Shown: piece by piece, positions 1 through 64,000 of the stretch
Position numbering within the stretch: the stretch's first letter is position 1
Layout: the number at the start of each line of letters is the position of its first letter
NCBI GenBank assembly: GCA_965200355.1
Contig: OZ241351.1
Span: forward strand, 44,896 to 108,895
From: an uncultured Candidatus Binatia bacterium
GTDB lineage: Bacteria > Desulfobacterota > Binatia > Bin18
Direction: 5' to 3'
Length of the DNA: 64,000 nucleotides
Made by a program: the position numbers and the translations under genes
The notes under the pieces: model-generated
Told to the model about the DNA's origin: nothing
The model's input: the letters and a program-made list of their open reading frames with translations, nothing else
The model's database searches: none

Positions 1-1
1 C

Positions 2-496
2 ACCAACCACTTTGCCGCACGGATGGCTTTTGAGCTGGGCCGAGAAGAGGTGCCGCAGTTCAGCGACACGGCGCGGCGTGTGCTGGATAATTATCCCTGG
101 CCGGGCAATGTCCGGGAATTGAAAAATGTGGTGGAGCGCGCCGTCTATCGGGCCGAGACGGGCCTGATTCGTGAGACCGCCATCGTCCTGGACCCGTTTC
201 AGACACCGTTTCAGCCGGCTCCCCCAAAGTCAGGGGAAAGAGAGGAGCCCACCGCCTTCCCTCGGACCGTAACGGATGACAGCGCTACGCACCCGTCTTT
301 TACCCAAGCGGTCCAGGAGTTCGAGTGCCGGCTGCTGGCAAGCGGGCTGCGCGCGACGCACTATAATCAAAAGAAGACCGCTGAGCGACTGGGCCTCACC
401 TACCATCAGTTTCGCGGCTTATACCGGAAGTATGCGGACCGCTTACAATCGCTGGAACTGACCGGCCCTCCAGCAAATCAGCCTCAACCGCCCTAG
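2..496 (+). CDS. pspF: Sigma-54 dependent activator, PspF-like (C-terminal part, truncated by window edge)
   Basis: YPWPGNVRELKNVVERA AAA+ motif; C-terminal HTH YNQKKTAERLGLTYHQFRGLYRKY typical of PspF. Confidence 0.8.
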   Translation, partial: TNHFAARMAFELGREEVPQFSDTARRVLDNYPWPGNVRELKNVVERAVYRAETGLIRETAIVLDPFQTPFQPAPPKSGEREEPTAFPRTVTDDSATHPSFTQAVQEFECRLLASGLRATHYNQKKTAERLGLTYHQFRGLYRKYADRLQSLELTGPPANQPQPP

Positions 497-951
497 GCGT
501 AAAAGCGATACACGCCCTCGGCTACACAGGCCGGCTTGCTGCTGTCTTCCACCTCAAACGTCAGGCCGACCGTGACTTGCAGGCCGCCGGTCACGTCTTC
601 CGCATTATTCAGCGCGGCGCGCGCCCGCACCTTTCTGCCAACCGGGACCGGGGACGGAAAACGGAGTTTATTCAGCCCGTAGTTCACGCCCATTTTAATG
701 CCCTGCACTGCCCAAATCTGGTCCATGAAATACGGCGCTAAAGAAAGCGTATAATACCCGTGGGCCACCGGACCGCCAAAGGGCGACTCCTTTTTGGCGC
801 GCTCGACGTCGAGGTGAATCCACTGATGGTCGTGGGTACACTCGGCAAAGGCGTTAATTTCTTCCTGAGTGACCAGATGCCAATCCGAAACACCGAGTTC
901 TTGACCAACCAGCGATTTGACATCGTGATAGTCTATTTTTCGGGCTGTCAT
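493..951 (-). CDS. MaoC family dehydratase
   Basis: FAECTHDHQWIHLD..SPFGGPVAHG hydratase motif, NYGLNKLRFPSPV; ATG at 951 with AAGGAG upstream. Confidence 0.9.
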   Translation of the reverse strand: MTARKIDYHDVKSLVGQELGVSDWHLVTQEEINAFAECTHDHQWIHLDVERAKKESPFGGPVAHGYYTLSLAPYFMDQIWAVQGIKMGVNYGLNKLRFPSPVPVGRKVRARAALNNAEDVTGGLQVTVGLTFEVEDSSKPACVAEGVYRFYA

Positions 952-1054
952 ATCTGACTCCTTTCCATGCGTAGCGGGGGTGCAATCGCGTTCTTTCCCT
1001 ATGGTCTTGGAGGGCGTGTTGTCAAGGGGAAGAGCGGCCTGTAGGCTTCCCATA

Positions 1055-1252
1055 ATGCCACCAGACGCGCCCCCAGAGGCCGGCCTGTGCACCTCCTGCC
1101 AGTACATTCGTGAGATTGTGAGCGGCAAGGGCTCCCGTTTCTATTATTGCGGACGGTCTGTCACTGACCCACGCTATCCCAAGTATCCGCGCCTGCCGGT
1201 CCGGGAGTGCGCCGGCTATCGCGCCTCTCCGCCCCAGGACGCAGAACCCTAA
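1055..1252 (+). CDS. Small Cys-rich hypothetical protein (possible Zn-binding)
   Basis: GLCTSC..FYYC..DPRYPKYPRLPVREC; four Cys, fills the gap between two genes. Confidence 0.6.
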   Translation: MPPDAPPEAGLCTSCQYIREIVSGKGSRFYYCGRSVTDPRYPKYPRLPVRECAGYRASPPQDAEP

Positions 1253-1280
1253 GAGAGCATTGCGGCCTTATATTGCGGGG

Positions 1281-2450
1281 CTAACGATGCAGCAGCATCG
1301 CGGTCGTGGGCACGCCGTTGCCCGAAGACACAAAGGCCACCTCGGCGTCCGGGACTTGGTTGATCGCCTGCCCGCGTAATTGACGCACCGCTTCCACCAC
1401 ATTTTCCATGCCGTGGATATAGCCTTCGGACAGGTTGCCGCCACTCGTGTTGAGCGGCAGCGCGCCATGCGGCCATACCAGCTTGCCGTCAGAGACAAAG
1501 GCTCCGCCTTCGCCGCGTTTGCAGAAGCCGAGTTCCTCAATCGCCATGAGGACCAGCGGGGTGAAATGGTCGTAAACAAAACACACGTCCACATCGCTGT
1601 GCGCTATCCCCGCCCGGCCAAACAGGGCTTTGCCGGTCACGGTCGATTCTGTTTCCGCTTTCTCCACGTTTTTCACCACCCGCTGGGCGTTCCACTCACC
1701 GGCCCCGAAGGCTCCGCCCATGATATAGGCCGGCTTGTGCGCGCAGTTTTTTGCCCGCTCAACCGAAGTAATCACCACCGCGGCCCCGCCGTCGGTTTCC
1801 AGGCAGCAGTCCAGCAGATGGAGGGGGTCGGCAATGATACGCGAGCTTTGATGGTCCTCAATGCTGATGGGCCGGCCCCGCATGACCGCGTTGGGGTTAG
1901 TCTGGGCGTGCGTTCGGCAGGCGACCGAAATGGCCCCAAAGTCTTCGCTTCTAGTCCCGTATAAGTGCATGTGACGGCGGGCGGCCAGGGCTACCATCTG
2001 AGCCGGGCTGAAAAGCCCGTAGGGTTCGAGGTAGGCCCCCACGCCGGACGCCCCTTTACGGACCGCGGCCCGCCCAAAACGCGGCGTCCCACGCCCCGAG
2101 CGTTCGTTCATAGCCCGGAAAGCGACGACATAATTGGCCATACCGGTGGCCACCGCCATGGCTCCAAGCAGAATCGAGCCGACCGGTCCGCCCCCGCCCC
2201 CGTAGGGCGCTTCTGCGTAAAAACGCAACGCCGGGATACCCAGGTTGGCCGCAATATCGACCGGGTCGTTATTATCCATAGAGAACTTGGCGATGCCGTC
2301 AATATCGCTCGGCGTGAGTCCAGCGTCGGCAATCGCGTGACGAATGGCTTCAACCGCCAGGCTCATTTCGCTGCGACCTGAGTCTTTTGAGTACTCGGTG
2401 TGACCAATGCCAACGATGGCGGTCTTATCTTTCAGGGTTTCCGTTTCCAT
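1281..2450 (-). CDS. Thiolase-like lipid-transfer protein (SCP-x type)
   Basis: AIVGIGHTEYSKDSG, LLDCCLETDGGAA, YDHFT, NTSGGNLSEGYIHG; GGAGG before ATG 2450. Confidence 0.9.
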   Translation of the reverse strand: METETLKDKTAIVGIGHTEYSKDSGRSEMSLAVEAIRHAIADAGLTPSDIDGIAKFSMDNNDPVDIAANLGIPALRFYAEAPYGGGGGPVGSILLGAMAVATGMANYVVAFRAMNERSGRGTPRFGRAAVRKGASGVGAYLEPYGLFSPAQMVALAARRHMHLYGTRSEDFGAISVACRTHAQTNPNAVMRGRPISIEDHQSSRIIADPLHLLDCCLETDGGAAVVITSVERAKNCAHKPAYIMGGAFGAGEWNAQRVVKNVEKAETESTVTGKALFGRAGIAHSDVDVCFVYDHFTPLVLMAIEELGFCKRGEGGAFVSDGKLVWPHGALPLNTSGGNLSEGYIHGMENVVEAVRQLRGQAINQVPDAEVAFVSSGNGVPTTAMLLHR

Positions 2451-2626
2451 ACCGACCTCCCGGAGCCGAATTGAAGCCGGAATTAGAGCATAGCTCGGCC
2501 AGATTTGCCACAGCCGTCCCCGGTGAACGGCTCCACTGAATAGTGTAGGGTAGAGGCGCTGTGAGAAATAATGAACGGGAACCCGAGAGCGCAGACGCCA
2601 CGGCCATACAAACGGAATATGAGAAT

Positions 2627-3871
2627 ATGGTAACGCCAGCGCGGGCTTCAGACGCGGTGCGCCCCAGGCCGGAGCCGGCGCGGGCCGCAACCGACCGGCG
2701 GTCAGAATTTGAGCATGACCGCGCCCGCATTGTTCACTCGGCCGCGTTTCGGCGCTTGCAGGGCAAGACCCAGGTCTTCGGCATTTATGAGGGCGATTTT
2801 TTTCGGACCCGCCTCACCCACTCGCTTGAGGTCGCCCAAATTGCCAAGGGCATTGCCCTGGCTCTCGGGGCTGACCCGGATTTGGTCGAGGCCGTCTGCC
2901 TGGCCCACGACCTGGGCCACCCGCCCTTTGGCCACAATGGCGAGCGGACGCTACACGCTCTCATGCGGGCGCATGGCGGCTTTGAGGGCAACGCCCAGAC
3001 CCTCCGCATTGTGACCCGTCTTGAACATAAGCACGCCGACTATGCCGGGCTGAACCTGACCTATCACACCCTGGACGGTACGCTCAAATACAAAACCTGC
3101 ATTGACGCAGCCGCCATAGCTCAGGCCCCCCAGGGCGTGGTCAAAGGCTTTTACGCTGAAGACCGCACCCTTGTCGAGACCATCATTCGTCAGACTGGCA
3201 GCGGGCCGCAGCGCAGCCTGGAGTGCCAAATTATGGACGTGGCGGACGATATCGCCTATTCCGTGCACGACCTGGAGGACAGCCTCAAAGCCGGCCTACT
3301 CTCCCCGGCCGACCTGCGGCGGCGTCCGCCGGCGCGGGTGGTGCGCGATGTCAATACAAGGCTGACCGCTTGGGGTCAGACCGTCACGGAAAGCACGCTC
3401 CACAGCGAATTGGCCCAGATTGCCAACCGACTCGAACAGCTTGAACAGCACTCTCTTCGGGCCGGCAGAAAAATGCTGACGCGCGACCTGATTCATGAAT
3501 TTGTCAGCCCGGTTGCCTGTCAATCCCACGGTCTGATTGATACCGACTTTCCCAACCGGGTCCGCATCGAAGCTCTCAAGGCGTTTGAGTCGTACAAGGT
3601 CATCAATAATCCGCGCGTGACCACCCTCAGCCATAAGGGCAAAGAAGTCCTGCGTCGTCTGTTTGCCGTCCTGGACCAGGGCCAGGAGTCCATCGGCCTC
3701 TTCCCCGAAGACCACGGCGAGCACTACGAAAACGCGCTGCTCAGCGGCAACGAGGCCGCCCGCAAGCGGGTCATCTGCGACTTTCTGGCCGGCATGACCG
3801 ATTCCTACGCCCTGCGGTTTTACAGCCGCCTGTTCGTGCCGGGCGAGGGCAGCTTTTATGAGATGCTGTGA
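2627..3871 (+). CDS. dgt: dNTP triphosphohydrolase (dGTPase, HD family)
   Basis: FRRLQGKTQVF, RTRLTHSLEV, LAHDLGHPPFGH, ADDIAYSVHDLED, DFLAGMTD. Confidence 0.92.
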   Translation: MVTPARASDAVRPRPEPARAATDRRSEFEHDRARIVHSAAFRRLQGKTQVFGIYEGDFFRTRLTHSLEVAQIAKGIALALGADPDLVEAVCLAHDLGHPPFGHNGERTLHALMRAHGGFEGNAQTLRIVTRLEHKHADYAGLNLTYHTLDGTLKYKTCIDAAAIAQAPQGVVKGFYAEDRTLVETIIRQTGSGPQRSLECQIMDVADDIAYSVHDLEDSLKAGLLSPADLRRRPPARVVRDVNTRLTAWGQTVTESTLHSELAQIANRLEQLEQHSLRAGRKMLTRDLIHEFVSPVACQSHGLIDTDFPNRVRIEALKAFESYKVINNPRVTTLSHKGKEVLRRLFAVLDQGQESIGLFPEDHGEHYENALLSGNEAARKRVICDFLAGMTDSYALRFYSRLFVPGEGSFYEML

Positions 3872-3928
3872 TGAAAGCCGGCCAAGCCCCCTGTGCCACC
3901 GGGGGTGGCCCCGACAACAACATGGACT

Positions 3929-4141
3929 GTAGGGGAGGCCCCTGTGCCTGCCCGGCCCCGTCACGTCCAGGGGAGAGGGAGCGAATCTAGGCCGGCGGCC
4001 CCTCTTCCCCCGTTCGCTCTGAGCGTCCTTCGACTTCGCTGACGCTACGCTCAGGACGAACGGCCGGGAGACTGCGGACAAGGGCCGCTATCTCCCCCTC
4101 ACCCCAACCCTCTCCCTCCAGGGGAGAGGGAGCGAATCTAG
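3929..4141. repeat. Composite REP-like cluster between convergent dgt and cysE
   Basis: GTAG-REP at 3929-3953; 25-bp direct repeat TCCAGGGGAGAGGGAGCGAATCTAG at 3966-3990 and 4117-4141; CCGTTCG..CTGAGCGT/ACGCTCAG..CGAACGG hairpin at about 4010-4063; CCCTCACCCCAACCCTCTCCC-TCCAG-GGGAGAGGG at 4096-4130. Confidence 0.8.
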
Positions 4142-4173
4142 CTCCCCTGCCGCCGCAGTGACGCATTCCCGCT

Positions 4174-5007
4174 TCAGATGCCCCTTCGGGAGTCCTCTTC
4201 TCCGGTCGGCAGGTGGTGGTCCATCTCGAACGCCGGCTGCTGGAGTTTGGCGCAGCGGCCTACCAGCTTGGCCGGCACGCCGGCGACGGTGCAGCCCGAC
4301 GGGACATTGCTGAGCACCACACTCCCCGCCCCCACCTTGGCGTTGGCCCCCACCTCGACATTGCCCAGAATTTTGGCTCCGGCACTGATTAACACCCCGG
4401 TCCGAATTTTGGGGTGCCGGTCGCCGGTCTCCTTTCCGGTGCCTCCCAGGGTCACTTCCTGGAGCATGGACACATTGTTCTCAACCACGGCCGTCTCTCC
4501 AATAACGAGACTGCTGCCGTGGTCAATAAAAATCCCCGCGCCAATCCGGGCGGCCGGGTGGATATCCACGCTGAAGACTTCCGAAATCCGATTCTGCAAG
4601 CAAAAGGACAAGGTCTTACGGTTCTGCTGCCAGAGCCAGTGCGAGACGCGATAGGCTTCGAGCGCGTGCAAGCCCTTATAGTACAGCAAGGAGGCCGAAT
4701 AGAACGCACAGGCCGGGTCGCGGTCGTGCACCGCACAGATGTCGGCCCGCACCGCCCGGCCCATCTGCCGGTCATCAACCAGCGCTTCCATAATAATATC
4801 ACGCAAGGTCATGGACGGCAGGTTGAGATTCGTCAGCTTCCCAGCCAAAAGATAGCTCAACGCTTCTTCCAGTGAGGAGTGGTTGAGAATAATCGAGTGT
4901 AAAAAGCTCGCCAGCACCGGCTCGCGGTCGGCTTCTAATGCGGCTTCGTCTCGAATGGCTTGCCAGACCCAGTCGTCAGATGTGTGGGGTTGCTTGACGG
5001 CGCGCAT
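4174..5007 (-). CDS. cysE: Serine O-acetyltransferase
   Basis: DRDPAC, YKGLHALEAYRVSH, VDIHPAARIG, TLGGTGKETGDRHPK; AGGAGG RBS. Confidence 0.95.
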   Translation of the reverse strand: MRAVKQPHTSDDWVWQAIRDEAALEADREPVLASFLHSIILNHSSLEEALSYLLAGKLTNLNLPSMTLRDIIMEALVDDRQMGRAVRADICAVHDRDPACAFYSASLLYYKGLHALEAYRVSHWLWQQNRKTLSFCLQNRISEVFSVDIHPAARIGAGIFIDHGSSLVIGETAVVENNVSMLQEVTLGGTGKETGDRHPKIRTGVLISAGAKILGNVEVGANAKVGAGSVVLSNVPSGCTVAGVPAKLVGRCAKLQQPAFEMDHHLPTGEEDSRRGI

Positions 5008-5126
5008 ACCGGTCCTCCTGAGCAAACTTTCTGGTATAATCGGGCGTGCTCCTCGCCCCAGGCTTTTCCTCTATACGGAACAGGGAGGAAGAACAATATA
5101 ACAGGGCGGGAGATGGGACAGGCTGC

Positions 5127-5678
5127 ATGAAACGTGTGTGTGTTTTTACGGGGTCCTACCTGGGTGCCCACCCGGAATATCTCTCAGCCGCCCAAACGCT
5201 CGGCAGGGAACTGGCCGCCCGGGGTCTTGAACTGGTCTACGGTGGCGCGCATATCGGGCTCATGGGCGCGCTGGCGGACACCGTCCTGGCGGAGAACGGG
5301 CGGGTGGTCGGCGTCATTCCCGACACGCTGGTCGACCGGGAGGTGGCCCACCACGGTCTTTCGGAACTCCACGTGGTCGGCTCCATGCACGAGCGCAAGG
5401 CGAAGATGGCCGCCCTCGCCGACGGCGTGGTCGCCCTCCCCGGTGGTATTGGCACGCTTGAAGAATTGTTTGAAGCCCTCACTTGGCGGGCGCTGAACAT
5501 CCATACCAAGCCCTGTGGCCTGCTGAATGTCAATCATTACTACGACCTTCTGCTTCAGTTCTTGCAGCACACCGTCAATGAGCAGTTTCTGAAAGCGCAG
5601 TATCACACTCTGCTGCTGGTTGAAGAACACCCCGGCAAGCTCCTTGATCGCTTGGCACAACAAGAGGGCTCAGCATGA
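5127..5678 (+). CDS. LOG family nucleotide phosphoribohydrolase (TIGR00730)
   Basis: LVYGGAHIGLMG, SMHERK, PGGIGTLEE motif. Confidence 0.92.
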   Translation: MKRVCVFTGSYLGAHPEYLSAAQTLGRELAARGLELVYGGAHIGLMGALADTVLAENGRVVGVIPDTLVDREVAHHGLSELHVVGSMHERKAKMAALADGVVALPGGIGTLEELFEALTWRALNIHTKPCGLLNVNHYYDLLLQFLQHTVNEQFLKAQYHTLLLVEEHPGKLLDRLAQQEGSA

Positions 5679-5762
5679 CGCAGACAGCCATCAGTCTCAT
5701 GCTCGTTGGGTCTCGCGCATTGCCGAGGCCCTGAAGCGCCCCGAACGACCCCTGGATTGGCT

Positions 5763-6266
5763 ATGGATACTCCGCCGCCGGACTACTACTACCGCCACTT
5801 TCCTTCCCAGGTCCTGCCGGCCCGGACGCCGTTTACCCGCGTCGGGCGAGGGGATGCCGGCCTGTTGTTTATCTATGTCTCCAACCGCCGCCAACGCTGG
5901 AGCGTCTTACTCGACAAGGAACGGGTGGAGTACATCTATCCAGAAGCCCGCAAGCAGATTCCGCCCGGCTTCGCCCATGTCTGGTTGTTGGAAAAATGCT
6001 ATAGTACGCGCCCCGCGGGCTTCCACACTCGCACGAAACATCCTCCGCCCCACCAGCCGGCTCACGGCGACCGGACCCCGGTCACCGGATTAGGCGAGTC
6101 GTTTATTCTCTTAGCCGAGCCGTCTCCCGCGCCGGGCGTACAGGGTGACGTTCTGTCCTACCACTTGCAGGAAGGGGCGGCGATTGAAGCGGCTGAAGCC
6201 TATACCAAGCGCTCCCATCGGCGCGCCGTCGTGGGGCTGCTGGTCTGGGATGATTATTGGTTCTAA
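5763..6266 (+). CDS. Hypothetical protein (5' end uncertain)
   Basis: Open frame with coding-like GC-ending codons filling the gap; no recognised motif. Confidence 0.5.
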   Translation: MDTPPPDYYYRHFPSQVLPARTPFTRVGRGDAGLLFIYVSNRRQRWSVLLDKERVEYIYPEARKQIPPGFAHVWLLEKCYSTRPAGFHTRTKHPPPHQPAHGDRTPVTGLGESFILLAEPSPAPGVQGDVLSYHLQEGAAIEAAEAYTKRSHRRAVVGLLVWDDYWF

Positions 6267-6276
6267 ATCTCACCCC

Positions 6277-7161
6277 TCACAACCAGCCCGATTTACGGCG
6301 GCTGGGCGGTTCCAGGCCGGTCAGGCAGACCCGGACCGCACTCCAGACCGCCTGGAACGCGGTCTGCAAAGCAACCGCGTCAGCGGCAAGCACCCGCATC
6401 CAGACGCCCATATTGTCAGGCAGGATGGACGCGCCGGCATAGATGTCGGGCAGCGGCTCGAACGCCGTTCGGACAATGCGCACCAACTCCTCGGGAGCGT
6501 GGTCCGACACCACCCAGAACGTCCCCTGCGTCTGATAGTGGCGCAGGGCCGCGGGCAGACTCGCCACAAAATCGGGCCCGGTCATCTCGAAGCGGTCCAC
6601 ACACCGACGCTGCCCGTCTGGCCGCTGGAATATGGTTTCGCTGAACAGCGAGCCAAACGGACGGGCCAAGGCGTCTGGGTCGTGCAGTCCAAAGGCATCC
6701 CCGCTCAGGGCGGTTGCCCCCTCTTCAACCGCGATATGGACACAGGAGCGGAAATGCGCCTGGGGAAATAATGTGAGCGGGTCGGGCAGATATTCGACAA
6801 AGCTACCCCTGCCAGCCCGGATGCAAACCTGCTGCGTTGCGACGCTGCTCGCCGGCATCGTATGGACAACGGTTGCCCCTTGGGTGGTCAGATGCACCCC
6901 CGCCCCGTCCTCCACCGAAAAATCAAGCCCGAGTCGCTCCCCGGCATACACGCCGCCAGAGATGGACTGGAGCATCAGCGTCAGCATCCCGGGCGGAACC
7001 CGGTCAAGGCAGAACGGCCGGGTGAGGGTGAAGGGATAGGTCGTGCGTTGCTGGGCGATAAAGGTCTGGCCGGCAGGGGCGCGTCTAAAGGTCAGCGCAA
7101 CCTGGGGAGACATGACGGACCCTGGCTCGACTGCGCGCCGCGGGAAAGCTGCCTGGCTCAT
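6277..7161 (-). CDS. ureD: Urease accessory protein UreD
   Basis: SISGGVYAGERL, LTTQGATVVH, VEYLPDP; directly downstream of ureC. Confidence 0.88.
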   Translation of the reverse strand: MSQAAFPRRAVEPGSVMSPQVALTFRRAPAGQTFIAQQRTTYPFTLTRPFCLDRVPPGMLTLMLQSISGGVYAGERLGLDFSVEDGAGVHLTTQGATVVHTMPASSVATQQVCIRAGRGSFVEYLPDPLTLFPQAHFRSCVHIAVEEGATALSGDAFGLHDPDALARPFGSLFSETIFQRPDGQRRCVDRFEMTGPDFVASLPAALRHYQTQGTFWVVSDHAPEELVRIVRTAFEPLPDIYAGASILPDNMGVWMRVLAADAVALQTAFQAVWSAVRVCLTGLEPPSRRKSGWL

Positions 7162-7194
7162 GGCGTGGGACGGAAGCGACGCTACGCAGGACGG

Positions 7195-8904
7195 TCAGCG
7201 TAAAAAATACTTTCTGGCCAGCGGGACTTCTTCCACGGGCTCGCACGTCAGCAGATCGCCATCGGCGTACACCTCATGCGTATGCGGATTGACCGTAATA
7301 TCCGGGCAGGCGTCATTATGCAGCATATCCCCCTTTCCCACCGTGCGCGTATTCCGAATCGGCAACATGGGTTTGTGGAGGTCGAGCTTGCGCGGAATAT
7401 CGGCCTCAAGCGCCAGGGAACTGGCGAAGACCGCACTCAGGGCAGACGGCGCGCTGCCCACCGCTCCCCACATGGGACGCTGGACAAGCGGCTCGACCGG
7501 GAAGATGCAGCCACTCGCGTCTCCCATGATAGACCAGGCCATAAAGCCGCCCTTGAGCACCATCAACGGTTTGGCCCCAAAAAATGCCGCTCCCCACAGC
7601 ACCAGATCGGCCATTTTGCCGGCTTCCAGCGAGCCAACGTAGTGGTCAATGCCCAGCGCGCGGGCCGGGTTGATGGTGTATTTGGCAATATAGCGTTTGA
7701 TCCGCTCATTATCGGCGCGGGCCGTTTTTTCCGTGAGAAGCCGGCCGCGCTGGTCTTTCATCTTACTCGCCAGCCGCCAGCAATTCGTAATGGTCTCATG
7801 CACCCGTCCCATGCCCTGCGTATCCGCGGCAAACATCGAGATCGCGCCCAGGTCGTGCAAGATATCTTCTGCGGCCATGGTCTGCGGCCGGATGCGGCTT
7901 TCGGCAAAGGCGACATCTTCCGGCAAGCGCCAGTTCAGCATATGGGCGTCCATGGTCATGGGCAGGGCTTCGTCGAGCGCGTTGCGCGAGTAGGGATTGG
8001 TCGGGTTGGTGGAAGACGGCAGACAGTTGGGCACGCCGGCAACGCGGATGAGGTCGGGCGCGTGGCCCCCACCAGCCCCCTCAACATGATACATATGAAT
8101 CGTCCGACCGGCGACCGCGGCCAGCGTGTCCTCACAATAGCCGGCCTCGTTGATGGTGTCGGTGTGGAGTTGAACCTGAAAATCGTATTGGTCCGCCACC
8201 GTGAGCGCGCAGTCTATGGTGGCCGGCATGGCCCCGAAGTCTTCGTGGACCTTCACGCCAATCGCCCCGCCGGCCACGCTCTCCTCAATTGCGGCTCCGA
8301 CGTGCGAGTTGCCCCGCCCCAGAAAACCGAAGTTTAAGGGATAGTGCTCGCAGGCCCTGAGCATCTTCGCCAGATTATTCGGCCCGGCACAGCTAATATC
8401 AAAATGCGGCCCCATGGTTCCGCCAATGATCGTCGTTATGCCGCTGGCCAGCGCATGTTCACACTGCTGCGGACACAGGAAGTGGGCGTGCGCCTCCACG
8501 CCCCCGGGGGTAATGAGCAGACCATCGCCGTGGACGATGGTCGTACACGGGCCGCAGACCAACTCGGGCTGGACCCCAGCTTGGATAGCCGGATTGCCGG
8601 CTTTGCCCACCCCAACAATCTTGCCGTCTTTAATGCCGATATCACCCTTCACAATGCCCAGCACCGGGTCGATGATCGTGGCGTTCTGGACGACCATGTC
8701 CAGCCCGCCCGCGGCCGCGGTCGTGGGAGCGTGAAAGCCCAGCCCGTCGCGCATCACCTTGCCGGCCCCTGTCATGCACTCGTCCCCATAGACCGCATAG
8801 TCGTGCTCAACCTCGGCCAGCAGGGAAGTATCGCCCAGCCGCACCATATCGCCTGTTGTTGGCCCATACGTGGCCGCATAGGCTGCCCGCGTCAGTCTGG
8901 CCAT
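7195..8904 (-). CDS. ureC: Urease alpha (catalytic) subunit, divergent
   Basis: [62 protein letters not shown]. Confidence 0.92.
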
Positions 8905-8912
8905 ATTCCCTC

Positions 8913-9617
8913 CTATGCGCCCTTAAAGCCGCGTTCCTTGGCCCGTTGGAGGGCGGCCCGCTTGACCGCTGCGGAATGAATAGAGCCGTTGGTAAGATTA
9001 TTGAGCCCGGTGACTTCGCCGCTGCCGCCCAGGGCGACTAACGGCACCGCTTTCTTCACCCCCGGCTCAAAACGCACCGACGCGCCGGCCGGCACGTCCA
9101 GGCGCATACCGAACGCCTGCGCCCGCTCAAACTCCAGGGCCTTGTTGGCCTCAAAAAAATGGAAATGGCTGGTCACCTGAATGGCGCGGTCCCCAGTATT
9201 GACGACAGTCAGGGTCAGGGTTGGGCGACCTCCGTTGAGGTCAATCTCCTCGTCAGGCGTGATGAGCGCGCCGGGCCGCCCGTACGGCGAGGCCGGCACA
9301 GGTTCGGAGCCGGGCCGGATCGGATTATACACGGCAATGAGTTTGGTCCCATCCGGGAACAGCCCATCGACCAGCACCCGGGACACCAGCTCGGCAACGT
9401 TGGGGAGCACGTCATCGGTCGTCAGCAAGGTTGATCCCAGGCTGACCAGCTCGGCGACCGATTTCCCCTCGCGCGCACCCTCAAGCAACTCGTCCGTGAT
9501 ATAGGCGATGGCCTCGGCAGCGTTGAGCTTGAGCCCTTTGGCTTGATGCCGGCGTGCGAGTTCCGCCGCCATAAAGATGGTCAAGCGTTCGTTTTCGGTG
9601 GGAGTCAGGTTGAGCAT
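8913..9617 (-). CDS. ureA: Fused urease gamma/beta subunit
   Basis: [19 protein letters not shown] (gamma) joined to [24 protein letters not shown] (beta); AGGAGG RBS. Confidence 0.92.
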
Positions 9618-9673
9618 GGGCGTTCCTCCTTGAGGGCGATTCCTGAACGCGGAGTCTGCGTCGGACACGCGGG

Positions 9674-10348
9674 TCAGTTCGCAAACAACCGCGTCGCCTG
9701 GGTCTCATGCCGCATCATGGCAACATCCGCGACGGGCGTAAAGCTGCTGAGCGACTTGGGCAGGGGCGTGGTAAGCAGCGCGGTCAGCGTGGGGCGTATC
9801 TGCCGCACAATCTCTTGGGCCTGGATATGACTGATACAGCCCAACCGGAGGGCCGCGCTCACCAACGCCATGCCGTGTAGATGGCCGGACAGCAGGCTGG
9901 CCGGCTCCACGTCTAACCCGACTCCCCGCCAGACCACCCCTTGCACAACAGGCAGATGCCCCCACGCCTGCCCGGCTGTGACCCGCTCCAGATAGTCGGC
10001 CGCCCGGGGCGTTTTGAGCCGGTCGTGCACGCGCAGCAGCGCCCGGCCGGCCCGCTGCGATACGACCCGCAGCTCACGCGCCAGCGAGATCGCTTCCAGT
10101 TCTGCATCAACCCTCGCCACTTTTTCCAGTGCGTTGGCCGCACGATATGCCCACACCAGGGCCGGCCGGTCGCAGCCCGCCCAGCGGTGGCGGAGCTGGC
10201 TCTGGACAAAATGCAGCAGCGTCTCCGCGTCATGGACATAGGTATCGGTACATAGCGTCTCCACGCCCCACGAAGCGGCAAAGCCACCACCGGGGAAAAA
10301 GCTGTCGCCGTGTTGCAGGGCGGTCAGCAGGCTGGTCGGGTCAGTCAT
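9674..10348 (-). CDS. ureF: Urease accessory protein UreF
   Basis: [28 protein letters not shown]-terminal [11 protein letters not shown]. Confidence 0.9.
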
Positions 10349-10495
10349 GCGGATTGTTCTTAGCCGAGGCCGCCTCCGAATACAAACTCGCCTGGGGGCG
10401 ATTTTTTTGGTAAGTTAGTCTGTCTATGCAAGAGGCTCCGGTGTGATCTCCCTCACCGTTGCGCGTCATCTCTGCCCCGAGGAGCGCTCAGCGCT

Positions 10496-11872
10496 ATGAC
10501 CACCGGTGTGGAGTCTCCAGACACCCATCCGTTTGTCCGTCACCCGCATCGCACCTTTACGACGCTGAGCGTGCCGGTCATGGCCTCCCTCGTGGTCGAG
10601 CCGTTTGCCAGCCTGGTCGATACCGCATTTGTCGAACGGCTGGGCGCGGCTTCGGCAGCCGGCCTGGGCGCGGCAACCGCGCTGCTGTCCGGCGTGCTGT
10701 GGATTTTCAATTTCCTGGGCGTGGGCACCCAAACCGAGGTGGCGCGAGCCCTGGGCGCAGGGCAAGCGCACCGAGTCGGGAGTGTGGCCAGCCTGGGGGT
10801 GCTGCTCGCCGTGCTCTTGGGGCTGGGACTGACCCTCCTCACCTGGCCGGGCATTGGGCGCTTTTCCGTCTGGATGAGCGCCGATGCTGCCGTGCAGACA
10901 GATACGCACGTCTATCTCCATATTCGCCTGTTCGGGATTGTGCCCAGCCTGGTTGTGACCGCGGCGTTTGGCATCTTGCGCGGGCTGCAAGTCATGCGCC
11001 CAGCGCTCTGGATTGCGGGCGGCATGAGTCTGGTCAATATCGTCCTGGACCCCATACTGATTTTCGGGCTTGGGCCGGTGCCGGCGCTGGGGATTGCCGG
11101 CGCTGCTTGGGCAACCGTGCTGAGCCAGATGCTCGGTATGGGGTGGGCGCTGTGGGTCGTGGTCAGGCGCACGAGGCTGAGCGCTGAGTTTGCCTGGCCG
11201 CGGACGCGCCGCTTTTTTCTGATTGGCCGCGACCTGGCGCTGCGAACGGGATTCGCTCAGCTCTTTATGCTGACCGCGACCTGGACGGCCCTTCAGATCA
11301 GCGTCGAGGCCGGCGCCGCGCATCAGGCCCTGCGTCAGTTGTGGATGTTTCTGGCCTTTCTGCTGGATGCCTATGCCATCACGGCCCAGAGCCTGATCGG
11401 CTATTTCCTGGGCGCGGCCCGGATCGACATCGCCCGACAGGCCGCCCGGATTGCCTGTGGCTGGGCGCTGGGGACCGGCGGGGGGTTATGCCTGGTCCTG
11501 CTGTTGGGCGAGCGTCTTATTGCGTTTCTTTTAGTGCCGCCGGGCGCCCAGAGCCTTTTTCTGGTCGGCCTCCTCATCTGCGCCGTGACGCAGCCCCTCA
11601 ACGCGCTGTCCTTTGTCACCGACGGGATTCATTGGGGAACCGGCGATTATGCCTATCTGCGCAACGCCATGATTGCGGCCACGGGGACGGGCGTGCTTGG
11701 CCTGCTGCACATCGATCCGACCCACGCCCAGGCGTTTGCTCAGGTGTGGTGGGCGGTGTCAGTGTGGATCGTTATCCGGGCGACATTTGGCCTGCTGCGT
11801 ATCTGGCCGGGCCTCGGCAAAGCCGTTCTGCGGCGGTCGGGGCCGGGCTCAGGATTCCGCCTCCTCCCTTGA
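10496..11872 (+). CDS. MATE family efflux transporter (DinF-like)
   Basis: EPFASLVDTAFV, GILRGLQ, NIVLDPILIFG, GAAWATV; many TM segments. Confidence 0.9.
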   Translation: MTTGVESPDTHPFVRHPHRTFTTLSVPVMASLVVEPFASLVDTAFVERLGAASAAGLGAATALLSGVLWIFNFLGVGTQTEVARALGAGQAHRVGSVASLGVLLAVLLGLGLTLLTWPGIGRFSVWMSADAAVQTDTHVYLHIRLFGIVPSLVVTAAFGILRGLQVMRPALWIAGGMSLVNIVLDPILIFGLGPVPALGIAGAAWATVLSQMLGMGWALWVVVRRTRLSAEFAWPRTRRFFLIGRDLALRTGFAQLFMLTATWTALQISVEAGAAHQALRQLWMFLAFLLDAYAITAQSLIGYFLGAARIDIARQAARIACGWALGTGGGLCLVLLLGERLIAFLLVPPGAQSLFLVGLLICAVTQPLNALSFVTDGIHWGTGDYAYLRNAMIAATGTGVLGLLHIDPTHAQAFAQVWWAVSVWIVIRATFGLLRIWPGLGKAVLRRSGPGSGFRLLP

Positions 11873-11932
11873 CGCGGCTCCGGCGTTTTTCATACAGTCG
11901 GGGGCAACCCTACGCAAAGAGGAGACACGCTT

Positions 11933-12340
11933 ATGATCACACGCCGCAACCCGGATGTGGGCTATATGCCGGATGAGACTTTTCGGACCTACGGCTTCAC
12001 CCAGAGCATCAGAGCCGGCAATACGCTCTATCTGTCGGGGGTCGCGCCCTTCAAAGGCACCCTTGATGATGTGGAGGTCGTCGGGGTCGGAGATATCCGC
12101 GCCCAGGTTGCCCAGGTCCTGGAGATTATCAAACGCTGTCTGGCCGCCGAGGGGGCGACCTTCAAAAACTGGGTCGCCCAAACCGTCTATACCACGCAGA
12201 TGACCGAACTCCAGAAAACAGCCGACCTTTTTCGCCAGGCATTCGGGGCCTATGCCCCGACGAGTACCTGGGTCGAGATCAAGGGCCTGTTTGTTCCCGA
12301 GCAATTAGTCGAGATCAACGGGACGGCCATTTTGGACTGA
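11933..12340 (+). CDS. RidA/YjgF family protein
   Basis: FTQSIRAGNTLYLSG, PTSTWVEIKGL..LVEI. Confidence 0.85.
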   Translation: MITRRNPDVGYMPDETFRTYGFTQSIRAGNTLYLSGVAPFKGTLDDVEVVGVGDIRAQVAQVLEIIKRCLAAEGATFKNWVAQTVYTTQMTELQKTADLFRQAFGAYAPTSTWVEIKGLFVPEQLVEINGTAILD

Positions 12341-12419
12341 GCCCCGTCGTCTTTGGCCGAGCAGCCCAGGGGAGTTCCGTCAGGCCAGACCCAAGAGTGA
12401 CCCAGAAGGAGGAACGAGC

Positions 12420-12851
12420 ATGGCAACCAGAAAAGCGACGCAACAGGCCGCCCCCGCCCAGGATACGGCTATGAAAATTATCGACCCGGGCTGGAGCTGG
12501 GATGATGGCCTGCCCTTAGCCCAGGCCAAACAGATCGGCAACACCATTTATGTATCCGGCCAGGTCGCTTTCAACGCGCAGGGCAAGCTGGTTGGCAAAG
12601 GGAATATAAAAGTCCAGACGCGCCAAGTCTTCCGCAATATCAAGGCCGTCCTGGCCGCGGCGGGTGCCAAGATGGAGCATATTATCAAGATCAATACCTA
12701 TATCACCGACGGCAGCAAGTTCATGGATATGCTCGAAGCGCGCGGTGAAATTTTCGGTGACAACCCGCCGGCCAGTACCGCGGTTGTGGTGGCCGGCCTG
12801 GCTTTTCCGGGTCTCCTGATTGAGGTGGAAGCGATTGCCGTCAAGCCGTAA
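12420..12851 (+). CDS. RidA/YjgF family protein
   Basis: GNTIYVSGQVA, QTRQVFRNI, PASTAVVVAGL..LLIEVEAIA. Confidence 0.88.
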   Translation: MATRKATQQAAPAQDTAMKIIDPGWSWDDGLPLAQAKQIGNTIYVSGQVAFNAQGKLVGKGNIKVQTRQVFRNIKAVLAAAGAKMEHIIKINTYITDGSKFMDMLEARGEIFGDNPPASTAVVVAGLAFPGLLIEVEAIAVKP

Positions 12852-12894
12852 CGCTACGCCTTTCGCTCGGACCCGGAACCCCCAGCAAATCAAC

Positions 12895-13839
12895 ATGCCC
12901 GCCACGAGACAGGACAGGCTGGCCACGTTCACCCCTCACCTCAAGGGCCTGCTGCTCATGCTCGGCGCCAGCCTGTGCTGGAGCACGGGCGGCCTGTTCG
13001 TTCGCTCGGTCAGCGTCCCCAATAGCTGGGAGATCGCCTGCTGGCGCTCGCTTGCTATGGGCGTATTCCTGTTCGTCTGGCTCGCCTTTCGCCACGCCGG
13101 CCAGGTGGGCCGGGCGGTCGTCGCCATCGGGCTGGGCGGCTTCCTCGCCGGCCTGTGTCTGGCCGCCTCATTCCTGGGCTTCATTCTCGCCGTTACTCAG
13201 ACAACGGTGGCGCAGACGCTCGTCATCATCAGTACCTCGCCTTTTCTGGCAGCGCTCTTGGGACGGGTCTTTCTTGGCGAGGTGGTCCCGGTCCGGCGCT
13301 ACGTTGCCATGGGCATCGCTCTGACCGGCATCAGCGCCATGTGTCTCGATTCGCTCACCACCGGGACGCTGGCCGGGAGTGTCATCGCCGCTGGCGTTGC
13401 GGTGGCCTTTGCGGTCTGCGTCATTCTGCTGCGTCACAGTCAGGCGCAAGCCGATATGACACCGGCGGTGCTGGTGGCCGCGATTCTGTCCAGCGCCGTC
13501 GCCCTGCCCTTCAGCCTGCCATTTCAGGCTGCGTGGCAGGACATCGGCATCCTGGCCTGTATGGGCACCATTCAGGGCGGGCTGGGTTGCCTGCTCATGA
13601 CGCGGGCGGCACGGCATATTACCGCAGTTGAAGTCAGTCTCCTGGCACTCCTGGAAACCATCCTTGGGCCGCTATGGGTGTGGGTCGGCGTGGGGGAACG
13701 GCCCAGCGACCTCGCCATTGTCGGCGGCCTGCTGGTGGTTGGCTCGTTAGCCCTGAATGAACTCCTGGGTCTCTACGGCCAGCGGCACACCGGGGCCGCC
13801 CCGCTCCCCTCGGGAAAATCAGCCGGTCAACCCGTGTGA
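12895..13839 (+). CDS. DMT/EamA family transporter
   Basis: About 10 hydrophobic segments, WSTGGLFVR, FLGE, LLETILGPLWVW. Confidence 0.85.
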   Translation: MPATRQDRLATFTPHLKGLLLMLGASLCWSTGGLFVRSVSVPNSWEIACWRSLAMGVFLFVWLAFRHAGQVGRAVVAIGLGGFLAGLCLAASFLGFILAVTQTTVAQTLVIISTSPFLAALLGRVFLGEVVPVRRYVAMGIALTGISAMCLDSLTTGTLAGSVIAAGVAVAFAVCVILLRHSQAQADMTPAVLVAAILSSAVALPFSLPFQAAWQDIGILACMGTIQGGLGCLLMTRAARHITAVEVSLLALLETILGPLWVWVGVGERPSDLAIVGGLLVVGSLALNELLGLYGQRHTGAAPLPSGKSAGQPV

Positions 13840-13931
13840 TCTCATTTATTATTCCCGCCTCTATGGCTGTGACGGGCCTCCATGTGGAGTAATATACCTC
13901 CAAGCAAAAAAGAGGAGCAAAGGTTCAATAT

Positions 13932-14189
13932 ATGCGGATCACCACTGTTACCAGCCGGGAATTCAATCAGGACGTGAGCAAGGCCAAGCGGGATGCAGCG
14001 GGGGGGCCGGTTTTTATCACCGACCGTGGCCGGACGGCGCACGTCTTATTGACTATTGAGGACTACCTCAAAATTACCAGGACGGAAGAAAGCCTCATCG
14101 AATTACTCGCCATGCCGGAAGCCGCAGACCTCGACTTTGAGCCGCCCCGCTTGGACGCTGCAATAGGCAGAACAGCGGACTTCTCCTGA
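13932..14189 (+). CDS. Phd/YefM family antitoxin
   Basis: SREFNQDVSKAKR..GPVFITDRGRTAHVLL; overlaps the PIN toxin start. Confidence 0.9.
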   Translation: MRITTVTSREFNQDVSKAKRDAAGGPVFITDRGRTAHVLLTIEDYLKITRTEESLIELLAMPEAADLDFEPPRLDAAIGRTADFS

Positions 14190-14605
14190 TGTATCTGCTC
14201 GACACCAATGTCATTGCTGAGCTGAGAAAAGCGAAGTCCCCCAAAGTCGATCAAAAAGTCCTGGCATGGGCCAGGGGTGTTTCGGCGGCCAGCCTTTTCT
14301 TATCGGTGATTACGGTTTTGGAACTTGAAAAGGGCGTCCTTCTGATTGAGCGTCGAGACCCGACGCAGGGCGCGATACTCCGCTCCTGGCTCGATATCCA
14401 TGTGTTACCGACATTCCGCGAGCGCATTCTACCTGTTGATACCGCAGTTGCTCAATGTTGCGCCAGACTGCACGTCCCGACCCCCCGTCCAGATCGTGAT
14501 GCGCTCATCGCGGCCACGGCACTGGTTCATAGGCTGACAGTCGTCACCCGAAATGTCAGTGATTTTGCGCCGACAGGCGTCGAGATCGTCAACCCTTGGG
14601 CATGA
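14189..14605 (+). CDS. vapC: VapC family PIN toxin
   Basis: YLLDTNVIAEL, ELEKG, DALIAATA, VVTRNVSDF. Confidence 0.93.
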   Translation: MYLLDTNVIAELRKAKSPKVDQKVLAWARGVSAASLFLSVITVLELEKGVLLIERRDPTQGAILRSWLDIHVLPTFRERILPVDTAVAQCCARLHVPTPRPDRDALIAATALVHRLTVVTRNVSDFAPTGVEIVNPWA

Positions 14606-14659
14606 GCAAATCCCGCTCGGGATCCATCGGATCAGGAAGCCGGGGAGGCTAGGCACAAA

Positions 14660-14700
14660 CCCACCCCAGCCCTATGGGCCACCCCCTCCCGAGAGGGGAT
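14660..14700. repeat. C/G-rich palindromic repeat between convergent genes
   Basis: CCCACCCC-AGCCCTATGGGC-CACCCCCTCCCGAGAGGGGA; same hairpin-plus-C-tail layout as the other repeats. Confidence 0.5.
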
Positions 14701-14708
14701 GAGGCACC

Positions 14709-16151
14709 TCAGGCGCAGACCGGCGGCAGTTTCTCTATCCACGGCTGGGCCTGCTCAAGCTGGGCCGCCACGCTGAGCAACACGTCTTCCCGGCCGTAGG
14801 CCGGCATCAGATGGACGCCAACCGGCAGGCCGTCTGCACTCCAGTGTAAGGGCAGAGAAATCCCCGGCTGGCCGCTCACATTTGCAACCGGGGTATACGG
14901 AATAAGATCAAGCACCCGCCGATATATCTCATCCGGGGCGGCCGCGGCGCTGCACAGTTGGCCCAGAGGCGGCGGTGGGGTGCTCAGGGTCGCCGTGAGG
15001 AGCAGGTCAAACCCGTCTGCCCACCAGGCGGCCAGACGCCGCTGCCAGCGCTCCAGCCATTCAAGCGCGGCAATATATTCCGTCACACCAATGGACCGGC
15101 CCCGGCTCATGAGGTCCCAGGTGTAGCGCTCGAAATCGTCCGGACCAACTGCCCGGCCCAACGCGTCGGCAACGTCTTCCGCGGTCCGCGCAGAGTGAGC
15201 CAGCACAATCGTGCCAAAGTGAGTCCCCCATTTCTCGTCCAGCGCTGGCGGATGGGCAACCTCGATCTGGTGGCCGAGAGATTCCAACAGCTTGGCCGTG
15301 TTTTCTGCCGCGGCGACACATTCGGGGTGCAGCGTGTCTTGACTGCCCGGCCGCTTGGTCATCAGGCCGATGCGGAGCGCGCCAGGCTCCCGCCGGGCGG
15401 CCTCGGCGAACGAGCCCACACACGCGGGAGCCGCATACGGGTCGCCCGGCATGGCCCCGGCGGTCGCATCAAGGACAGTGGCCGCGTCACGCACGGACAA
15501 GCAGACCACCCCCTCGGCAATACAGCCGGCCCAGGCTTCGCCATACCCCGGCCCCAACGATAACCGCCCCCGGCTGGGTTTCAGACCGACCAGGCCGCAG
15601 GCGCTGGCCGGGATACGAATCGACCCCCCGCCATCATTGGCGTGCGCCACCGGCACCAGCCGCGCCGCCACCGCGGCCGCACTGCCACCACTCGACCCGC
15701 CGGTCGAGTGGTTGGTATTCCACGGATTCCGGCTCGGCCCGTAGGCTTCCGGCTCGGTCGTGGTGGCAAAGCCGAACTCCGGGGTGTTGGTCTGGCCTAG
15801 CGTAATCAGGCCGGCAGCGCGGAATTTATCGGCCAGATAGGTGCTGTGGGGGGCCGTGTAGTGGGCCGCTTTGAGCGCCTTGCAGCCATTATGGATTTCA
15901 TCGCCGGCGTGCACGCAGAACAGGTCTTTCAGCAGAAACGGCACCCCCTTGAACGGGCCGTCGGGTAGGGGTGCTGCGTCCGCTTCGGCCCGCGCTTTTT
16001 CATAGCGCGGACGAATCACGGCGTTGAGCTGCGGATTGAGCCGTTCCACCCGCTCGATAGCCGCCTCCACAAGCTCCCGCGGACTGACTGCTCCGCTCCG
16101 CACCAACTCGGCCTGGGCCGTGGCATCCATTTTTGTGAGATCGTCTGGCAT
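14709..16151 (-). CDS. Amidase (amidase signature family)
   Basis: GVPFLLKD, GGSSGGS, ANDGGGSIRIPAS Lys-Ser-Ser triad. Confidence 0.93.
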   Translation of the reverse strand: MPDDLTKMDATAQAELVRSGAVSPRELVEAAIERVERLNPQLNAVIRPRYEKARAEADAAPLPDGPFKGVPFLLKDLFCVHAGDEIHNGCKALKAAHYTAPHSTYLADKFRAAGLITLGQTNTPEFGFATTTEPEAYGPSRNPWNTNHSTGGSSGGSAAAVAARLVPVAHANDGGGSIRIPASACGLVGLKPSRGRLSLGPGYGEAWAGCIAEGVVCLSVRDAATVLDATAGAMPGDPYAAPACVGSFAEAARREPGALRIGLMTKRPGSQDTLHPECVAAAENTAKLLESLGHQIEVAHPPALDEKWGTHFGTIVLAHSARTAEDVADALGRAVGPDDFERYTWDLMSRGRSIGVTEYIAALEWLERWQRRLAAWWADGFDLLLTATLSTPPPPLGQLCSAAAAPDEIYRRVLDLIPYTPVANVSGQPGISLPLHWSADGLPVGVHLMPAYGREDVLLSVAAQLEQAQPWIEKLPPVCA

Positions 16152-16180
16152 GGTCTGTCCTCCCTTCCGGTTGAGCGTGG

Positions 16181-16210
16181 ATTATCCTGCCAGGCCAGAA
16201 AGTTTGTCAA
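16181..16210 (-). promoter_or_regulatory. Candidate sigma-70 promoter of the amidase
   Basis: TTGACA-N18-GATAAT on the minus strand, about 30 nt upstream of the ATG, followed by a GGGAGG RBS. Confidence 0.5.
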
Positions 16211-16292
16211 GGACAAGCAGCGGGGAGACTCGCCCTGCGTCTCATCCTGCGTTAAGAGAAGGGAGACAGAGCGGACACACAGGAGGAAGCAG

Positions 16293-16580
16293 ATGTCAGC
16301 CTATATTATTGTGGATGTTCAGGTGACCGACCCCGAGGTGTACGCCGGCTATACGAAACTCGTGCCGGCAACCGTAGCCGCCTACGGCGGGAAGTTCATC
16401 GTCCGGGGAGGGGCCGCCGAAAATATGGAGGGCGACTGGGAGCCTCACCGGGTGGTTGTGCTCGAATTCGAGAGCGTGGCCCAAGCCAAGGCGTGGTATC
16501 ACTCGGAAGAATATCGCGCGCCGAAGGGCCTCCGCCACAGCGCCTCTCAGGCGAAAATGATTGTGGTTGAGGGAGCCTAG
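16293..16580 (+). CDS. DUF1330 family protein
   Basis: [36 protein letters not shown]. Confidence 0.88.
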
Positions 16581-16633
16581 CCGGTCGTGGTTCAGGACCC
16601 TCTGATGATGCAGACGAGCGAAAGGATACAGAG

Positions 16634-18358
16634 GTGGCAAGAGCACAACAGACACAAGACGCGCTCGCGCCGGCCACCACCCAGGGCGCGACAACTGGCT
16701 ACGAGGCCACACTCTGGGCTATGGCCGACGCCCTGCGCGGCAGCATGGACGCCGCGGAGTATAAGCACGTTGTTCTCGGCCTCATCTTTCTGAAATACAT
16801 CTCCGACGCCTTCGAGGAGACATACGCCCGTCTCGAAGCCGAGCGAGACGAGGGGGCCGACCCCGAGGACCCGGACGAATATCGCGCCGAGAACATTTTC
16901 TGGGTGCCGCCCGAGGCCCGCTGGACCCGGCTCAAGGCCCAGGCGCGGCAAGCCACCATCGGCCAACTCGTCGATGACGCCATGACCGGCATTGAGCGCG
17001 ACAACCCAGCGCTCAGGGATGTCCTGCCCAAGGACTACGCCCGCCCAGCGCTCGACAAGCAGCGGCTCGGCCAGCTCATCGACCTTATCAGCAATATCCA
17101 GGTCGGCGACGTGGCGGCCCGGTCCAAGGACGTGTTGGGCCGCGTCTACGAATACTTTCTGTCGCAGTTCGCCAGCGCCGAGGGCAAAAAGGGCGGCGAG
17201 TTCTATACCCCGCGCTGCGTGGTCAAGCTCTTGGTCGAGATGCTGGATCCGTATCACGGGCGGGTCTATGACCCCTGTTGCGGCTCCTCCGGCATGTTCG
17301 TCCAGTCGGTCGCCTTCATTCGTGCCCATCAATCCGGCAACGGTCAGGGCAGGGCACTCCAGGGCGCTAAGGCCGACATCTCAATCTATGGTCAGGAGTC
17401 CAACTACACCACCTGGCGGCTGGCCAAGATGAACCTGGCCATTCGCGGTATCGAGGGCCAGCTCGCCCACGGCGACACGTTCCACAACGACCGTCACCCC
17501 GACTTGAAGGCCGATTTTATCCTGGCCAACCCGCCCTTCAACATCTCCGACTGGGGCGGCGAACGGCTGGCCACCGACAAGCGCTGGCAGTACGGCACCC
17601 CGCCCAAGGGCAACGCCAACTTCGCCTGGGTCCAGCATATCGTCCACCACCTGGCGCCGGCCGGCACGGCTGGCTTTGTCCTGGCCAACGGATCCATGTC
17701 GTCCAACCAGTCGGGCGAGGGACGTATCAGGAAAAGCCTGATCGAAGCTAGTCTAGTGGACTGCATGGTGGCCTTGCCCGGCCAGCTTTTCTATTCGACC
17801 CAGATTCCGGCCTGTCTGTGGTTTCTGGCCCGCAATCGCAAGAATCGGCCGGCCAGCGGCCGGCGTGGCGACATCCTGTTCATCGACGCCCGCAAGCTCG
17901 GTCGCCTGGTAGACCGCACTCACCGCGAACTGACCGACACCGACATCGCCCGCATCGCCGCCACCTACTACACCTGGCGCACGCCCCCTTTTACTCCTCC
18001 CTCTCCCCCGACTCCTCCTCCCTCTCCCTCGATTCCTACCCCCTCTCCCTTGAAGGGAGAGGGCTGGGGTGAGGGTGCCCGAAGTGAGCGCGCCCGAAGT
18101 CCGCGTACCCGAAGTCCGCGTGTCACCGCCTACGCCGACATTCCCGGTTTCTGCAAAAGCGCCTCCCTGGCAGAGGTCCGCAAGCACGGCTATGTCCTGA
18201 CCCCCGGTCGCTACGTTGGCGCGGAGGCGCAAGAGGACGACGGCGAGCCGTTCGAGCGCAAGATGCACCGGCTGGTGGCGCAATGGAGAGACCGGCAATC
18301 CGAAGCAACGAAACTGGACGCAGCCATAGCGGCAAATCTACAAAAACTCGGGCTATGA
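16634..18358 (+). CDS. hsdM: Type I restriction-modification methyltransferase subunit
   Basis: [26 protein letters not shown] (motif I), NPPF (motif IV), [10 protein letters not shown]. Confidence 0.95.
17981..18122. repeat. In-frame repeat insertion inside hsdM
   Basis: Three degenerate CTCCCTCTCCC units, hairpin CCCTCTCCC-TTGAA-GGGAGAGGG-CTGGGGTGAGGG (18041-18075), then three 15-bp CCCGAAGT-containing units; translates as a Pro-rich linker. Confidence 0.8.
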
Positions 18359-18492
18359 TTCTCAGCGACAAGGACCGCAGGACCGAGTTGTTCGCGAGTG
18401 GGGCATTTATTGCGGCCTTCCAAGGCTTCGAGCAGCAGGCCGCCAAATGGCCATACGCGCCCTGCCCACTGTGGCCAAAAGCGCGGGACTGA
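18355..18492 (+). pseudogene. Truncated HigB/RelE-type toxin remnant
   Basis: [29 protein letters not shown] resembles the N-terminus of HigB killer proteins; ATGA overlap with the hsdM stop; only 45 codons. Confidence 0.55.
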
Positions 18493-18528
18493 TGCGGTTG
18501 CCGGAAAGCTAGGCTTTGGGAGCGTGTC

Positions 18529-18948
18529 ATGAATATCAACACCGACTACCTTGACCGCTGCATCGAAACGCTGGAACGCGCGTTTGATCTGTTCCAGGAT
18601 TACGGCCCGGGCGAGATTGAATATGATCTCTACCGCTCGGCTTGTGTCAAGGAATTTGAACTCATTGAAGAGCAGTGCGGCAGCCTGCTGCAAAAGCGGC
18701 TCCGGGAGTACTTCGCCAGCAACCGCGCAGTCGATGAACTCTATTTCAAAGACATCTTCCGTCATGCCGCCAAGCACACCCTGATTACAAGCGACCAGTG
18801 CGAGCGATGGCTGCACTACCGCGACTACCGCAACGACTCCGCTCACCGCTACGGCGAAGACTACGCCGAGGAAGTGCTGACCGCATTACCCACATTTATC
18901 GAGGACGCAAAGGCGGTCTCCCGCGTGCTACAACAGTCAGACTCATGA
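18529..18948 (+). CDS. HEPN-domain protein (HI0074-like nucleotidyltransferase substrate-binding family), putative toxin
   Basis: ACVKEFEL, FKDIFRHA, RNDSAHRY (R-X4-H HEPN motif). Confidence 0.85.
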   Translation: MNINTDYLDRCIETLERAFDLFQDYGPGEIEYDLYRSACVKEFELIEEQCGSLLQKRLREYFASNRAVDELYFKDIFRHAAKHTLITSDQCERWLHYRDYRNDSAHRYGEDYAEEVLTALPTFIEDAKAVSRVLQQSDS

Positions 18949-19271
18949 CCCGGCAACTCAACGTTACACCCCGCCACCGGGAACAGCTTACCCGCCTGCT
19001 GCGCGAACATCTGCCCGGCGTAGAAGTGTGGGCCTACGGCAGTCGCGTCAACGGCAGAAGCCACGACGGCAGCGACCTTGACCTGGTATTGCGTGGCCCC
19101 GGTCTCGCCAAAATCAGCCCCACGCAACTGGCCGCATTCAATGAAGCAGTACAGGAATCCACCATTCCCTTTCTCATAGAAGCGCGGGACTGGGCACGAT
19201 TGCCGGCAAGTTTTCAGCGCGAGATTGAGCGGGAATATGTGGTGGTGGAGGGAGGAGGAAGCGATCCGTAA
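18945..19271 (+). CDS. Minimal nucleotidyltransferase (MNT), putative antitoxin
   Basis: VWAYGSRVNGRSHDGSDLDLV (GS-X10-DXD); ATGA overlap with the HEPN gene. Confidence 0.88.
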   Translation: MTRQLNVTPRHREQLTRLLREHLPGVEVWAYGSRVNGRSHDGSDLDLVLRGPGLAKISPTQLAAFNEAVQESTIPFLIEARDWARLPASFQREIEREYVVVEGGGSDP

Positions 19272-21119
19272 TCCTTTACACATCCCGAGCGGGATAGGAA
19301 ATATTCCTGTTGAATGGCGCTGGGCACGTCTTGAAGATGTATGCGACGGTATCTTCGACTGTCCGCACTCCACACCGAAACTTTCGGACTCTGGACCGCT
19401 CATGGTGCGTACTCAAGACATCCTGTCTGGCGTATTTCGGACAGATCAAGCGGGCCATGTCTCGGAAGAAACATATCGAGAACGGACAAAACGTGCTGAA
19501 CCAACTCACGGCGACCTCTTCTATAGTCGTGAAGGAACCTACTTTGGAATTGCAGCGGAAGTGCCCCAGAATAACCGCGTATGCCTCGGACAACGGATGG
19601 TTCTGCTACGCCCAAATTCGCAGGCGGTTGATTTCCATTATCTGCGTTTCTGGTTGAACAGTCCTGTGATGGAAGCTCACATTCATGGTTTCCGCGATGG
19701 CTCAGTGGCAGAGCGACTCAACTTGCCGACAATACGAGTCTTGCCCGTTTTATTGCCCCCCTCCCCGAACAACGCGCCATCGCCCCCATCCTCGGCACCC
19801 TCGACGACAAGATTGAATGCAATCGCCGCATGAACGAAACGCTCGAAGACATGGCCCACGCCCTCTTCAAGAGTTGGTTCATCGACTTCGACCCCGTTCA
19901 TGCTAAAGTCGCCCTCCGCCGCCACGCCGCCGCCTCAATCACTCCCCCCTTGAGGGGGAGTCGGCACGCCCAGGGCGTCAGCCCGCCGGCGCGCCGGTGG
20001 GGGGACATCAAACGCTACTACTCCCCGCAAACCCTCCAAAAAGCCCGCACCCTCCGCCACCCCCAAACCGACGCCGAAGCCCTCCTTTGGTACTATCTCC
20101 GCAACAAACAACTTGCCGGCCACAAATTCCGCCGGCAGCAGCCCATCGGCCCCTATATTGTCGATTTTGCCTGCCTGTCCCAAAAAGTCCTCGTCGAACT
20201 CGACGGCGGCCACCACGCCGCGCGGACAGCCTCCGATACGCGGCGAGACGAGTTTTTACGGGGCAAAGGCTACCGGGTGCTCCGCTTTTGGAATCACGAA
20301 GTTTTCGAGAACTGTTTCGGCGTGTTGGAGCGCATTTATGCTGCCCTGCCTCATCACCCTCCCCTTGAGGGAGGGTCGGAAGACGCCAGTCTTTCGGGGA
20401 GGGGGTCCCCCCCACCGCCTCAGCCGGCGCCTAGCGGCTTGGCTTCTGCGACTCCCCCTCAAGGGGGGAGTGATTGGACGGTGGAACGAGCACGGGCGTA
20501 TCTGGCCGGGCTGGACCCAGGCATTGCCGCGTTGTTCCCGGACCGCTTTGTGGATTCGGAGTTGGGGGAGATACCGGCGGGGTGGGGGGTAAAGCCGCTA
20601 GGAGGGGTGATTGAGTTAGCCTACGGCAAAGCCTTGAAGGCAGCGGCGCGAAGAGGTGGAGCCATTCCTGTATACGGCTCAAACGGCCAAATCGGTTGGC
20701 ACGATAAGAAATTGGTAACGGGGCCAGGGATTATTGTCGGACGGAAAGGGAATCCCGGAGTAATCACATGGGTACAAAGTGATTTCTTTCCCATTGACAC
20801 GACGTTCTATGTCGTACCCAAGGAAGGCAAGCAAAGTCTGTACTTTTTATTCTATGCCCTGGAAAGACAAGAGCTTGCGAACCTCACTGCTGATTCGGCC
20901 GTGCCTGGCCTAAATCGCAATCTGGCCTACATGAATGCACTACTTATCCCTGATGGCATGATAGTCGAGAGTTTTAACGATTATGCCAAGCCGCTTTTCA
21001 CTCGTCGCCATCGGCTAGAAGAGGAGACCCGCACCCTGGCCGCTCTGCGTGACACGCTGTTGCCGAAGCTAGTGTCAGGAGAGCTGCGGGTTGGGGATGT
21101 TTCCAATTACGCTCAGTAG
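19237..21119 (+). pseudogene. hsdS: Type I RM specificity subunit, frameshifted, with internal DUF559 insertion
   Basis: TRD1 (PVEWRWARLEDV..DCPHSTP) then LPP|[24 protein letters not shown] across a one-base deficit in the C-run 19756-19761; [13 protein letters not shown]2, [17 protein letters not shown]. Confidence 0.88.
19936..20476 (+). mobile_element. DUF559 (Vsr-like endonuclease) cassette with perfect 28-bp terminal inverted repeats
   Basis: CAATCACTCCCCCCTTGAGGGGGAGTCG at 19936-19963 and its exact reverse complement at 20449-20476; domain [53 protein letters not shown] at about 20031-20348. Confidence 0.75.
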
Positions 21120-21149
21120 CACAGTAGAGGTCCGGCAAGGAGATACTAT

Positions 21150-21908
21150 ATGGCGAAGAAACCAGAAATTATGACTAATCACTCCTGCTTAGACGAGGGA
21201 ATGGTCAGCCGCTACAAACAGCGTATGGAGGATATAGTCCATCGGTTGGAGTCGATAGACGCAGTCATGGAGCGGAGAACTAACCTTCTTTACTACCAGA
21301 CGGCAGTAGAATTCGTTTACCTCCAATTTCGTCTGATCTTAGAGAACATCGCTACATTGTGGCTGGAGGCCGCAGGAGAAGAGAAGAAACAGGCTGTCGA
21401 AAACATCGTACGAAATGAGTGGAACGCGAAGGAAATTCTCGCAGCATTATCGAAGATAAATCCTAACTTCTATCCTACCGTACCAAACAGGCTTCAACCT
21501 GACGACGAAACTAAAAAGCAATTGCCCAAAGAAATGCAAAGCCAATTCAGAGGAAAGATTGAGAATGTTGAGGCCAGCAACTATCTCACGAAGGAACGAT
21601 GGATCACGCTGTATGACAAATCATCGCAGTTGGTTCATGCAGGAGTGTTTCAGACCAGCCTTCTGACCATGAAGCAAGCCAATAGTCTCCTCAACCAAGC
21701 CAGACGATGGAGGAAGTTGATTTACGATCTTTTGCGTCATCATCGAGTGCTTTTGGGGGACGAGCGAGACGACTGGCTGATGGTAATAGCACAGCTAAAT
21801 CCGCCGTCGCATGGAGGGCTGCCGCATCACAGAGTTCGTTCGGGAGGACAAGCTGGAGGCGGAAAACCACCTAGCGGCGACAAGGGACAAAGCTGCCTGA
21901 AAACATGA
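21150..21908 (+). CDS. Hypothetical AT-rich protein between hsdS and hsdR
   Basis: 252-aa ORF, AAGGAG RBS, stop overlaps the hsdR ATG; visibly lower GC than flanks. Confidence 0.75.
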   Translation: MAKKPEIMTNHSCLDEGMVSRYKQRMEDIVHRLESIDAVMERRTNLLYYQTAVEFVYLQFRLILENIATLWLEAAGEEKKQAVENIVRNEWNAKEILAALSKINPNFYPTVPNRLQPDDETKKQLPKEMQSQFRGKIENVEASNYLTKERWITLYDKSSQLVHAGVFQTSLLTMKQANSLLNQARRWRKLIYDLLRHHRVLLGDERDDWLMVIAQLNPPSHGGLPHHRVRSGGQAGGGKPPSGDKGQSCLKT

Positions 21909-24900
21909 CCAGATTTACTGAATCCACGGTCGAAGACGCCGCCCTGGACTGACTCGCAAGCCTGGGCTGGAACAGCGCCCACGGCCCGGACATTGCGCCG
22001 GATACGCCGGACGCAGAACGGAGCGACTACGGAGCGGTGGTGCTGGAACGGCGGCTGCGCGATGCGCTCGTCCGGCTCAACCCTACCCTGCCGCCTGAAG
22101 CCCTGGACGACGCTGTTCGTAGGCTGACCCACCCGGCAGGATCGACGCTCGTAGTCCGCAACCACGCTTTTCATCGGATGCTGGTCGATGGCCTGCCGGT
22201 GGAGTATCGCACCGCCGACGGGGTAGTCCGCGGCGCACAGGCGCGGGTGATGGATTTTGATACGCCGGCCAATAACGACTGGCTGGCGGTCAATCAGTTC
22301 ACAGTGGTGGAGAATAAACACGCGCGCCGGCCCGATGTGGTGCTGTTCGTCAACGGCCTGCCGCTCGGAGTGGTCGAACTCAAGAATCCGGTGGACGAAG
22401 AGTCGACTATCTGGACCGCCTGGCAACAACTCCAGACCTATAAGACCGAACTGCCAACGCTGTTTTCGATGAACGCGGTCCTGCTGGTCTCGGATGGGGT
22501 CGAAGCCCGCATTGGTACGCTGACCGCGAGGCGGGAATGGTTCAAGCCCTGGCGCACGATTGCGGGAGAAACCCTGGCCGATTCGCATAGGCCCGAATTG
22601 CAGGTCATGCTCGCAGGCGTTTGCCGACCGGACCGTTTTCTTGCGCTGGTGCGCGACTTCATGGTGTTTGAGGACGACGGCAGCGGAGCCGTGGTCAAGA
22701 AAATGGCCGGATATCATCAGTTCCACGCGGTCAGGGTTGCCGTCACCGAGACGCTGCGAGCTGCGGGGTTGGAGTCAGTAGACGAACAGACTGCCGAGGG
22801 GTTTGGCCGCTATGAGTCGGGCCGCACCCCCGGCGGCAAGCCCGGCGACCGGCGTATCGGCGTGGTGTGGCACACCCAGGGGTCGGGCAAGAGCCTGACG
22901 ATGGCCTTTTATGCCGGACGTATCGTGCGGGAACCGGCCATGCAGAATCCGACTCTGGTCGTCCTGACCGACCGTAACGACCTGGACGACCAGCTTTTTG
23001 GTACGTTCGCGCGTTGCCATGACCTGTTACGTCAGCCGCCGGTACAGGCAAAAAGCCGGGCGGATTTGCGCGCCAGGCTGGCGGTTGAGTCGGGCGGCGT
23101 GGTCTTTACAACTATTCAGAAGTTCTTTCCAGAGGAGAAAGGGGACCGGCACCCGTTGTTGTCGGAGCGGCGCAACATCGTGGTCATTGCCGACGAGGCC
23201 CACCGCAGCCAGTACGACTTCATCGCCGGCTATGCGCGGCATATGCGGGACGCCCTGCCCCAGGCTTCGTTTGTCGGCTTCACCGGCACGCCGATTGAGT
23301 TGCAGGACGCCAACACCCGAGCTGTGTTTGGCGACTACATCAGCATCTATGACATGCAGCGGGCGGTTGAGGACAAAGCGACCGTGCCGATCTATTACGA
23401 GAGTCGGCTGGCCAAGCTCTCCCTCGATGAGAGCGAGCAGCCAAAGATTGATCCCGACTTTGAGGAGGCGACCGAGGGCGAGGAGGTTGGGCGCAAGGAA
23501 AAGCTCAAGACCAAATGGGCGCAACTCGAAGCGGTGGTCGGGACCGAAAAGCGCTTGAAGCGCCTCACTCAGGATATTGTCACCCACTTTGAGCACCGCC
23601 TGGAAGCGCTCAATGGCAAGGCCATGATCGTCTGCATGAGTCGGCGCATTTGCATTGCACTCTACCGGGAGCTGGTGCGGCTGCGCCCGGCCTGGCAGGA
23701 GGAAGACGACAAGGGGCAGATTGCAGTCGTAATGACCGGCTCGGCCTCCGACCCTCCCGCCTGGCAGCCGCATATTCGGACCAAGGCGCGGCGCGAGGCC
23801 CTGGCCAAACGCTTCCGGAACCCCAACGACCCGCTGCGCCTGGTCCTGGTGCGCGACATGTGGCTGACTGGCTTTGACGCGCCGAGCCTGCACACCATGT
23901 ACGTGGACAAGCCCATACGCGGCCACGGCCTGATGCAGGCTATCGCTCGGGTCAACCGGGTGTTCCGGGACAAGCCGGGTGGGCTGGTCGTGGATTATCT
24001 GGGGCTGGCGCATGAACTGAAGCTGGCGCTGGCGACCTATACCCAGAGCGGCGGCAGCGGGAAAACCGCACTCGACTAGGAGCAGGCGGTGGCAGTGATG
24101 CAGGAGAAGTATGAAGTCTGCTGCGCCTTGTTCCACGGCTTTGACCGCTCGCGGTTGAGCACCGGCGCGCCGACAGAACGGCTGGCCTTGTTGCCGGCCG
24201 CACAGGAACACATCCTGACCCAGGAAAACGGCAAAGAGCGTTACCTGGCCGCGGTCCGCGCGCTGTCCCAGGCGTTTGCTCTGGCCGTCCCGCATGAAGC
24301 CGCACTGGACATTCGGGACGAGGTCGCGTTCTTTCAGGCCGTCCGGTCGGTCCTCGCCAAGCGAGCGCCCGGCGATATTCGCCCCAAGGAAGAGTTGGAC
24401 CAGGCCGTGCGCCAGATTGTTTCGCGGGCCGTGGCATCGGAAGGGGTGATCAACATCTTCTCCGCCGCCGGACTGGAGAAACCCGATATCTCGGTCCTGT
24501 CGGACGAATTTCTGGCCGAGGTGCGGGACATGCCGCAGCGCAACCTCGCAGTCGAACTGTTACAGAAACTGCTAAAAGGCGAACTCGCCGTCCGCCGTCG
24601 GAAAAACGTTGTCCAGGCGCGGTCGTTCGCCAAGATGCTGGAACACACCCTGCGTCGCTATCAAAACCGGGCCGTCGAAGCCGCGCAGGTTGTTGAGGAA
24701 CTGATTCAACTCGCCCAGGAGTTGCGCGAGGCAAGCGCTCGCGGCGAAAAGCTCGGCCTGTCGGAAGACGAGGTGGCGTTTTATGACGCGCTCGAAACAC
24801 ATGACAGCGCGGTACAGGTGCTCGGCGACGAAACCCTGCGCAATATCGCCCGCGCATTGGTGAAAACCGTGCGCCGCAACGTCACCATTGACTGGACGCT

Positions 24901-25042
24901 CCGCGAGAATGTCCGCGCCAATCTGCGCCGTCTGGTCAAACGCATTCTGCGCAAACACGGGTATCCGCCCGACAAGCAGGAGCGAGCGACACGGACTGTG
25001 CTGGAGCAGGCCGAGGTGTTCGCCGCGGGCTGGGCGGCCTAA
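21905..25042 (+). pseudogene. hsdR: Type I restriction endonuclease subunit R with two in-frame stops
   Basis: Single frame from ATG 21905; [50 protein letters not shown]; TGA at 21950-21952 and TAG at 24077-24079. Confidence 0.92.
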
Positions 25043-25365
25043 CCGGAGGCCGGTCGTCCGCGGGAAGTCGGACCTGTCGCACCCCCGCTCCCAAACACCC
25101 TGCACGGTCTGGGTGCCGTTGGGAGTGCGGGTCAGCCCGCTTCTTGTTTTCACAGGAATGACGGACGGCTCCACCGCATCGTGCACTGCGCTCGGCACGT
25201 TCCACAACGCTGGCTTCGGCTTGACAGGGGACTGACGGCCAGAGTATCCACGAGCAAGACCCGCGGGGGACAGCACCCGTGCCGTTGGAATCGGGCGGGG
25301 CCGCTTTTTCGTGTCCGCGACCACGGTATGCAACCCCCCATAGCTCGCCGAAAGGAGGAACGACC

Positions 25366-26139
25366 ATGACCGGGCAGTTCGACACAAGGGTAGCGCTCGT
25401 CACCGGCGGCGGCTCGGGTATTGGCCGTGCCTCGGCTGTGGCTTTTGCCAGGGAAAACGCTCGGGTTGTTGTTGCCGACGTAGATGAGGCCGGTGGACAG
25501 GAGACGGTCGGCGTGATTGAGGCGGCTGGGGGCACGGCGCTGTTCGTCCGTACCGATGTCTCCCAGGCGGCGGAGATGGCCGCCCTGGTGCAGCGGGTCG
25601 TTACGACCTACGGCCGTTTGGACTGCGCCCTCAACAACGCCGGTATCCAGGGGGATATCAGGCCGACCGCCGAGTGCAGCCAGGAAAACTGGGAGCGGAT
25701 TATTGCCATCAATCTGACCGGGGTGTGGTTGGGTATGAAGCACGAACTCCGGCAGATGCTGCACCAGGGCGGGGGCGCAATCGTCAACACGGCCTCGAAC
25801 TTCGGGCTGGTAGGCTCAAGCGGGATGCCAGCCTACTCGGCCAGCAAGCACGGCGTCCTCGGGCTGACGAAAACCGCCGCCCTGGAGTATGCTACGGCCG
25901 GTATTCGGATCAATGCCGTCTGCCCAGGGCCGGTTCAGACGCCGCTGGTCGATAAAATTCTGGCCACTCAGCCCGAGTTGGGCGACCAGATTATCAAGGC
26001 CATTGAGGCCAGACAGCCGGTAGGGCGTATGGGGAGGCCGGAGGAAATTGCCGAGGCGGTGGTCTGGTTGTGTTCCGATGCGGCCTCGTTTGTCACTGGA
26101 GCGGCCCTGTCCGTGGACGGCGGCTTTGTGGCGCAGTAG
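25366..26139 (+). CDS. SDR family oxidoreductase
   Basis: TGGGSGIG, NNAG, YSASK; AGGAGG RBS. Confidence 0.93.
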   Translation: MTGQFDTRVALVTGGGSGIGRASAVAFARENARVVVADVDEAGGQETVGVIEAAGGTALFVRTDVSQAAEMAALVQRVVTTYGRLDCALNNAGIQGDIRPTAECSQENWERIIAINLTGVWLGMKHELRQMLHQGGGAIVNTASNFGLVGSSGMPAYSASKHGVLGLTKTAALEYATAGIRINAVCPGPVQTPLVDKILATQPELGDQIIKAIEARQPVGRMGRPEEIAEAVVWLCSDAASFVTGAALSVDGGFVAQ

Positions 26140-26233
26140 TCAGGAGAAGAACAACAGGCGAGGAGGACAGAGGGCGGACCCTCCTCACGCTTCAGGATTT
26201 CGCCAAAAACAGCAAAAAGGGAGTGTACGACCT

Positions 26234-27226
26234 ATGCCGGCTCTGAAACTGGACGAACCGCTATCCATTCTCGTGCTGCTCGGGCTGACCCTGCCCGAAG
26301 TGTCTGAAGATGATGTGGCAAAAATTCAGGCCGCGGCCCCTCGCTCGACCGTCAAGATAGCCCCTCGGGTCGGTGATGCGCTCGACATGGCCGCTGATGT
26401 CGAGGTCATCCTTGGCTTCTTGCCCGAAGCCTTGTTTCGGGCCGCTCCCCGTCTGCGCTGGGTGCACGCCATTGCCTCGGGGGTCGATATGTTTCTCTAC
26501 CCGGCGATGCGAGACTCCGCTGTGGTCCTGACCGGAGAAAAGGGCCTGGTGGGCGGACACTTGGCGGATACCGGGTTTGGCCTGCTCTTGGCCCTGACCC
26601 GCCAGATCGCGACCGCCGTCCGCCTCGGCCCGGCCAGTTGGCAGGAACGGGAGGTCATGCGCCGCAAAGAGGTCGAGCTGGAGGGGCTGACGATGGGCAT
26701 TGTCGGCTTCGGGGGGACCGGGCGGGCGATGGCCCGCCGAGCGGTGGCGTTTGGTATGCGCGTGCTGGCCCTGGATGAGCGACCCGTCCCAGTATCGGAC
26801 GGCGTGGACGTGGTATGGGGCCGGGAGCGGTTGCCCGAGTTGCTGGCTGCTGCTGACGTGGTGGCGATCTGCTGTCCGCTCACAGCCGAGACGCGGCAGA
26901 TGTTCAACCCGCCAACCTTCGCCCATTTGAAGCCGGGCGCGCTGCTGGTCAATGTCACCCGCGGGGAGATTATAGACGGAGAGGCCCTGGTCCAAGCGTT
27001 GCAAGACGGCCGGTGTGGCGGCGCGGCGCTTGATGTTGCTCCAATCGAACCCCTGCCGGCCGATCATCCCTTGTGGACGTTTGAGAATGTGGTCATGACG
27101 CCGCATACCGCTGGGGCGAGCCAGCTCCGGGCCACGCGCAACCTCGAACGCTTTTGCGAAAACCTGCGCCGTATCCAGCGCGGTGAGCCCCTCGTCGGCG
27201 TGGTCGATAAACAGCGCGGCTACTAA
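26234..27226 (+). CDS. D-2-hydroxyacid dehydrogenase family protein
   Basis: GIVGFGGTG, LVNVTRG, LDVAPIEPL, TPHTAG. Confidence 0.92.
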   Translation: MPALKLDEPLSILVLLGLTLPEVSEDDVAKIQAAAPRSTVKIAPRVGDALDMAADVEVILGFLPEALFRAAPRLRWVHAIASGVDMFLYPAMRDSAVVLTGEKGLVGGHLADTGFGLLLALTRQIATAVRLGPASWQEREVMRRKEVELEGLTMGIVGFGGTGRAMARRAVAFGMRVLALDERPVPVSDGVDVVWGRERLPELLAAADVVAICCPLTAETRQMFNPPTFAHLKPGALLVNVTRGEIIDGEALVQALQDGRCGGAALDVAPIEPLPADHPLWTFENVVMTPHTAGASQLRATRNLERFCENLRRIQRGEPLVGVVDKQRGY

Positions 27227-27270
27227 GACCAGCGCCCCGTCCATTGTATTCCCGGCCAAGATGACGCAGG

Positions 27271-28542
27271 ATGGCGCATATTTACGAGACGAGAGAGATG
27301 ATACCAGACAGGAGACACACCACCAAGGGCAAACGCTGGACGCTTGACCATCCAGAGCTGGGGACCGGGCCCTTACCCATCACGCCCTATCTTTCTGCGG
27401 AGTATTTTGCGCAGGAGCGCGAGAAGATTTTTACCCGGACGTGGCTGTGTACGGGCAAGAAAGTCGAAGAGATTCCTCAGCCGGGCGATTATCTGGCGCT
27501 GGATATTGCGGTCGGCAACACCTCGGTCCTGCTCGTCCGGGGCCAAGACGGGCGGGTGCGCGGATTTCACAATGTGTGCAAACATCGCGGCAATCGACTG
27601 GCCTGGGACGACCGTGGCGCGTGCGGGACCGGGTTGACCTGCCGCTTCCACGGCTGGACCTATGCCGCGGACGGTCGCCTGGTCGGGGTGCCGGAAGAAG
27701 ACATGTTCTTTGACTTTGACAAACGGGACTACGGCCTGAGTCCGGTTGCCACGGAGGTCTGGCAGGGCTTTATTTTTATCAACCTTGACCCGCACCCACC
27801 GGAAACGCTGCACCAGTATCTCGGCGAAGTGGTTGACCTGCTGGGCGGCTATGCGTTTGACCGCTTGCCGCTGAGCTGGTCGTATACGGCCCGGCAGCAC
27901 TGCAACTGGCGGATTCTACGCGACTCGCAGCTCGAGTTCTATCACGGCAAGGCGCTGCATCAGCAGTTCGCCGGCAAGGTGATGATGAATAAGCAGCAGC
28001 CGTCCTGCCACGTGCTCGACGCCAAGCTCTTCCGCCGTCACAGTATGATGTCGTTTTACGGCGACCGCCGGAACACCCAGCGCACGCCCATGGAATTGTT
28101 GATGGCCCAATTTGGGGCCAGCCTCAAAACCTTTCCCGGCGCGCGGGATATGGACCGCTGGCCCCTGGGGGTCAACCCCACACGCAGCAAACAGTGGTTC
28201 TTTGATATTTATTACATCTTTCCCAATTTTCATCTGGTGATTCTGAGCCCCTTTCTGTTTGTCGCCCACACCATATGGCCGGAGACGGTCAAGCGCTCAA
28301 CCTGGAACGCGCGGGGCTATTTCCCCCAGCCGGCGACTGCCGCCGAGTCGGTGACGCGCGAATATAATAAATGCCTGGCGCGGGACGTGTGGCTGGAAGA
28401 CGGCAGCACCCTGGAAAACACCCAGCGCGGCATCGAGTCGGGTGTGCTGAGCCAGTATCCGCTCCAGGACCAGGAATTGCTGATCCGCCACGCCCATCAG
28501 GTGGCGGAAGCCCTGCTCGCCAGCGGCGGACAAGCGGGGTGA
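27271..28542 (+). CDS. Rieske aromatic ring-hydroxylating oxygenase alpha subunit
   Basis: CKHRG..CRFHGW Rieske motif; EFYHGKALH and WLED mononuclear iron ligands. Confidence 0.92.
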   Translation: MAHIYETREMIPDRRHTTKGKRWTLDHPELGTGPLPITPYLSAEYFAQEREKIFTRTWLCTGKKVEEIPQPGDYLALDIAVGNTSVLLVRGQDGRVRGFHNVCKHRGNRLAWDDRGACGTGLTCRFHGWTYAADGRLVGVPEEDMFFDFDKRDYGLSPVATEVWQGFIFINLDPHPPETLHQYLGEVVDLLGGYAFDRLPLSWSYTARQHCNWRILRDSQLEFYHGKALHQQFAGKVMMNKQQPSCHVLDAKLFRRHSMMSFYGDRRNTQRTPMELLMAQFGASLKTFPGARDMDRWPLGVNPTRSKQWFFDIYYIFPNFHLVILSPFLFVAHTIWPETVKRSTWNARGYFPQPATAAESVTREYNKCLARDVWLEDGSTLENTQRGIESGVLSQYPLQDQELLIRHAHQVAEALLASGGQAG

Positions 28543-28545
28543 GGC

Positions 28546-28884
28546 ATGGCCGCGCCGCGCCTGCCCGAGCCGTTCGCCGACCTCGAACCGCTGGCCGCAG
28601 TCTGGGCGCTGGCGACCGAGACCGAGCGCAACCAGCAACGCCTCAGCAGCACGATGACCCAGATTCAGGTATTTTACGACACCCTGCTGCCCCGTATGGA
28701 GGCCGTCCTGACCTATCTGAGTCAATTCCCACCAGAGCCGCCAGCCGCGCTGCCCCAGGAGGTCCGACGGCTCTTATCCCTGGCCCTGGCTATGGCCGAA
28801 ATCACCACCGCGGTGGAGCTCCACCAACAGCCCAGCGTGCCGGCCGGCTTTGACCCGCAGCACTTTATTCCCGACCACAAGTAG
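28546..28884 (+). CDS. Small hypothetical protein coupled to the Rieske oxygenase
   Basis: Starts 3 nt after the oxygenase stop; LPEPFADLEP..WALATETER..FYD pattern; coding-like codon use. Confidence 0.7.
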   Translation: MAAPRLPEPFADLEPLAAVWALATETERNQQRLSSTMTQIQVFYDTLLPRMEAVLTYLSQFPPEPPAALPQEVRRLLSLALAMAEITTAVELHQQPSVPAGFDPQHFIPDHK

Positions 28885-28906
28885 GGGCAACCCCCTGTGG
28901 TTGCCC
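28881..28906 (+). repeat. GTAG-type REP element
   Basis: GTAG-GGGCAACC-CCCTGT-GGTTGCCC hairpin between convergent genes; its TAG is the upstream stop codon. Confidence 0.75.
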
Positions 28907-28914
28907 AGAACGCG

Positions 28915-29955
28915 CTAGGCACTCTTCTGAAAATGCGGCATGACTTCTTTGGCAAAGAAGCGCATGGCCCGGACCGTTTTGGCGTGCGCCACCCCAGGGA
29001 ACTGCATCCAGCATATCAGATAGTCCATGCCGAGTTCGTGCTGGTATTTCTCAATCTCTCGAATGCAATGGTCCGGGTCGCCGATAATGAAACGCTCCCG
29101 GTGGGTGTCAAAGGTCACGCTGGCCGGGTCCTTGACCAACGCGCCCGTATCGTCTTTGAGCGGCCGGACGTTGGCCCATTTGCCGTACATCCCGGCGTGC
29201 AGATACATGATTCCGGCCCGGGCCTCTTCCTCGGCTCGGGCCGTAGTCTCGGCAACATACACTTCGCGGATGACTGGTGTGGCGCTGGCCGTCTTATTGA
29301 ATCGCTGGAGCTGCTGCCGATACAGCCGATAATGCTCCTTCAATTCGTTGATATGATGTCGTGGGGACGCCACGAGGGCCGAGCCCCATTGGGCCGCCCG
29401 CCGCACTCCGCCGCGAGTGGAGGCCCCAATCCAGATGGGTGGGTGCGGCTTTTGGACGGGCTTGGGGGTAATGGACAGGTCGTCCACGTGGTAGTACTGG
29501 CCCGCAAACGAGAAGCGCTCCGTCGTCCAGCCCCGAATCATCAGATCGAGCTGTTCTTCCATACGCGGCTCACGCCCCGAACGCGGCTCTTGATAGGCGG
29601 CGAACTCCTCCGGTCGATAGCCAGTCGCAACGCCAAGGATAAACCGTCCCGCGGCGATATTATCGAGCACCGCCACATCCTCGGCGGTCTGGACCGGCCG
29701 ATGCAGCGGCAGGAGGTACATGCTTGTCCCAATGGTGAGCCGCGAGGTCCGGGCAGCCATAGCGGCGGCTGTCACCAATAGTGATGGGCAGATCCCGTCG
29801 GCCAGAAAATGGTGCTCAACCAGCCAGGCCGATTCAAACCCAATCTCTTCGGCAATGACCGTCTGGTCCAACATCTCACGATAGAGTTGCTCATGCGTCT
29901 GGCCGGAGCCTGGCCGCAGCTGCATAGAGAACGGACCAATCCCAAATCGCATCAT
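28915..29955 (-). CDS. LLM class flavin-dependent oxidoreductase
   Basis: GFESAWLVEHHF, GRFILGVATGY, PKPVQKPHPPIWIG. Confidence 0.92.
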   Translation of the reverse strand: MMRFGIGPFSMQLRPGSGQTHEQLYREMLDQTVIAEEIGFESAWLVEHHFLADGICPSLLVTAAAMAARTSRLTIGTSMYLLPLHRPVQTAEDVAVLDNIAAGRFILGVATGYRPEEFAAYQEPRSGREPRMEEQLDLMIRGWTTERFSFAGQYYHVDDLSITPKPVQKPHPPIWIGASTRGGVRRAAQWGSALVASPRHHINELKEHYRLYRQQLQRFNKTASATPVIREVYVAETTARAEEEARAGIMYLHAGMYGKWANVRPLKDDTGALVKDPASVTFDTHRERFIIGDPDHCIREIEKYQHELGMDYLICWMQFPGVAHAKTVRAMRFFAKEVMPHFQKSA

Positions 29956-29975
29956 ACGCTGTCCTCCTTGGGGTA

Positions 29976-30018
29976 TGACAACCGGCCAGATTATTCTCCT
30001 CTGACAACCGGCTGTCAA
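29976..30018 (-). promoter_or_regulatory. Candidate sigma-70 promoter with repeated operator between divergent LLM genes
   Basis: TTGACA-N17-AATAAT (30018-29990, minus strand); direct repeat TGACAACCGGC at 29976-29986 and 30002-30012; TGACA-N6-TGTCA palindrome. Confidence 0.55.
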
Positions 30019-30167
30019 CGTTTGGAGAGACGCGCGGAGACAGCCGGCCGATAACTGGCAAGGCCGGGGCACTCTTTATCATGAGGGGCGCTTCCAGTAC
30101 ATTATGCACAGCATCATTCAACCACCGTCCTGTAAAATCTCTCGGCTGTATTGGAAAGGAGAGACTC

Positions 30168-31148
30168 GTGTACGACCCCAAGTTTGGCTTACTTCTCCCT
30201 GCGGATGACATTGCCGCGGCCATGCAGGCAGCTTTACGAGCGGAAAGCGACGGCTTTTACTCGGTGTCGATGGTCGATCACTTCTTCACCCCGCTCGGAG
30301 AACCGCACACACCTCAGTTGGAGTGCTATACGACGCTCACGGCTATCGCCGCGGTGACCGAGCGCATCCGTCTCGCCCCGTGTGTGACGGCCGTCTCGTT
30401 TCGCCCGCCTCCAATGCTGGCCAAAATAGCGTCTACCCTCGACAACATCAGCAACGGGCGTCTGACGCTCGGATTAGGCGCGGGCTGGAAGCCGGACGAA
30501 TACCAGGCGCATGGCTACCCCTATCTCTCGAATCGAGGGCGCTTGGATCAACTCGCCGAGGCTATTCAGGTGCTCAAAGCCATGTTCACCCAAGAGGCAC
30601 CGAGCTTTGAGGGCACCCATTTTTCGATTCACAACGCCTACAACCATCCCCGTCCCATCCAAAAACCTCATCCCCCGCTGATGCTGGGCGGCTCGGGCAG
30701 CGGTCTGCTCAAGATCGCCGCCGCGGAAGCGGATATCCTGAATATCATCCCGCCGATCTTTAATGGCAAGGATTATCCGAACGATCCGGCTATGACCTTG
30801 AAGTTCGACACCCCGTATTTGAAAAAACGGCTGGAGATGCTGCGCCGTTTTATGGAAGAATGCGGACGCGACCCACAGGCGATAGAGCTGGGTTCTTTAC
30901 TGATCCTCCACCTGACCCGAGACCCCGCCGACGCGGCGCTGGCCCAAACCGCGACCTTTCTCAGCTTCCCCGACACCGACACGGCGCTCCGCTCCCCCCT
31001 GACCTTGATGGGGACGCCAGACCAAGTTAAACGAGAAATCCACACCCGCATTGAGGACATGGGCCTCACCTACACGATTGTTATTCCGGTCTCCCCCGAG
31101 TCTCAGGAATTGTTTGTGCATGAGGTCATGCCTGAGTTTGTCGCGTGA
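30168..31148 (+). CDS. LLM class oxidoreductase (possibly F420-dependent)
   Basis: SMVDHF, LDNISNGRLTLGLGAGW, PIQKPHPPLMLGG; GTG start after AAGGAG. Confidence 0.9.
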   Translation: MYDPKFGLLLPADDIAAAMQAALRAESDGFYSVSMVDHFFTPLGEPHTPQLECYTTLTAIAAVTERIRLAPCVTAVSFRPPPMLAKIASTLDNISNGRLTLGLGAGWKPDEYQAHGYPYLSNRGRLDQLAEAIQVLKAMFTQEAPSFEGTHFSIHNAYNHPRPIQKPHPPLMLGGSGSGLLKIAAAEADILNIIPPIFNGKDYPNDPAMTLKFDTPYLKKRLEMLRRFMEECGRDPQAIELGSLLILHLTRDPADAALAQTATFLSFPDTDTALRSPLTLMGTPDQVKREIHTRIEDMGLTYTIVIPVSPESQELFVHEVMPEFVA

Positions 31149-31181
31149 CGGGACCGCCCTGGTCGGAATTGGAGAAAAACC

Positions 31182-31982
31182 GTGAGCGACATCAAGCAAT
31201 CCATACATGACCAATTCGGTCGGGCAGCCGCCCGGTATAAAACCAGCCAGGTCCATGCCACGGGCGAGGATTTGGTGCGGATTGCCAAGCTGGCACAACA
31301 GCACAATGCCCCATCCGCCCTGGATGCCGGCTGTGGAGCCGGCCATGCCTCAGTGGCCATCGCGCCGTATAGTCGCCGGGTCGTCGCCCTTGACCTGACC
31401 CCTCACATGCTGGAGCAGGTCAATCAGTTGGCCGCCGAACGCGGCTTCTCTCATATCGAAACGCGCCAGGGCGATGTCGAACAGATTCCGTTCGCCGACA
31501 GCAGCTTTGACTTGGTGGTCTCCCGCTATAGCGCCCATCATTGGCCGCACCCCCTGACCGCACTCCAGGAGTGCCAGCGCGTGCTGAAGCCGGGCGGACG
31601 GTTTATCCTGAGCGATATTATTGCCCCTGAAGCGCCGGCACACGACACCTTTTTACAGGCGTTTGAACTCCTGCGTGACGCCTCGCACGTCCGAGACCAT
31701 ACGCTTGCGCAGTGGCAGGCCATGTTTGCACGAAGTGGGTTTCAGCCCCGCGTTGTCTTCACCTGGCGTCTGCCGCTGGACTTTCAGGCTTGGACGGCAC
31801 GGATGGCGACTCCGCCGGCAAGAGTCGCCATGGTCCAACATTTGTACGATACCGCGCCCGAGGAAATCCGAACGGCTTTCGCTATTCAAGACAATTACGA
31901 TTTTGCCCTGTACGGAGCCTTATTTGAGGCGGTCCGTCAGCCCGACTCGCTTAAAAACCGTATTCGAGAAACTCACACATAA
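31182..31982 (+). CDS. Class I SAM-dependent methyltransferase
   Basis: LDAGCGAGH, GDVEQIPFADSSFD, SAHHW, RVLKPGG. Confidence 0.92.
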   Translation: MSDIKQSIHDQFGRAAARYKTSQVHATGEDLVRIAKLAQQHNAPSALDAGCGAGHASVAIAPYSRRVVALDLTPHMLEQVNQLAAERGFSHIETRQGDVEQIPFADSSFDLVVSRYSAHHWPHPLTALQECQRVLKPGGRFILSDIIAPEAPAHDTFLQAFELLRDASHVRDHTLAQWQAMFARSGFQPRVVFTWRLPLDFQAWTARMATPPARVAMVQHLYDTAPEEIRTAFAIQDNYDFALYGALFEAVRQPDSLKNRIRETHT

Positions 31983-31993
31983 GGAGGAACGAG

Positions 31994-32707
31994 ATGAGGG
32001 CAGAGAGTTTGGAATATCAAGATGGGGAGGTCATGCTGAAGGGATTTGTGGCGCTCGATGACCAGAGCGACCACAAGCGACCCGGTATTCTGGTCATGCC
32101 CGAGGCGTTTGGATTGGGCAAGCAGGCCAAGGACCGGGCCCTGCGGCTGGCCGCGCTCGGCTACGCTGCGCTGGCCGGCGACCCCTATGGCAACGGCCTT
32201 GAGGTCAGTGACCTGCAAGACGCGATTACCCATGCGGGAGCCCTGCGTGAGGATACCACCACGTTTCGCCAACGCATACGCGCCGGACTCGACGCGCTGC
32301 GGGCGCTGCCACAGGTTGACACCGACCGGCTGGCGGTCATGGGCTATTGTATGGGCGGGACCTGTTCGCTGGAGATGGCGCGGGATGGCGCGCCGCTCAG
32401 GGGTGTCGTCTCATTCCACGGAGCCCTGGAAACCCAGAGTCCGGCAGAGCCGGACACGGTCCGGGCCAAGGTCCTGGTATGCCACGGTGCGGATGACCCC
32501 TTTGTTCCGGTCGAACAGGTCAATGCCTTTGAAGAGGAAATGCGACAGGCCGGGGTTGACTGGCAGGTCATCAGCTATGGCGGCACGGTGCATAGCTTTA
32601 CGAACCCGGAGGCCGACGGTTCCATAGCCGGCATTTGCTATAATAAACAAGCAGATGAGCGCTCGTGGCAGGCGATGAAGACCTTCTTTGACGAGATTTT
32701 CGCGTAA
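31994..32707 (+). CDS. Dienelactone hydrolase family protein
   Basis: GYCMGG nucleophile, HGADD, HSFTNP. Confidence 0.92.
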   Translation: MRAESLEYQDGEVMLKGFVALDDQSDHKRPGILVMPEAFGLGKQAKDRALRLAALGYAALAGDPYGNGLEVSDLQDAITHAGALREDTTTFRQRIRAGLDALRALPQVDTDRLAVMGYCMGGTCSLEMARDGAPLRGVVSFHGALETQSPAEPDTVRAKVLVCHGADDPFVPVEQVNAFEEEMRQAGVDWQVISYGGTVHSFTNPEADGSIAGICYNKQADERSWQAMKTFFDEIFA

Positions 32708-32797
32708 CCGCGCTACCAACGGGGGGGCGGGCTGACCCGCCCTTCTCTCTTGGTCAGCCTGACGAAACGGCTCGGGGCTGTTGCCAGACAGCCTCCG

Positions 32798-34027
32798 TCA
32801 TATCCGCTCGATAATCGTGGCAATGCCCATGCCGCCCCCAATGCACATCGTGACCAGCCCGATAGTTTTATCCTGACGTTCGAGTTCGTCAAGAACGGTG
32901 CCCATGAGCATACTGCCGGTTGCGCCGAGGGGATGGCCGAGGGCAATCGCTCCACCGTTGACATTGACCGTGTCCGGGTCCATGTCACAGTCGCGCATGG
33001 TTTTCAGCGGGACGACCGCGAATGCCTCGTTGATCTCAACCAAGTCAACATCCTTGATCGTCATACCGGCTTTTTTGAGCACCTTTTTGGTCGCCGGCAC
33101 CGGCGCGGTCAACATGATAATGGGCTCATCCCCCGCGGTTGCGGTCGCGACAATCCGCGCGCGCGGCTGCATACCATGACTGCGCGCATACTCTGGAGAG
33201 GCGAGCAGCAAGGCACCCGCCCCGTCAACAATGCCCGACGAATTGCCGGCGTGATGCACATGGTGAATCTCTGGCACGTCTGTGTAGCGTGACAGCGCCT
33301 TTTGGTCGAAACTCAGCGTGTCACCCTTTTGCACATACTTGCCCAATTCTGCAAAGGATGGCGGCAGTTGACGCAACCCCTCAAGCGTGGTGTGTGGCCG
33401 CGGATATTCATCCTGTTCCAGCACCACCGTCCCGTCAGCATCGCGCACCGGAATCAGGCTCTTTTTCAGGCGGCCCTCTGCATGGGCCTGGGCGTAGCGC
33501 TGCTGGCTCGACAGCGCGAATCTATCGCAATCTTCGCGGCTGAAACCCTCTCGGGTGGCAATCAGATCGCCTGAAATACCTTGCTGGACAAGCGGATGGA
33601 GTTGGCGCAAATGCCGATTATGGCCGTCTATCCCCCCACGGTCGGCATTCATCGGCACGCGGGACATGGACTCCACCCCACCAGCAACCACCACCTCCTG
33701 CTCGCCAGACTTGATACCCATAGCCGCAAAGTTGACGGCCTGCTGTCCCGAACCACAGAAACGGTTAATCGTCACTCCCGTCGAATCGTTCGGCCACTCC
33801 GCGGCCAGCACCGACATCCGGGCGATGCACATCGCCTGTTCCCCATACGCCGTCACGCAGCCAACTACCACGTCGTCAACATCGCACGGGTCCAGGTGGG
33901 TGCGGTCTTGGGTGGCCTTCAGGACTTGGGCCATGAGTTCCTGGGGATGGAGTCCAGCCAGCGCCCCATCTTTCTTGCCCCGTCCGCGCGGGGTGCGAAC
34001 GGCATCAATAATCCAGGCTTCACCCAT
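32798..34027 (-). CDS. Acetyl-CoA C-acetyltransferase (thiolase)
   Basis: [35 protein letters not shown]. Confidence 0.95.
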
Positions 34028-34102
34028 TGCTTCCTCCCTTGTTTCCTGTCGGTTCGTTCAGCGGGGCGAGACGGCGCTACGGACCCTGTGGTCGCGGCCG
34101 GC

Positions 34103-34756
34103 TCAGTGGGGCGAGATCGCCATTGCCATCATTACCGACCGCTCAATTTCGGCGATCACGCTGCCGACTTCGTGACCGATCAGGTCCATTTTGCGGATCT
34201 GCCCAATACGCGAGGCGGCGCGTTCAATTTCCCTGGTAGAGAAGATATCACGCAGCAGGCCACAGGCATCGACCAGACAGATAATAGCAACATCCCTGGG
34301 ATCGGGAATATCGTTGGACAGCAAGACATCCGAGATCCGCAGTCGGACCTCGCGCTCGATGCGTCCGTCAATGGTCGGATAGCGCCGGGCACGGAAGACC
34401 CACAGAAATCGCTTGTCCTGGGATTCCAGAATGCCGTGCTCAATCAGGCGCGCCAACGCCTGCTGCCGGATTTCGGTCGTATCCTGGCCGGCCAGCGTCT
34501 CTATCCAGCCCCTGGTATCCTTGGTCTCGCCGGCCTTCGCAATCCGCGCCAGCGCCTGGTCAAGAATCGGGTTTCCGGTCGGCGTTGCGTCGAGACAGGT
34601 GAGACGCTCAAGGTCGGTATCGACACGGTTGGCAAACGCCAAGTCCATCAGCACCGCGCCGGCGAGGATGTATTCCACTGCGCCGCCCCGGGTTGGCAGA
34701 AACGAGCCATCGTCATCCAGTATGAACAGCAGGATTTCTTCGGCAAAGGTCAGCAT
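34103..34756 (-). CDS. GPP34/GOLPH3/Vps74 family protein
   Basis: LTFAEEILLFILDD, LAGAVLMDLA, LIEHGILE..FLWVF..RYP. Confidence 0.8.
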   Translation of the reverse strand: MLTFAEEILLFILDDDGSFLPTRGGAVEYILAGAVLMDLAFANRVDTDLERLTCLDATPTGNPILDQALARIAKAGETKDTRGWIETLAGQDTTEIRQQALARLIEHGILESQDKRFLWVFRARRYPTIDGRIEREVRLRISDVLLSNDIPDPRDVAIICLVDACGLLRDIFSTREIERAASRIGQIRKMDLIGHEVGSVIAEIERSVMMAMAISPH

Positions 34757-34765
34757 GGCGCGTCC

Positions 34766-35101
34766 CTAGGACAGAGCCGCCAGAGCGCTCTCACGGGTAT
34801 CGTGGTAGTCGAGCATGGTCAGGAAGCCGCTGACCTCCATGACGGATTTGCAGGTCGCCCGCAGGGTGCAGAGCGTCAGCTTGCCGCCCCCTTGTTGGCA
34901 TTTTTTGGCGCCCACCAGCACGACCCGCAGACCAGCACTACTGATGTAATCCATCTTGCCGCAATCGAGCAGTATCTGGGTATTCCCACGTTCAACCACG
35001 CCCGACAGACACTTTTCCAGGTCCGGTGCAGTGGAACCGTCGACCCGCCCATCCAGGGAGACGACAACAACAGAGTCTACCGTTTGTTCTTCAATTTTCA
35101 T
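34766..35101 (-). CDS. STAS domain anti-sigma factor antagonist
   Basis: LDGRVD, DYISSAGLRV phosphoacceptor motif, EVSGF. Confidence 0.9.
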   Translation of the reverse strand: MKIEEQTVDSVVVVSLDGRVDGSTAPDLEKCLSGVVERGNTQILLDCGKMDYISSAGLRVVLVGAKKCQQGGGKLTLCTLRATCKSVMEVSGFLTMLDYHDTRESALAALS

Positions 35102-35286
35102 GGGGCAGCCTTTCCCTTCTCCGTTCCCTTGTGCTCTTCCGCATAGCCTATTCAAACGCTAGAGGCCAGGGCAGAGTATAGCACAGGGACCAGTGAGGCG
35201 GCAACCCGTTTTCTGACTACCAGCGCCGCCCGCCCCGCACCCTTGGCGAGGCGGCCCATTGCTGGCAGAATGCCCTGAAGTATCGA

Positions 35287-35312
35287 GGGCGGGCACAGGG
35301 GCCGGCCCCTAC
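35287..35312 (-). repeat. GTAG-type REP element
   Basis: Reverse complement GTAGGGGCCGGCCCCTGTGCCCGCCC matches the copies at 3929 and 28881. Confidence 0.7.
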
Positions 35313-35337
35313 AAGGCAATCGAACGGGGAGACACGT

Positions 35338-36558
35338 ATGGACAACGGAATTCTATCAGGCCTGCGAGTGATCGACTGCGGAACCTATGTTGCCGGGCCG
35401 GCCTCGACAACCATCATGTCGGATTTCGGCGCCGAGGTGTTGAAGATTGAGCGGCCGCAGGGCGGCGACCTGTACCGCGCCATGTCGGATTTACCCGGAT
35501 TTGCGCAGGCCGACCTCAACTGGGGCTGGATTCTGACCAGCCGAAACAAGAAGAGCGTCGCTCTCGACCTGGCCTCGCCCCAAGGCAGGGAAATCCTCAT
35601 GCGGCTGGTCAAGACCGCGGACGTGTTTGTCACCAACTACCAGCATCCGCTGCTCGAAAAGTTCCGGCTGACCTGGGCTGACCTTCAGCCACAAAACGCG
35701 CGGCTCATCTATGCCCATCTGAGCGGTTACGGAGATGCCGGCGAGGATGCCGACGCCCCCACATTTGACGCCCTGGCCTATTGGGCGCGCTCGGGCCTGA
35801 TGATGAGCGTCGTCGGCATGGACGGCACGCCGGGCGGCCCGCGGCCGGGTATGGGCGACCACCCGACCTCGGTGTCCCTGTTCAGCGCGATTATGCTCGG
35901 CCTGTATCAGCGCGAGCGCACCGGCCGGGGCTTAAAGGTCGGGACCTCGTTGATGGCCAGCGGGGCCTGGGCCAATGCCTGTGACCTCCAGGCGGCATTC
36001 TGTAACGCCACGTTTCCAGAACGCGGTGCAGACGGCACCCCGCCGAATCCGTTGGCGGCTGGCTATCGGAGTCGTGACGGCCAAGCCTTCCTGGCCGTCC
36101 TGCTTGACCCCGACAAGGAATTTCCCAATCTGTGCAAGGCCCTCGGCCAGGCCGAGCTGGCCACCAACCCCCTGTTTGCCACCAACAAGGCCAGAGGGGA
36201 GAATGCGGCAGCCCTCTTTGCTATTTTACAGGGCCAGTTTGAATCACGGGACCTTGATGAGTGGCGGGGCCTGTTCAAGCAGTCCGACATCAAATGGGCG
36301 CCCTTGCCGGTGCGAGACGCCGTGGTCAAGGACCCGCAGATGCGGGCCGCCGGCGCGTTCGTGGACATGGAGTATCCTGGGCATGGAAAGCTGACGACCA
36401 TCAACAGCCCGATTTTTACAACCGCGGGTGAAAAGCGCACCCCAACCCCGGCCCCGCAGTTGGGCGATCATACCGGCGAAGTACTCCAGGAACTTGGCTA
36501 CACCGCCGAGGAGATCAAGACGCTGGTGCGTGACGGCGTGGCCGCGCTGGGCGAGTGA
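35338..36558 (+). CDS. Family III (CaiB/BaiF) CoA transferase
   Basis: LSGLRVID, FGAEVLKIERP, RNKKSVALDL, APQLGDHT. Confidence 0.92.
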   Translation: MDNGILSGLRVIDCGTYVAGPASTTIMSDFGAEVLKIERPQGGDLYRAMSDLPGFAQADLNWGWILTSRNKKSVALDLASPQGREILMRLVKTADVFVTNYQHPLLEKFRLTWADLQPQNARLIYAHLSGYGDAGEDADAPTFDALAYWARSGLMMSVVGMDGTPGGPRPGMGDHPTSVSLFSAIMLGLYQRERTGRGLKVGTSLMASGAWANACDLQAAFCNATFPERGADGTPPNPLAAGYRSRDGQAFLAVLLDPDKEFPNLCKALGQAELATNPLFATNKARGENAAALFAILQGQFESRDLDEWRGLFKQSDIKWAPLPVRDAVVKDPQMRAAGAFVDMEYPGHGKLTTINSPIFTTAGEKRTPTPAPQLGDHTGEVLQELGYTAEEIKTLVRDGVAALGE

Positions 36559-36622
36559 CTGCGCCCAGCCGGGTCGGAACTTGGTCATAACGGACTGGAC
36601 GGGGGTGTCCGGCCCGCGTGCT

Positions 36623-36753
36623 GGCCCCCTCACCCCAACCCCCTTCGACACGCTCAGGACAGGCTCTCCCTCCAGGGGAATCCTGGGAACGCGGGCATCC
36701 TGCCCGCCTCTTGTCTCTCTCCTCAAGGAGGACCGAAAACCCCCTCCCCCTGA
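36623..36753. repeat. Composite MITE-like repeat, copy 1
   Basis: Aligns end to end with 52176-52317; nested CCCTCACCCCAACC[CCCTTCGACACGCTCAGGACAGG]CTCTCCC.. plus GCGGGCATCCTGCCCGC hairpin. Confidence 0.8.
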
Positions 36754-36779
36754 ATAAACACCCCCGCGGTTGACCCAAC

Positions 36780-37946
36780 CTAATCGCAGGGGTAAGTGTC
36801 GAGGTAGTCAATGATGCGGCCCAGCGCGATTTCGAGCCGTTCACGAGACTGCGCAAAACACAGCCGGAAGTGGGCCTCGTTGCCCGGACCAAAAGTAAAG
36901 CCGGGCGCGAGGCCGACATTTTTTTCGGCCAGCACCCCCTGTACAAACGCCAGACTAGAGCGCAGCCCCCGGACGCGAGGGAAGGCGTAGAAGGCACCGG
37001 CTGGCTCGCTCAGATCAATCCGTGGGTGCGGGGCCAGGAGCCGCATGACCGACTCGCGGCCGGCCCGGTAGCGCGCGCGCAACTCGCGTACAAACGCCTC
37101 TCCCTGGGTCAGGGCTGCGACCCCCGCGCGCTGGACAAAGGGCGGAGCGCCGGTATGAGAGCACTCAGAGAACGCCGCCATCTGCTCCTCATAGCCGGCC
37201 GGCACTACCATCCAGCCGAGTCGCCAGCCGGTCATGGCGAACGCCTTGGAGAAACCATTGACAACGATGAGGGGATCGTCTGGCGTGGCGATGGACAGAA
37301 AAGAGGGAGCCACGTCTCCGGCGAATACGTTACGGTGATAAACCTCGTCGGCGATAATGACGATCCCCCGCTGACGGCAGAAGTCGAGCAAGTCTTACTG
37401 TTCGTTGCGCGGCATGACCCAGCCGGTCGGGTTGCAGGGCGTGTTCAGAAAAAGCGCCTTGGTTGCCGGTCGGGTGGCGGCAAACAGGTCGGCCAGTTCG
37501 AGCCGCCAGCCTGTGGGCTCAATCCGCTGCCGCACGAAGTCAAAGCTCGCACCCGTCATCTGAAACGCGCGGTCAATGTTCGGCCAGTTCGGGCTCACAA
37601 TCAAGGCGTGGTCACCAGGTCCGAGCGTCATCCGGGCCGCCATTGATATGCCCAGCATCGTTGACCCCGGTACAATAATGCGCGCCACGTCAAGGTCAAT
37701 CCCATACAGGCGGTCAAGATAGGTCTTGATTGCCGCCCGCAAGTCTGGCCGCCCGGCAGGATGATTGTAGAAAGTCTGGCCGTCGTCGAGGGCGCTTTTG
37801 GCGGCCTCGCAGATAAAGGCCGGGGTGGGCAGGTCGCCCTCCCCGAACCACAATGGAATGACAGACGGGTCGCCGAGGCGGGGCAGGCCGACCTTGGTGA
37901 TTCCGTTCTGTTGCAGGCTTTCAAATTCGTGGCGCAGCAGGCTCAT
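36780..37946 (-). pseudogene. PLP-dependent aminotransferase class I/II with in-frame TAA
   Basis: NTPCNPTG, ADEVY, FSKAFAMTGWRLG in one frame, interrupted by TAA at 37395-37397. Confidence 0.88.
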
Positions 37947-38149
37947 GCCGGGCGTATCCTTGTGTGTGATGCTAGCAAAGCTGGTTCGGCCAAATGGTAT
38001 ACTCTGGTGGTAGGCTCAGCAACCGCGTGGAATAAAAGGCCGCCCAAGGAACGCCTCTCCACGCTATCCAGCCCACTATCGAAGCGCCTCCCCTCGGCTG
38101 ATAGAATACCCGGCCTGGCATGAAATTGGTTAGGGGAAGGAGAACACAC

Positions 38150-39217
38150 ATGATCGAACCGTATAACGCTGTTGGTTTGGTTCCAACGTTTTGGGGTATC
38201 CGCACCCGGGCGGATATGCAGAAAAATATCGCGCATATCCACAGCCTGACCAAGGCCGCTTTCTGGCTGTCCAATCTTGATATTCCGGTCCGCCTGCTTG
38301 CCATCCCGGAGGGGGCGCTCCAAGGTTTTAACGACGAGGTCCTGGACGTCGATCACACCGAGTTTGCCCAGACCTGCGCGATTGATATCCCCGGCCCGGA
38401 GACCGACCAGCTCGGCGCACTCGCCCGCGAGTACGGAGTCTTCATCATGGCTCAGGCCAAGGCACGGCATGAAGACTGGCCCAAGCTGTTTTTCAATGTC
38501 GGCTTTATTCTCGACCCGGACGGCCAGCTTCTGCTCAAGCACTATAAAATCTCTTCTCTGTTGCCGTGTGAACGTTCGGTGTCGCCCCACGATCTCTTTG
38601 ACTGGTGGATTGAAAAATACGGCCGCAGCCTGGAGGCATTTTGGCCGGTGGCCGATACCGAGATTGGCCGTCTCGGCGTCATGATGGCTATGGAGGGCAA
38701 CTATCCTGAGAACGGCCGGGGGCTGGCGATGAATGGCGTGGAAGTCGTCTACCGGGCCTCCCTGCCCGGTCCGTTCACCCAGAACGATATCTTTGAAATT
38801 TCCAATCGCGCCCGCGCCCTGGAAAATAATCTGTATATTGTGGCCCCCAACATCGGCGGCTACCATCTCTACCCGGACAGCGAGACGCCGATTGACGCCG
38901 GCAGCGGGCAGTCCATGATTGTGGATTACAAGGGAGCCATCGTCGGCAAACAGCGCGACACCAACGGCTCCACCTATGTCCGGGGCGTGATTGACATCGA
39001 AGCCTTACGCCACCACCGGGCCAACGCTCAGGTCACGAATTGGATGAAAGACGTGCGGGCAGAAATGGCCCAGCTCATTTATGAAAAGCCGATCTATCCC
39101 AAGAACCGCTATATCGACACCATCCCCGGCAACCACGCGCAGTACAAAGCGGAGGTCATCGACCAACAGATTGCCCTGATGCAAGCCCGTGATATCTGGA
39201 AAAAACCGGCAAAGTGA
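38150..39217 (+). CDS. Nitrilase/carbon-nitrogen hydrolase superfamily protein, atypical
   Basis: IPEGALQG, FNVGFILDPDG..KHYK, TEIGRLG, RARALENNLYIV, GQSMIVDYKG. Confidence 0.85.
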   Translation: MIEPYNAVGLVPTFWGIRTRADMQKNIAHIHSLTKAAFWLSNLDIPVRLLAIPEGALQGFNDEVLDVDHTEFAQTCAIDIPGPETDQLGALAREYGVFIMAQAKARHEDWPKLFFNVGFILDPDGQLLLKHYKISSLLPCERSVSPHDLFDWWIEKYGRSLEAFWPVADTEIGRLGVMMAMEGNYPENGRGLAMNGVEVVYRASLPGPFTQNDIFEISNRARALENNLYIVAPNIGGYHLYPDSETPIDAGSGQSMIVDYKGAIVGKQRDTNGSTYVRGVIDIEALRHHRANAQVTNWMKDVRAEMAQLIYEKPIYPKNRYIDTIPGNHAQYKAEVIDQQIALMQARDIWKKPAK

Positions 39218-39248
39218 GGGGCTGGGCAGTGGGTGCAGGAGGAGAGAT

Positions 39249-40196
39249 ATGCCGCTGGAAAGTTTGCTGACCCTGGTGGAAAAACTTTGCGAGCGGATTG
39301 ACGTTCATGGGAAGGAGCTTCGCCAGAATGAGGCCCTGACCCGATACGCGCTGATTGACCCCCTGTTGCGGGAACTCGGTTGGGACACCGAAGACCCCAA
39401 CTTGGTAATACCTGGGTATACAGGGGTCGGCGGGTCGGCAGATTACGCCTTGCTCAGTGGCGATAAGCCTCTCATGATAGTAGAGGCGAAGAAACTGGAT
39501 ACGTCTCTGAGAAATGAAAAGGTGCTCACCCAGGGGCTTGCGTACTGCCAGCAGCAAGGCACTCGCTATCTTTCGGTCACTGATGGGAGACGCTGGGAAA
39601 TCTATGAAACCCATAAACTGGCCAGCATAGACGAAAAGCGAATAGTCGAGTTCGACTTGAAGAGCCAGGCGGCTGCCGAGGCGTGTCTGAAAGCGTTGGC
39701 GTTGTGGGAGATTCGAATGTCAGGCCAAGTTGCTCCTGAGCAAACCCCGGTTGTTAGACCGCCTCACAACCAGCCTGACTCTAAGGAGCCTCCAACCCTT
39801 CCGCCGACACCTCCAAGCCCGGAGGGATGGCAACCACTATCGGAGTTGAGTCCACAACTGGGCGATCACCCCCCGGTAAAAATTCAGTTCCCCGACGGCT
39901 CCGATGTCCCGGTTAATAGGTGGAAAGGGCTATTAGTTGGTGTCGTGCAGTGGCTCGAAAAAAACAGGCTCCTCACGGCAAGCCACTGCCCTCTTCGTAT
40001 GGTGCCGAAAAGCAAAAGATACGTGGTATCGACCGATCCTATTCATTCGGACGGGCAAAAGTTCAAGGCTCCCGCCCAAGCGGGGTCACTACGTATTGAG
40101 ACAAATGGAAGTAGCAAATCAATAGCCCAGGTGACTCGAACCATCATCAAGCACGTAGGCCAAAACCCGGCGCAATTCAAAGTCCGGTTTGCCTGA
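39249..40196 (+). CDS. Stand-alone HsdR-N-type PD-(D/E)XK endonuclease with extra C-terminal domain
   Basis: NEALTRYALIDPLLRELGW, ADYAL..IVEAKK, QGLAYC, VTDGRRW. Confidence 0.8.
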   Translation: MPLESLLTLVEKLCERIDVHGKELRQNEALTRYALIDPLLRELGWDTEDPNLVIPGYTGVGGSADYALLSGDKPLMIVEAKKLDTSLRNEKVLTQGLAYCQQQGTRYLSVTDGRRWEIYETHKLASIDEKRIVEFDLKSQAAAEACLKALALWEIRMSGQVAPEQTPVVRPPHNQPDSKEPPTLPPTPPSPEGWQPLSELSPQLGDHPPVKIQFPDGSDVPVNRWKGLLVGVVQWLEKNRLLTASHCPLRMVPKSKRYVVSTDPIHSDGQKFKAPAQAGSLRIETNGSSKSIAQVTRTIIKHVGQNPAQFKVRFA

Positions 40197-40234
40197 TATG
40201 ATTTTGATGTCTGAAGCGCAGATGAGGGGATCAC

Positions 40235-40561
40235 ATGAATGAAAATCGCATACGGTCGGTATTGAGCGTCTCGTGCCATGTTCAATCAGACGAAGTGGGC
40301 TATATCTCGCATTGCCCGGCCTTGGACGTCTTCAGTCAGGGGGAAACCAAGGAAGAGGCGCTCGATAATCTTGCTGAGGCGCTTCAGTTGTTTGTTGAGT
40401 CCTGCCATGCGCGTGGCACCTTGGACGCGGTTCTCAAAGAACGCGGGTTTCAGGCCGATCCCGCTCCACCCTCTATTGAACACCTACCCTCCGGGGAACG
40501 TCGTTCCCCCCCGGCGTCCCAGATTGATGTCCAGATTCCCCTCATGGTTCAACATGCCTAA
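40235..40561 (+). CDS. hicB: HicB family antitoxin
   Basis: YISHCPALDVFSQGETKEEALDNLAEAL. Confidence 0.88.
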   Translation: MNENRIRSVLSVSCHVQSDEVGYISHCPALDVFSQGETKEEALDNLAEALQLFVESCHARGTLDAVLKERGFQADPAPPSIEHLPSGERRSPPASQIDVQIPLMVQHA

Positions 40562-40787
40562 TCGGCTTGCGCCAGTGGATTGGCGGACCCTTGTTCGCAT
40601 TTTCGAGGCGGATGGATTTGAGATAGATCGTCAAGCTGGCTCACACATCATCATGGTGAAGCCCAATGTAGACCGACCGATTGTCATCCCCCGGTACAAA
40701 ACGGTCGGGGTCAATATCATTCAGGCAAATCTCCGAACAGCCAGCATGTCACGGGAGAGATATTTCGCGTTGCTGACGAGACTGTAG
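40554..40787 (+). CDS. hicA: HicA family toxin
   Basis: GFEIDRQAGSHIIM..PIVIP; overlaps the hicB end. Confidence 0.88.
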   Translation: MPNRLAPVDWRTLVRIFEADGFEIDRQAGSHIIMVKPNVDRPIVIPRYKTVGVNIIQANLRTASMSRERYFALLTRL

Positions 40788-40833
40788 CCGGCTTGTCACA
40801 GCAGGTGATGAAGATGCTCGCCGGCCCAGCGCC

Positions 40834-41184
40834 TTACCCAATCTCCACGTCTTCGACAATAAATATGCGGGAGTTGGCGAAGTCCACAAATTTTGCCTCA
40901 TCCGGGCGGATAATTTCGAGATAGCGGGGATGGGTAAACGCCGTGCCAATATCCTCCACGCTGTCAAACCACAGCTCAGCAATGCCGTCGAAGGGCTCAT
41001 AATCTGAGGGCGGGAAGCCCGGCACGGGATCGGTAAGCGTATGACCCTGGACATATTTGCGGACGTACTGCCAGAACTCCGGCACGCTTTTCACCAGCGG
41101 ACCGTGATTATTTTTCCAGTAGTCCTGAAACTCGGCCGCACTCATCCCGGCCTTACGGCGCACACACCCAATGAATTTCACCAT
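40834..41184 (-). CDS. EthD domain protein
   Basis: RRKAGMS..EFQDYW..HGPL, YVQGH, DGIAELWFD, PDEAKFVD. Confidence 0.88.
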   Translation of the reverse strand: MVKFIGCVRRKAGMSAAEFQDYWKNNHGPLVKSVPEFWQYVRKYVQGHTLTDPVPGFPPSDYEPFDGIAELWFDSVEDIGTAFTHPRYLEIIRPDEAKFVDFANSRIFIVEDVEIG

Positions 41185-41370
41185 CGTTATCCCCTCCATC
41201 GAAAGTTGGACAAAAAATACTCGCTGGCATGGTTCAGCAAATCCGTGTACGAGTCAAGTTGCCAGCCCCCGAAGGAGGTTGCCTTTTGGACCTTGTGTGA
41301 TTGATAGAGGCTTACGCACAGAAGATGAAGCGCTAAGAGCGCAAACACCGGCCTAGGAAAGGAGAGCACC

Positions 41371-42237
41371 ATGCAAACCATCAGCAAGGAGCATATTGTC
41401 CGTACCTTTGACGCGGCCCATCCGCCCGCGGCGCGCGTCCAGCCCGGAGAAGTCTTTGTCATGGAAACCAACGACCGTTTCCGGGATTGGACCGATGGCG
41501 GTCGGTGGCCCACGGAGCAGTTGTCCGTGATGACCGGCCCGGTGTGTATCGAAGGCGCTCAGCCTGGCCACACCCTGGCTATCGAAGTGCTGGACATTCG
41601 GCCGGCATTAGGCTTCGGCTATGTGGTCGCGATTCCGGGCTACGGGCTGCTCAAGGACCAAGTTGAGTTCTGCAAAAAGGTCGTGCCCATTGAGGGTAAT
41701 CGTATTCGCTACAGCGACGAGATCAGCCTGCCGTTTATACCGAATATCAGCAAAATTGGTCTTGCTCCTGCCGAAGAGGCCCGGCCGAGCAACGCGGTTG
41801 GCGCTTTTGGCGGCCAACTCAGCAACAGCCAGCTTGGCATCGGTTCCACCGTGTTTTTGCCGGTGCATGTCGAGGGCGGCCTGCTGACCATAGAAGACGT
41901 GCACGCGCGGATGGGCGATGGTGAGGCAACGGCTTCGGCGGTTGAGATCGCGGCGGAAGTGACCTTGCGCTGCCGCGTCGCCCACGAATTTCCGGTGCAG
42001 CGACCGCTGGTCATCACCCGAGATGAAGTCCTCACTATGGGTGACGGGGAGACGATGGAGGTCGCCGCCCGTCAGGCCCTGGAAGACCTGTCCGGCCTCT
42101 TAGTAGACCGGGCCGGGGTCAACCCGACCGAAGCCGCCATGCTGGCCAGCGTGGCCGCCGACCTCCGCATTTCAGAAGTGGCCGGCTCTCCGTGCCATGT
42201 ACGGGCCGCAATAGACCGGGACATCCTTCATTTATAG
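41371..42237 (+). CDS. Acetamidase/formamidase family protein
   Basis: VQPGEVFVMET, TGPVCIEGAQPG, FGGQL, DVHARMGDGE. Confidence 0.85.
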   Translation: MQTISKEHIVRTFDAAHPPAARVQPGEVFVMETNDRFRDWTDGGRWPTEQLSVMTGPVCIEGAQPGHTLAIEVLDIRPALGFGYVVAIPGYGLLKDQVEFCKKVVPIEGNRIRYSDEISLPFIPNISKIGLAPAEEARPSNAVGAFGGQLSNSQLGIGSTVFLPVHVEGGLLTIEDVHARMGDGEATASAVEIAAEVTLRCRVAHEFPVQRPLVITRDEVLTMGDGETMEVAARQALEDLSGLLVDRAGVNPTEAAMLASVAADLRISEVAGSPCHVRAAIDRDILHL

Positions 42238-42249
42238 AAGGCTGCTCCC

Positions 42250-42864
42250 CTACCTCTTTGGGGCCTGCCCGAACGATCCGCTGCCGGAGTCCAGAAACGC
42301 CTGTTCTTCCGGGGTGGACGTTCGTCCGAGCAGAACGTTCCGGTGCGGAAAGCGACCGAAGCGCTGAATAATGGACAGATGCTTGCGGGCCGAGCCTTGC
42401 AAATTTTCAACCAGCGCCGTCCACTCCGTAGGCGCGGTCGCCAGTATGGCCTCCCCTCGGCGCACCGATTCTTCTTGAAGGGCCAAGTCCTCGGCGTGCT
42501 GGAAGGGCATCAGACAAAACAGTTGCTCCAGCGCGTGCAAAGAAGAGTCAAGACAACGCGCCAAACCGCGCGTGGCGACGCCTTGCGCCAAGGGGTCAGC
42601 CGCAAAGGCCGCGGCCGTGCCGCGATAGAGATTCCGCGGCAGTTGATCGAGTGCGATAATCAGCGCCAGCCAGCCACGAGGCTGAGACTCCCAGGACGCC
42701 AATCTGCCGGACTGAGCCTGCCTGACGAGGCCGGCAAAACGGGTGCGGATGATGGCATCGGTTTCGGGTGCGGCCTGAAACCAAAAAAGATAGCGCTCTT
42801 CGGCCTTGCGCGCGTCCGAGGCCGCGTCGGCAAACCAGAACTGAAGCAGATGTTCGGGGTCCAT
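42250..42864 (-). CDS. DUF924 family protein
   Basis: FWF, LDQLPRNLYRG, MPFQHAE, RFGRFPHRN..LGR. Confidence 0.92.
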   Translation of the reverse strand: MDPEHLLQFWFADAASDARKAEERYLFWFQAAPETDAIIRTRFAGLVRQAQSGRLASWESQPRGWLALIIALDQLPRNLYRGTAAAFAADPLAQGVATRGLARCLDSSLHALEQLFCLMPFQHAEDLALQEESVRRGEAILATAPTEWTALVENLQGSARKHLSIIQRFGRFPHRNVLLGRTSTPEEQAFLDSGSGSFGQAPKR

Positions 42865-42875
42865 AGGCGTCCGGC

Positions 42876-43538
42876 TTATCTATTTGACGAGAGAACCCTG
42901 ACCGTCTCCCCGTCTTGAACCAGCACGGTGGGGTTCATCCCCACAAACAGCCCGGTGCCAACAACGCCAGGAATGGAGAGGAGGCGGTGCTCAAATGCCA
43001 CGGGCTGGGCAATCGGACCAATCGCGCAGTCAATCAGGGCGTTTCCGTTATCAGAGACAAACGGCCCGGATTCGGTCTGCCGTGGGGTGGGCTCGCAAGC
43101 CAAGGCACGGAGCCGCCGGCAGCAGGGCGCAAGCCCGAACGGCACCACCTCAACCGGCAGTCTGCCCCGCTCTCCGAGCGCTGAGACCAGCTTTTCAGCG
43201 CCCACCAACACAATAAATTGCTGGGCTGCCGCGGCCACGATTTTTTCGCGCACCAGGGCTCCGCCATAGCCTTTGATCAGGTTCCGGTCGGGATCAACCT
43301 CATCCGCCCCATCGACAGCAATATCAATCGTCTCAACAGCGTCAAAAGTCGTCAGGGGAATGCCAAGCTCCTGGGCGAGAGCCCGCGTGGCCTGGGAGGT
43401 CGGAATCCCACGAATGCGTAAGCCGGCGTGGACCCGAGCGCCCAGCGCGCGCACAAAGGCGCTTGCGGCCCGGCCCGTGCCCAGACCGACAACATCTCCG
43501 TCTTTCACCAATTCGAGGGCGCGTTCAGTGATGGTCAT
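42876..43538 (-). CDS. rpiA: Ribose-5-phosphate isomerase A
   Basis: GLGTG, DGADEVD, KGYGGALVREKIV. Confidence 0.95.
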   Translation of the reverse strand: MTITERALELVKDGDVVGLGTGRAASAFVRALGARVHAGLRIRGIPTSQATRALAQELGIPLTTFDAVETIDIAVDGADEVDPDRNLIKGYGGALVREKIVAAAAQQFIVLVGAEKLVSALGERGRLPVEVVPFGLAPCCRRLRALACEPTPRQTESGPFVSDNGNALIDCAIGPIAQPVAFEHRLLSIPGVVGTGLFVGMNPTVLVQDGETVRVLSSNR

Positions 43539-43567
43539 ACCGTGCTCTGCTGGGTCAGGACAGACCG

Positions 43568-46432
43568 CTAGGCCAGGGCTTGCCTGATGGTCTCTCGTAA
43601 GGTGTGCAAGCCGGCGAGTACGTCCGGTCCGAGGTGAACGCGCAGCACGCGCCGGCCCCGTTCGGCCAGCACCGCAAAGTCGCCCTGGGCTTGAAAGTCT
43701 TTCAGCCGGCCAAAACTGTAATTTTGACCGGGAATGGCGAGGTCATGGGCATCGTCTGACGTAATCTGAAGGAACACCCCGGAGTTGGGACCGCCCTTAT
43801 GCAACTGGCCGGTGGAATGCAGGAAGCGCGGCCCAAAGCCAAGGGTGGTGGCGACTTGCTTCGCGTCCCGGACATCGCGGCGCAGGGCCTGCAACGCGGC
43901 GCGGGTTTCCTGGTTCATTTCAAGATAGGCGTTGAGCGCAAAATAATCGCCGGCCCGAAGCCGCCCGAGGTGGGCACCAAGCACGGCCACCGCGTCCTGG
44001 CCGGCCGCCACGGCTTGCAGGGCGTGCGTATTAGCGGCGTCGGCGAAGAAGCGCAGCCCCCGGTCTGCGAGAAAAGGCGTCGCGGCCGGCGCGTGGCCGG
44101 TCTCTTCAAACGCCGCGGTCAGTTGTCGGGTCGCCCTTTTGCTGGCTTCGACGTCGGGCTGATTAAAAGCGTGAACCCCGAGCAGGGCGCTGGCCACCGC
44201 GGTAGCCATTGCCCAGCGAAAAAACTCCTGACCAAGACTGAGCCTATCTTCAAGGCTGATGCGCACAACCGGCTGACCGGCTTTTTCGAGATCGTCCAGG
44301 CGAGTGTCCTGCTCAGCCGCCGGCGCGCTGTTGAGCCGAATATAGATGAAGAGCCGGTCCCGCCCATAGACTTCGGGCCGGCCCAGCGGCTCGGCGTCGA
44401 TGGGAATCAGCCCGTGGCCCTCCTTGCCAGTTGATTCGGCGATGAGCTGTTCCAGCCACGCGCCCAAGCCGTCAAGGCCCGGTGAGGTGACAAGCGTCAC
44501 TTTGTCTCGGCCGTGGTGCGCCAGGGTGCCCATAATAATGCCCAGCCTGACACCCGGATTGACCTCGGGCGGAACACTGGCCGAGCAGGCCTGGACCATC
44601 AGGGCAGAGCGGTCCAGAAAACGCTGTACATCAATGCCCATCAGCGCGGCGGGGACCAGGCCAAAATTCGACAGGGCCGCATACCGTCCGCCGATGCTGG
44701 GCACTCCCGGCAGGATGGCCCGGAACCGCCGGTGTCTGGCCTGCTGTTGGAGTGGGCTGGCCGGGTCAGTGATCGCGATAAACCGCGCGCCAGCCCGGTC
44801 CGCGCCAAGCGCCTGGGCCAACTGGTCAAAGAAGTAGTGCGTCAAGACCGTCGGTTCGGTTGTCCGGCCCGACTTTGAAGACACAAGACACAGCGTCTTC
44901 CTGGGGTCAATTTTTTGCGCATATGCGCGGATTTGGGCCGGGACGGTTGAGTCAAGCACGAGGAGTTCGGGCCAGCCGTCGAGCACGCCAAAGGTGCGTT
45001 TCAGGACCTCGGGGCATAAACTTGACCCGCCCATGCCAAGCAGGAGTATATGCCGAATATCGTCGGCCCTGATTTCTTCGGCGAGCTGCACCAGGGGACG
45101 GAGGTTGGTGCGTTGCGCTTCCACAATATCGAGCCAGCCAAGCCAGTCGTCCTCATCCTGGCCCGACCAGAGCGCGGGGTCCTTCTGCCACAAGCGCCGG
45201 ACTTTTCCCTGTGTCCGCCAGTCTTTCAGCTTGGCGTCAATGCGAGCGGAAGCGCCAGCCAGATGAGAGGTCTGTTGGGCGAATGCCCTGCCCAGCAGGG
45301 CTTGGCGCTTGCGTTCGATGGAACTGAGCAGGGAGTCAAACGGTTCAACGAATTTCCGTACACCTTCGTCCAGGAGTTGGGCGGTGGCGGCGGGTAAAGA
45401 CACGCCGACCTCGGCCACAGTGCGGATGATAGTCCGGGCGGCCTCTATATTGTCTTCCCAGTTGGCGGTCAGGCGTGGCTCGGCCCGGCCTTCATCACGA
45501 AAGGCCGCAAAGGTTTCAGCCGGGAGGGTATTAACGGTATCCGGGCCAATCAGTTCGTCAACATACAGCGTTTTGGCATAGCGTGGATTTTTCGTGCTCG
45601 TACTGGCCCAGAGGAGGCGTTGCGGGCGGGCACCGTGTGCTTCGAGGGCGCGCCAGCGTTCGCTGGCCAGCAGGTTTTTATACGTTGCATAGGCAATTTT
45701 TGCGTTCGCAATGGCGACTTTCCCGAGCAGACCTGCGAGCTTGGCCTTTTGCTCGGCCCGGTCCGCGGTCTCAAGAGCCTGGCTGAGTTTTTCGTCGATC
45801 AGGGTGTCGATACGGCTGATGAAAAAGCTGGCGACACTCGCCACGGTACTCAGGTTCCCGCCCTTTTGGGCGCGTTGCTCCAGGCCGTCCAGGTAGGCCC
45901 CAGCCACCGCTTCATACGCTTCGACCGCAAAGAGCAGGGTCACATTGATATTGATCCCCTCACCGATCAACTGAGCGATGGCCGGCACGCCGGCTTGGGT
46001 GGCCGGCACCTTAATCATGACATTATCCCGATCAACCAGTGCGTACAGACGCCGGGCTTCTTGAAGAGTGCCTTGCGTGTCATGGGCCAGATGGGGAGAG
46101 ACTTCAAGGCTGACATAACCGTCTTTGCCCTCGGTTTTCCGGTAGACTGCACGCAACACGTCCGCGGCCATGCGGATGTCTTGAATCGCCAGACGCTCAT
46201 AGACGTCCAGGGCTGACCCGACCCCCTGTTCGACCAGGGCCTGCATGGGTTGATCGTAATCGGCACTCCCGGTCAGCGCCTTCTCAAAAATGGCCGGGTT
46301 TGACGTGATGCCCAGCAGGCCGTCCTGCTCAACCAGAGCCTGGAGATCCCCGGAAGTGATGAGGCTGCGGTGGATATTGTCATACCAGATACTTTGCCCC
46401 CATTGCTGGACAGCAACCAATGGATTTTCCAT
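43568..46432 (-). CDS. Bifunctional transaldolase/phosphoglucose isomerase
   Basis: TSNPAIF, MIKVPAT, QRLLWAST (Tal) fused to GMGGS, SSKSG, GGRY, FNQPDVEASK (Pgi). Confidence 0.93.
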   Translation of the reverse strand: MENPLVAVQQWGQSIWYDNIHRSLITSGDLQALVEQDGLLGITSNPAIFEKALTGSADYDQPMQALVEQGVGSALDVYERLAIQDIRMAADVLRAVYRKTEGKDGYVSLEVSPHLAHDTQGTLQEARRLYALVDRDNVMIKVPATQAGVPAIAQLIGEGININVTLLFAVEAYEAVAGAYLDGLEQRAQKGGNLSTVASVASFFISRIDTLIDEKLSQALETADRAEQKAKLAGLLGKVAIANAKIAYATYKNLLASERWRALEAHGARPQRLLWASTSTKNPRYAKTLYVDELIGPDTVNTLPAETFAAFRDEGRAEPRLTANWEDNIEAARTIIRTVAEVGVSLPAATAQLLDEGVRKFVEPFDSLLSSIERKRQALLGRAFAQQTSHLAGASARIDAKLKDWRTQGKVRRLWQKDPALWSGQDEDDWLGWLDIVEAQRTNLRPLVQLAEEIRADDIRHILLLGMGGSSLCPEVLKRTFGVLDGWPELLVLDSTVPAQIRAYAQKIDPRKTLCLVSSKSGRTTEPTVLTHYFFDQLAQALGADRAGARFIAITDPASPLQQQARHRRFRAILPGVPSIGGRYAALSNFGLVPAALMGIDVQRFLDRSALMVQACSASVPPEVNPGVRLGIIMGTLAHHGRDKVTLVTSPGLDGLGAWLEQLIAESTGKEGHGLIPIDAEPLGRPEVYGRDRLFIYIRLNSAPAAEQDTRLDDLEKAGQPVVRISLEDRLSLGQEFFRWAMATAVASALLGVHAFNQPDVEASKRATRQLTAAFEETGHAPAATPFLADRGLRFFADAANTHALQAVAAGQDAVAVLGAHLGRLRAGDYFALNAYLEMNQETRAALQALRRDVRDAKQVATTLGFGPRFLHSTGQLHKGGPNSGVFLQITSDDAHDLAIPGQNYSFGRLKDFQAQGDFAVLAERGRRVLRVHLGPDVLAGLHTLRETIRQALA

Positions 46433-46492
46433 GCTCTTCCTCATATTCATCCGCCCTACGAGACGGGTCCCGCTCCAAGGCTCTCCAGGCAC

Positions 46493-46966
46493 TCAATCCG
46501 GCGGCTCGGATTGTGCGCCCGCGGCCCGCGCGAGCCGGGCTTCGGGCTGAGAGACGGCCTGGGGACGGTCGCGACGTGCGTCAACGATACAGAAAAACCC
46601 AAAGGGCTCAGCGTCGTCAGCCAGAAATTGATGCGGGGTCCAGGGCGCGACATAGACGGTATCGAGCGCCTGCATCTCCCAGGCGCGGTCGTTGAGCACC
46701 ACCCGCCCCTGCCCGCGCACAGCAATCACCACATGCGCGTGGGCGTGTTTCTCCAAGCTGGAGTAGCCGCCCGGTTCGATTTCAAAATAGCGCAGGTGAA
46801 AGCCGGTCTTTTCGGCCTGTTTGCCGACCAGAACCTGGCGAACAATGCTTTTCCATTCTCGTCCCGCTGCCTGTCCTTGCTTATAGGCTTCGCATTCGAC
46901 TGCGGACCAGGTGTACGGGGCGTGGCCTGTTTGCGCCCGCAGGAAACGAATGCCGGGAGCGGACAC
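46493..46966 (-). CDS. Cupin domain protein
   Basis: LRYFEIEPGGYSSLEKHAHAH..PHQF..FGFFCIVDARRDRP. Confidence 0.85.
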   Translation of the reverse strand: MSAPGIRFLRAQTGHAPYTWSAVECEAYKQGQAAGREWKSIVRQVLVGKQAEKTGFHLRYFEIEPGGYSSLEKHAHAHVVIAVRGQGRVVLNDRAWEMQALDTVYVAPWTPHQFLADDAEPFGFFCIVDARRDRPQAVSQPEARLARAAGAQSEPPD

Positions 46967-47028
46967 GGCCCCCCTTTTCCCGTGTGGGGGCTGCCGAGCA
47001 AAACGAGGCGGGGGCAAAATGGCCTTCC

Positions 47029-48075
47029 TCAACCAAACTCAATAATCGTCTTGAGTGAGTCCCGGGCTTCAGCCGCAGTGCGATAGGCCGTGTGGAGTTG
47101 GGCAAACGGAAAACGATGGGTGATGAATTGCTCAGCCGTAATGACGCCGGCCTGCACCAACCGCAACGCCTCGCGGGTATCGTTCGGTCCACACGAATAG
47201 CTGGGGATCAGCCGGACCTCGTTGAAGTACAGATCGTGGGGCGAGAGCGTCAGCCTATCCTCCGGTTTACTGGCCGTAAACAGCACCACGGTTCCGCCTT
47301 TGGCCGCACACCGCAGACCAAGCTGCATGGCTTCAATCGAACCCGGTCCGACAATGACGACCTCGGCCATCTCGCCCTGGGTATATTCCCGCAGCGCGTC
47401 CTCAATAGTGCCGGCTTCCACTTTGTGCGGATTCAGCGCAAGGTCGGCTCCAAGCTCACGTGCCTTTGTACAGCGGTATGGGACGAAATCCGTGCCAATA
47501 ATGGTGCGCGCCCCGGCGTGTTTGGCCAGGGCGACGTGCAACTGCCCCATGATGCCGAGTCCAATCACCAGGACGCTATCGCCGGCCTGAAACCCAGAGC
47601 GCCGCAGGGACTTGACCGCGCAGGCCGTGGGTTCGACCAGAGAGCCAGCCGCAAACGACATCGTATCAGGCAGGCGTAAGGTATCCCCGGACACATTTTC
47701 CTTGGGGACAACGAAGTATTCAGCCATGCCGCCGGGAATAATTTTTGTTGCCCGCCACGTTGGGCATTGGACAAACTCGCCGCGTTGACACACCCGGCAC
47801 GCAAAACACGGCGCGTGATGATGGACAAAGACCCGGTCGCCGGGCTGCACGTCTTCCACGCCCGCGCCGATTTCAACGATCTCCCCCGCCGGCTCATGCC
47901 CAAACACCAGCGGGGCCTTTTTCTTCATATACCAGCCCATCACATCGCCCGAGCAAATGCCGCACGTCCGCGTCTTCACCAGCGCCTCACCCGGCCCGAC
48001 CGGGGGGATAGGGGCGTCTTCAAAGCGAATATCGGTGGCGTCGTACAAACGAGCGACCTTCATCGTGGACATCAT
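47029..48075 (-). CDS. Zn-dependent (MDR) alcohol/polyol dehydrogenase
   Basis: CGICSGD, GHEPAG, C-C-C-C structural Zn, GLGIMG. Confidence 0.92.
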   Translation of the reverse strand: MMSTMKVARLYDATDIRFEDAPIPPVGPGEALVKTRTCGICSGDVMGWYMKKKAPLVFGHEPAGEIVEIGAGVEDVQPGDRVFVHHHAPCFACRVCQRGEFVQCPTWRATKIIPGGMAEYFVVPKENVSGDTLRLPDTMSFAAGSLVEPTACAVKSLRRSGFQAGDSVLVIGLGIMGQLHVALAKHAGARTIIGTDFVPYRCTKARELGADLALNPHKVEAGTIEDALREYTQGEMAEVVIVGPGSIEAMQLGLRCAAKGGTVVLFTASKPEDRLTLSPHDLYFNEVRLIPSYSCGPNDTREALRLVQAGVITAEQFITHRFPFAQLHTAYRTAAEARDSLKTIIEFG

Positions 48076-48107
48076 ACGGGGCGTTTCCTTCTGCGGGCGG
48101 GCGGCGC

Positions 48108-49106
48108 TCAGGCTGCCAGCAGCCACTTGGCCATGCGGAGCATATCCTGCGGGCTCTCGGGCAGTTTGCGCATGACCGAGGCTTCAAAGCCGGAGTGCAT
48201 GAGACAATTCTGACACAAGGCGTCTTCGCGTTTTTCCCAGTAGTCCCAATCTACCCCGTTCCAGAACTCGTCCCAGGTCTGGTAGTATTTCTTGCCAATC
48301 AAATAGCACGGGTCCTTCCAGCCAAAGGGTGTCCGGGTGACATTGCCCCACGGCGTACACGGATAGTCGCGCTCGCCGGCGGCAAATTCGAGAAACAGCG
48401 GCGTGAGCGAGACCTTGTAGCGCTCGGACAGTTTCAGCACCTGTTTGAACTTCTGATGAATCTCGTTCCGATACAGAAAATGATTCGTCTTCAGCGCCTC
48501 GTAATGATAGCCGGGCGAGATCATAATGCCGTCCACGCCAAGCCCGGTCAGCATTGCGCACATCTCTTCGATCTCGTCCATGCTGGTTTCGCGGAAGACC
48601 GTCGTGTTGGTACACATAGCGTAGCCAAGCTGTTTGCCGAGCTTGAGCATTTCAATCGCCTTGTCAAAGACGCCAGGCTTGGCGCACACAAAGTCATGCG
48701 TCTCGCGCATCCCATCCAGATGCACGTTGATGGACAGGCGCTTATGCGGTTTGCCGGTCTTGTAAAATCGCTCCAGTAAAATCCCGTTGGTACACAGATA
48801 GATATGGCGCTTGCGGTCGATAATCCCTTCGACCAGTTCCGGCAGCTCAGGATACACCGTGGGTTCTCCGCCACAAATCGACACCACCGGCGCACCGGAC
48901 TGCTCTACCGCCTCAAAGCAGTCTTCCAAAGAGAGCCGGTCCTTGAGGTCGCCCTGGTGCCGTTCCGGCGTACACCCCACACAGGCCAGATTACAGGTGT
49001 ATAAAGGCTCAAGCATAAGGACGACGGGGTAACGGGACTGGCCGCGCAGCTTGTTCTTGAGCTGCCACTTCATCATGTCGGTCGTGATATGTAAGGGAAA
49101 TCGCAT
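48108..49106 (-). CDS. hpnH: Adenosyl-hopene transferase (radical SAM)
   Basis: YPVVLMLEPLYTCNLACVGC, GGEP, CTPWGN, PCYL, CQNCLMHSGFE. Confidence 0.88.
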   Translation of the reverse strand: MRFPLHITTDMMKWQLKNKLRGQSRYPVVLMLEPLYTCNLACVGCTPERHQGDLKDRLSLEDCFEAVEQSGAPVVSICGGEPTVYPELPELVEGIIDRKRHIYLCTNGILLERFYKTGKPHKRLSINVHLDGMRETHDFVCAKPGVFDKAIEMLKLGKQLGYAMCTNTTVFRETSMDEIEEMCAMLTGLGVDGIMISPGYHYEALKTNHFLYRNEIHQKFKQVLKLSERYKVSLTPLFLEFAAGERDYPCTPWGNVTRTPFGWKDPCYLIGKKYYQTWDEFWNGVDWDYWEKREDALCQNCLMHSGFEASVMRKLPESPQDMLRMAKWLLAA

Positions 49107-49289
49107 ACTGTACCTCTGGCTTGTCGGGCCGTTTGGCCCCTGGGTCTCACCGGCTGACCGTTTGGTCAGGGGATATTACCGAGCCGTATCTCGGCTCGCA
49201 AGAGGGAAAAGCGGTCGTCTCTCAGCGTGTCCTTTTCCGCCCTTGCCTCCCACGCCGTTTTCCTTTACCTAGGCACCCTACGCCTACTT

Positions 49290-49349
49290 CCCCCCTGTGA
49301 AGGGGGCATAAGGGGGTTCTTCCTTACCGGGAGCGCGGGCATCCTGCCC
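49290..49349. repeat. Two short palindromic repeats
   Basis: CCCCCT-GTGA-AGGGGG hairpin with G-tail; GGGAGCGCGGGCATCCTGCCC as in the 36.7 kb and 52.2 kb elements. Confidence 0.6.
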
Positions 49350-49397
49350 ACAAAGGAGTCCCCCCTTGACAGCATAAAGGAGAGACTACGATGGACT

Positions 49398-49484
49398 TCA
49401 GCCCTCAGCCCTCAGCCCTCAGCCCTCAGCCCTCAGACGAGGTGCGAGCATGAGCCGGTCAGACGAGGCCCGAGCATGAGCCGG
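49398..49484 (+). repeat. (TCAGCCC)5 heptamer tract followed by a 26-bp tandem duplication
   Basis: TCAGCCC x5 at 49398-49432; TCAGACGAGGnnCGAGCATGAGCCGG at 49433-49458 and 49459-49484. Confidence 0.9.
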
Positions 49485-52144
49485 CTGCGGTCCGTACTCG
49501 TGGCCCTGTGCCTCATGCTGCCCCTGTTCGGGCTGAGCGTGCCCGAGGCCGCGGCCCAGATCTCGCCCAGCTTTTGCACCGGGGAGGACAGCCTGGCCGC
49601 TCAAGGTCCACCGGCCCGGAGTCTGGCTCTCCACCCACCTGCCCCGAGCCACCGGCGGCACCGGTGCGCTGACCTACAGCCTCAGGCCGGCCCTGCCGGC
49701 CGGCCTGACCTTCAACGCCGCCACCCGCCTGCTCAGCGGGTGGCCCACCACGCTGACTCGCGAGGACGCGACGCAAGCCGAGATCACCTACACCTACACC
49801 GTCACCGACAGTGCAGGCAGAACCGACCGCCTCATCTTTACCCTTGCCGTCCGAGCCGTCGCCTTTCCCCGGCCCGTCTTGCGCGAGGCGGCTGATCGAC
49901 GGCTGACCCAGGTCTACGTCCAAAACGTCGCAATTGATCCCCTCATCCTGCCCGCCGCCGAGGGCGACGGTGATCTCATCTACAGCATCAGGCCGCCCCT
50001 GCCGGCCGGGCTGACCTTCGACCCCGACACCCGCACCCTGAGTGGCACGCCCACCACCCCCAGGGCGACATCACCTACACCCTGACCGCCACCGACGCTG
50101 ACGGCAACACCGACCGCCTCACCCTGACCATCTCGGTCCAGCTGCTGGCCTTCCGGCAGCCCGTCGCCAATCAGATTTATGTCAAAGACACGCCCATCAC
50201 CGACCTCGTCCTGCCCGAAGCCGAGGGCGGCGGCACGGTCACCTACACCCTGGTCCCCAGTCTCTCCAACGGAACGCTGGCCTTCGACGCCACCGACCTC
50301 ACCATCAGCGGCACGCCCGATACTATCCAGGACACCGCGTACACCCTGCAAGCGACCCGCGGGAGCACCACCGCCACCCGCACCTTCTACATCACCGTAG
50401 AGGCCGATGCTGTGACCGCCGACCGGGAGGCCCTGCTCGCCCTCTACGACGCCACCAGGGGGGCCACCTGCTGGGCAAGCAATACCAACTGGGACAGTGC
50501 GAATGCCCTTGGTGACTGGGAGGGTGTCACTACCAACGCTGCTGGCCGCGTGACCCACATCGAACTTCGTGAGAATCAGTTGACCGGCCCCCTGCCGGAC
50601 GAGATGGGCGTCCTGAGCAGCCTGGAGGAACTCTGGCTCAACAAAAACCAGTTGAGCGGCCCCATCCCAAGGAGGTCGGCAACTTGAGCAGCCTGGAGGA
50701 TCTCTATCTCCACACCAACCAGTTGAGCAGTCTCCCGTCCGAGCTGGGCAAGCTCAGCCGATTGTTTTGGCTCTATCTCCACAACAACCAATTGAGCGGC
50801 AGCATTCCCGCCGAGTTGGGTCGCCTGACCAGCCTGACGCGGCTCTGGCTCCACCGCAACCAATTGAGCGGCGACATTCCCATCGAGTTACGCAGCCTGA
50901 CCCGCCTGAGCAGCCTCGGCCTGGACTACAACGCGGCCACCCTCTGCCTGTCGGAAGATGTGCCAAACGATGCCGATGCCATGCGCACTTGGTACAACGG
51001 CAGCGGGCCGGAAGAGACCGTCGGCTTGTGCGGCACCACCGCCCCCGGTGAACTGGCCGTCACGCCCGTGGCCGGCGAGCCGGGGCGTCTCAGGGCCCGG
51101 TGGACCGCGCCCACCAACCCGGACTTCACCCTTAACGGGTATCACGTCGAATACAGCCCAGACGGCGGGACGACCTGGACCGACCGGCAGACCGTCGCCG
51201 GCGAAAGCGCCCTGCTCAGCGGCCTGCCAGCGGGGTCTTATTACGTGCGGGTGCGGGCCGTGGGCGAAAGTCCCAACAATTCCATCGCGGATACCAACCG
51301 CCTCGGCACCCTGTGAAGCACGACCAGCACCGTCAGCGGCGCGGTCACGGTGATGCCGACCACCCTGATCGTGGAGGAGGCGGGCGAAGACACCTACACC
51401 ATCGTCTTGGCGACCGAGCCCACCGGCCCGGTCACCGTCACCCCCATCTCCAGCGACACCACCATCGTCCGCGTCCTCACTGAATCACTGCTATTCACCG
51501 CCGAGGACTGGCAGACCCCCCAGACTGGGGAGGTGCAGGGCGTCAACGACGCTATCGACAACCCCAACGACCAGCGGGAGACCACCATTCAGCATATCGT
51601 CCGCGGCGGGGGGTATACTGATACCGTCCGCGCCATCGTCACCATGATCGTCCTCGATAATGATGACCCACTGCCACCGGCCCCACCGGCCCCTATCGAC
51701 GACCGCACCGCCGCCACCCTCGAGATTCCCCCGGACGGCTCCGCTCAGAGTGGCGTTGGCCTGGTCTCCGGCTGGGCCTGCGCGGCCGACAGCGTGGAAG
51801 TGGAGTTTATTCCCGAAGCCGGCGCGTCCTGGCGCACCGAGGCCGCCTACGGCACCGACCGCCCCGACACCGCAGACGAGTGCGGCGATACCAACAACGG
51901 CTTCGGCTTACTACACAACTGGAACCGTTTAGGCGACGGCACCCACGAAGTCGTCGTGTGGCTGGATGGAGAAGAAGTTGGCCGACGGACCATTACCGTC
52001 ACCACCTTGGGCGAGGCATTCCCGCTGGGGCTGCGCGGCACCTATACGCTGGAGGACTTTCCGCGTGCCGGCGAGAGTGTGACCGTGGAGTGGCAGGAAG
52101 TGCAACAGAACTTCGTGATAACGGACTGGATGGGAGCGGAGTAG
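49476..52144 (+). pseudogene. Secreted multidomain protein (signal peptide, 3 Ig-like repeats, LRR cap plus LRRs, FN3, Calx-beta-like, C-terminal domain), fragmented
   Basis: LPAGLTF..LSGTPT repeats; DREALLALY..W.GV..GRVT; L..L.L..NQLSG.IP.ELG; WTAP..YHVEY..YYVRVRA; frameshifts near 49605, 50060 and 50668; in-frame TGA at 51314. Confidence 0.8.
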
Positions 52145-52317
52145 GGGCACCCCCCTGGGGGCCCGGCCTGCGGGCGGCCCCCTCTCCCCAACCCCCTTCG
52201 ACATGCTCAGGACAGACTCTCCCGCCAGGGGAGAGGGGGTCAGTCCTGGGAGCGCGGGCATCTTGCCCGCCTCTTGTCCCTCCCCTTAAGGGGGAACAGA
52301 AATCCCCTCTCCCTTGA
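52141..52317. repeat. GTAG-like REP plus composite MITE-like repeat, copy 2
   Basis: GTAGGGGCACCCCCCTG at 52141 includes the stop codon; 52176-52317 aligns with 36623-36753. Confidence 0.8.
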
Positions 52318-52337
52318 CTGACCCCGGAAAACCCGCG

Positions 52338-53780
52338 TCACGTCTTAATCCGCACGCGGTAGCCAAGTTTCACCTCGCCATTCTGCGGCACCGTGACTTC
52401 AAAACGCAGAGTATGCGCGTCGGGCTTTTCGTACCGCTCTGGCGTAGAAGCGACGACCTCCCAGTCCCCGTACATGGGCTCTTCGACGCGGACCCGCACT
52501 TCTTCGTCCTTGTGATTACGGATGACGATCTGCCAGCTCACCTCTAACAAGCGGCGTGATAAGCGCGTAAAGCTGGTTTGGCGGCGTTCCCCAAGGACAT
52601 CAAACGCTTCGCCCATTTTCACCGTGACTGTCTCGTCTTTGGGCGTGTGGTCAATCCGGTCTTCACCGACAAATTGGAGACTGCCGTGCGCGTCGGCTTT
52701 GTACACGCGGATAGTCCCTTTGGGCAGGGGCATTCCCAGGTTGTGCTGCGGGGTGTTTGCGATTTCGAGATAGACACTCACTTTTTGTTGAGGCGGGGGC
52801 GTGTCAACGCTGGCCCGCATATAATATGGCTGGCCACGCAGAGTGAGGCGTTTGGTCAGAGGAATATCCGTGGCGGATAAGAGCGCTATCTGCTTGGTCT
52901 GATTGTTTTGAACTGTGGCCGGGCGGTCCAGGGTATACAGGTGGTATTCAAAAAAGGACTCTTCCTGAAACTGCGGCTCGGCCAGCGCGCTCGCCTCTGG
53001 TGCCAGCGCCATGAGCGTGGCGCGGCGCGCTTCCGGCTGAACCCGGTTCACATCACCGGCGACTAATTTGAGTGTGGCGTTGCGATACGTAGCGCCGGAT
53101 GTGTTCTCAATAGAGACCCAGCCGGACAGGTCTGCCAGCGTGTCGTCAGGGTTTAAGGCGGCCACATAATCGGCCTCCCAGGTAATGTCATTAGTGAGGT
53201 ATGAGGTTTCAATGGTTTGGGTGCGTGCGGCCTGGGCCTGGAGCAGCCACACCAGGGTCGGCTTGGCAATCAAATTGGCGGGCAGTTGGGGTAAAATCAC
53301 TCGGCCCGGCAGACCAATCGAGATTTCGTCTCCGACTTGATAAATCGGGGAGTCGTTGGTGGAGAGCAGGGTGGCGGTCACGAGTGCTTCTTTGCCGGTA
53401 AAATAATTCGTGTCGAGCAGCTTGACTTCTTTGCCCACGTATTTTTCGAGCAGTGTATTCGGGCTGAGCAGGTCATATTCATAGTTCTGTTCCAAGACCT
53501 GGAGCGTTTTCGCGTCAGTCCGCGACCGCATCAGCACCGTTGTGGGCATAATCCGGGCGGCCACATCCATGAATTGAAGGCGGGTGAGGCCCTCAGCCAG
53601 TTCAATCTCACGGACATCTTTGACCAGCCCCAGGTTGGAATTACAAATCGTCAGCGCCACCTGGGTTTGGTCCGCCCGGGTGCTGGTCAGCGGCGCGGCA
53701 AAGAGGAACGGCGGACACAGGACCGCGCACACAAAAAGGCTCGCCGCGAGCAGCGAGCCACAGTGTTTCATGGGCGGCAT
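52338..53780 (-). CDS. DUF4139 domain protein (signal peptide)
   Basis: LGLVKDVR, EQNYEYDL, LVAGDVNRV, FEYHLY, LGMPLPKG.IRVY, GEDRIDHTP. Confidence 0.85.
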   Translation of the reverse strand: MPPMKHCGSLLAASLFVCAVLCPPFLFAAPLTSTRADQTQVALTICNSNLGLVKDVREIELAEGLTRLQFMDVAARIMPTTVLMRSRTDAKTLQVLEQNYEYDLLSPNTLLEKYVGKEVKLLDTNYFTGKEALVTATLLSTNDSPIYQVGDEISIGLPGRVILPQLPANLIAKPTLVWLLQAQAARTQTIETSYLTNDITWEADYVAALNPDDTLADLSGWVSIENTSGATYRNATLKLVAGDVNRVQPEARRATLMALAPEASALAEPQFQEESFFEYHLYTLDRPATVQNNQTKQIALLSATDIPLTKRLTLRGQPYYMRASVDTPPPQQKVSVYLEIANTPQHNLGMPLPKGTIRVYKADAHGSLQFVGEDRIDHTPKDETVTVKMGEAFDVLGERRQTSFTRLSRRLLEVSWQIVIRNHKDEEVRVRVEEPMYGDWEVVASTPERYEKPDAHTLRFEVTVPQNGEVKLGYRVRIKT

Positions 53781-53799
53781 GGGTTGACTCTTGATGCGC

Positions 53800-55050
53800 T
53801 TAGATCACGCCTTTTTCTTTGAGCTGGGCCACTTCTTCCCGGCTGAGTCCGGCAAAATGGGTGTAAATCTGCTCGTTGTCATGCCCGACGGGCACCGACC
53901 CGCGCCAGAGCTTGCCCGGTGTTGCGGAAAAGGAAGGGCTGACGCCGGTCCCTTTGACCGTGCCGACCTGATTGTCCTCCCACTCGACATGAACATTGCG
54001 CGCCTCGTAGTGCGGATCTTCCGCCATATCCTTGCTGTTCATAATCGGACAGCAGGCGACCTGGGCGGCATTCAACTGGTCAACCACCTCTTCTACGGTT
54101 CGTTCGGCAATCCAGCCCCGCAGCAGGGCGTCAAACTCGATGCCTTCCATGCCGTTAATATCGACACTGGCCCGCTGCCATTTCTCTTCTTGTGGGTCAA
54201 GGCCCAGCACCCGACACACCCGAGAAAAAACCGCCAAACCAACCGCGCCGACCACCACCCAGCCATCGCTGGCCTGGAACGCATCATAGGGTTGAAACGC
54301 CGTGGCTTTATTGCCGGTGCGCTCGCGGACAAAACTGTTGCTGAAATACTCAACCATCGTCCCCGAGAGCAGGCGGTGGATGGCTTCGAACTGCGAGATA
54401 TCAACGACCTGCCCTTTGCCGGTGCGCTGCGCGGAAATATAGCCAGCCAGGGACGACCACAGGCAAAACAAGGCCGTAATATAGTCGGCCGTCCAGGGGT
54501 TGGCCCGCACCGGCGGGTCCGGGTCGGGAAAGCCGGTCTGGTACATCAGCCCGCCAAACGCCTGGCCGATCATGTCATACGAGGCCCGGCCCAGATAGTC
54601 CTGATGGCCGCTCTGACCGTAGCCGGAGACATGGGCAATGACGAGCTTGGGGTTGGCCTGAAGGACGGCCTCGTCGGTCAGGCCCCATTTGGTATAGGAG
54701 CCGGGCTTGGAACTCTCCATCCAGATATCACACGACTGGACCAGCTTGAGAAACAGGTCTTTCCCCTCGGGCCGGCTGAAGTCCAGGGTGACATACCATT
54801 CGTTGCGCCGTTCCTGAATCCAGGTGGTGGCCACCTGTCCCTGGCCGTCTTTGGTTGGCAGTTGCATCCCCAAATGACGCCAGGCCGCGTCGCCCTCTCC
54901 AGTGCGCTCAATCTGGATGACCTCGGCGCCCATTTCCGCGGCCAAGGCCGCGGCAAACGGCTGAGCAACGAGAGTCCCGCTCGATACAATCCGCACGCCC
55001 TGCAACGGGCCGAACTGTTCGGGTAGCAGTGATGCCGGACGTGTCTCCAT
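53800..55050 (-). CDS. Family III (CaiB-like) CoA transferase
   Basis: FGPLQGVRIV, MGAEVIQIE, HVSGYGQSG, ADYITA. Confidence 0.9.
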   Translation of the reverse strand: METRPASLLPEQFGPLQGVRIVSSGTLVAQPFAAALAAEMGAEVIQIERTGEGDAAWRHLGMQLPTKDGQGQVATTWIQERRNEWYVTLDFSRPEGKDLFLKLVQSCDIWMESSKPGSYTKWGLTDEAVLQANPKLVIAHVSGYGQSGHQDYLGRASYDMIGQAFGGLMYQTGFPDPDPPVRANPWTADYITALFCLWSSLAGYISAQRTGKGQVVDISQFEAIHRLLSGTMVEYFSNSFVRERTGNKATAFQPYDAFQASDGWVVVGAVGLAVFSRVCRVLGLDPQEEKWQRASVDINGMEGIEFDALLRGWIAERTVEEVVDQLNAAQVACCPIMNSKDMAEDPHYEARNVHVEWEDNQVGTVKGTGVSPSFSATPGKLWRGSVPVGHDNEQIYTHFAGLSREEVAQLKEKGVI

Positions 55051-55094
55051 ACCGATCCTCCCCTGTCTCCTGTAATATGCTGTCCATCCCTATT

Positions 55095-56786
55095 TTAGCG
55101 GCCCGTACTGCGCAGCACCTGGCCGGGCAAGCCGCCCTGATACTCGTCGTCCTGATACAGCACCTGGCCGGATACGACCGTCGTCTTGATGCCCTTGGAT
55201 TTGGCAACAAAGCGTTTTCCCCCGCCGGGCAGGTCCCAGACATATTCCGGGTCCTTTGCGTCTACCGTGTCGGGGTCGAACAAGGTCAAATCGGCCACCA
55301 GGCCCGGAGCGATCCGCCCCCGGTTGGGAATGCCGAACAGAGCGGCCGGGACTGAGGTCAGCCGCCGCACGCCTTCTTCAATGGTCAATACCTGGTTGTC
55401 CCGCACCCAGCGGCCAAGCAGATAGGTCGCATAGCCCGCATCGCACAGCATATCCACATGCGCCCCGCCGTCGGACAGGCCAATCAAAAAGCGGGGATCA
55501 CTGACCAGGTTCTTCACCCCTTCGGGTTCAAAGTTGAACGCCTGGAGGTCGAACAGCAGCTCCAGGCGGTCGGCCACGGCCAAGTCGAGAAAGGCGTCCA
55601 CCACATCCTTGCCCTGGTCGCGGGCAATCTCGGCGACCGTTTTCTTGCTGGCAACATGCGGTTTGATTGCCTCGCTGTGAGCATCAATCACGGTCATCCG
55701 CCCCCACTGGCCGCGAAAGATGCGGCGCGTGTCCATCTCTTCACGAAAGGCGTTGCGAAAGCCTGGGTCGGCGTAAATCTGCATTTGCTCTTCCACACTC
55801 TTATTGAAGACATTGTGCCAGGCCGAAAAAATCGCAAAGATGAACGGGTTCTTCATATTGAACTGGACTCGCAAGGGGCGGCAGGTAATCTGCGGCACGG
55901 CTTTGTCCCAGCCGAGGATGGGTTGAACCTTCTCCACGGCGTTCAAATACGACTCCGGCTTGCCCGGCTTATTGAACAGGGCCAGAAACGTCACCGGACG
56001 CTGGCTTTCATCCACCAGGAATTTGAGCAGCTCGTATTCGTCGTCCGAGACCTGGCCAACATTGGTCCCGGTCAGGGCAATCTCAATTGTGCCCCGGCCT
56101 TCTTCTTTCATGACCTGGCACAGTGCGCTCCACTCGGCCCGGCTGGCATTGCGGCAGGCCAGCGGCCGGCCTTCAAAGCCAATATGGTTGTTGAGGATGG
56201 TGCTGGTCAGGCCAAACGCGCCGGCGCGCATGGCGTTGCGAAACAGCCGTTGCATCTCCCCGATTTCGTCCGGGGTGGCCTCCCGCTCAAACGACTCTTC
56301 GCCCATGACATAGTGCCGCAGGGGCGTGAGGGCGGCTAAGGAGGCCACGTTAATGCCCATGCCGCGCTTTTGCAGGACATCAAGGTATTCGGCGTGGGTT
56401 TCCCACTGCCAGTCTATGCCCCGCTCCATGACCTCAAACGGAATGGCTTCGACATTGACCAAATCCCACATGACAATATCACGGGCGGTGGGTCGAACCG
56501 GCGCAACGCCCACCCCGCAGTTGCCCATCACCACCGTGGTAATGCCGTGCCAGGAGGAGCACGTCACCAGCGGGTCCCAGGCGACTTGGGCATCGTAGTG
56601 GGTATGGGGATCAATAAAGCCTGGGGCCAGCACCAGGCCGTCGGCCTTGATGGTCTTGTGGGCCGCCTCGCCCTTGCCCCTGCCCACTGCGGCAATCAGG
56701 CCGTCTTTGACCGCCACATTGCCGTAGAAACTTGGTGCGCCCGTGCCGTCACAGATACGAGCGTTTTCAATAATCAGGTCGTACAT
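55095..56786 (-). CDS. N-acyl-D-amino-acid deacylase-like amidohydrolase
   Basis: PGFIDPHTHYD, GNCGVG, SDGGAH, ADLTLFDP. Confidence 0.9.
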   Translation of the reverse strand: MYDLIIENARICDGTGAPSFYGNVAVKDGLIAAVGRGKGEAAHKTIKADGLVLAPGFIDPHTHYDAQVAWDPLVTCSSWHGITTVVMGNCGVGVAPVRPTARDIVMWDLVNVEAIPFEVMERGIDWQWETHAEYLDVLQKRGMGINVASLAALTPLRHYVMGEESFEREATPDEIGEMQRLFRNAMRAGAFGLTSTILNNHIGFEGRPLACRNASRAEWSALCQVMKEEGRGTIEIALTGTNVGQVSDDEYELLKFLVDESQRPVTFLALFNKPGKPESYLNAVEKVQPILGWDKAVPQITCRPLRVQFNMKNPFIFAIFSAWHNVFNKSVEEQMQIYADPGFRNAFREEMDTRRIFRGQWGRMTVIDAHSEAIKPHVASKKTVAEIARDQGKDVVDAFLDLAVADRLELLFDLQAFNFEPEGVKNLVSDPRFLIGLSDGGAHVDMLCDAGYATYLLGRWVRDNQVLTIEEGVRRLTSVPAALFGIPNRGRIAPGLVADLTLFDPDTVDAKDPEYVWDLPGGGKRFVAKSKGIKTTVVSGQVLYQDDEYQGGLPGQVLRSTGR

Positions 56787-56831
56787 GAATCATCCCTCCT
56801 CTTTACAAATTGTTGTACGAATCGTTCCCAA

Positions 56832-57572
56832 TCAGCCCAAATCGACCTGGACACCGGTCTCCAGGCCCATCGCCACCCGATACCCGCCCTCCTGGGCGGC
56901 CTGGAATTTCTCACACCAGGTGGTCACGCTGTCTCGAATTTTCTGCTGGCGTTCGGCTGTGGTGGCATAGGCCCGCACCATGTCAAAAACGGGCTCGCCG
57001 TGGGCTGCGGCCTCACCGGCGTGGGCATAAAAGAATTCAAGCTCGTGCCGGCTCAGCCCATATTGTTCTTTGAGCGCGCCCACCAGGCCCTTCATGGAAT
57101 CATCGCTGCGCGTCTCGCCGCCAATCGACATGGCGGCCAGGGTGACGAGACCGTACTCTTTTCGGCCAAGCGCAATCACCCAGTCAACATAGGCGACCGA
57201 CTCTTGGGCAACAACTGGCTGCCGGACCTCCTCCTCGGTGGCCCCGAGGGCGTGGGCCAGGCGCATGGACAGCATCCAGTGGGCGTCTTCCCCGCGGCCC
57301 ATCGTCGTTTCTTCGTCAATCAGATTGTCAACAATATGGCGTCGGATTTTCTGGTCCAGCGGTCCGAGGCCAGTATTCATAAAAATGCCACCAAAGGCCC
57401 GGATATGCTGACCGGTGACATAAAAGAGGTTAAGCGCCCATTTTTTCAGTTGCTCACGAGACAGCTCTCCGGCCAGCAAGCCCCGGTAAAAATTGGGGCC
57501 AAGGAGAGGCTTTTCATCTTGGTGTTGGATATAGCCGCGCAAGTCCGCCAAAAACGTCTCAACTGTTGCCAT
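56832..57572 (-). CDS. Heme-oxygenase-like di-iron protein (PqqC/CADD/TenA fold)
   Basis: GELSREQL..W, NLIDEE..AH, FFYAH..EAAH. Confidence 0.75.
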   Translation of the reverse strand: MATVETFLADLRGYIQHQDEKPLLGPNFYRGLLAGELSREQLKKWALNLFYVTGQHIRAFGGIFMNTGLGPLDQKIRRHIVDNLIDEETTMGRGEDAHWMLSMRLAHALGATEEEVRQPVVAQESVAYVDWVIALGRKEYGLVTLAAMSIGGETRSDDSMKGLVGALKEQYGLSRHELEFFYAHAGEAAAHGEPVFDMVRAYATTAERQQKIRDSVTTWCEKFQAAQEGGYRVAMGLETGVQVDLG

Positions 57573-57636
57573 GACCCCCTCCTTCTCCCTGCCTTATGTA
57601 TCCTTTTGCAGCCGAGCGGCGCAAGAGAACAGGGCG

Positions 57637-57999
57637 TTACGGTTCACGGCTGCCCGCCGGGTCAAGCCGCGCCGGGTCGAGGCGGACAAGGGTCGCGCCC
57701 CAACTGCCGGCCTCCAGGGGCGCATCGGCAAAGTCTGTCACATGGGACAGGCGAGCGAGCAGCGCACGAATACTCTCACGCTGAACCCCCTTGCCTTTGC
57801 CGTGGATGAGCCGCACCTGGGTCAATCCTGCTTGACAACATGCGTGCAGATATTCCTCGACAACGCTACGGATTTCCTTGGGCGCAAAAGGATGGAGGTC
57901 AATCACATCCTCAAGGGGCATGACAATCGGGTCGGGGAAGGGGCTGTCGTCGAGTGCTTCCAAGGCGGAGGGAAGGGGCTGGGGGTCTTTTTTTTGCAT
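57637..57999 (-). CDS. Smr/MutS2 domain protein
   Basis: IDLHPF, VRLIHGKGKG, WGATLV. Confidence 0.9.
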   Translation of the reverse strand: MQKKDPQPLPSALEALDDSPFPDPIVMPLEDVIDLHPFAPKEIRSVVEEYLHACCQAGLTQVRLIHGKGKGVQRESIRALLARLSHVTDFADAPLEAGSWGATLVRLDPARLDPAGSREP

Positions 58000-58039
58000 C
58001 TCGGTCCCTCACTCGATACTGAGCGTTGCGCCGCACAGA

Positions 58040-58132
58040 CCTCGGCCTTGACTCAGCCAAATCGGCTTTGGTGGCTCCGGCTTTCTGGAGGGCCTGAACG
58101 GCTTTGTCGGTATCGAAGGCGAGGGCGGGCAT
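58040..58132 (-). pseudogene. DUF1640-like fragment
   Basis: MPALAFDTDKAVQALQKAG directly joined to ATKADL, implying an internal deletion. Confidence 0.45.
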
Positions 58133-58243
58133 GACTTCCCTTACTGCACGCGGCCCGGCGCGTCAATGGTGAGGCCCGGCCTGCTCAGACCAGGAGCCAC
58201 AGAGGTCATTCCACTGTTTCTGAAGCGCCTGGGTGAGAGTTTC

Positions 58244-58924
58244 TCAGCGCTCTCTCCCCGCGCCTTCCCCCTCATCTTCTCGGAGTGCCATTTCCACCGA
58301 CCAGCGCACTTCCTCTTCTTTGAAAAACAGGGCCCCCCGTTTTTTGCGGGGCAGTCGGTCGGCTATGCGGGGGTAGCGCTGTTGGGCGGTGGTGAAAACC
58401 GCCCGGAGGACGCGGCGCGCCTCCACCGGCAGGTCAGTATGGATGATGGTCAGGATGTACTGGTGCTCAAGCAGGGCGGTGGTCAGCGTTTCGATAAGGG
58501 CGACGGTCGCCTCATCCTGCCCCTGCGCCTGGGTTGGAAGAGCGTGCTCGGCCTGGTCGATATAATACCAGTAGTGTTCCAGCGCGACCTGGGCCGCGGC
58601 TGTGTCCTGGACGGTCAGCATGGCTTCGGCTTCGGCCAGTTTTTCCCGGGCAAAGCCGAGCGAGAGGGTGACGACCTGTCGGGCGGTCGTGGCCAGCCAG
58701 AGTTGACCGGCTTCGGACCAGGCGTCAAGGTGATAGCCCAGCGTGTCCGGCGTCCGGCCGGGCTCCGGTAACCATTCGATATCCCCAAAGGTCGTGACAA
58801 ATCCGTGGCCGACGAGAGCGGGGCCTGGGCCTAGTCGAAGCCCGTGAGCCCAGTCGAAGGGGGCCGGGAACGCCACGAGCAGCAGGCAGACGAGCAGGCC
58901 GTTGTGAAGGGAGCCGGATTGCAT
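58244..58924 (-). CDS. Exported helical hypothetical protein (DUF5667-like)
   Basis: Hydrophobic N-terminus; PGRTPDTLGY.LD.WSE..FAREKLAEA pattern. Confidence 0.6.
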   Translation of the reverse strand: MQSGSLHNGLLVCLLLVAFPAPFDWAHGLRLGPGPALVGHGFVTTFGDIEWLPEPGRTPDTLGYHLDAWSEAGQLWLATTARQVVTLSLGFAREKLAEAEAMLTVQDTAAAQVALEHYWYYIDQAEHALPTQAQGQDEATVALIETLTTALLEHQYILTIIHTDLPVEARRVLRAVFTTAQQRYPRIADRLPRKKRGALFFKEEEVRWSVEMALREDEGEGAGRER

Positions 58925-58936
58925 GACGGGACCTGC

Positions 58937-60049
58937 CTAGTGGGTGGGTGGGAGCGACCGGGCCGATGTTGGCAGAATGGAATGAATCGTTGTATCCGCG
59001 TCGTCCGTATACTCGGCCACCCTGACCAGAAAATCAACCGGCAGATACTCGCCGTTGGGCGCGAACTCCAAAAAGACTTTATACACCCCGGCGGTGGGGA
59101 AGACGTGATGCAGCGGAACGTCCGGGCCAAAATACTCCTGTTTTGCCGGCCGGCGCATAAGTTGGACCATGAGCCGGGCCATCTGGTCTGACGACATGCT
59201 GTGACTCCGCATTCCTGCCATCAAGCCGGCCATCTCCGAGGTGTAGGTATGCTGATGGCCGAAATGCTCGCCGTCCAGACGCCAGCTTGCCATATGGACT
59301 TCGGAGCCAAGATAGAGACCCAGATGCGTGACCGGAGTGCCCTCCGCGGAGGTGAGGTGGCACACAATTTCGACCTCATGGCCGGCAATGGGCGGCGACG
59401 GCGACGTGCGCAGGGCAACGCGATACGCCCCGAACTGTTTTTCCTGCCGGAAATCCGGCTCGTCGTCGTGGCTCAGGACCGGCGTGGACGGCCGGCCAGC
59501 CTCCCCCGCGACGGTGACAGTGAAGTGCTTGGTCCAGCTTCTGTCCTTGTGGGTAAACTCATTGACAATGAGATACTGCCCCGCCTTGGGAAACGTATAG
59601 GGGAAATGAAACCGCGCCCGTTGCAGGTCCTGGTCGGTAAGCGGCTGGTAGTCCTCGTGGTGGGTGTGGGCAAAAGTGGAGAAATCGCGGCTCACAATAA
59701 AGGTGTGGAGAGCCCGTTCGTGCAAGACCTGTAAGCCCGAAACTGGCTGGTGCGTCTTGGTATGGGTGATGTGAAAGGTAAGGGTCGTTTCTTTGCCGGC
59801 CTGTGGGGGTGTGGAACCAAGGTCAAGGGTCACGCGATAGGGCCCGGTCGGTGTTGCCACCAGTCGGGTGTCTGCCCCCTCCCGACAGCCGCTGAGGCCA
59901 AACACGCAACACAACACCCCGCTCCAGAGCATAACGTCCAGCCAGAAGCCGGCCCTGAGCCGGCTTCGACTGCCCCCCTTTGGGGCGAGGCTCAGCCCGA
60001 GCGGAGGCGCAGAGCCGGGAGTTGGTGGAGACGGGACCAGCGTCGGCAT
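58937..60049 (-). CDS. Putative His-rich metal-binding lipoprotein (start uncertain)
   Basis: Lipobox LSGC; two repeats HERALH..FAHTH..FP.AG.Y and EVH..FGHQH..FP.AG.Y. Confidence 0.7.
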   Translation of the reverse strand: MPTLVPSPPTPGSAPPLGLSLAPKGGSRSRLRAGFWLDVMLWSGVLCCVFGLSGCREGADTRLVATPTGPYRVTLDLGSTPPQAGKETTLTFHITHTKTHQPVSGLQVLHERALHTFIVSRDFSTFAHTHHEDYQPLTDQDLQRARFHFPYTFPKAGQYLIVNEFTHKDRSWTKHFTVTVAGEAGRPSTPVLSHDDEPDFRQEKQFGAYRVALRTSPSPPIAGHEVEIVCHLTSAEGTPVTHLGLYLGSEVHMASWRLDGEHFGHQHTYTSEMAGLMAGMRSHSMSSDQMARLMVQLMRRPAKQEYFGPDVPLHHVFPTAGVYKVFLEFAPNGEYLPVDFLVRVAEYTDDADTTIHSILPTSARSLPPTH

Positions 60050-60214
60050 AACCCCTACAGTATAAAAAAATGAAGTATTTGTCGATGCTTAGCGTGCTGT
60101 CGAGGTTCTTGCTTTTCTGCAACCATTACTCTATACCGGGAGAAGCCCGTGGGGGTGAACGTTTCTTCTCGCCGGAGAAGGGGCGGAGTTTTTTGGGTGG
60201 AAGGTAGACATATT

Positions 60215-60784
60215 ATGTCCGTAGATCCCCGGATGATTTATCTGTATAGCTATTACCGTGACGCCGAGCTACGGGGCGCGACGCTGCTCTTGAAGTTGAC
60301 CATGCGCGTCGAAGACACCGAATCACAAGTCAAATTATCTCGGCATCTCGCTGACGAAACCCGTCACGCCTGGTTGTGGACAAAACGCATTACCGACCTG
60401 GGGTATGAACCCGTCCTTATTGATGATGGCTACCAGACCCGCATCGGCAGAGCGGTGGGCATCCCGCGCTCGTTGATTGACCTGTTCGCGCTCACGGTCG
60501 TGGTCGAGGAGCGTGCCCAGCGCCGCTATATTGAACACGCCCGGCGGACCGATGTCGATCCTGAGACGCTTGACATCCTGCACGAGGTGACCAAAGACGA
60601 AAAATGGCATATCGGCTGGATCAAAAACGCGCTGCAAGAGATGGCCAGGGCCAACGGTGGCGAAGGAAAAATGCGGGCCAGCCTGCAACGCTACCGGGAT
60701 ATTGATCGGCAGGTCGTGGCTGATTTAATGGTCAAGGAGCGGGAAACGTTTGGCTTTTCGTTTTCTGATGCTCCAGGAGCCTAG
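60215..60784 (+). CDS. Ferritin-like di-iron protein
   Basis: E..DETRH..EE..DEKWH paired EXXH motifs. Confidence 0.85.
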   Translation: MSVDPRMIYLYSYYRDAELRGATLLLKLTMRVEDTESQVKLSRHLADETRHAWLWTKRITDLGYEPVLIDDGYQTRIGRAVGIPRSLIDLFALTVVVEERAQRRYIEHARRTDVDPETLDILHEVTKDEKWHIGWIKNALQEMARANGGEGKMRASLQRYRDIDRQVVADLMVKERETFGFSFSDAPGA

Positions 60785-60846
60785 GAACTCCTCCCAGCGC
60801 CGCCGTCATGCCAGCAGGAATCGTGGGCACAGCACAAGCGACTGCC

Positions 60847-61884
60847 ATGACTGCCCAGACTGAGCCCCGGCCCTCCCCCTCTGTGCAGGGGGCAGAATCT
60901 GTGCAAGGGGCGGAAAAGCAAGAGGGCCGGCCGCGCCGTAGGAAACACATTCGGCCGGCTCGCGAAAAAAAGCACCTGCTGGCCCGGGTCGAATATGTCT
61001 TGTTTCTGGCCCTCTTCGCCTTCTTTCGCGCCCTGCCCTTTCGCCTCGCGTTTCGGGTTGGGGAAGGCCTGGGCACGCTCCTGTACTGGGTAGACTGGCC
61101 GCATCGTCGGGTGGGGATGACCAATCTGGCCCTGGCTTTTCCGGCCAAGGACCGGGCGGAACGGCGTCGTATTCTGCGTGAAAGTTTTCGGAATCTTGGC
61201 CGTTTACTGGCCGAGTTCTGTCATTTACGTTCCCTCACTTCAGAGAATATCCACGAGCGGGTGCGGTTTGAGAACGAAGCCGAATGGCGTCAGTTGGTTG
61301 ACAGCTTCCGCGCTACGGGGGCCCTGATTCTCACCGGACACTTTGGGAACTGGGAACTGTTCGCTCATGCGGCGGCGTGTTACGGCCTGCCTATCCACAT
61401 CATCCATCGCCGTTTACGCAATGTGTTTGTTGAAAAAGTGCTGACCGCAGAGCGCGAACGGTGCGGGACCAAGGTGATTAAAAAGACAACCGCTGGGATT
61501 GAGGTCTTTCGAGCGATAAAGAAAAAGAGCGCGGTTGTGGCCGCGATTGATCAAAACGCCTCCGGGCGGATGGGCGTATTTGTGCCGTTTTTTTCACGCC
61601 TGGCCTCAACCTCAGCCGGGCTTGCCGGCCTGGCTTTGACGACCGGGGTGCCGGTTGTGCCGGCTTTTTTGGTCCGGGAAAACGGCTCGTGCCGGCATAC
61701 GATTGTGCTCTTACCGTTGATTGAGCCCATTCGGACTGGTAACCAGGCGGAGGACCTCCGCGCCACCACCGCAAAATTCACCACCGTATTTCAGGCTATG
61801 GTCGAACGATATCCCGAGCACTGGCTGTGGATCCACAAGCGCTGGAAGCGTCGGCCGGCCGGAGACCCGCCCATCTACAGTTAG
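60847..61884 (+). CDS. Lipid A lauroyl/lysophospholipid acyltransferase (HtrB/LpxL family)
   Basis: TGHFGNWE, DQN..FVPFF, YPEHWLWIHKRWK. Confidence 0.9.
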   Translation: MTAQTEPRPSPSVQGAESVQGAEKQEGRPRRRKHIRPAREKKHLLARVEYVLFLALFAFFRALPFRLAFRVGEGLGTLLYWVDWPHRRVGMTNLALAFPAKDRAERRRILRESFRNLGRLLAEFCHLRSLTSENIHERVRFENEAEWRQLVDSFRATGALILTGHFGNWELFAHAAACYGLPIHIIHRRLRNVFVEKVLTAERERCGTKVIKKTTAGIEVFRAIKKKSAVVAAIDQNASGRMGVFVPFFSRLASTSAGLAGLALTTGVPVVPAFLVRENGSCRHTIVLLPLIEPIRTGNQAEDLRATTAKFTTVFQAMVERYPEHWLWIHKRWKRRPAGDPPIYS

Positions 61885-61910
61885 CCGCATGGGTATGGAG
61901 GAGAACCGTG

Positions 61911-62057
61911 ATGAAGACTCAAGCCGGGCTGAGTGTCCTTGATATTCTGATTACCGTGCTCGTCCTGTCTGTCCTCCTCTTAGCGGCCGCCTATCAATTT
62001 GGGGCGTATGACGGGTTGTCGGTTCAATCCGCAACCCAAGCGGACGAAACAGAGTAG
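61911..62057 (+). CDS. Small prepilin-like membrane peptide
   Basis: MKTQAG|LSVLDILITVLVLSVLLL class III signal-like; GGAGGAG RBS. Confidence 0.5.
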   Translation: MKTQAGLSVLDILITVLVLSVLLLAAAYQFGAYDGLSVQSATQADETE

Positions 62058-62090
62058 CCACGCTGGGGCGTCTCCGCCGGCCGCGCCTGT

Positions 62091-62543
62091 TTACAGCTCA
62101 ACCTGCCGCAATTCGACCTGAGAGGCAGCCAGCAGGTCCTGTATGGCGTGGAGTTTATACGCCGTCTCGTAAAAGACCCGTTGGATACCGGTATTCACCA
62201 GCACCTTCAGACAATGAATACACGGCGTGTGGGTGACGTAGATATCCGCCCCACTGATATTGGTGCCATGCTTTGCCGCTTGGGCAATGGCGTTCATTTC
62301 CGCGTGGATAGTCCGATAGCAGTGCTCTTCAGTCTCTCCGCTTGGAGTCTGTAAGGTATACACTAGGCAGCCCACCTCGGTGCAGTGGGGCTGTCCGGTG
62401 GGCGCACCGTTATAGCCGGTGGTCAGGATATTCCGCTCGCGGACAATGACGGCGCCAACTTTCGCGCGCCGGCAGGTCGAACGCTCGGCCACTTGGCGCG
62501 TGATCGTCATGAAATACTGATGCCAGGAAAGGCGGGCGGTCAT
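62091..62543 (-). CDS. dCMP deaminase / ComEB family
   Basis: RSTCRR..VGA, TGYNG, HAEMNA, PCIHC. Confidence 0.92.
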   Translation of the reverse strand: MTARLSWHQYFMTITRQVAERSTCRRAKVGAVIVRERNILTTGYNGAPTGQPHCTEVGCLVYTLQTPSGETEEHCYRTIHAEMNAIAQAAKHGTNISGADIYVTHTPCIHCLKVLVNTGIQRVFYETAYKLHAIQDLLAASQVELRQVEL

Positions 62544-63553
62544 GGCTGATGCACGAATGTCCAGGCGGGTGACGGCGCTGAGGCTGGCCGGTGTTCGCGC
62601 TGATAGGCCACGGGTGTCACCTCCCTCTCTGGCAGTCGAACACCCGCCTTCAGGGTGATGGGGACGGGGGTAAAAGTCAGGACAAAGAGCCCAACGGTAC
62701 ACCAGCCGTAGATCGTGCGCTTCCGGTCCAGAGGCGACACACTGTCCCCAGTTGGCGGATGCCGGATGCCCAGCAAGAGCAAGAGCACCGCCCACACAAA
62801 CCAGCCTCGCCAGCCCAGAAACCCCAACCCCACAATAACGACCCAAAAGGTCCAGGCTATCCTGTGGTGGGCCGCGCCAAAGAGGGAGTACACCACATGG
62901 CCCCCGTCGAGCTGACCAACCGGAAGCAGGTTGAGAAAGGTGACAAACAGGCCAAACCAGCCGGCAAGTGCAATCGGATGGAGTATGACGCGGACCTCAT
63001 CCGGGGCAACGCCCAGAACGAGGGTGATCAGGGTAGAGAACAGGACCGAGTCGCCAAGAATGATCCCGCCCGACAGGGGGGCCAGAGGCCGCACCTCGGA
63101 CAGGGACAGACCAACGATCACCGCCGGAATGGCGAACAGAACCCCAGCCCATGGACCGGCCGCCCCAATGTCGAAAAGCGCGCGGCGATTGGTCGGGGCC
63201 GACTTCATCCGAATAAACGCCCCAAAAGTGCCAACAAAGAAGGGCGGACCAGGAATGAAATACGGCAGGCTGGCCCAGACCCCATGAATACGCGCCAGGA
63301 GGTAATGCCCCATTTCATGGCTGAGGAGGATGAGCAGTAAAGTGAGGGCAAACGGCAACCCCAATATCAGCGCAGACGGGTCACTGAGGGGGTCCCCACC
63401 CGCCTGAAAGGTGCCGGCCAGCGTGGTGGTCAAGAGGGTGGCCCCAAACAGGACGATATGGATAGGCGGGATTGTTCTTGGCGGTCCACTCCGGGGCGGC
63501 ACAGGGAGCGGACCAGGCCGCGGGACAGCGTGATTGAGCGATGGTTGCGTCAT
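62540..63553 (-). CDS. Site-2 protease (M50) family protein
   Basis: HEMGH, GTFGAFI, NLLPVGQLDGGH. Confidence 0.93.
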   Translation of the reverse strand: MTQPSLNHAVPRPGPLPVPPRSGPPRTIPPIHIVLFGATLLTTTLAGTFQAGGDPLSDPSALILGLPFALTLLLILLSHEMGHYLLARIHGVWASLPYFIPGPPFFVGTFGAFIRMKSAPTNRRALFDIGAAGPWAGVLFAIPAVIVGLSLSEVRPLAPLSGGIILGDSVLFSTLITLVLGVAPDEVRVILHPIALAGWFGLFVTFLNLLPVGQLDGGHVVYSLFGAAHHRIAWTFWVVIVGLGFLGWRGWFVWAVLLLLLGIRHPPTGDSVSPLDRKRTIYGWCTVGLFVLTFTPVPITLKAGVRLPEREVTPVAYQREHRPASAPSPAWTFVHQP

Positions 63554-63945
63554 GCCCCATATCCCAACTTATACGTGACCAGCCCCTTGGCAATCCGCTC
63601 TCCGGTTGCGGCCGTGACATCGACCTCAATAAAGACCAGGCTCCGTCCGCGCCGCATGACCTGGGCTTCCGCGATGAGCTCAACGGCATGGGCCGCAGAT
63701 AAGTAGTTGACCGAGATATCCGCCGTGGCTCCGCGGGTGGCGCTAGGGTCGGCCGCAGACCACGCCGCAACCACCCCGGCGCTATCAATCAGGGTCGCAA
63801 TGACCCCCCCGTGGACAACATCCCCGGCGGTCCGCAGGGCGGGCCTGAAGGGCAGGCGGAGGCGGCAGAATTCCGGGGCCACCCGGTCGAGGCGAAAACC
63901 GAGGAGGGCCTGGAAGGGGTCGAGCGGGGGCTGGAAATCGGTCAT
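63550..63945 (-). CDS. PaaI family thioesterase
   Basis: VHGGVIATLID, SVNYL, RRGRSL. Confidence 0.9.
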   Translation of the reverse strand: MTDFQPPLDPFQALLGFRLDRVAPEFCRLRLPFRPALRTAGDVVHGGVIATLIDSAGVVAAWSAADPSATRGATADISVNYLSAAHAVELIAEAQVMRRGRSLVFIEVDVTAATGERIAKGLVTYKLGYGA

Positions 63946-63956
63946 GAGATGGGGGG

Positions 63957-63984
63957 AGTTGTCAGTTGTTAGTTGTTAGTTTTT
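63957..63984 (+). repeat. Short degenerate heptamer tandem repeat
   Basis: AGTTGTC AGTTGTT AGTTGTT AGTTTTT. Confidence 0.55.
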
Positions 63985-64000
63985 CGTTACTATCCACTAT

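Follow-up and report, generated by a model that had tools for sequence, protein, structure and literature searches.

A DUF559 nuclease domain between inverted hairpin repeats, in frame within hsdS of an uncultured Binatia bacterium: a candidate selfish cassette

Introduction

In the REP/REPIN-RAYT systems scattered copies of a short repeat are found across the genome, both single and paired in inverted doublets. Another reference point is Vsr, the nicking enzyme of very-short-patch repair, which reads distorted DNA. According to the available text of a survey of PD-(D/E)XK nucleases, VSR, DUF559 and a group I intron homing endonuclease are grouped together (PMC3424549). The BoxC or TM_ECO repeats, described as intrastrand-triplex repeats, are known from E. 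coli and from over 260 further genomes (Holder et al. 2015, PMC4666352). In the available text of that paper they are treated as structure-forming repeats tied to genome instability, neither a transposase nor an integrase is reported close to them, an endonuclease is mentioned 0 times, and their origin and spread are explicitly left unexplained (PMC4666352). We found no literature linking DUF559 to these repeats, subscription journals being thinly covered, and the literature on DUF559 and ycjD yielded no nuclease activity data for any DUF559 protein.

The window analysed here is a stretch of 64,000 nucleotides from an uncultured Candidatus Binatia bacterium (hereafter G000). Its segment 19936-20476, which lies in frame within hsdS, is in our judgement rather probably a selfish cassette with a Vsr-like nuclease at its core, similar in kind to REPIN/RAYT or to homing elements.

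Host locus and anatomy of the cassette

The type I restriction system that houses the segment (Table 1) is decaying in G000, with the DUF559 frame still open. The preliminary description placed the insert in frame inside hsdS, but the gene itself is not intact: TRD1 is off-frame, the shift lying in the C6 homopolymer, so that the two TRDs of a type I HsdS do not share one frame here, and the frames of relatives are intact. The hsdS open frame is 669-790 aa in seven congeneric genomes against 495 aa here (19632-21119, without a stop). An independent run yielded a contig with the same frameshift, showing 0 differences over 17602-20472, and the break in hsdR likewise shows 0 differences in an independent run's contigs. 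No heterogeneity of the C6 homopolymer was seen in four runs, three of them represented by contigs, at a raw-read depth of 0-5. Pfam gave no match on TRD1. In relatives the nucleotidyltransferase is fused in frame to HsdS, giving a 770-aa frame in G002 and Polbeta/NTP_transf_2 matches on HsdS-DUF559 proteins. Contigs from RNA libraries, in which DNA carry-over is possible, cover hsdM, the nucleotidyltransferase and TRD1 as well as the conserved region as far as 19948; both RNA runs have zero depth in the bin 20008-20291, representing the DUF559 core, with the same proviso of DNA carry-over.

Table 1. Features of the restriction locus and of the cassette, in coordinates of the window
Feature	Position	Strand	Remarks and evidence
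hsdM, type I methyltransferase, intact	16634..18358	+	Pfam N6_Mtase E 7.5e-104, HsdM_N
HEPN-like (NTase_sub_bind)	18529-18948	+	Pfam; between hsdM and hsdS
MNT-type nucleotidyltransferase, partner of the HEPN-like gene	18798-19271	+	Pfam; pair spans 18529..19271
hsdS 5' part (TRD1)	19225..19833	+	frame differs from rest of hsdS
HsdS central conserved region (PLPEQRAIA...)	19749..19935	+	same frame as DUF559; 68-89% identity in 10 loci of other phyla
C6 homopolymer, point of hsdS frame loss (LLPP / LPEQRAIA)	19756..19761	+	sequence; repeated in independent run
Left arm (IR-L)	19936..20004	+	sequence; hairpin 19941-19961, second imperfect hairpin, gene-facing G-rich end GGTGGGGGGA
DUF559 / Vsr-like PD-(D/E)XK nuclease domain (predicted)	20034..20348	+	Pfam, PDB 3hrl match, model, fold matches, invariant E/D/H columns
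Internal third repeat unit	20353..20405	+	sequence; hairpin 20356-20376, second hairpin, then GGGGAGGGGG
Right arm (IR-R)	20408..20476	+	sequence; left arm in reverse complement; hairpin 20451-20471
HsdS linker, TRD2, distal conserved region	20475..21119	+	Pfam Methylase_S 22.2 bits vs cut-off 22
hsdR, broken	21953..25042	+	in-frame stop 24077-24079; open frame without N-terminal 44 positions of HSDR_N

The open frame carries a complete DUF559 domain (Pfam E 4.8e-40) on the stretch that separates the central conserved region from TRD2. The two arms form an inverted repeat of 69 nt each that is 74% complementary, and their outermost 28 nt (19936-19963 and 20449-20476) pair at 28 of 28 positions. 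The left-end hairpin reads ACTCCCCC-CTTGA-GGGGGAGT and that of the third repeat unit ACCCTCCC-CTTGA-GGGAGGGT; two stem pairs differ between them, and both differences are compensated. In these respects the preliminary description stands: it had seen a stop-free insert with a complete domain, an exact 28-bp inverted repeat extending imperfectly to about 69 bp, ends that are hairpins, and compensatory changes in a third unit. Three raw reads of run X21 match 20355-20405 alone and then diverge, from which it follows that the third unit is present elsewhere too in that run.

In its anatomy the cassette is a small Vsr-like (DUF559) nuclease gene between inverted copies of a hairpin repeat, in which a C-rich stem is followed by a short loop and a G-rich stem, and in most cases by an extra G-rich block facing the gene. 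Its arms have few stop codons and translate to linkers rich in Pro, Ser, Gly and Glu, keeping the host frame open, and the nuclease, if made at all, would be a looped-out passenger of the host protein.

The DUF559 domain

PF04480 (DUF559) matches residues 69-173 of the ORF at 19830-21119 over profile positions 4-108/109, with 136.3 bits against a cut-off of 20.6. In a six-frame Pfam search of the genome the domain scores 139.7 bits, and neither this search nor tblastn found a second DUF559 in G000, the next place (18.5 bits) being under the cut-off. At E<=1e-3 the family comprises 47,992 representative clusters. Its solved member PDB 3hrl is matched in sequence (E 4.9e-27) and in fold, with a TM of 0.76 to the predicted model (pLDDT 86.9). 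Below 3hrl, the solved structures found in the fold search are the homing endonuclease I-Bth0305I (TM 0.68, E 7.7e-5) and then Vsr (TM 0.52-0.59). Core residues D42, E53, D55 and H59, which we take to be the catalytic residues of the DUF559 family, are invariant across 42 aligned sequences including that of the window, and the catalytic-type columns are likewise invariant in an alignment of 34 sequences.

Flanking hairpins and in-frame hosts

Comparison with other DUF559 loci was made on the 80 best-scoring relatives of the window's domain (41-80% identity), which are not a random sample of the family. Hairpins with C-rich stems stand on both sides of the gene in 67 of 78 such loci and in 1 of 287 control windows, the criteria having been set after inspection of the data and applied identically to the controls. 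The hairpins were located by pairing, which makes counts of pairing circular, and the control windows were therefore used as the yardstick. The loops of the left and right hairpins are reverse-complementary, and the stems vary among loci yet stay paired. An exact inverted repeat from flank to flank reaches at least 12 nt in 52 of 78 loci (5 of 286 displaced controls) and at least 16 nt in 34 of 78 (0 of 286), the maximum in the 286 displaced control windows being 12 nt. Among the 77 flanks having a one-sided tail, the third block points to the gene in 64. The recurrence of the same layout in many bacteria suggests a new kind of selfish nuclease-plus-repeat element.

In most loci the cassette stands alone between genes. 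Elsewhere similar cassettes lie in frame in two more HsdS families, HsdM, two HsdR types, an Eco57I-type (type IIG) protein, N6_N4_Mtase, a DUF1156 protein and PrmA. Of these nine in-frame hosts, eight are genes of restriction-modification, a bias that could indicate function over parasitism. Three congeners (G018, G001 and G006) have a stand-alone DUF559 flanked by BoxC hairpins, and in G000 about 31 bp stand in its place at the syntenic site. A target-site duplication is not apparent; the comparison of G018 with G000 (87% identity) gives no clean boundary. The same site in G000 has a 17-bp tandem duplication.

Occupied and empty hsdS alleles

Among the closest 120 HsdS proteins the DUF559 motif is present in 66 and absent from 54, which provides the empty-site hsdS alleles foreseen in the preliminary description and gives, as with homing elements, occupied and empty alleles of one conserved site. 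The linker measures 185-287 aa in occupied proteins and 24-86 aa, mostly 36-59, in unoccupied ones. Hairpin-derived peptides are retained in 14 of the 32 DUF559-free HsdS that have both landmarks. Examples are P0159 and P0142, which carry a solo hairpin without the ORF, and P0153, which has two arms without the ORF, a MITE-like arrangement. Hosts differ in the frame through which one and the same hairpin is read, some giving ITPPLRGS and others HSPLEGES, and selection on it thus appears to act on the DNA and not on the peptide.

The hsdS site is occupied in 10 of the 80 related loci, next to differing TRD2s (29-36% identity), in hosts from Binatia, Latescibacterota, Nitrospira, Entotheonella, Opitutales, Arenicellales, Pseudohongiellaceae and Pseudomonadales MAGs. 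Copies resident in hsdS group together as a single clade (13 rows, SH-aLRT 96) in a quick IQ-TREE tree in which 6 of 88 inner branches are well supported. A single ancient insertion followed by inheritance, gene transfer and deletions would thus suffice for this host family. The copy at 19936-20476 belongs to a lineage whose place is the linker that joins the central conserved region of one HsdS family to its TRD2, passed on with the gene within the genus and common to at least eight phyla. Its sister lineages are either stand-alone and intergenic, flanked by repeats of BoxC/TM type dispersed at copy numbers from tens to hundreds, or lie in frame within different restriction-modification genes.

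These data can also be read as a functional fusion, in which DUF559 serves this HsdS family, and restriction-modification proteins beyond it, as a working accessory nuclease or repair module tethered to the complex, and the hairpin-coded stretches are flexible linkers. The frequency of the domain among close HsdS proteins, the single clade of hsdS copies, the invariance of the catalytic-type columns in both alignments and the preponderance of restriction-modification hosts are all in keeping with it, as are the Methylase_S matches on 25 of 41 long proteins (among the best 150 representatives) and the lack of excision or inversion joints in four runs, three of them contigs. We nevertheless regard it as unlikely, since in most loci the gene with its inverted hairpins stands alone between genes, the insertion points are unrelated across S, M and R subunits and PrmA, DUF559-free, solo-hairpin and two-arm alleles exist, and the hairpin is kept as DNA though read in different frames.

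BoxC/TM repeats and the distribution of hairpins

The TM_ECO repeat has the layout CCCTCTCCC, loop, GGGAGAGGG, 3 nt, GGGTGAGGG. This layout is common to an in-frame insert of about 60 aa in hsdM, to 49-52 copies in G000 and to the repeats flanking most stand-alone DUF559 genes; the commoner type of flanking hairpin is, to judge from this layout, the published E. coli BoxC or "TM" triplex repeat. In the hsdM insert the hairpin (18041-18063) reads CCCTCTCCC-TTGAA-GGGAGAGGG with the tail CTGGGGTGAGGG, and its unit has many copies genome-wide. By the three-block definition of BoxC (C-rich, G-rich, G-rich, with loops of 1-6 nt) the hsdM insert (18041-18077) and the dispersed copies fit, whereas the hsdS cassette has in its arms a diverged variant whose third, G-rich block lies about 33 nt off, behind a second hairpin placed between it and the stem. 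In E. coli K-12, ycjD (1351407-1351760) is the sole annotated DUF559 gene in the region examined, and TM_ECO no. 9 (1351204-1351239) lies about 170 bp from its 3' end. The K-12 genome has 23 BoxC copies.

Across 151 genomes of 114 genera, the presence of DUF559 is associated with at least three hairpins (34/11/19/87, odds ratio 14.2), kinship and G+C being partly controlled, and the odds ratio is 14 with one genome per genus (23/8/14/68). The expectation in the preliminary description that DUF559 presence would track genome-wide hairpin number is borne out in this way, as is that of enriched flanking hairpins by the locus comparison. Fewer than three hairpins, by the search pattern used, occur in 11 of 45 DUF559-positive genomes, and relatives with a BoxC-flanked stand-alone DUF559 have 50-130. 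The association persists in both Y1_Tnp-positive (odds ratio 10) and Y1_Tnp-negative genomes (23.5). The cassette's own hairpin variant, in contrast, has three copies in G000, all at the locus, the best match elsewhere being 17 nt. Of the REP-like mobile system proposed earlier, flank enrichment, co-occurrence and empty alleles are therefore sustained, but dispersal of the cassette's own hairpin is not seen in G000.

It is conceivable, and in our view improbable, that BoxC or REP-like hairpins are spread by other means, for instance by a Y1 transposase of RAYT type or through errors of replication and repair where DNA is structured, and that DUF559 is a preferred landing place or a host factor handling the structure, and does not mobilise the repeats. 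Y1_Tnp does track the hairpins (44/47/9/51, odds ratio 5.3; 6.3 within DUF559-negative genomes), at least three hairpins occur in 19 of 106 DUF559-negative genomes, the relatives G004 and G007 have 17 and 27 hairpins and no DUF559, and G000 retains about 50 BoxC hairpins and has as its only DUF559 one that bears a different hairpin variant. Against this, G000 and G013 hold 52 and 214 hairpins with no Y1_Tnp match (for PF01797 in G000, none at E<=0.01), DUF559 is the stronger predictor in a joint fit (odds ratios 12.7 and 4.4), and the ordered flanks of 67 of 78 loci, inverted including their loops and with tails toward the gene, would not be expected from random landing.

Very improbable is an invertible switch in which recombination at the 28-bp inverted repeats turns the DUF559 segment round and thereby toggles HsdS or cuts it short (phase variation). 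In its favour, predicted programmed-inversion targets, which are defined by inverted repeats, are enriched (odds ratio 14.3) in 'DUF559 domain-containing protein', according to the available text of PMC9881135, and the insert's reverse strand is not open, so that on inversion HsdS would break off after its central conserved region. Against it, no excision or strand-changing joint of 19936-20476 was seen in four runs of limited power (three being contigs, which drop rare variants, and raw-read depth being 0-5), the ORFs of the locus include no recombinase gene, and most cassettes lie between genes, where inversion would have nothing to switch.

Proposed mechanism and significance

If segment 19936-20476 is a selfish cassette, the nuclease would recognise the hairpin as an extruded cruciform, a single strand or a duplex, and would nick or cut at it. 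Repair may then copy the cassette, or a two-arm derivative without the ORF, to new sites, much as a homing endonuclease or REPIN/RAYT pair would. The enrichment of DUF559 proteins among predicted inversion targets, which have inverted repeats by definition (PMC9881135), is a separate pointer toward such a cassette, and the fold match to I-Bth0305I also speaks for it. A wider reading is put forward more tentatively, as possible but short of probable: DUF559 may be the missing cognate nuclease of the BoxC/TM-type hairpins of hundreds of bacterial genomes, the two together making up a second system of REPIN/RAYT type, which would have evolved independently from a Vsr-like PD-(D/E)XK fold. A branch of this system would have specialised in frame in restriction-modification genes (HsdS, HsdM, HsdR, type IIG and N6_N4 methylases) and been carried between phyla, possibly using the DNA grip of the host protein.

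DUF559 is a very large orphan family, and a tie to the BoxC/TM repeats gives each of the two a testable function, for which ycjD and the BoxC copies of E. coli K-12 are a ready laboratory model. If true, the tie would bring a new class of enzyme to the few nuclease-repeat partnerships known. For annotation it would mean that many HsdS, HsdM and HsdR proteins in databases bear a passenger nuclease domain and hairpin-coded linkers that lie outside the restriction enzyme proper.

Comparison with known systems

A close parallel is with REP/REPIN-RAYT, in which one small nuclease gene also lies between inverted copies of a short hairpin repeat. The cassette differs in that its enzyme is a predicted Vsr-like PD-(D/E)XK nuclease and not an HUH/Y1 transposase, with PF01797 unmatched in G000, in that a C-rich and a G-rich stem plus a third block make up its repeat, and in that DUF559 cassettes are often in frame within genes; the hairpin variant of the present cassette is undispersed in G000. 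I-Bth0305I (PDB 3r3p), a Vsr-like enzyme of a phage group I intron and the second-best solved fold match, resembles the cassette in being a selfish nuclease in a conserved host gene. It shares 21% identity with DUF559, and we know of no hairpin inverted repeats as a feature of its element. No intron or intein is evident around DUF559, Pfam giving only DUF559, MTES_1575 and Methylase_S on the ORF at 19830-21119, so that the insert would stay in the protein. Vsr itself (PDB 1vsr, 1cw0) is of the same fold class, but the similarity is weak, its cytosine methyltransferase partner is absent here, and a role in T:G mismatch repair would leave the flanking repeats of the cassette unaccounted for. The Rickettsia palindromic elements, which to our knowledge have no gene of their own and occur in one genus only, are similar in another respect, as they are palindromic repeats tolerated in frame as extra peptide, and the insert in hsdM does likewise.

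Structure of the hsdS cassette

The cassette is bounded by inverted-repeat arms of 69 nt each (19936-20004 and 20408-20476), which match exactly over their outer 28 nt and have an overall complementarity of 74%. Each outer end forms a hairpin with a stem of 8 bp and a loop of 5 nt (19941-19961 and 20451-20471), and in a third unit (20356-20376) two stem pairs are changed, both with compensation. In DNA folding, each arm gave a pair of neighbouring hairpins (z-scores relative to shuffled sequences, -1.8 to -2.6). The arms enclose a complete DUF559 domain (PF04480, E 4.8e-40, covering profile positions 4-108 of 109). The preliminary description is upheld as regards the hairpin-type repeat, the compensated third unit and the complete domain. 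Its claim that the insert is in frame inside hsdS holds only in part: the frame is open across the insert (19632-21119), but the hsdS frame is lost in a run of six C (19756-19761) and TRD1, the first target-recognition domain, falls outside the downstream frame.

The DUF559 core matches PDB 3hrl in sequence (E 4.9e-27) and its acidic and His columns are invariant in the alignment. The top fold matches of its predicted structure (pLDDT 86.9) are 3hrl (TM 0.76), the homing endonuclease I-Bth0305I (0.68) and Vsr (0.52-0.59).

Hairpins at related DUF559 loci

Flanks were surveyed at 78 of 80 related loci (for L034 and L071 a contig end is too near), these being the closest relatives of the query, at 41-80% identity; displaced windows served as controls. 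Between the 300-nt flanks, the longest exact inverted repeat was at least 12 nt at 52 of the 78 loci and at least 16 nt at 34, compared with five and none of 286 controls, in which it never exceeded 12 nt. A C-rich-stem hairpin was present within 250 nt on both sides at 67/78 loci (1/287 controls) and on at least one side at 77/78 (17/287), bearing out the enrichment that had been anticipated. Left-flank and right-flank hairpins have reverse-complementary loops, which makes them true terminal inverted repeats, and stems vary between loci (CCCTCTCCC, CCTTCCCCC, ACTCCCCCC, TCCTCCCCC and others) with pairing kept. A third G-/C-rich block next to the hairpin is found toward the gene in 28 left flanks, away from it in 8 and not at all in 24; the corresponding figures for right flanks are 36, 5 and 23.

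Occurrence in hsdS and other host genes

Metagenomes contain many homologues that span the insert from arm to arm. Of the 80 best genome loci, ten have the insert at this same site in hsdS; they represent eight differently named lineages, and their conserved regions are 68-89% identical but their TRD2s only 29-36%. The DUF559 motif is present in 66 and absent from 54 of the 120 HsdS proteins ranked closest by their central conserved region; the 54 include the empty-site alleles that were sought. The DFDP-to-LFPD linker measures 185-287 aa in occupied and mostly 36-59 aa in unoccupied proteins. Both landmarks are present in 32 unoccupied proteins, of which 14 retain hairpin-derived peptides and 18 have none; P0159 and P0142 are solo-hairpin alleles, while P0153 lacks the gene but has two arms. 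One and the same hairpin DNA is read as ITPPLRGS in some hosts and HSPLEGES in others, so it is the DNA that is conserved and not the peptide.

The hsdS copies form a single clade (13 rows, SH-aLRT 96 in a quick tree; two of these, L010 and L012, are not within a recognisable hsdS), so that one insertion into this HsdS family would be enough to explain them, and their spread across phyla is gene transfer. In one hsdS copy (L008:3001-3744) DUF559 has duplicated arms at either side and there are two occurrences of the host junction peptide DWTV, which looks like nested or repeated insertion. Tandem arrays of hairpin units lie upstream of DUF559 in hsdS alleles P0012, P0013, P0015, P0032 and P0040, some with ESENQGRSPQMLRWGE repeated four times.

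Genes of the restriction locus (window positions) and further host genes (related loci)
Feature	Position or locus	Remark
hsdM	16634-18358	
HEPN-like/MNT nucleotidyltransferase pair	18529-19271	between hsdM and hsdS
hsdS	19225-21119	
ORF without Pfam matches	21150-21908	
hsdR	21953-25042	
Two further HsdS families	L045, L100	in-frame DUF559 cassette
HsdM	L099	in-frame DUF559 cassette
Two type I R subunits	L096, L098	in-frame DUF559 cassette
Eco57I-type enzyme	L097	in-frame DUF559 cassette
N6_N4 methylase	L104	in-frame DUF559 cassette
DUF1156 protein	L095	in-frame DUF559 cassette
PrmA	L072	in-frame DUF559 cassette, inverted repeat 37 nt

The cassettes in these further host genes share the build of the hsdS one. 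Loci L095-L100 and L104 come from genomes of one phylum (G025, G043, G062, G067, G070 and G134). Five restriction-modification-embedded copies group in the DUF559 tree with a support of 93, which suggests that a single DUF559 lineage moved between different host genes of this kind. The preference for restriction-modification hosts could reflect tolerance, frequent transfer of such genes or a true functional tie. A profile built from 42 cores matched 47,992 representative clusters (E<=1e-3); the best 150 of these include 41 proteins of at least 300 aa, 25 of them with Methylase_S. DUF559 stretches also occur in tandem, in the proteins P0242 and P0243 (377 aa with three, 1214 aa with two).

State of the host restriction system

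In hsdR there is an in-frame stop (24077-24079), the start of HSDR_N is absent from the open frame and the N-terminus is not in frame upstream of 21953 (21800-25042), making it a pseudogene or split gene. Contigs from an independent run show zero differences over the stretches of the hsdS shift and hsdR lesions, and these are therefore not assembly slips peculiar to the record. In seven congeners the hsdS frame is open (669-790 aa) with the nucleotidyltransferase fused in front, whereas hsdS and hsdR are broken here; the restriction system is thus in decay in G000, the genome with the window, in which the hsdM and DUF559 frames are still open. Given the hsdR lesions and hsdS frameshift, restriction looks inactive, with hsdM intact. 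Four sequencing runs contained no excision or inversion joints at the cassette and RNA libraries gave no depth over the DUF559 core, both at low power.

Relatives and many metagenomic proteins have the nucleotidyltransferase fused in frame to the HsdS N-terminus (frames of 720-790 aa; L088). A 37-nt segment of the hsdS conserved region (19756-19792) has a contig depth of ~9,400 in the independent run with contigs diverging on both sides, and is thus common to many other hsdS genes in the community.

Association with a dispersed repeat

An in-frame insert of ~60 aa in hsdM (17990-18135) is built on a BoxC/TM-type hairpin and contains CCCTCTCCC-TTGAA-GGGAGAGGG-CTGGGGTGAGGG; the N6_Mtase profile match spans it and the length of the stretch varies among relatives. 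Its motif is that of the intrastrand-triplex repeat known in E. coli as BoxC or "TM_ECO", which has been reported from >260 genomes, the repeats having neither a transposase nor an integrase near them (PMC4666352). G000 has 49 perfect BoxC-type copies and none of a reversed control pattern. A profile search of this genome found no Y1_Tnp gene, and a genome-wide search no DUF559 beyond the hsdS copy. Three congeners have a stand-alone DUF559 gene between inverted BoxC units where the syntenic G000 spot is ~31 bp without a hairpin. At that site (G000:C1:3248440-3248490) the end of the upstream gene shows a 17-bp tandem duplication (ATAGTCTGGTCGGGTAA twice), either a footprint or a coincidence. 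Two unrelated hairpin families are also dispersed in G000, GGGCAACC (loop CCCTGT or ACAGGG, ~20 copies) and CACCGGCC (loop CGTTAA, 6 copies).

In 41 relatives tallied by hand, with a threshold of at least 10 hairpins, 18 had both hairpins and DUF559, two hairpins only, four DUF559 only and 17 neither. The preliminary description had suggested testing whether DUF559 tracks genome-wide hairpin number, and an association was seen in 151 genomes of 114 genera (at least three hairpins; both 34, DUF559 only 11, hairpins only 19, neither 87; odds ratio 14.2), with kinship, G+C and assembly quality only partly controlled. One genome per genus gave 23/8/14/68 (odds ratio 14). For Y1_Tnp and hairpins the odds ratio in the 151 genomes was 5.3, and the DUF559 association was present in both Y1_Tnp strata (10 and 23.5).

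In E. coli K-12, TM_ECO no. 9 is listed at 1351204-1351239, ~170 bp past the 3' end of the DUF559 gene ycjD (1351407-1351760), whose last codons are overlapped by the word GGGAGAGGG. As we read Table 1 in PMC4666352, its pairs 1/2, 7/8, 10/11 and 12/13 are inward-facing doublets with 16-27 nt spacing, which corresponds to the two-arm arrangement minus the gene.

Proposed mechanism and comparison with known systems

The cassette architecture, recurrence, allele states and DUF559-hairpin co-occurrence are observed, and a mechanism is inferred. The DUF559 nuclease would recognise the hairpin and nick or cut there, after which repair would copy the cassette, or the derivative with two arms, in the way known for homing endonucleases or REPIN/RAYT pairs. 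The linkers that the arms encode are flexible and stop-poor, and this could allow the cassette to persist inside genes. The BoxC/TM repeat is already known, but not its link to DUF559; full-text literature searches found no published link between the two, and section 27 of PMC9881135 names DUF559 proteins among inversion-prone genes but does not comment on them. The proposed way of working is like that of REPIN/RAYT systems, but the enzyme by which those are defined is not the one found here. The cassette also resembles a homing endonuclease gene, albeit one without a splicing element.
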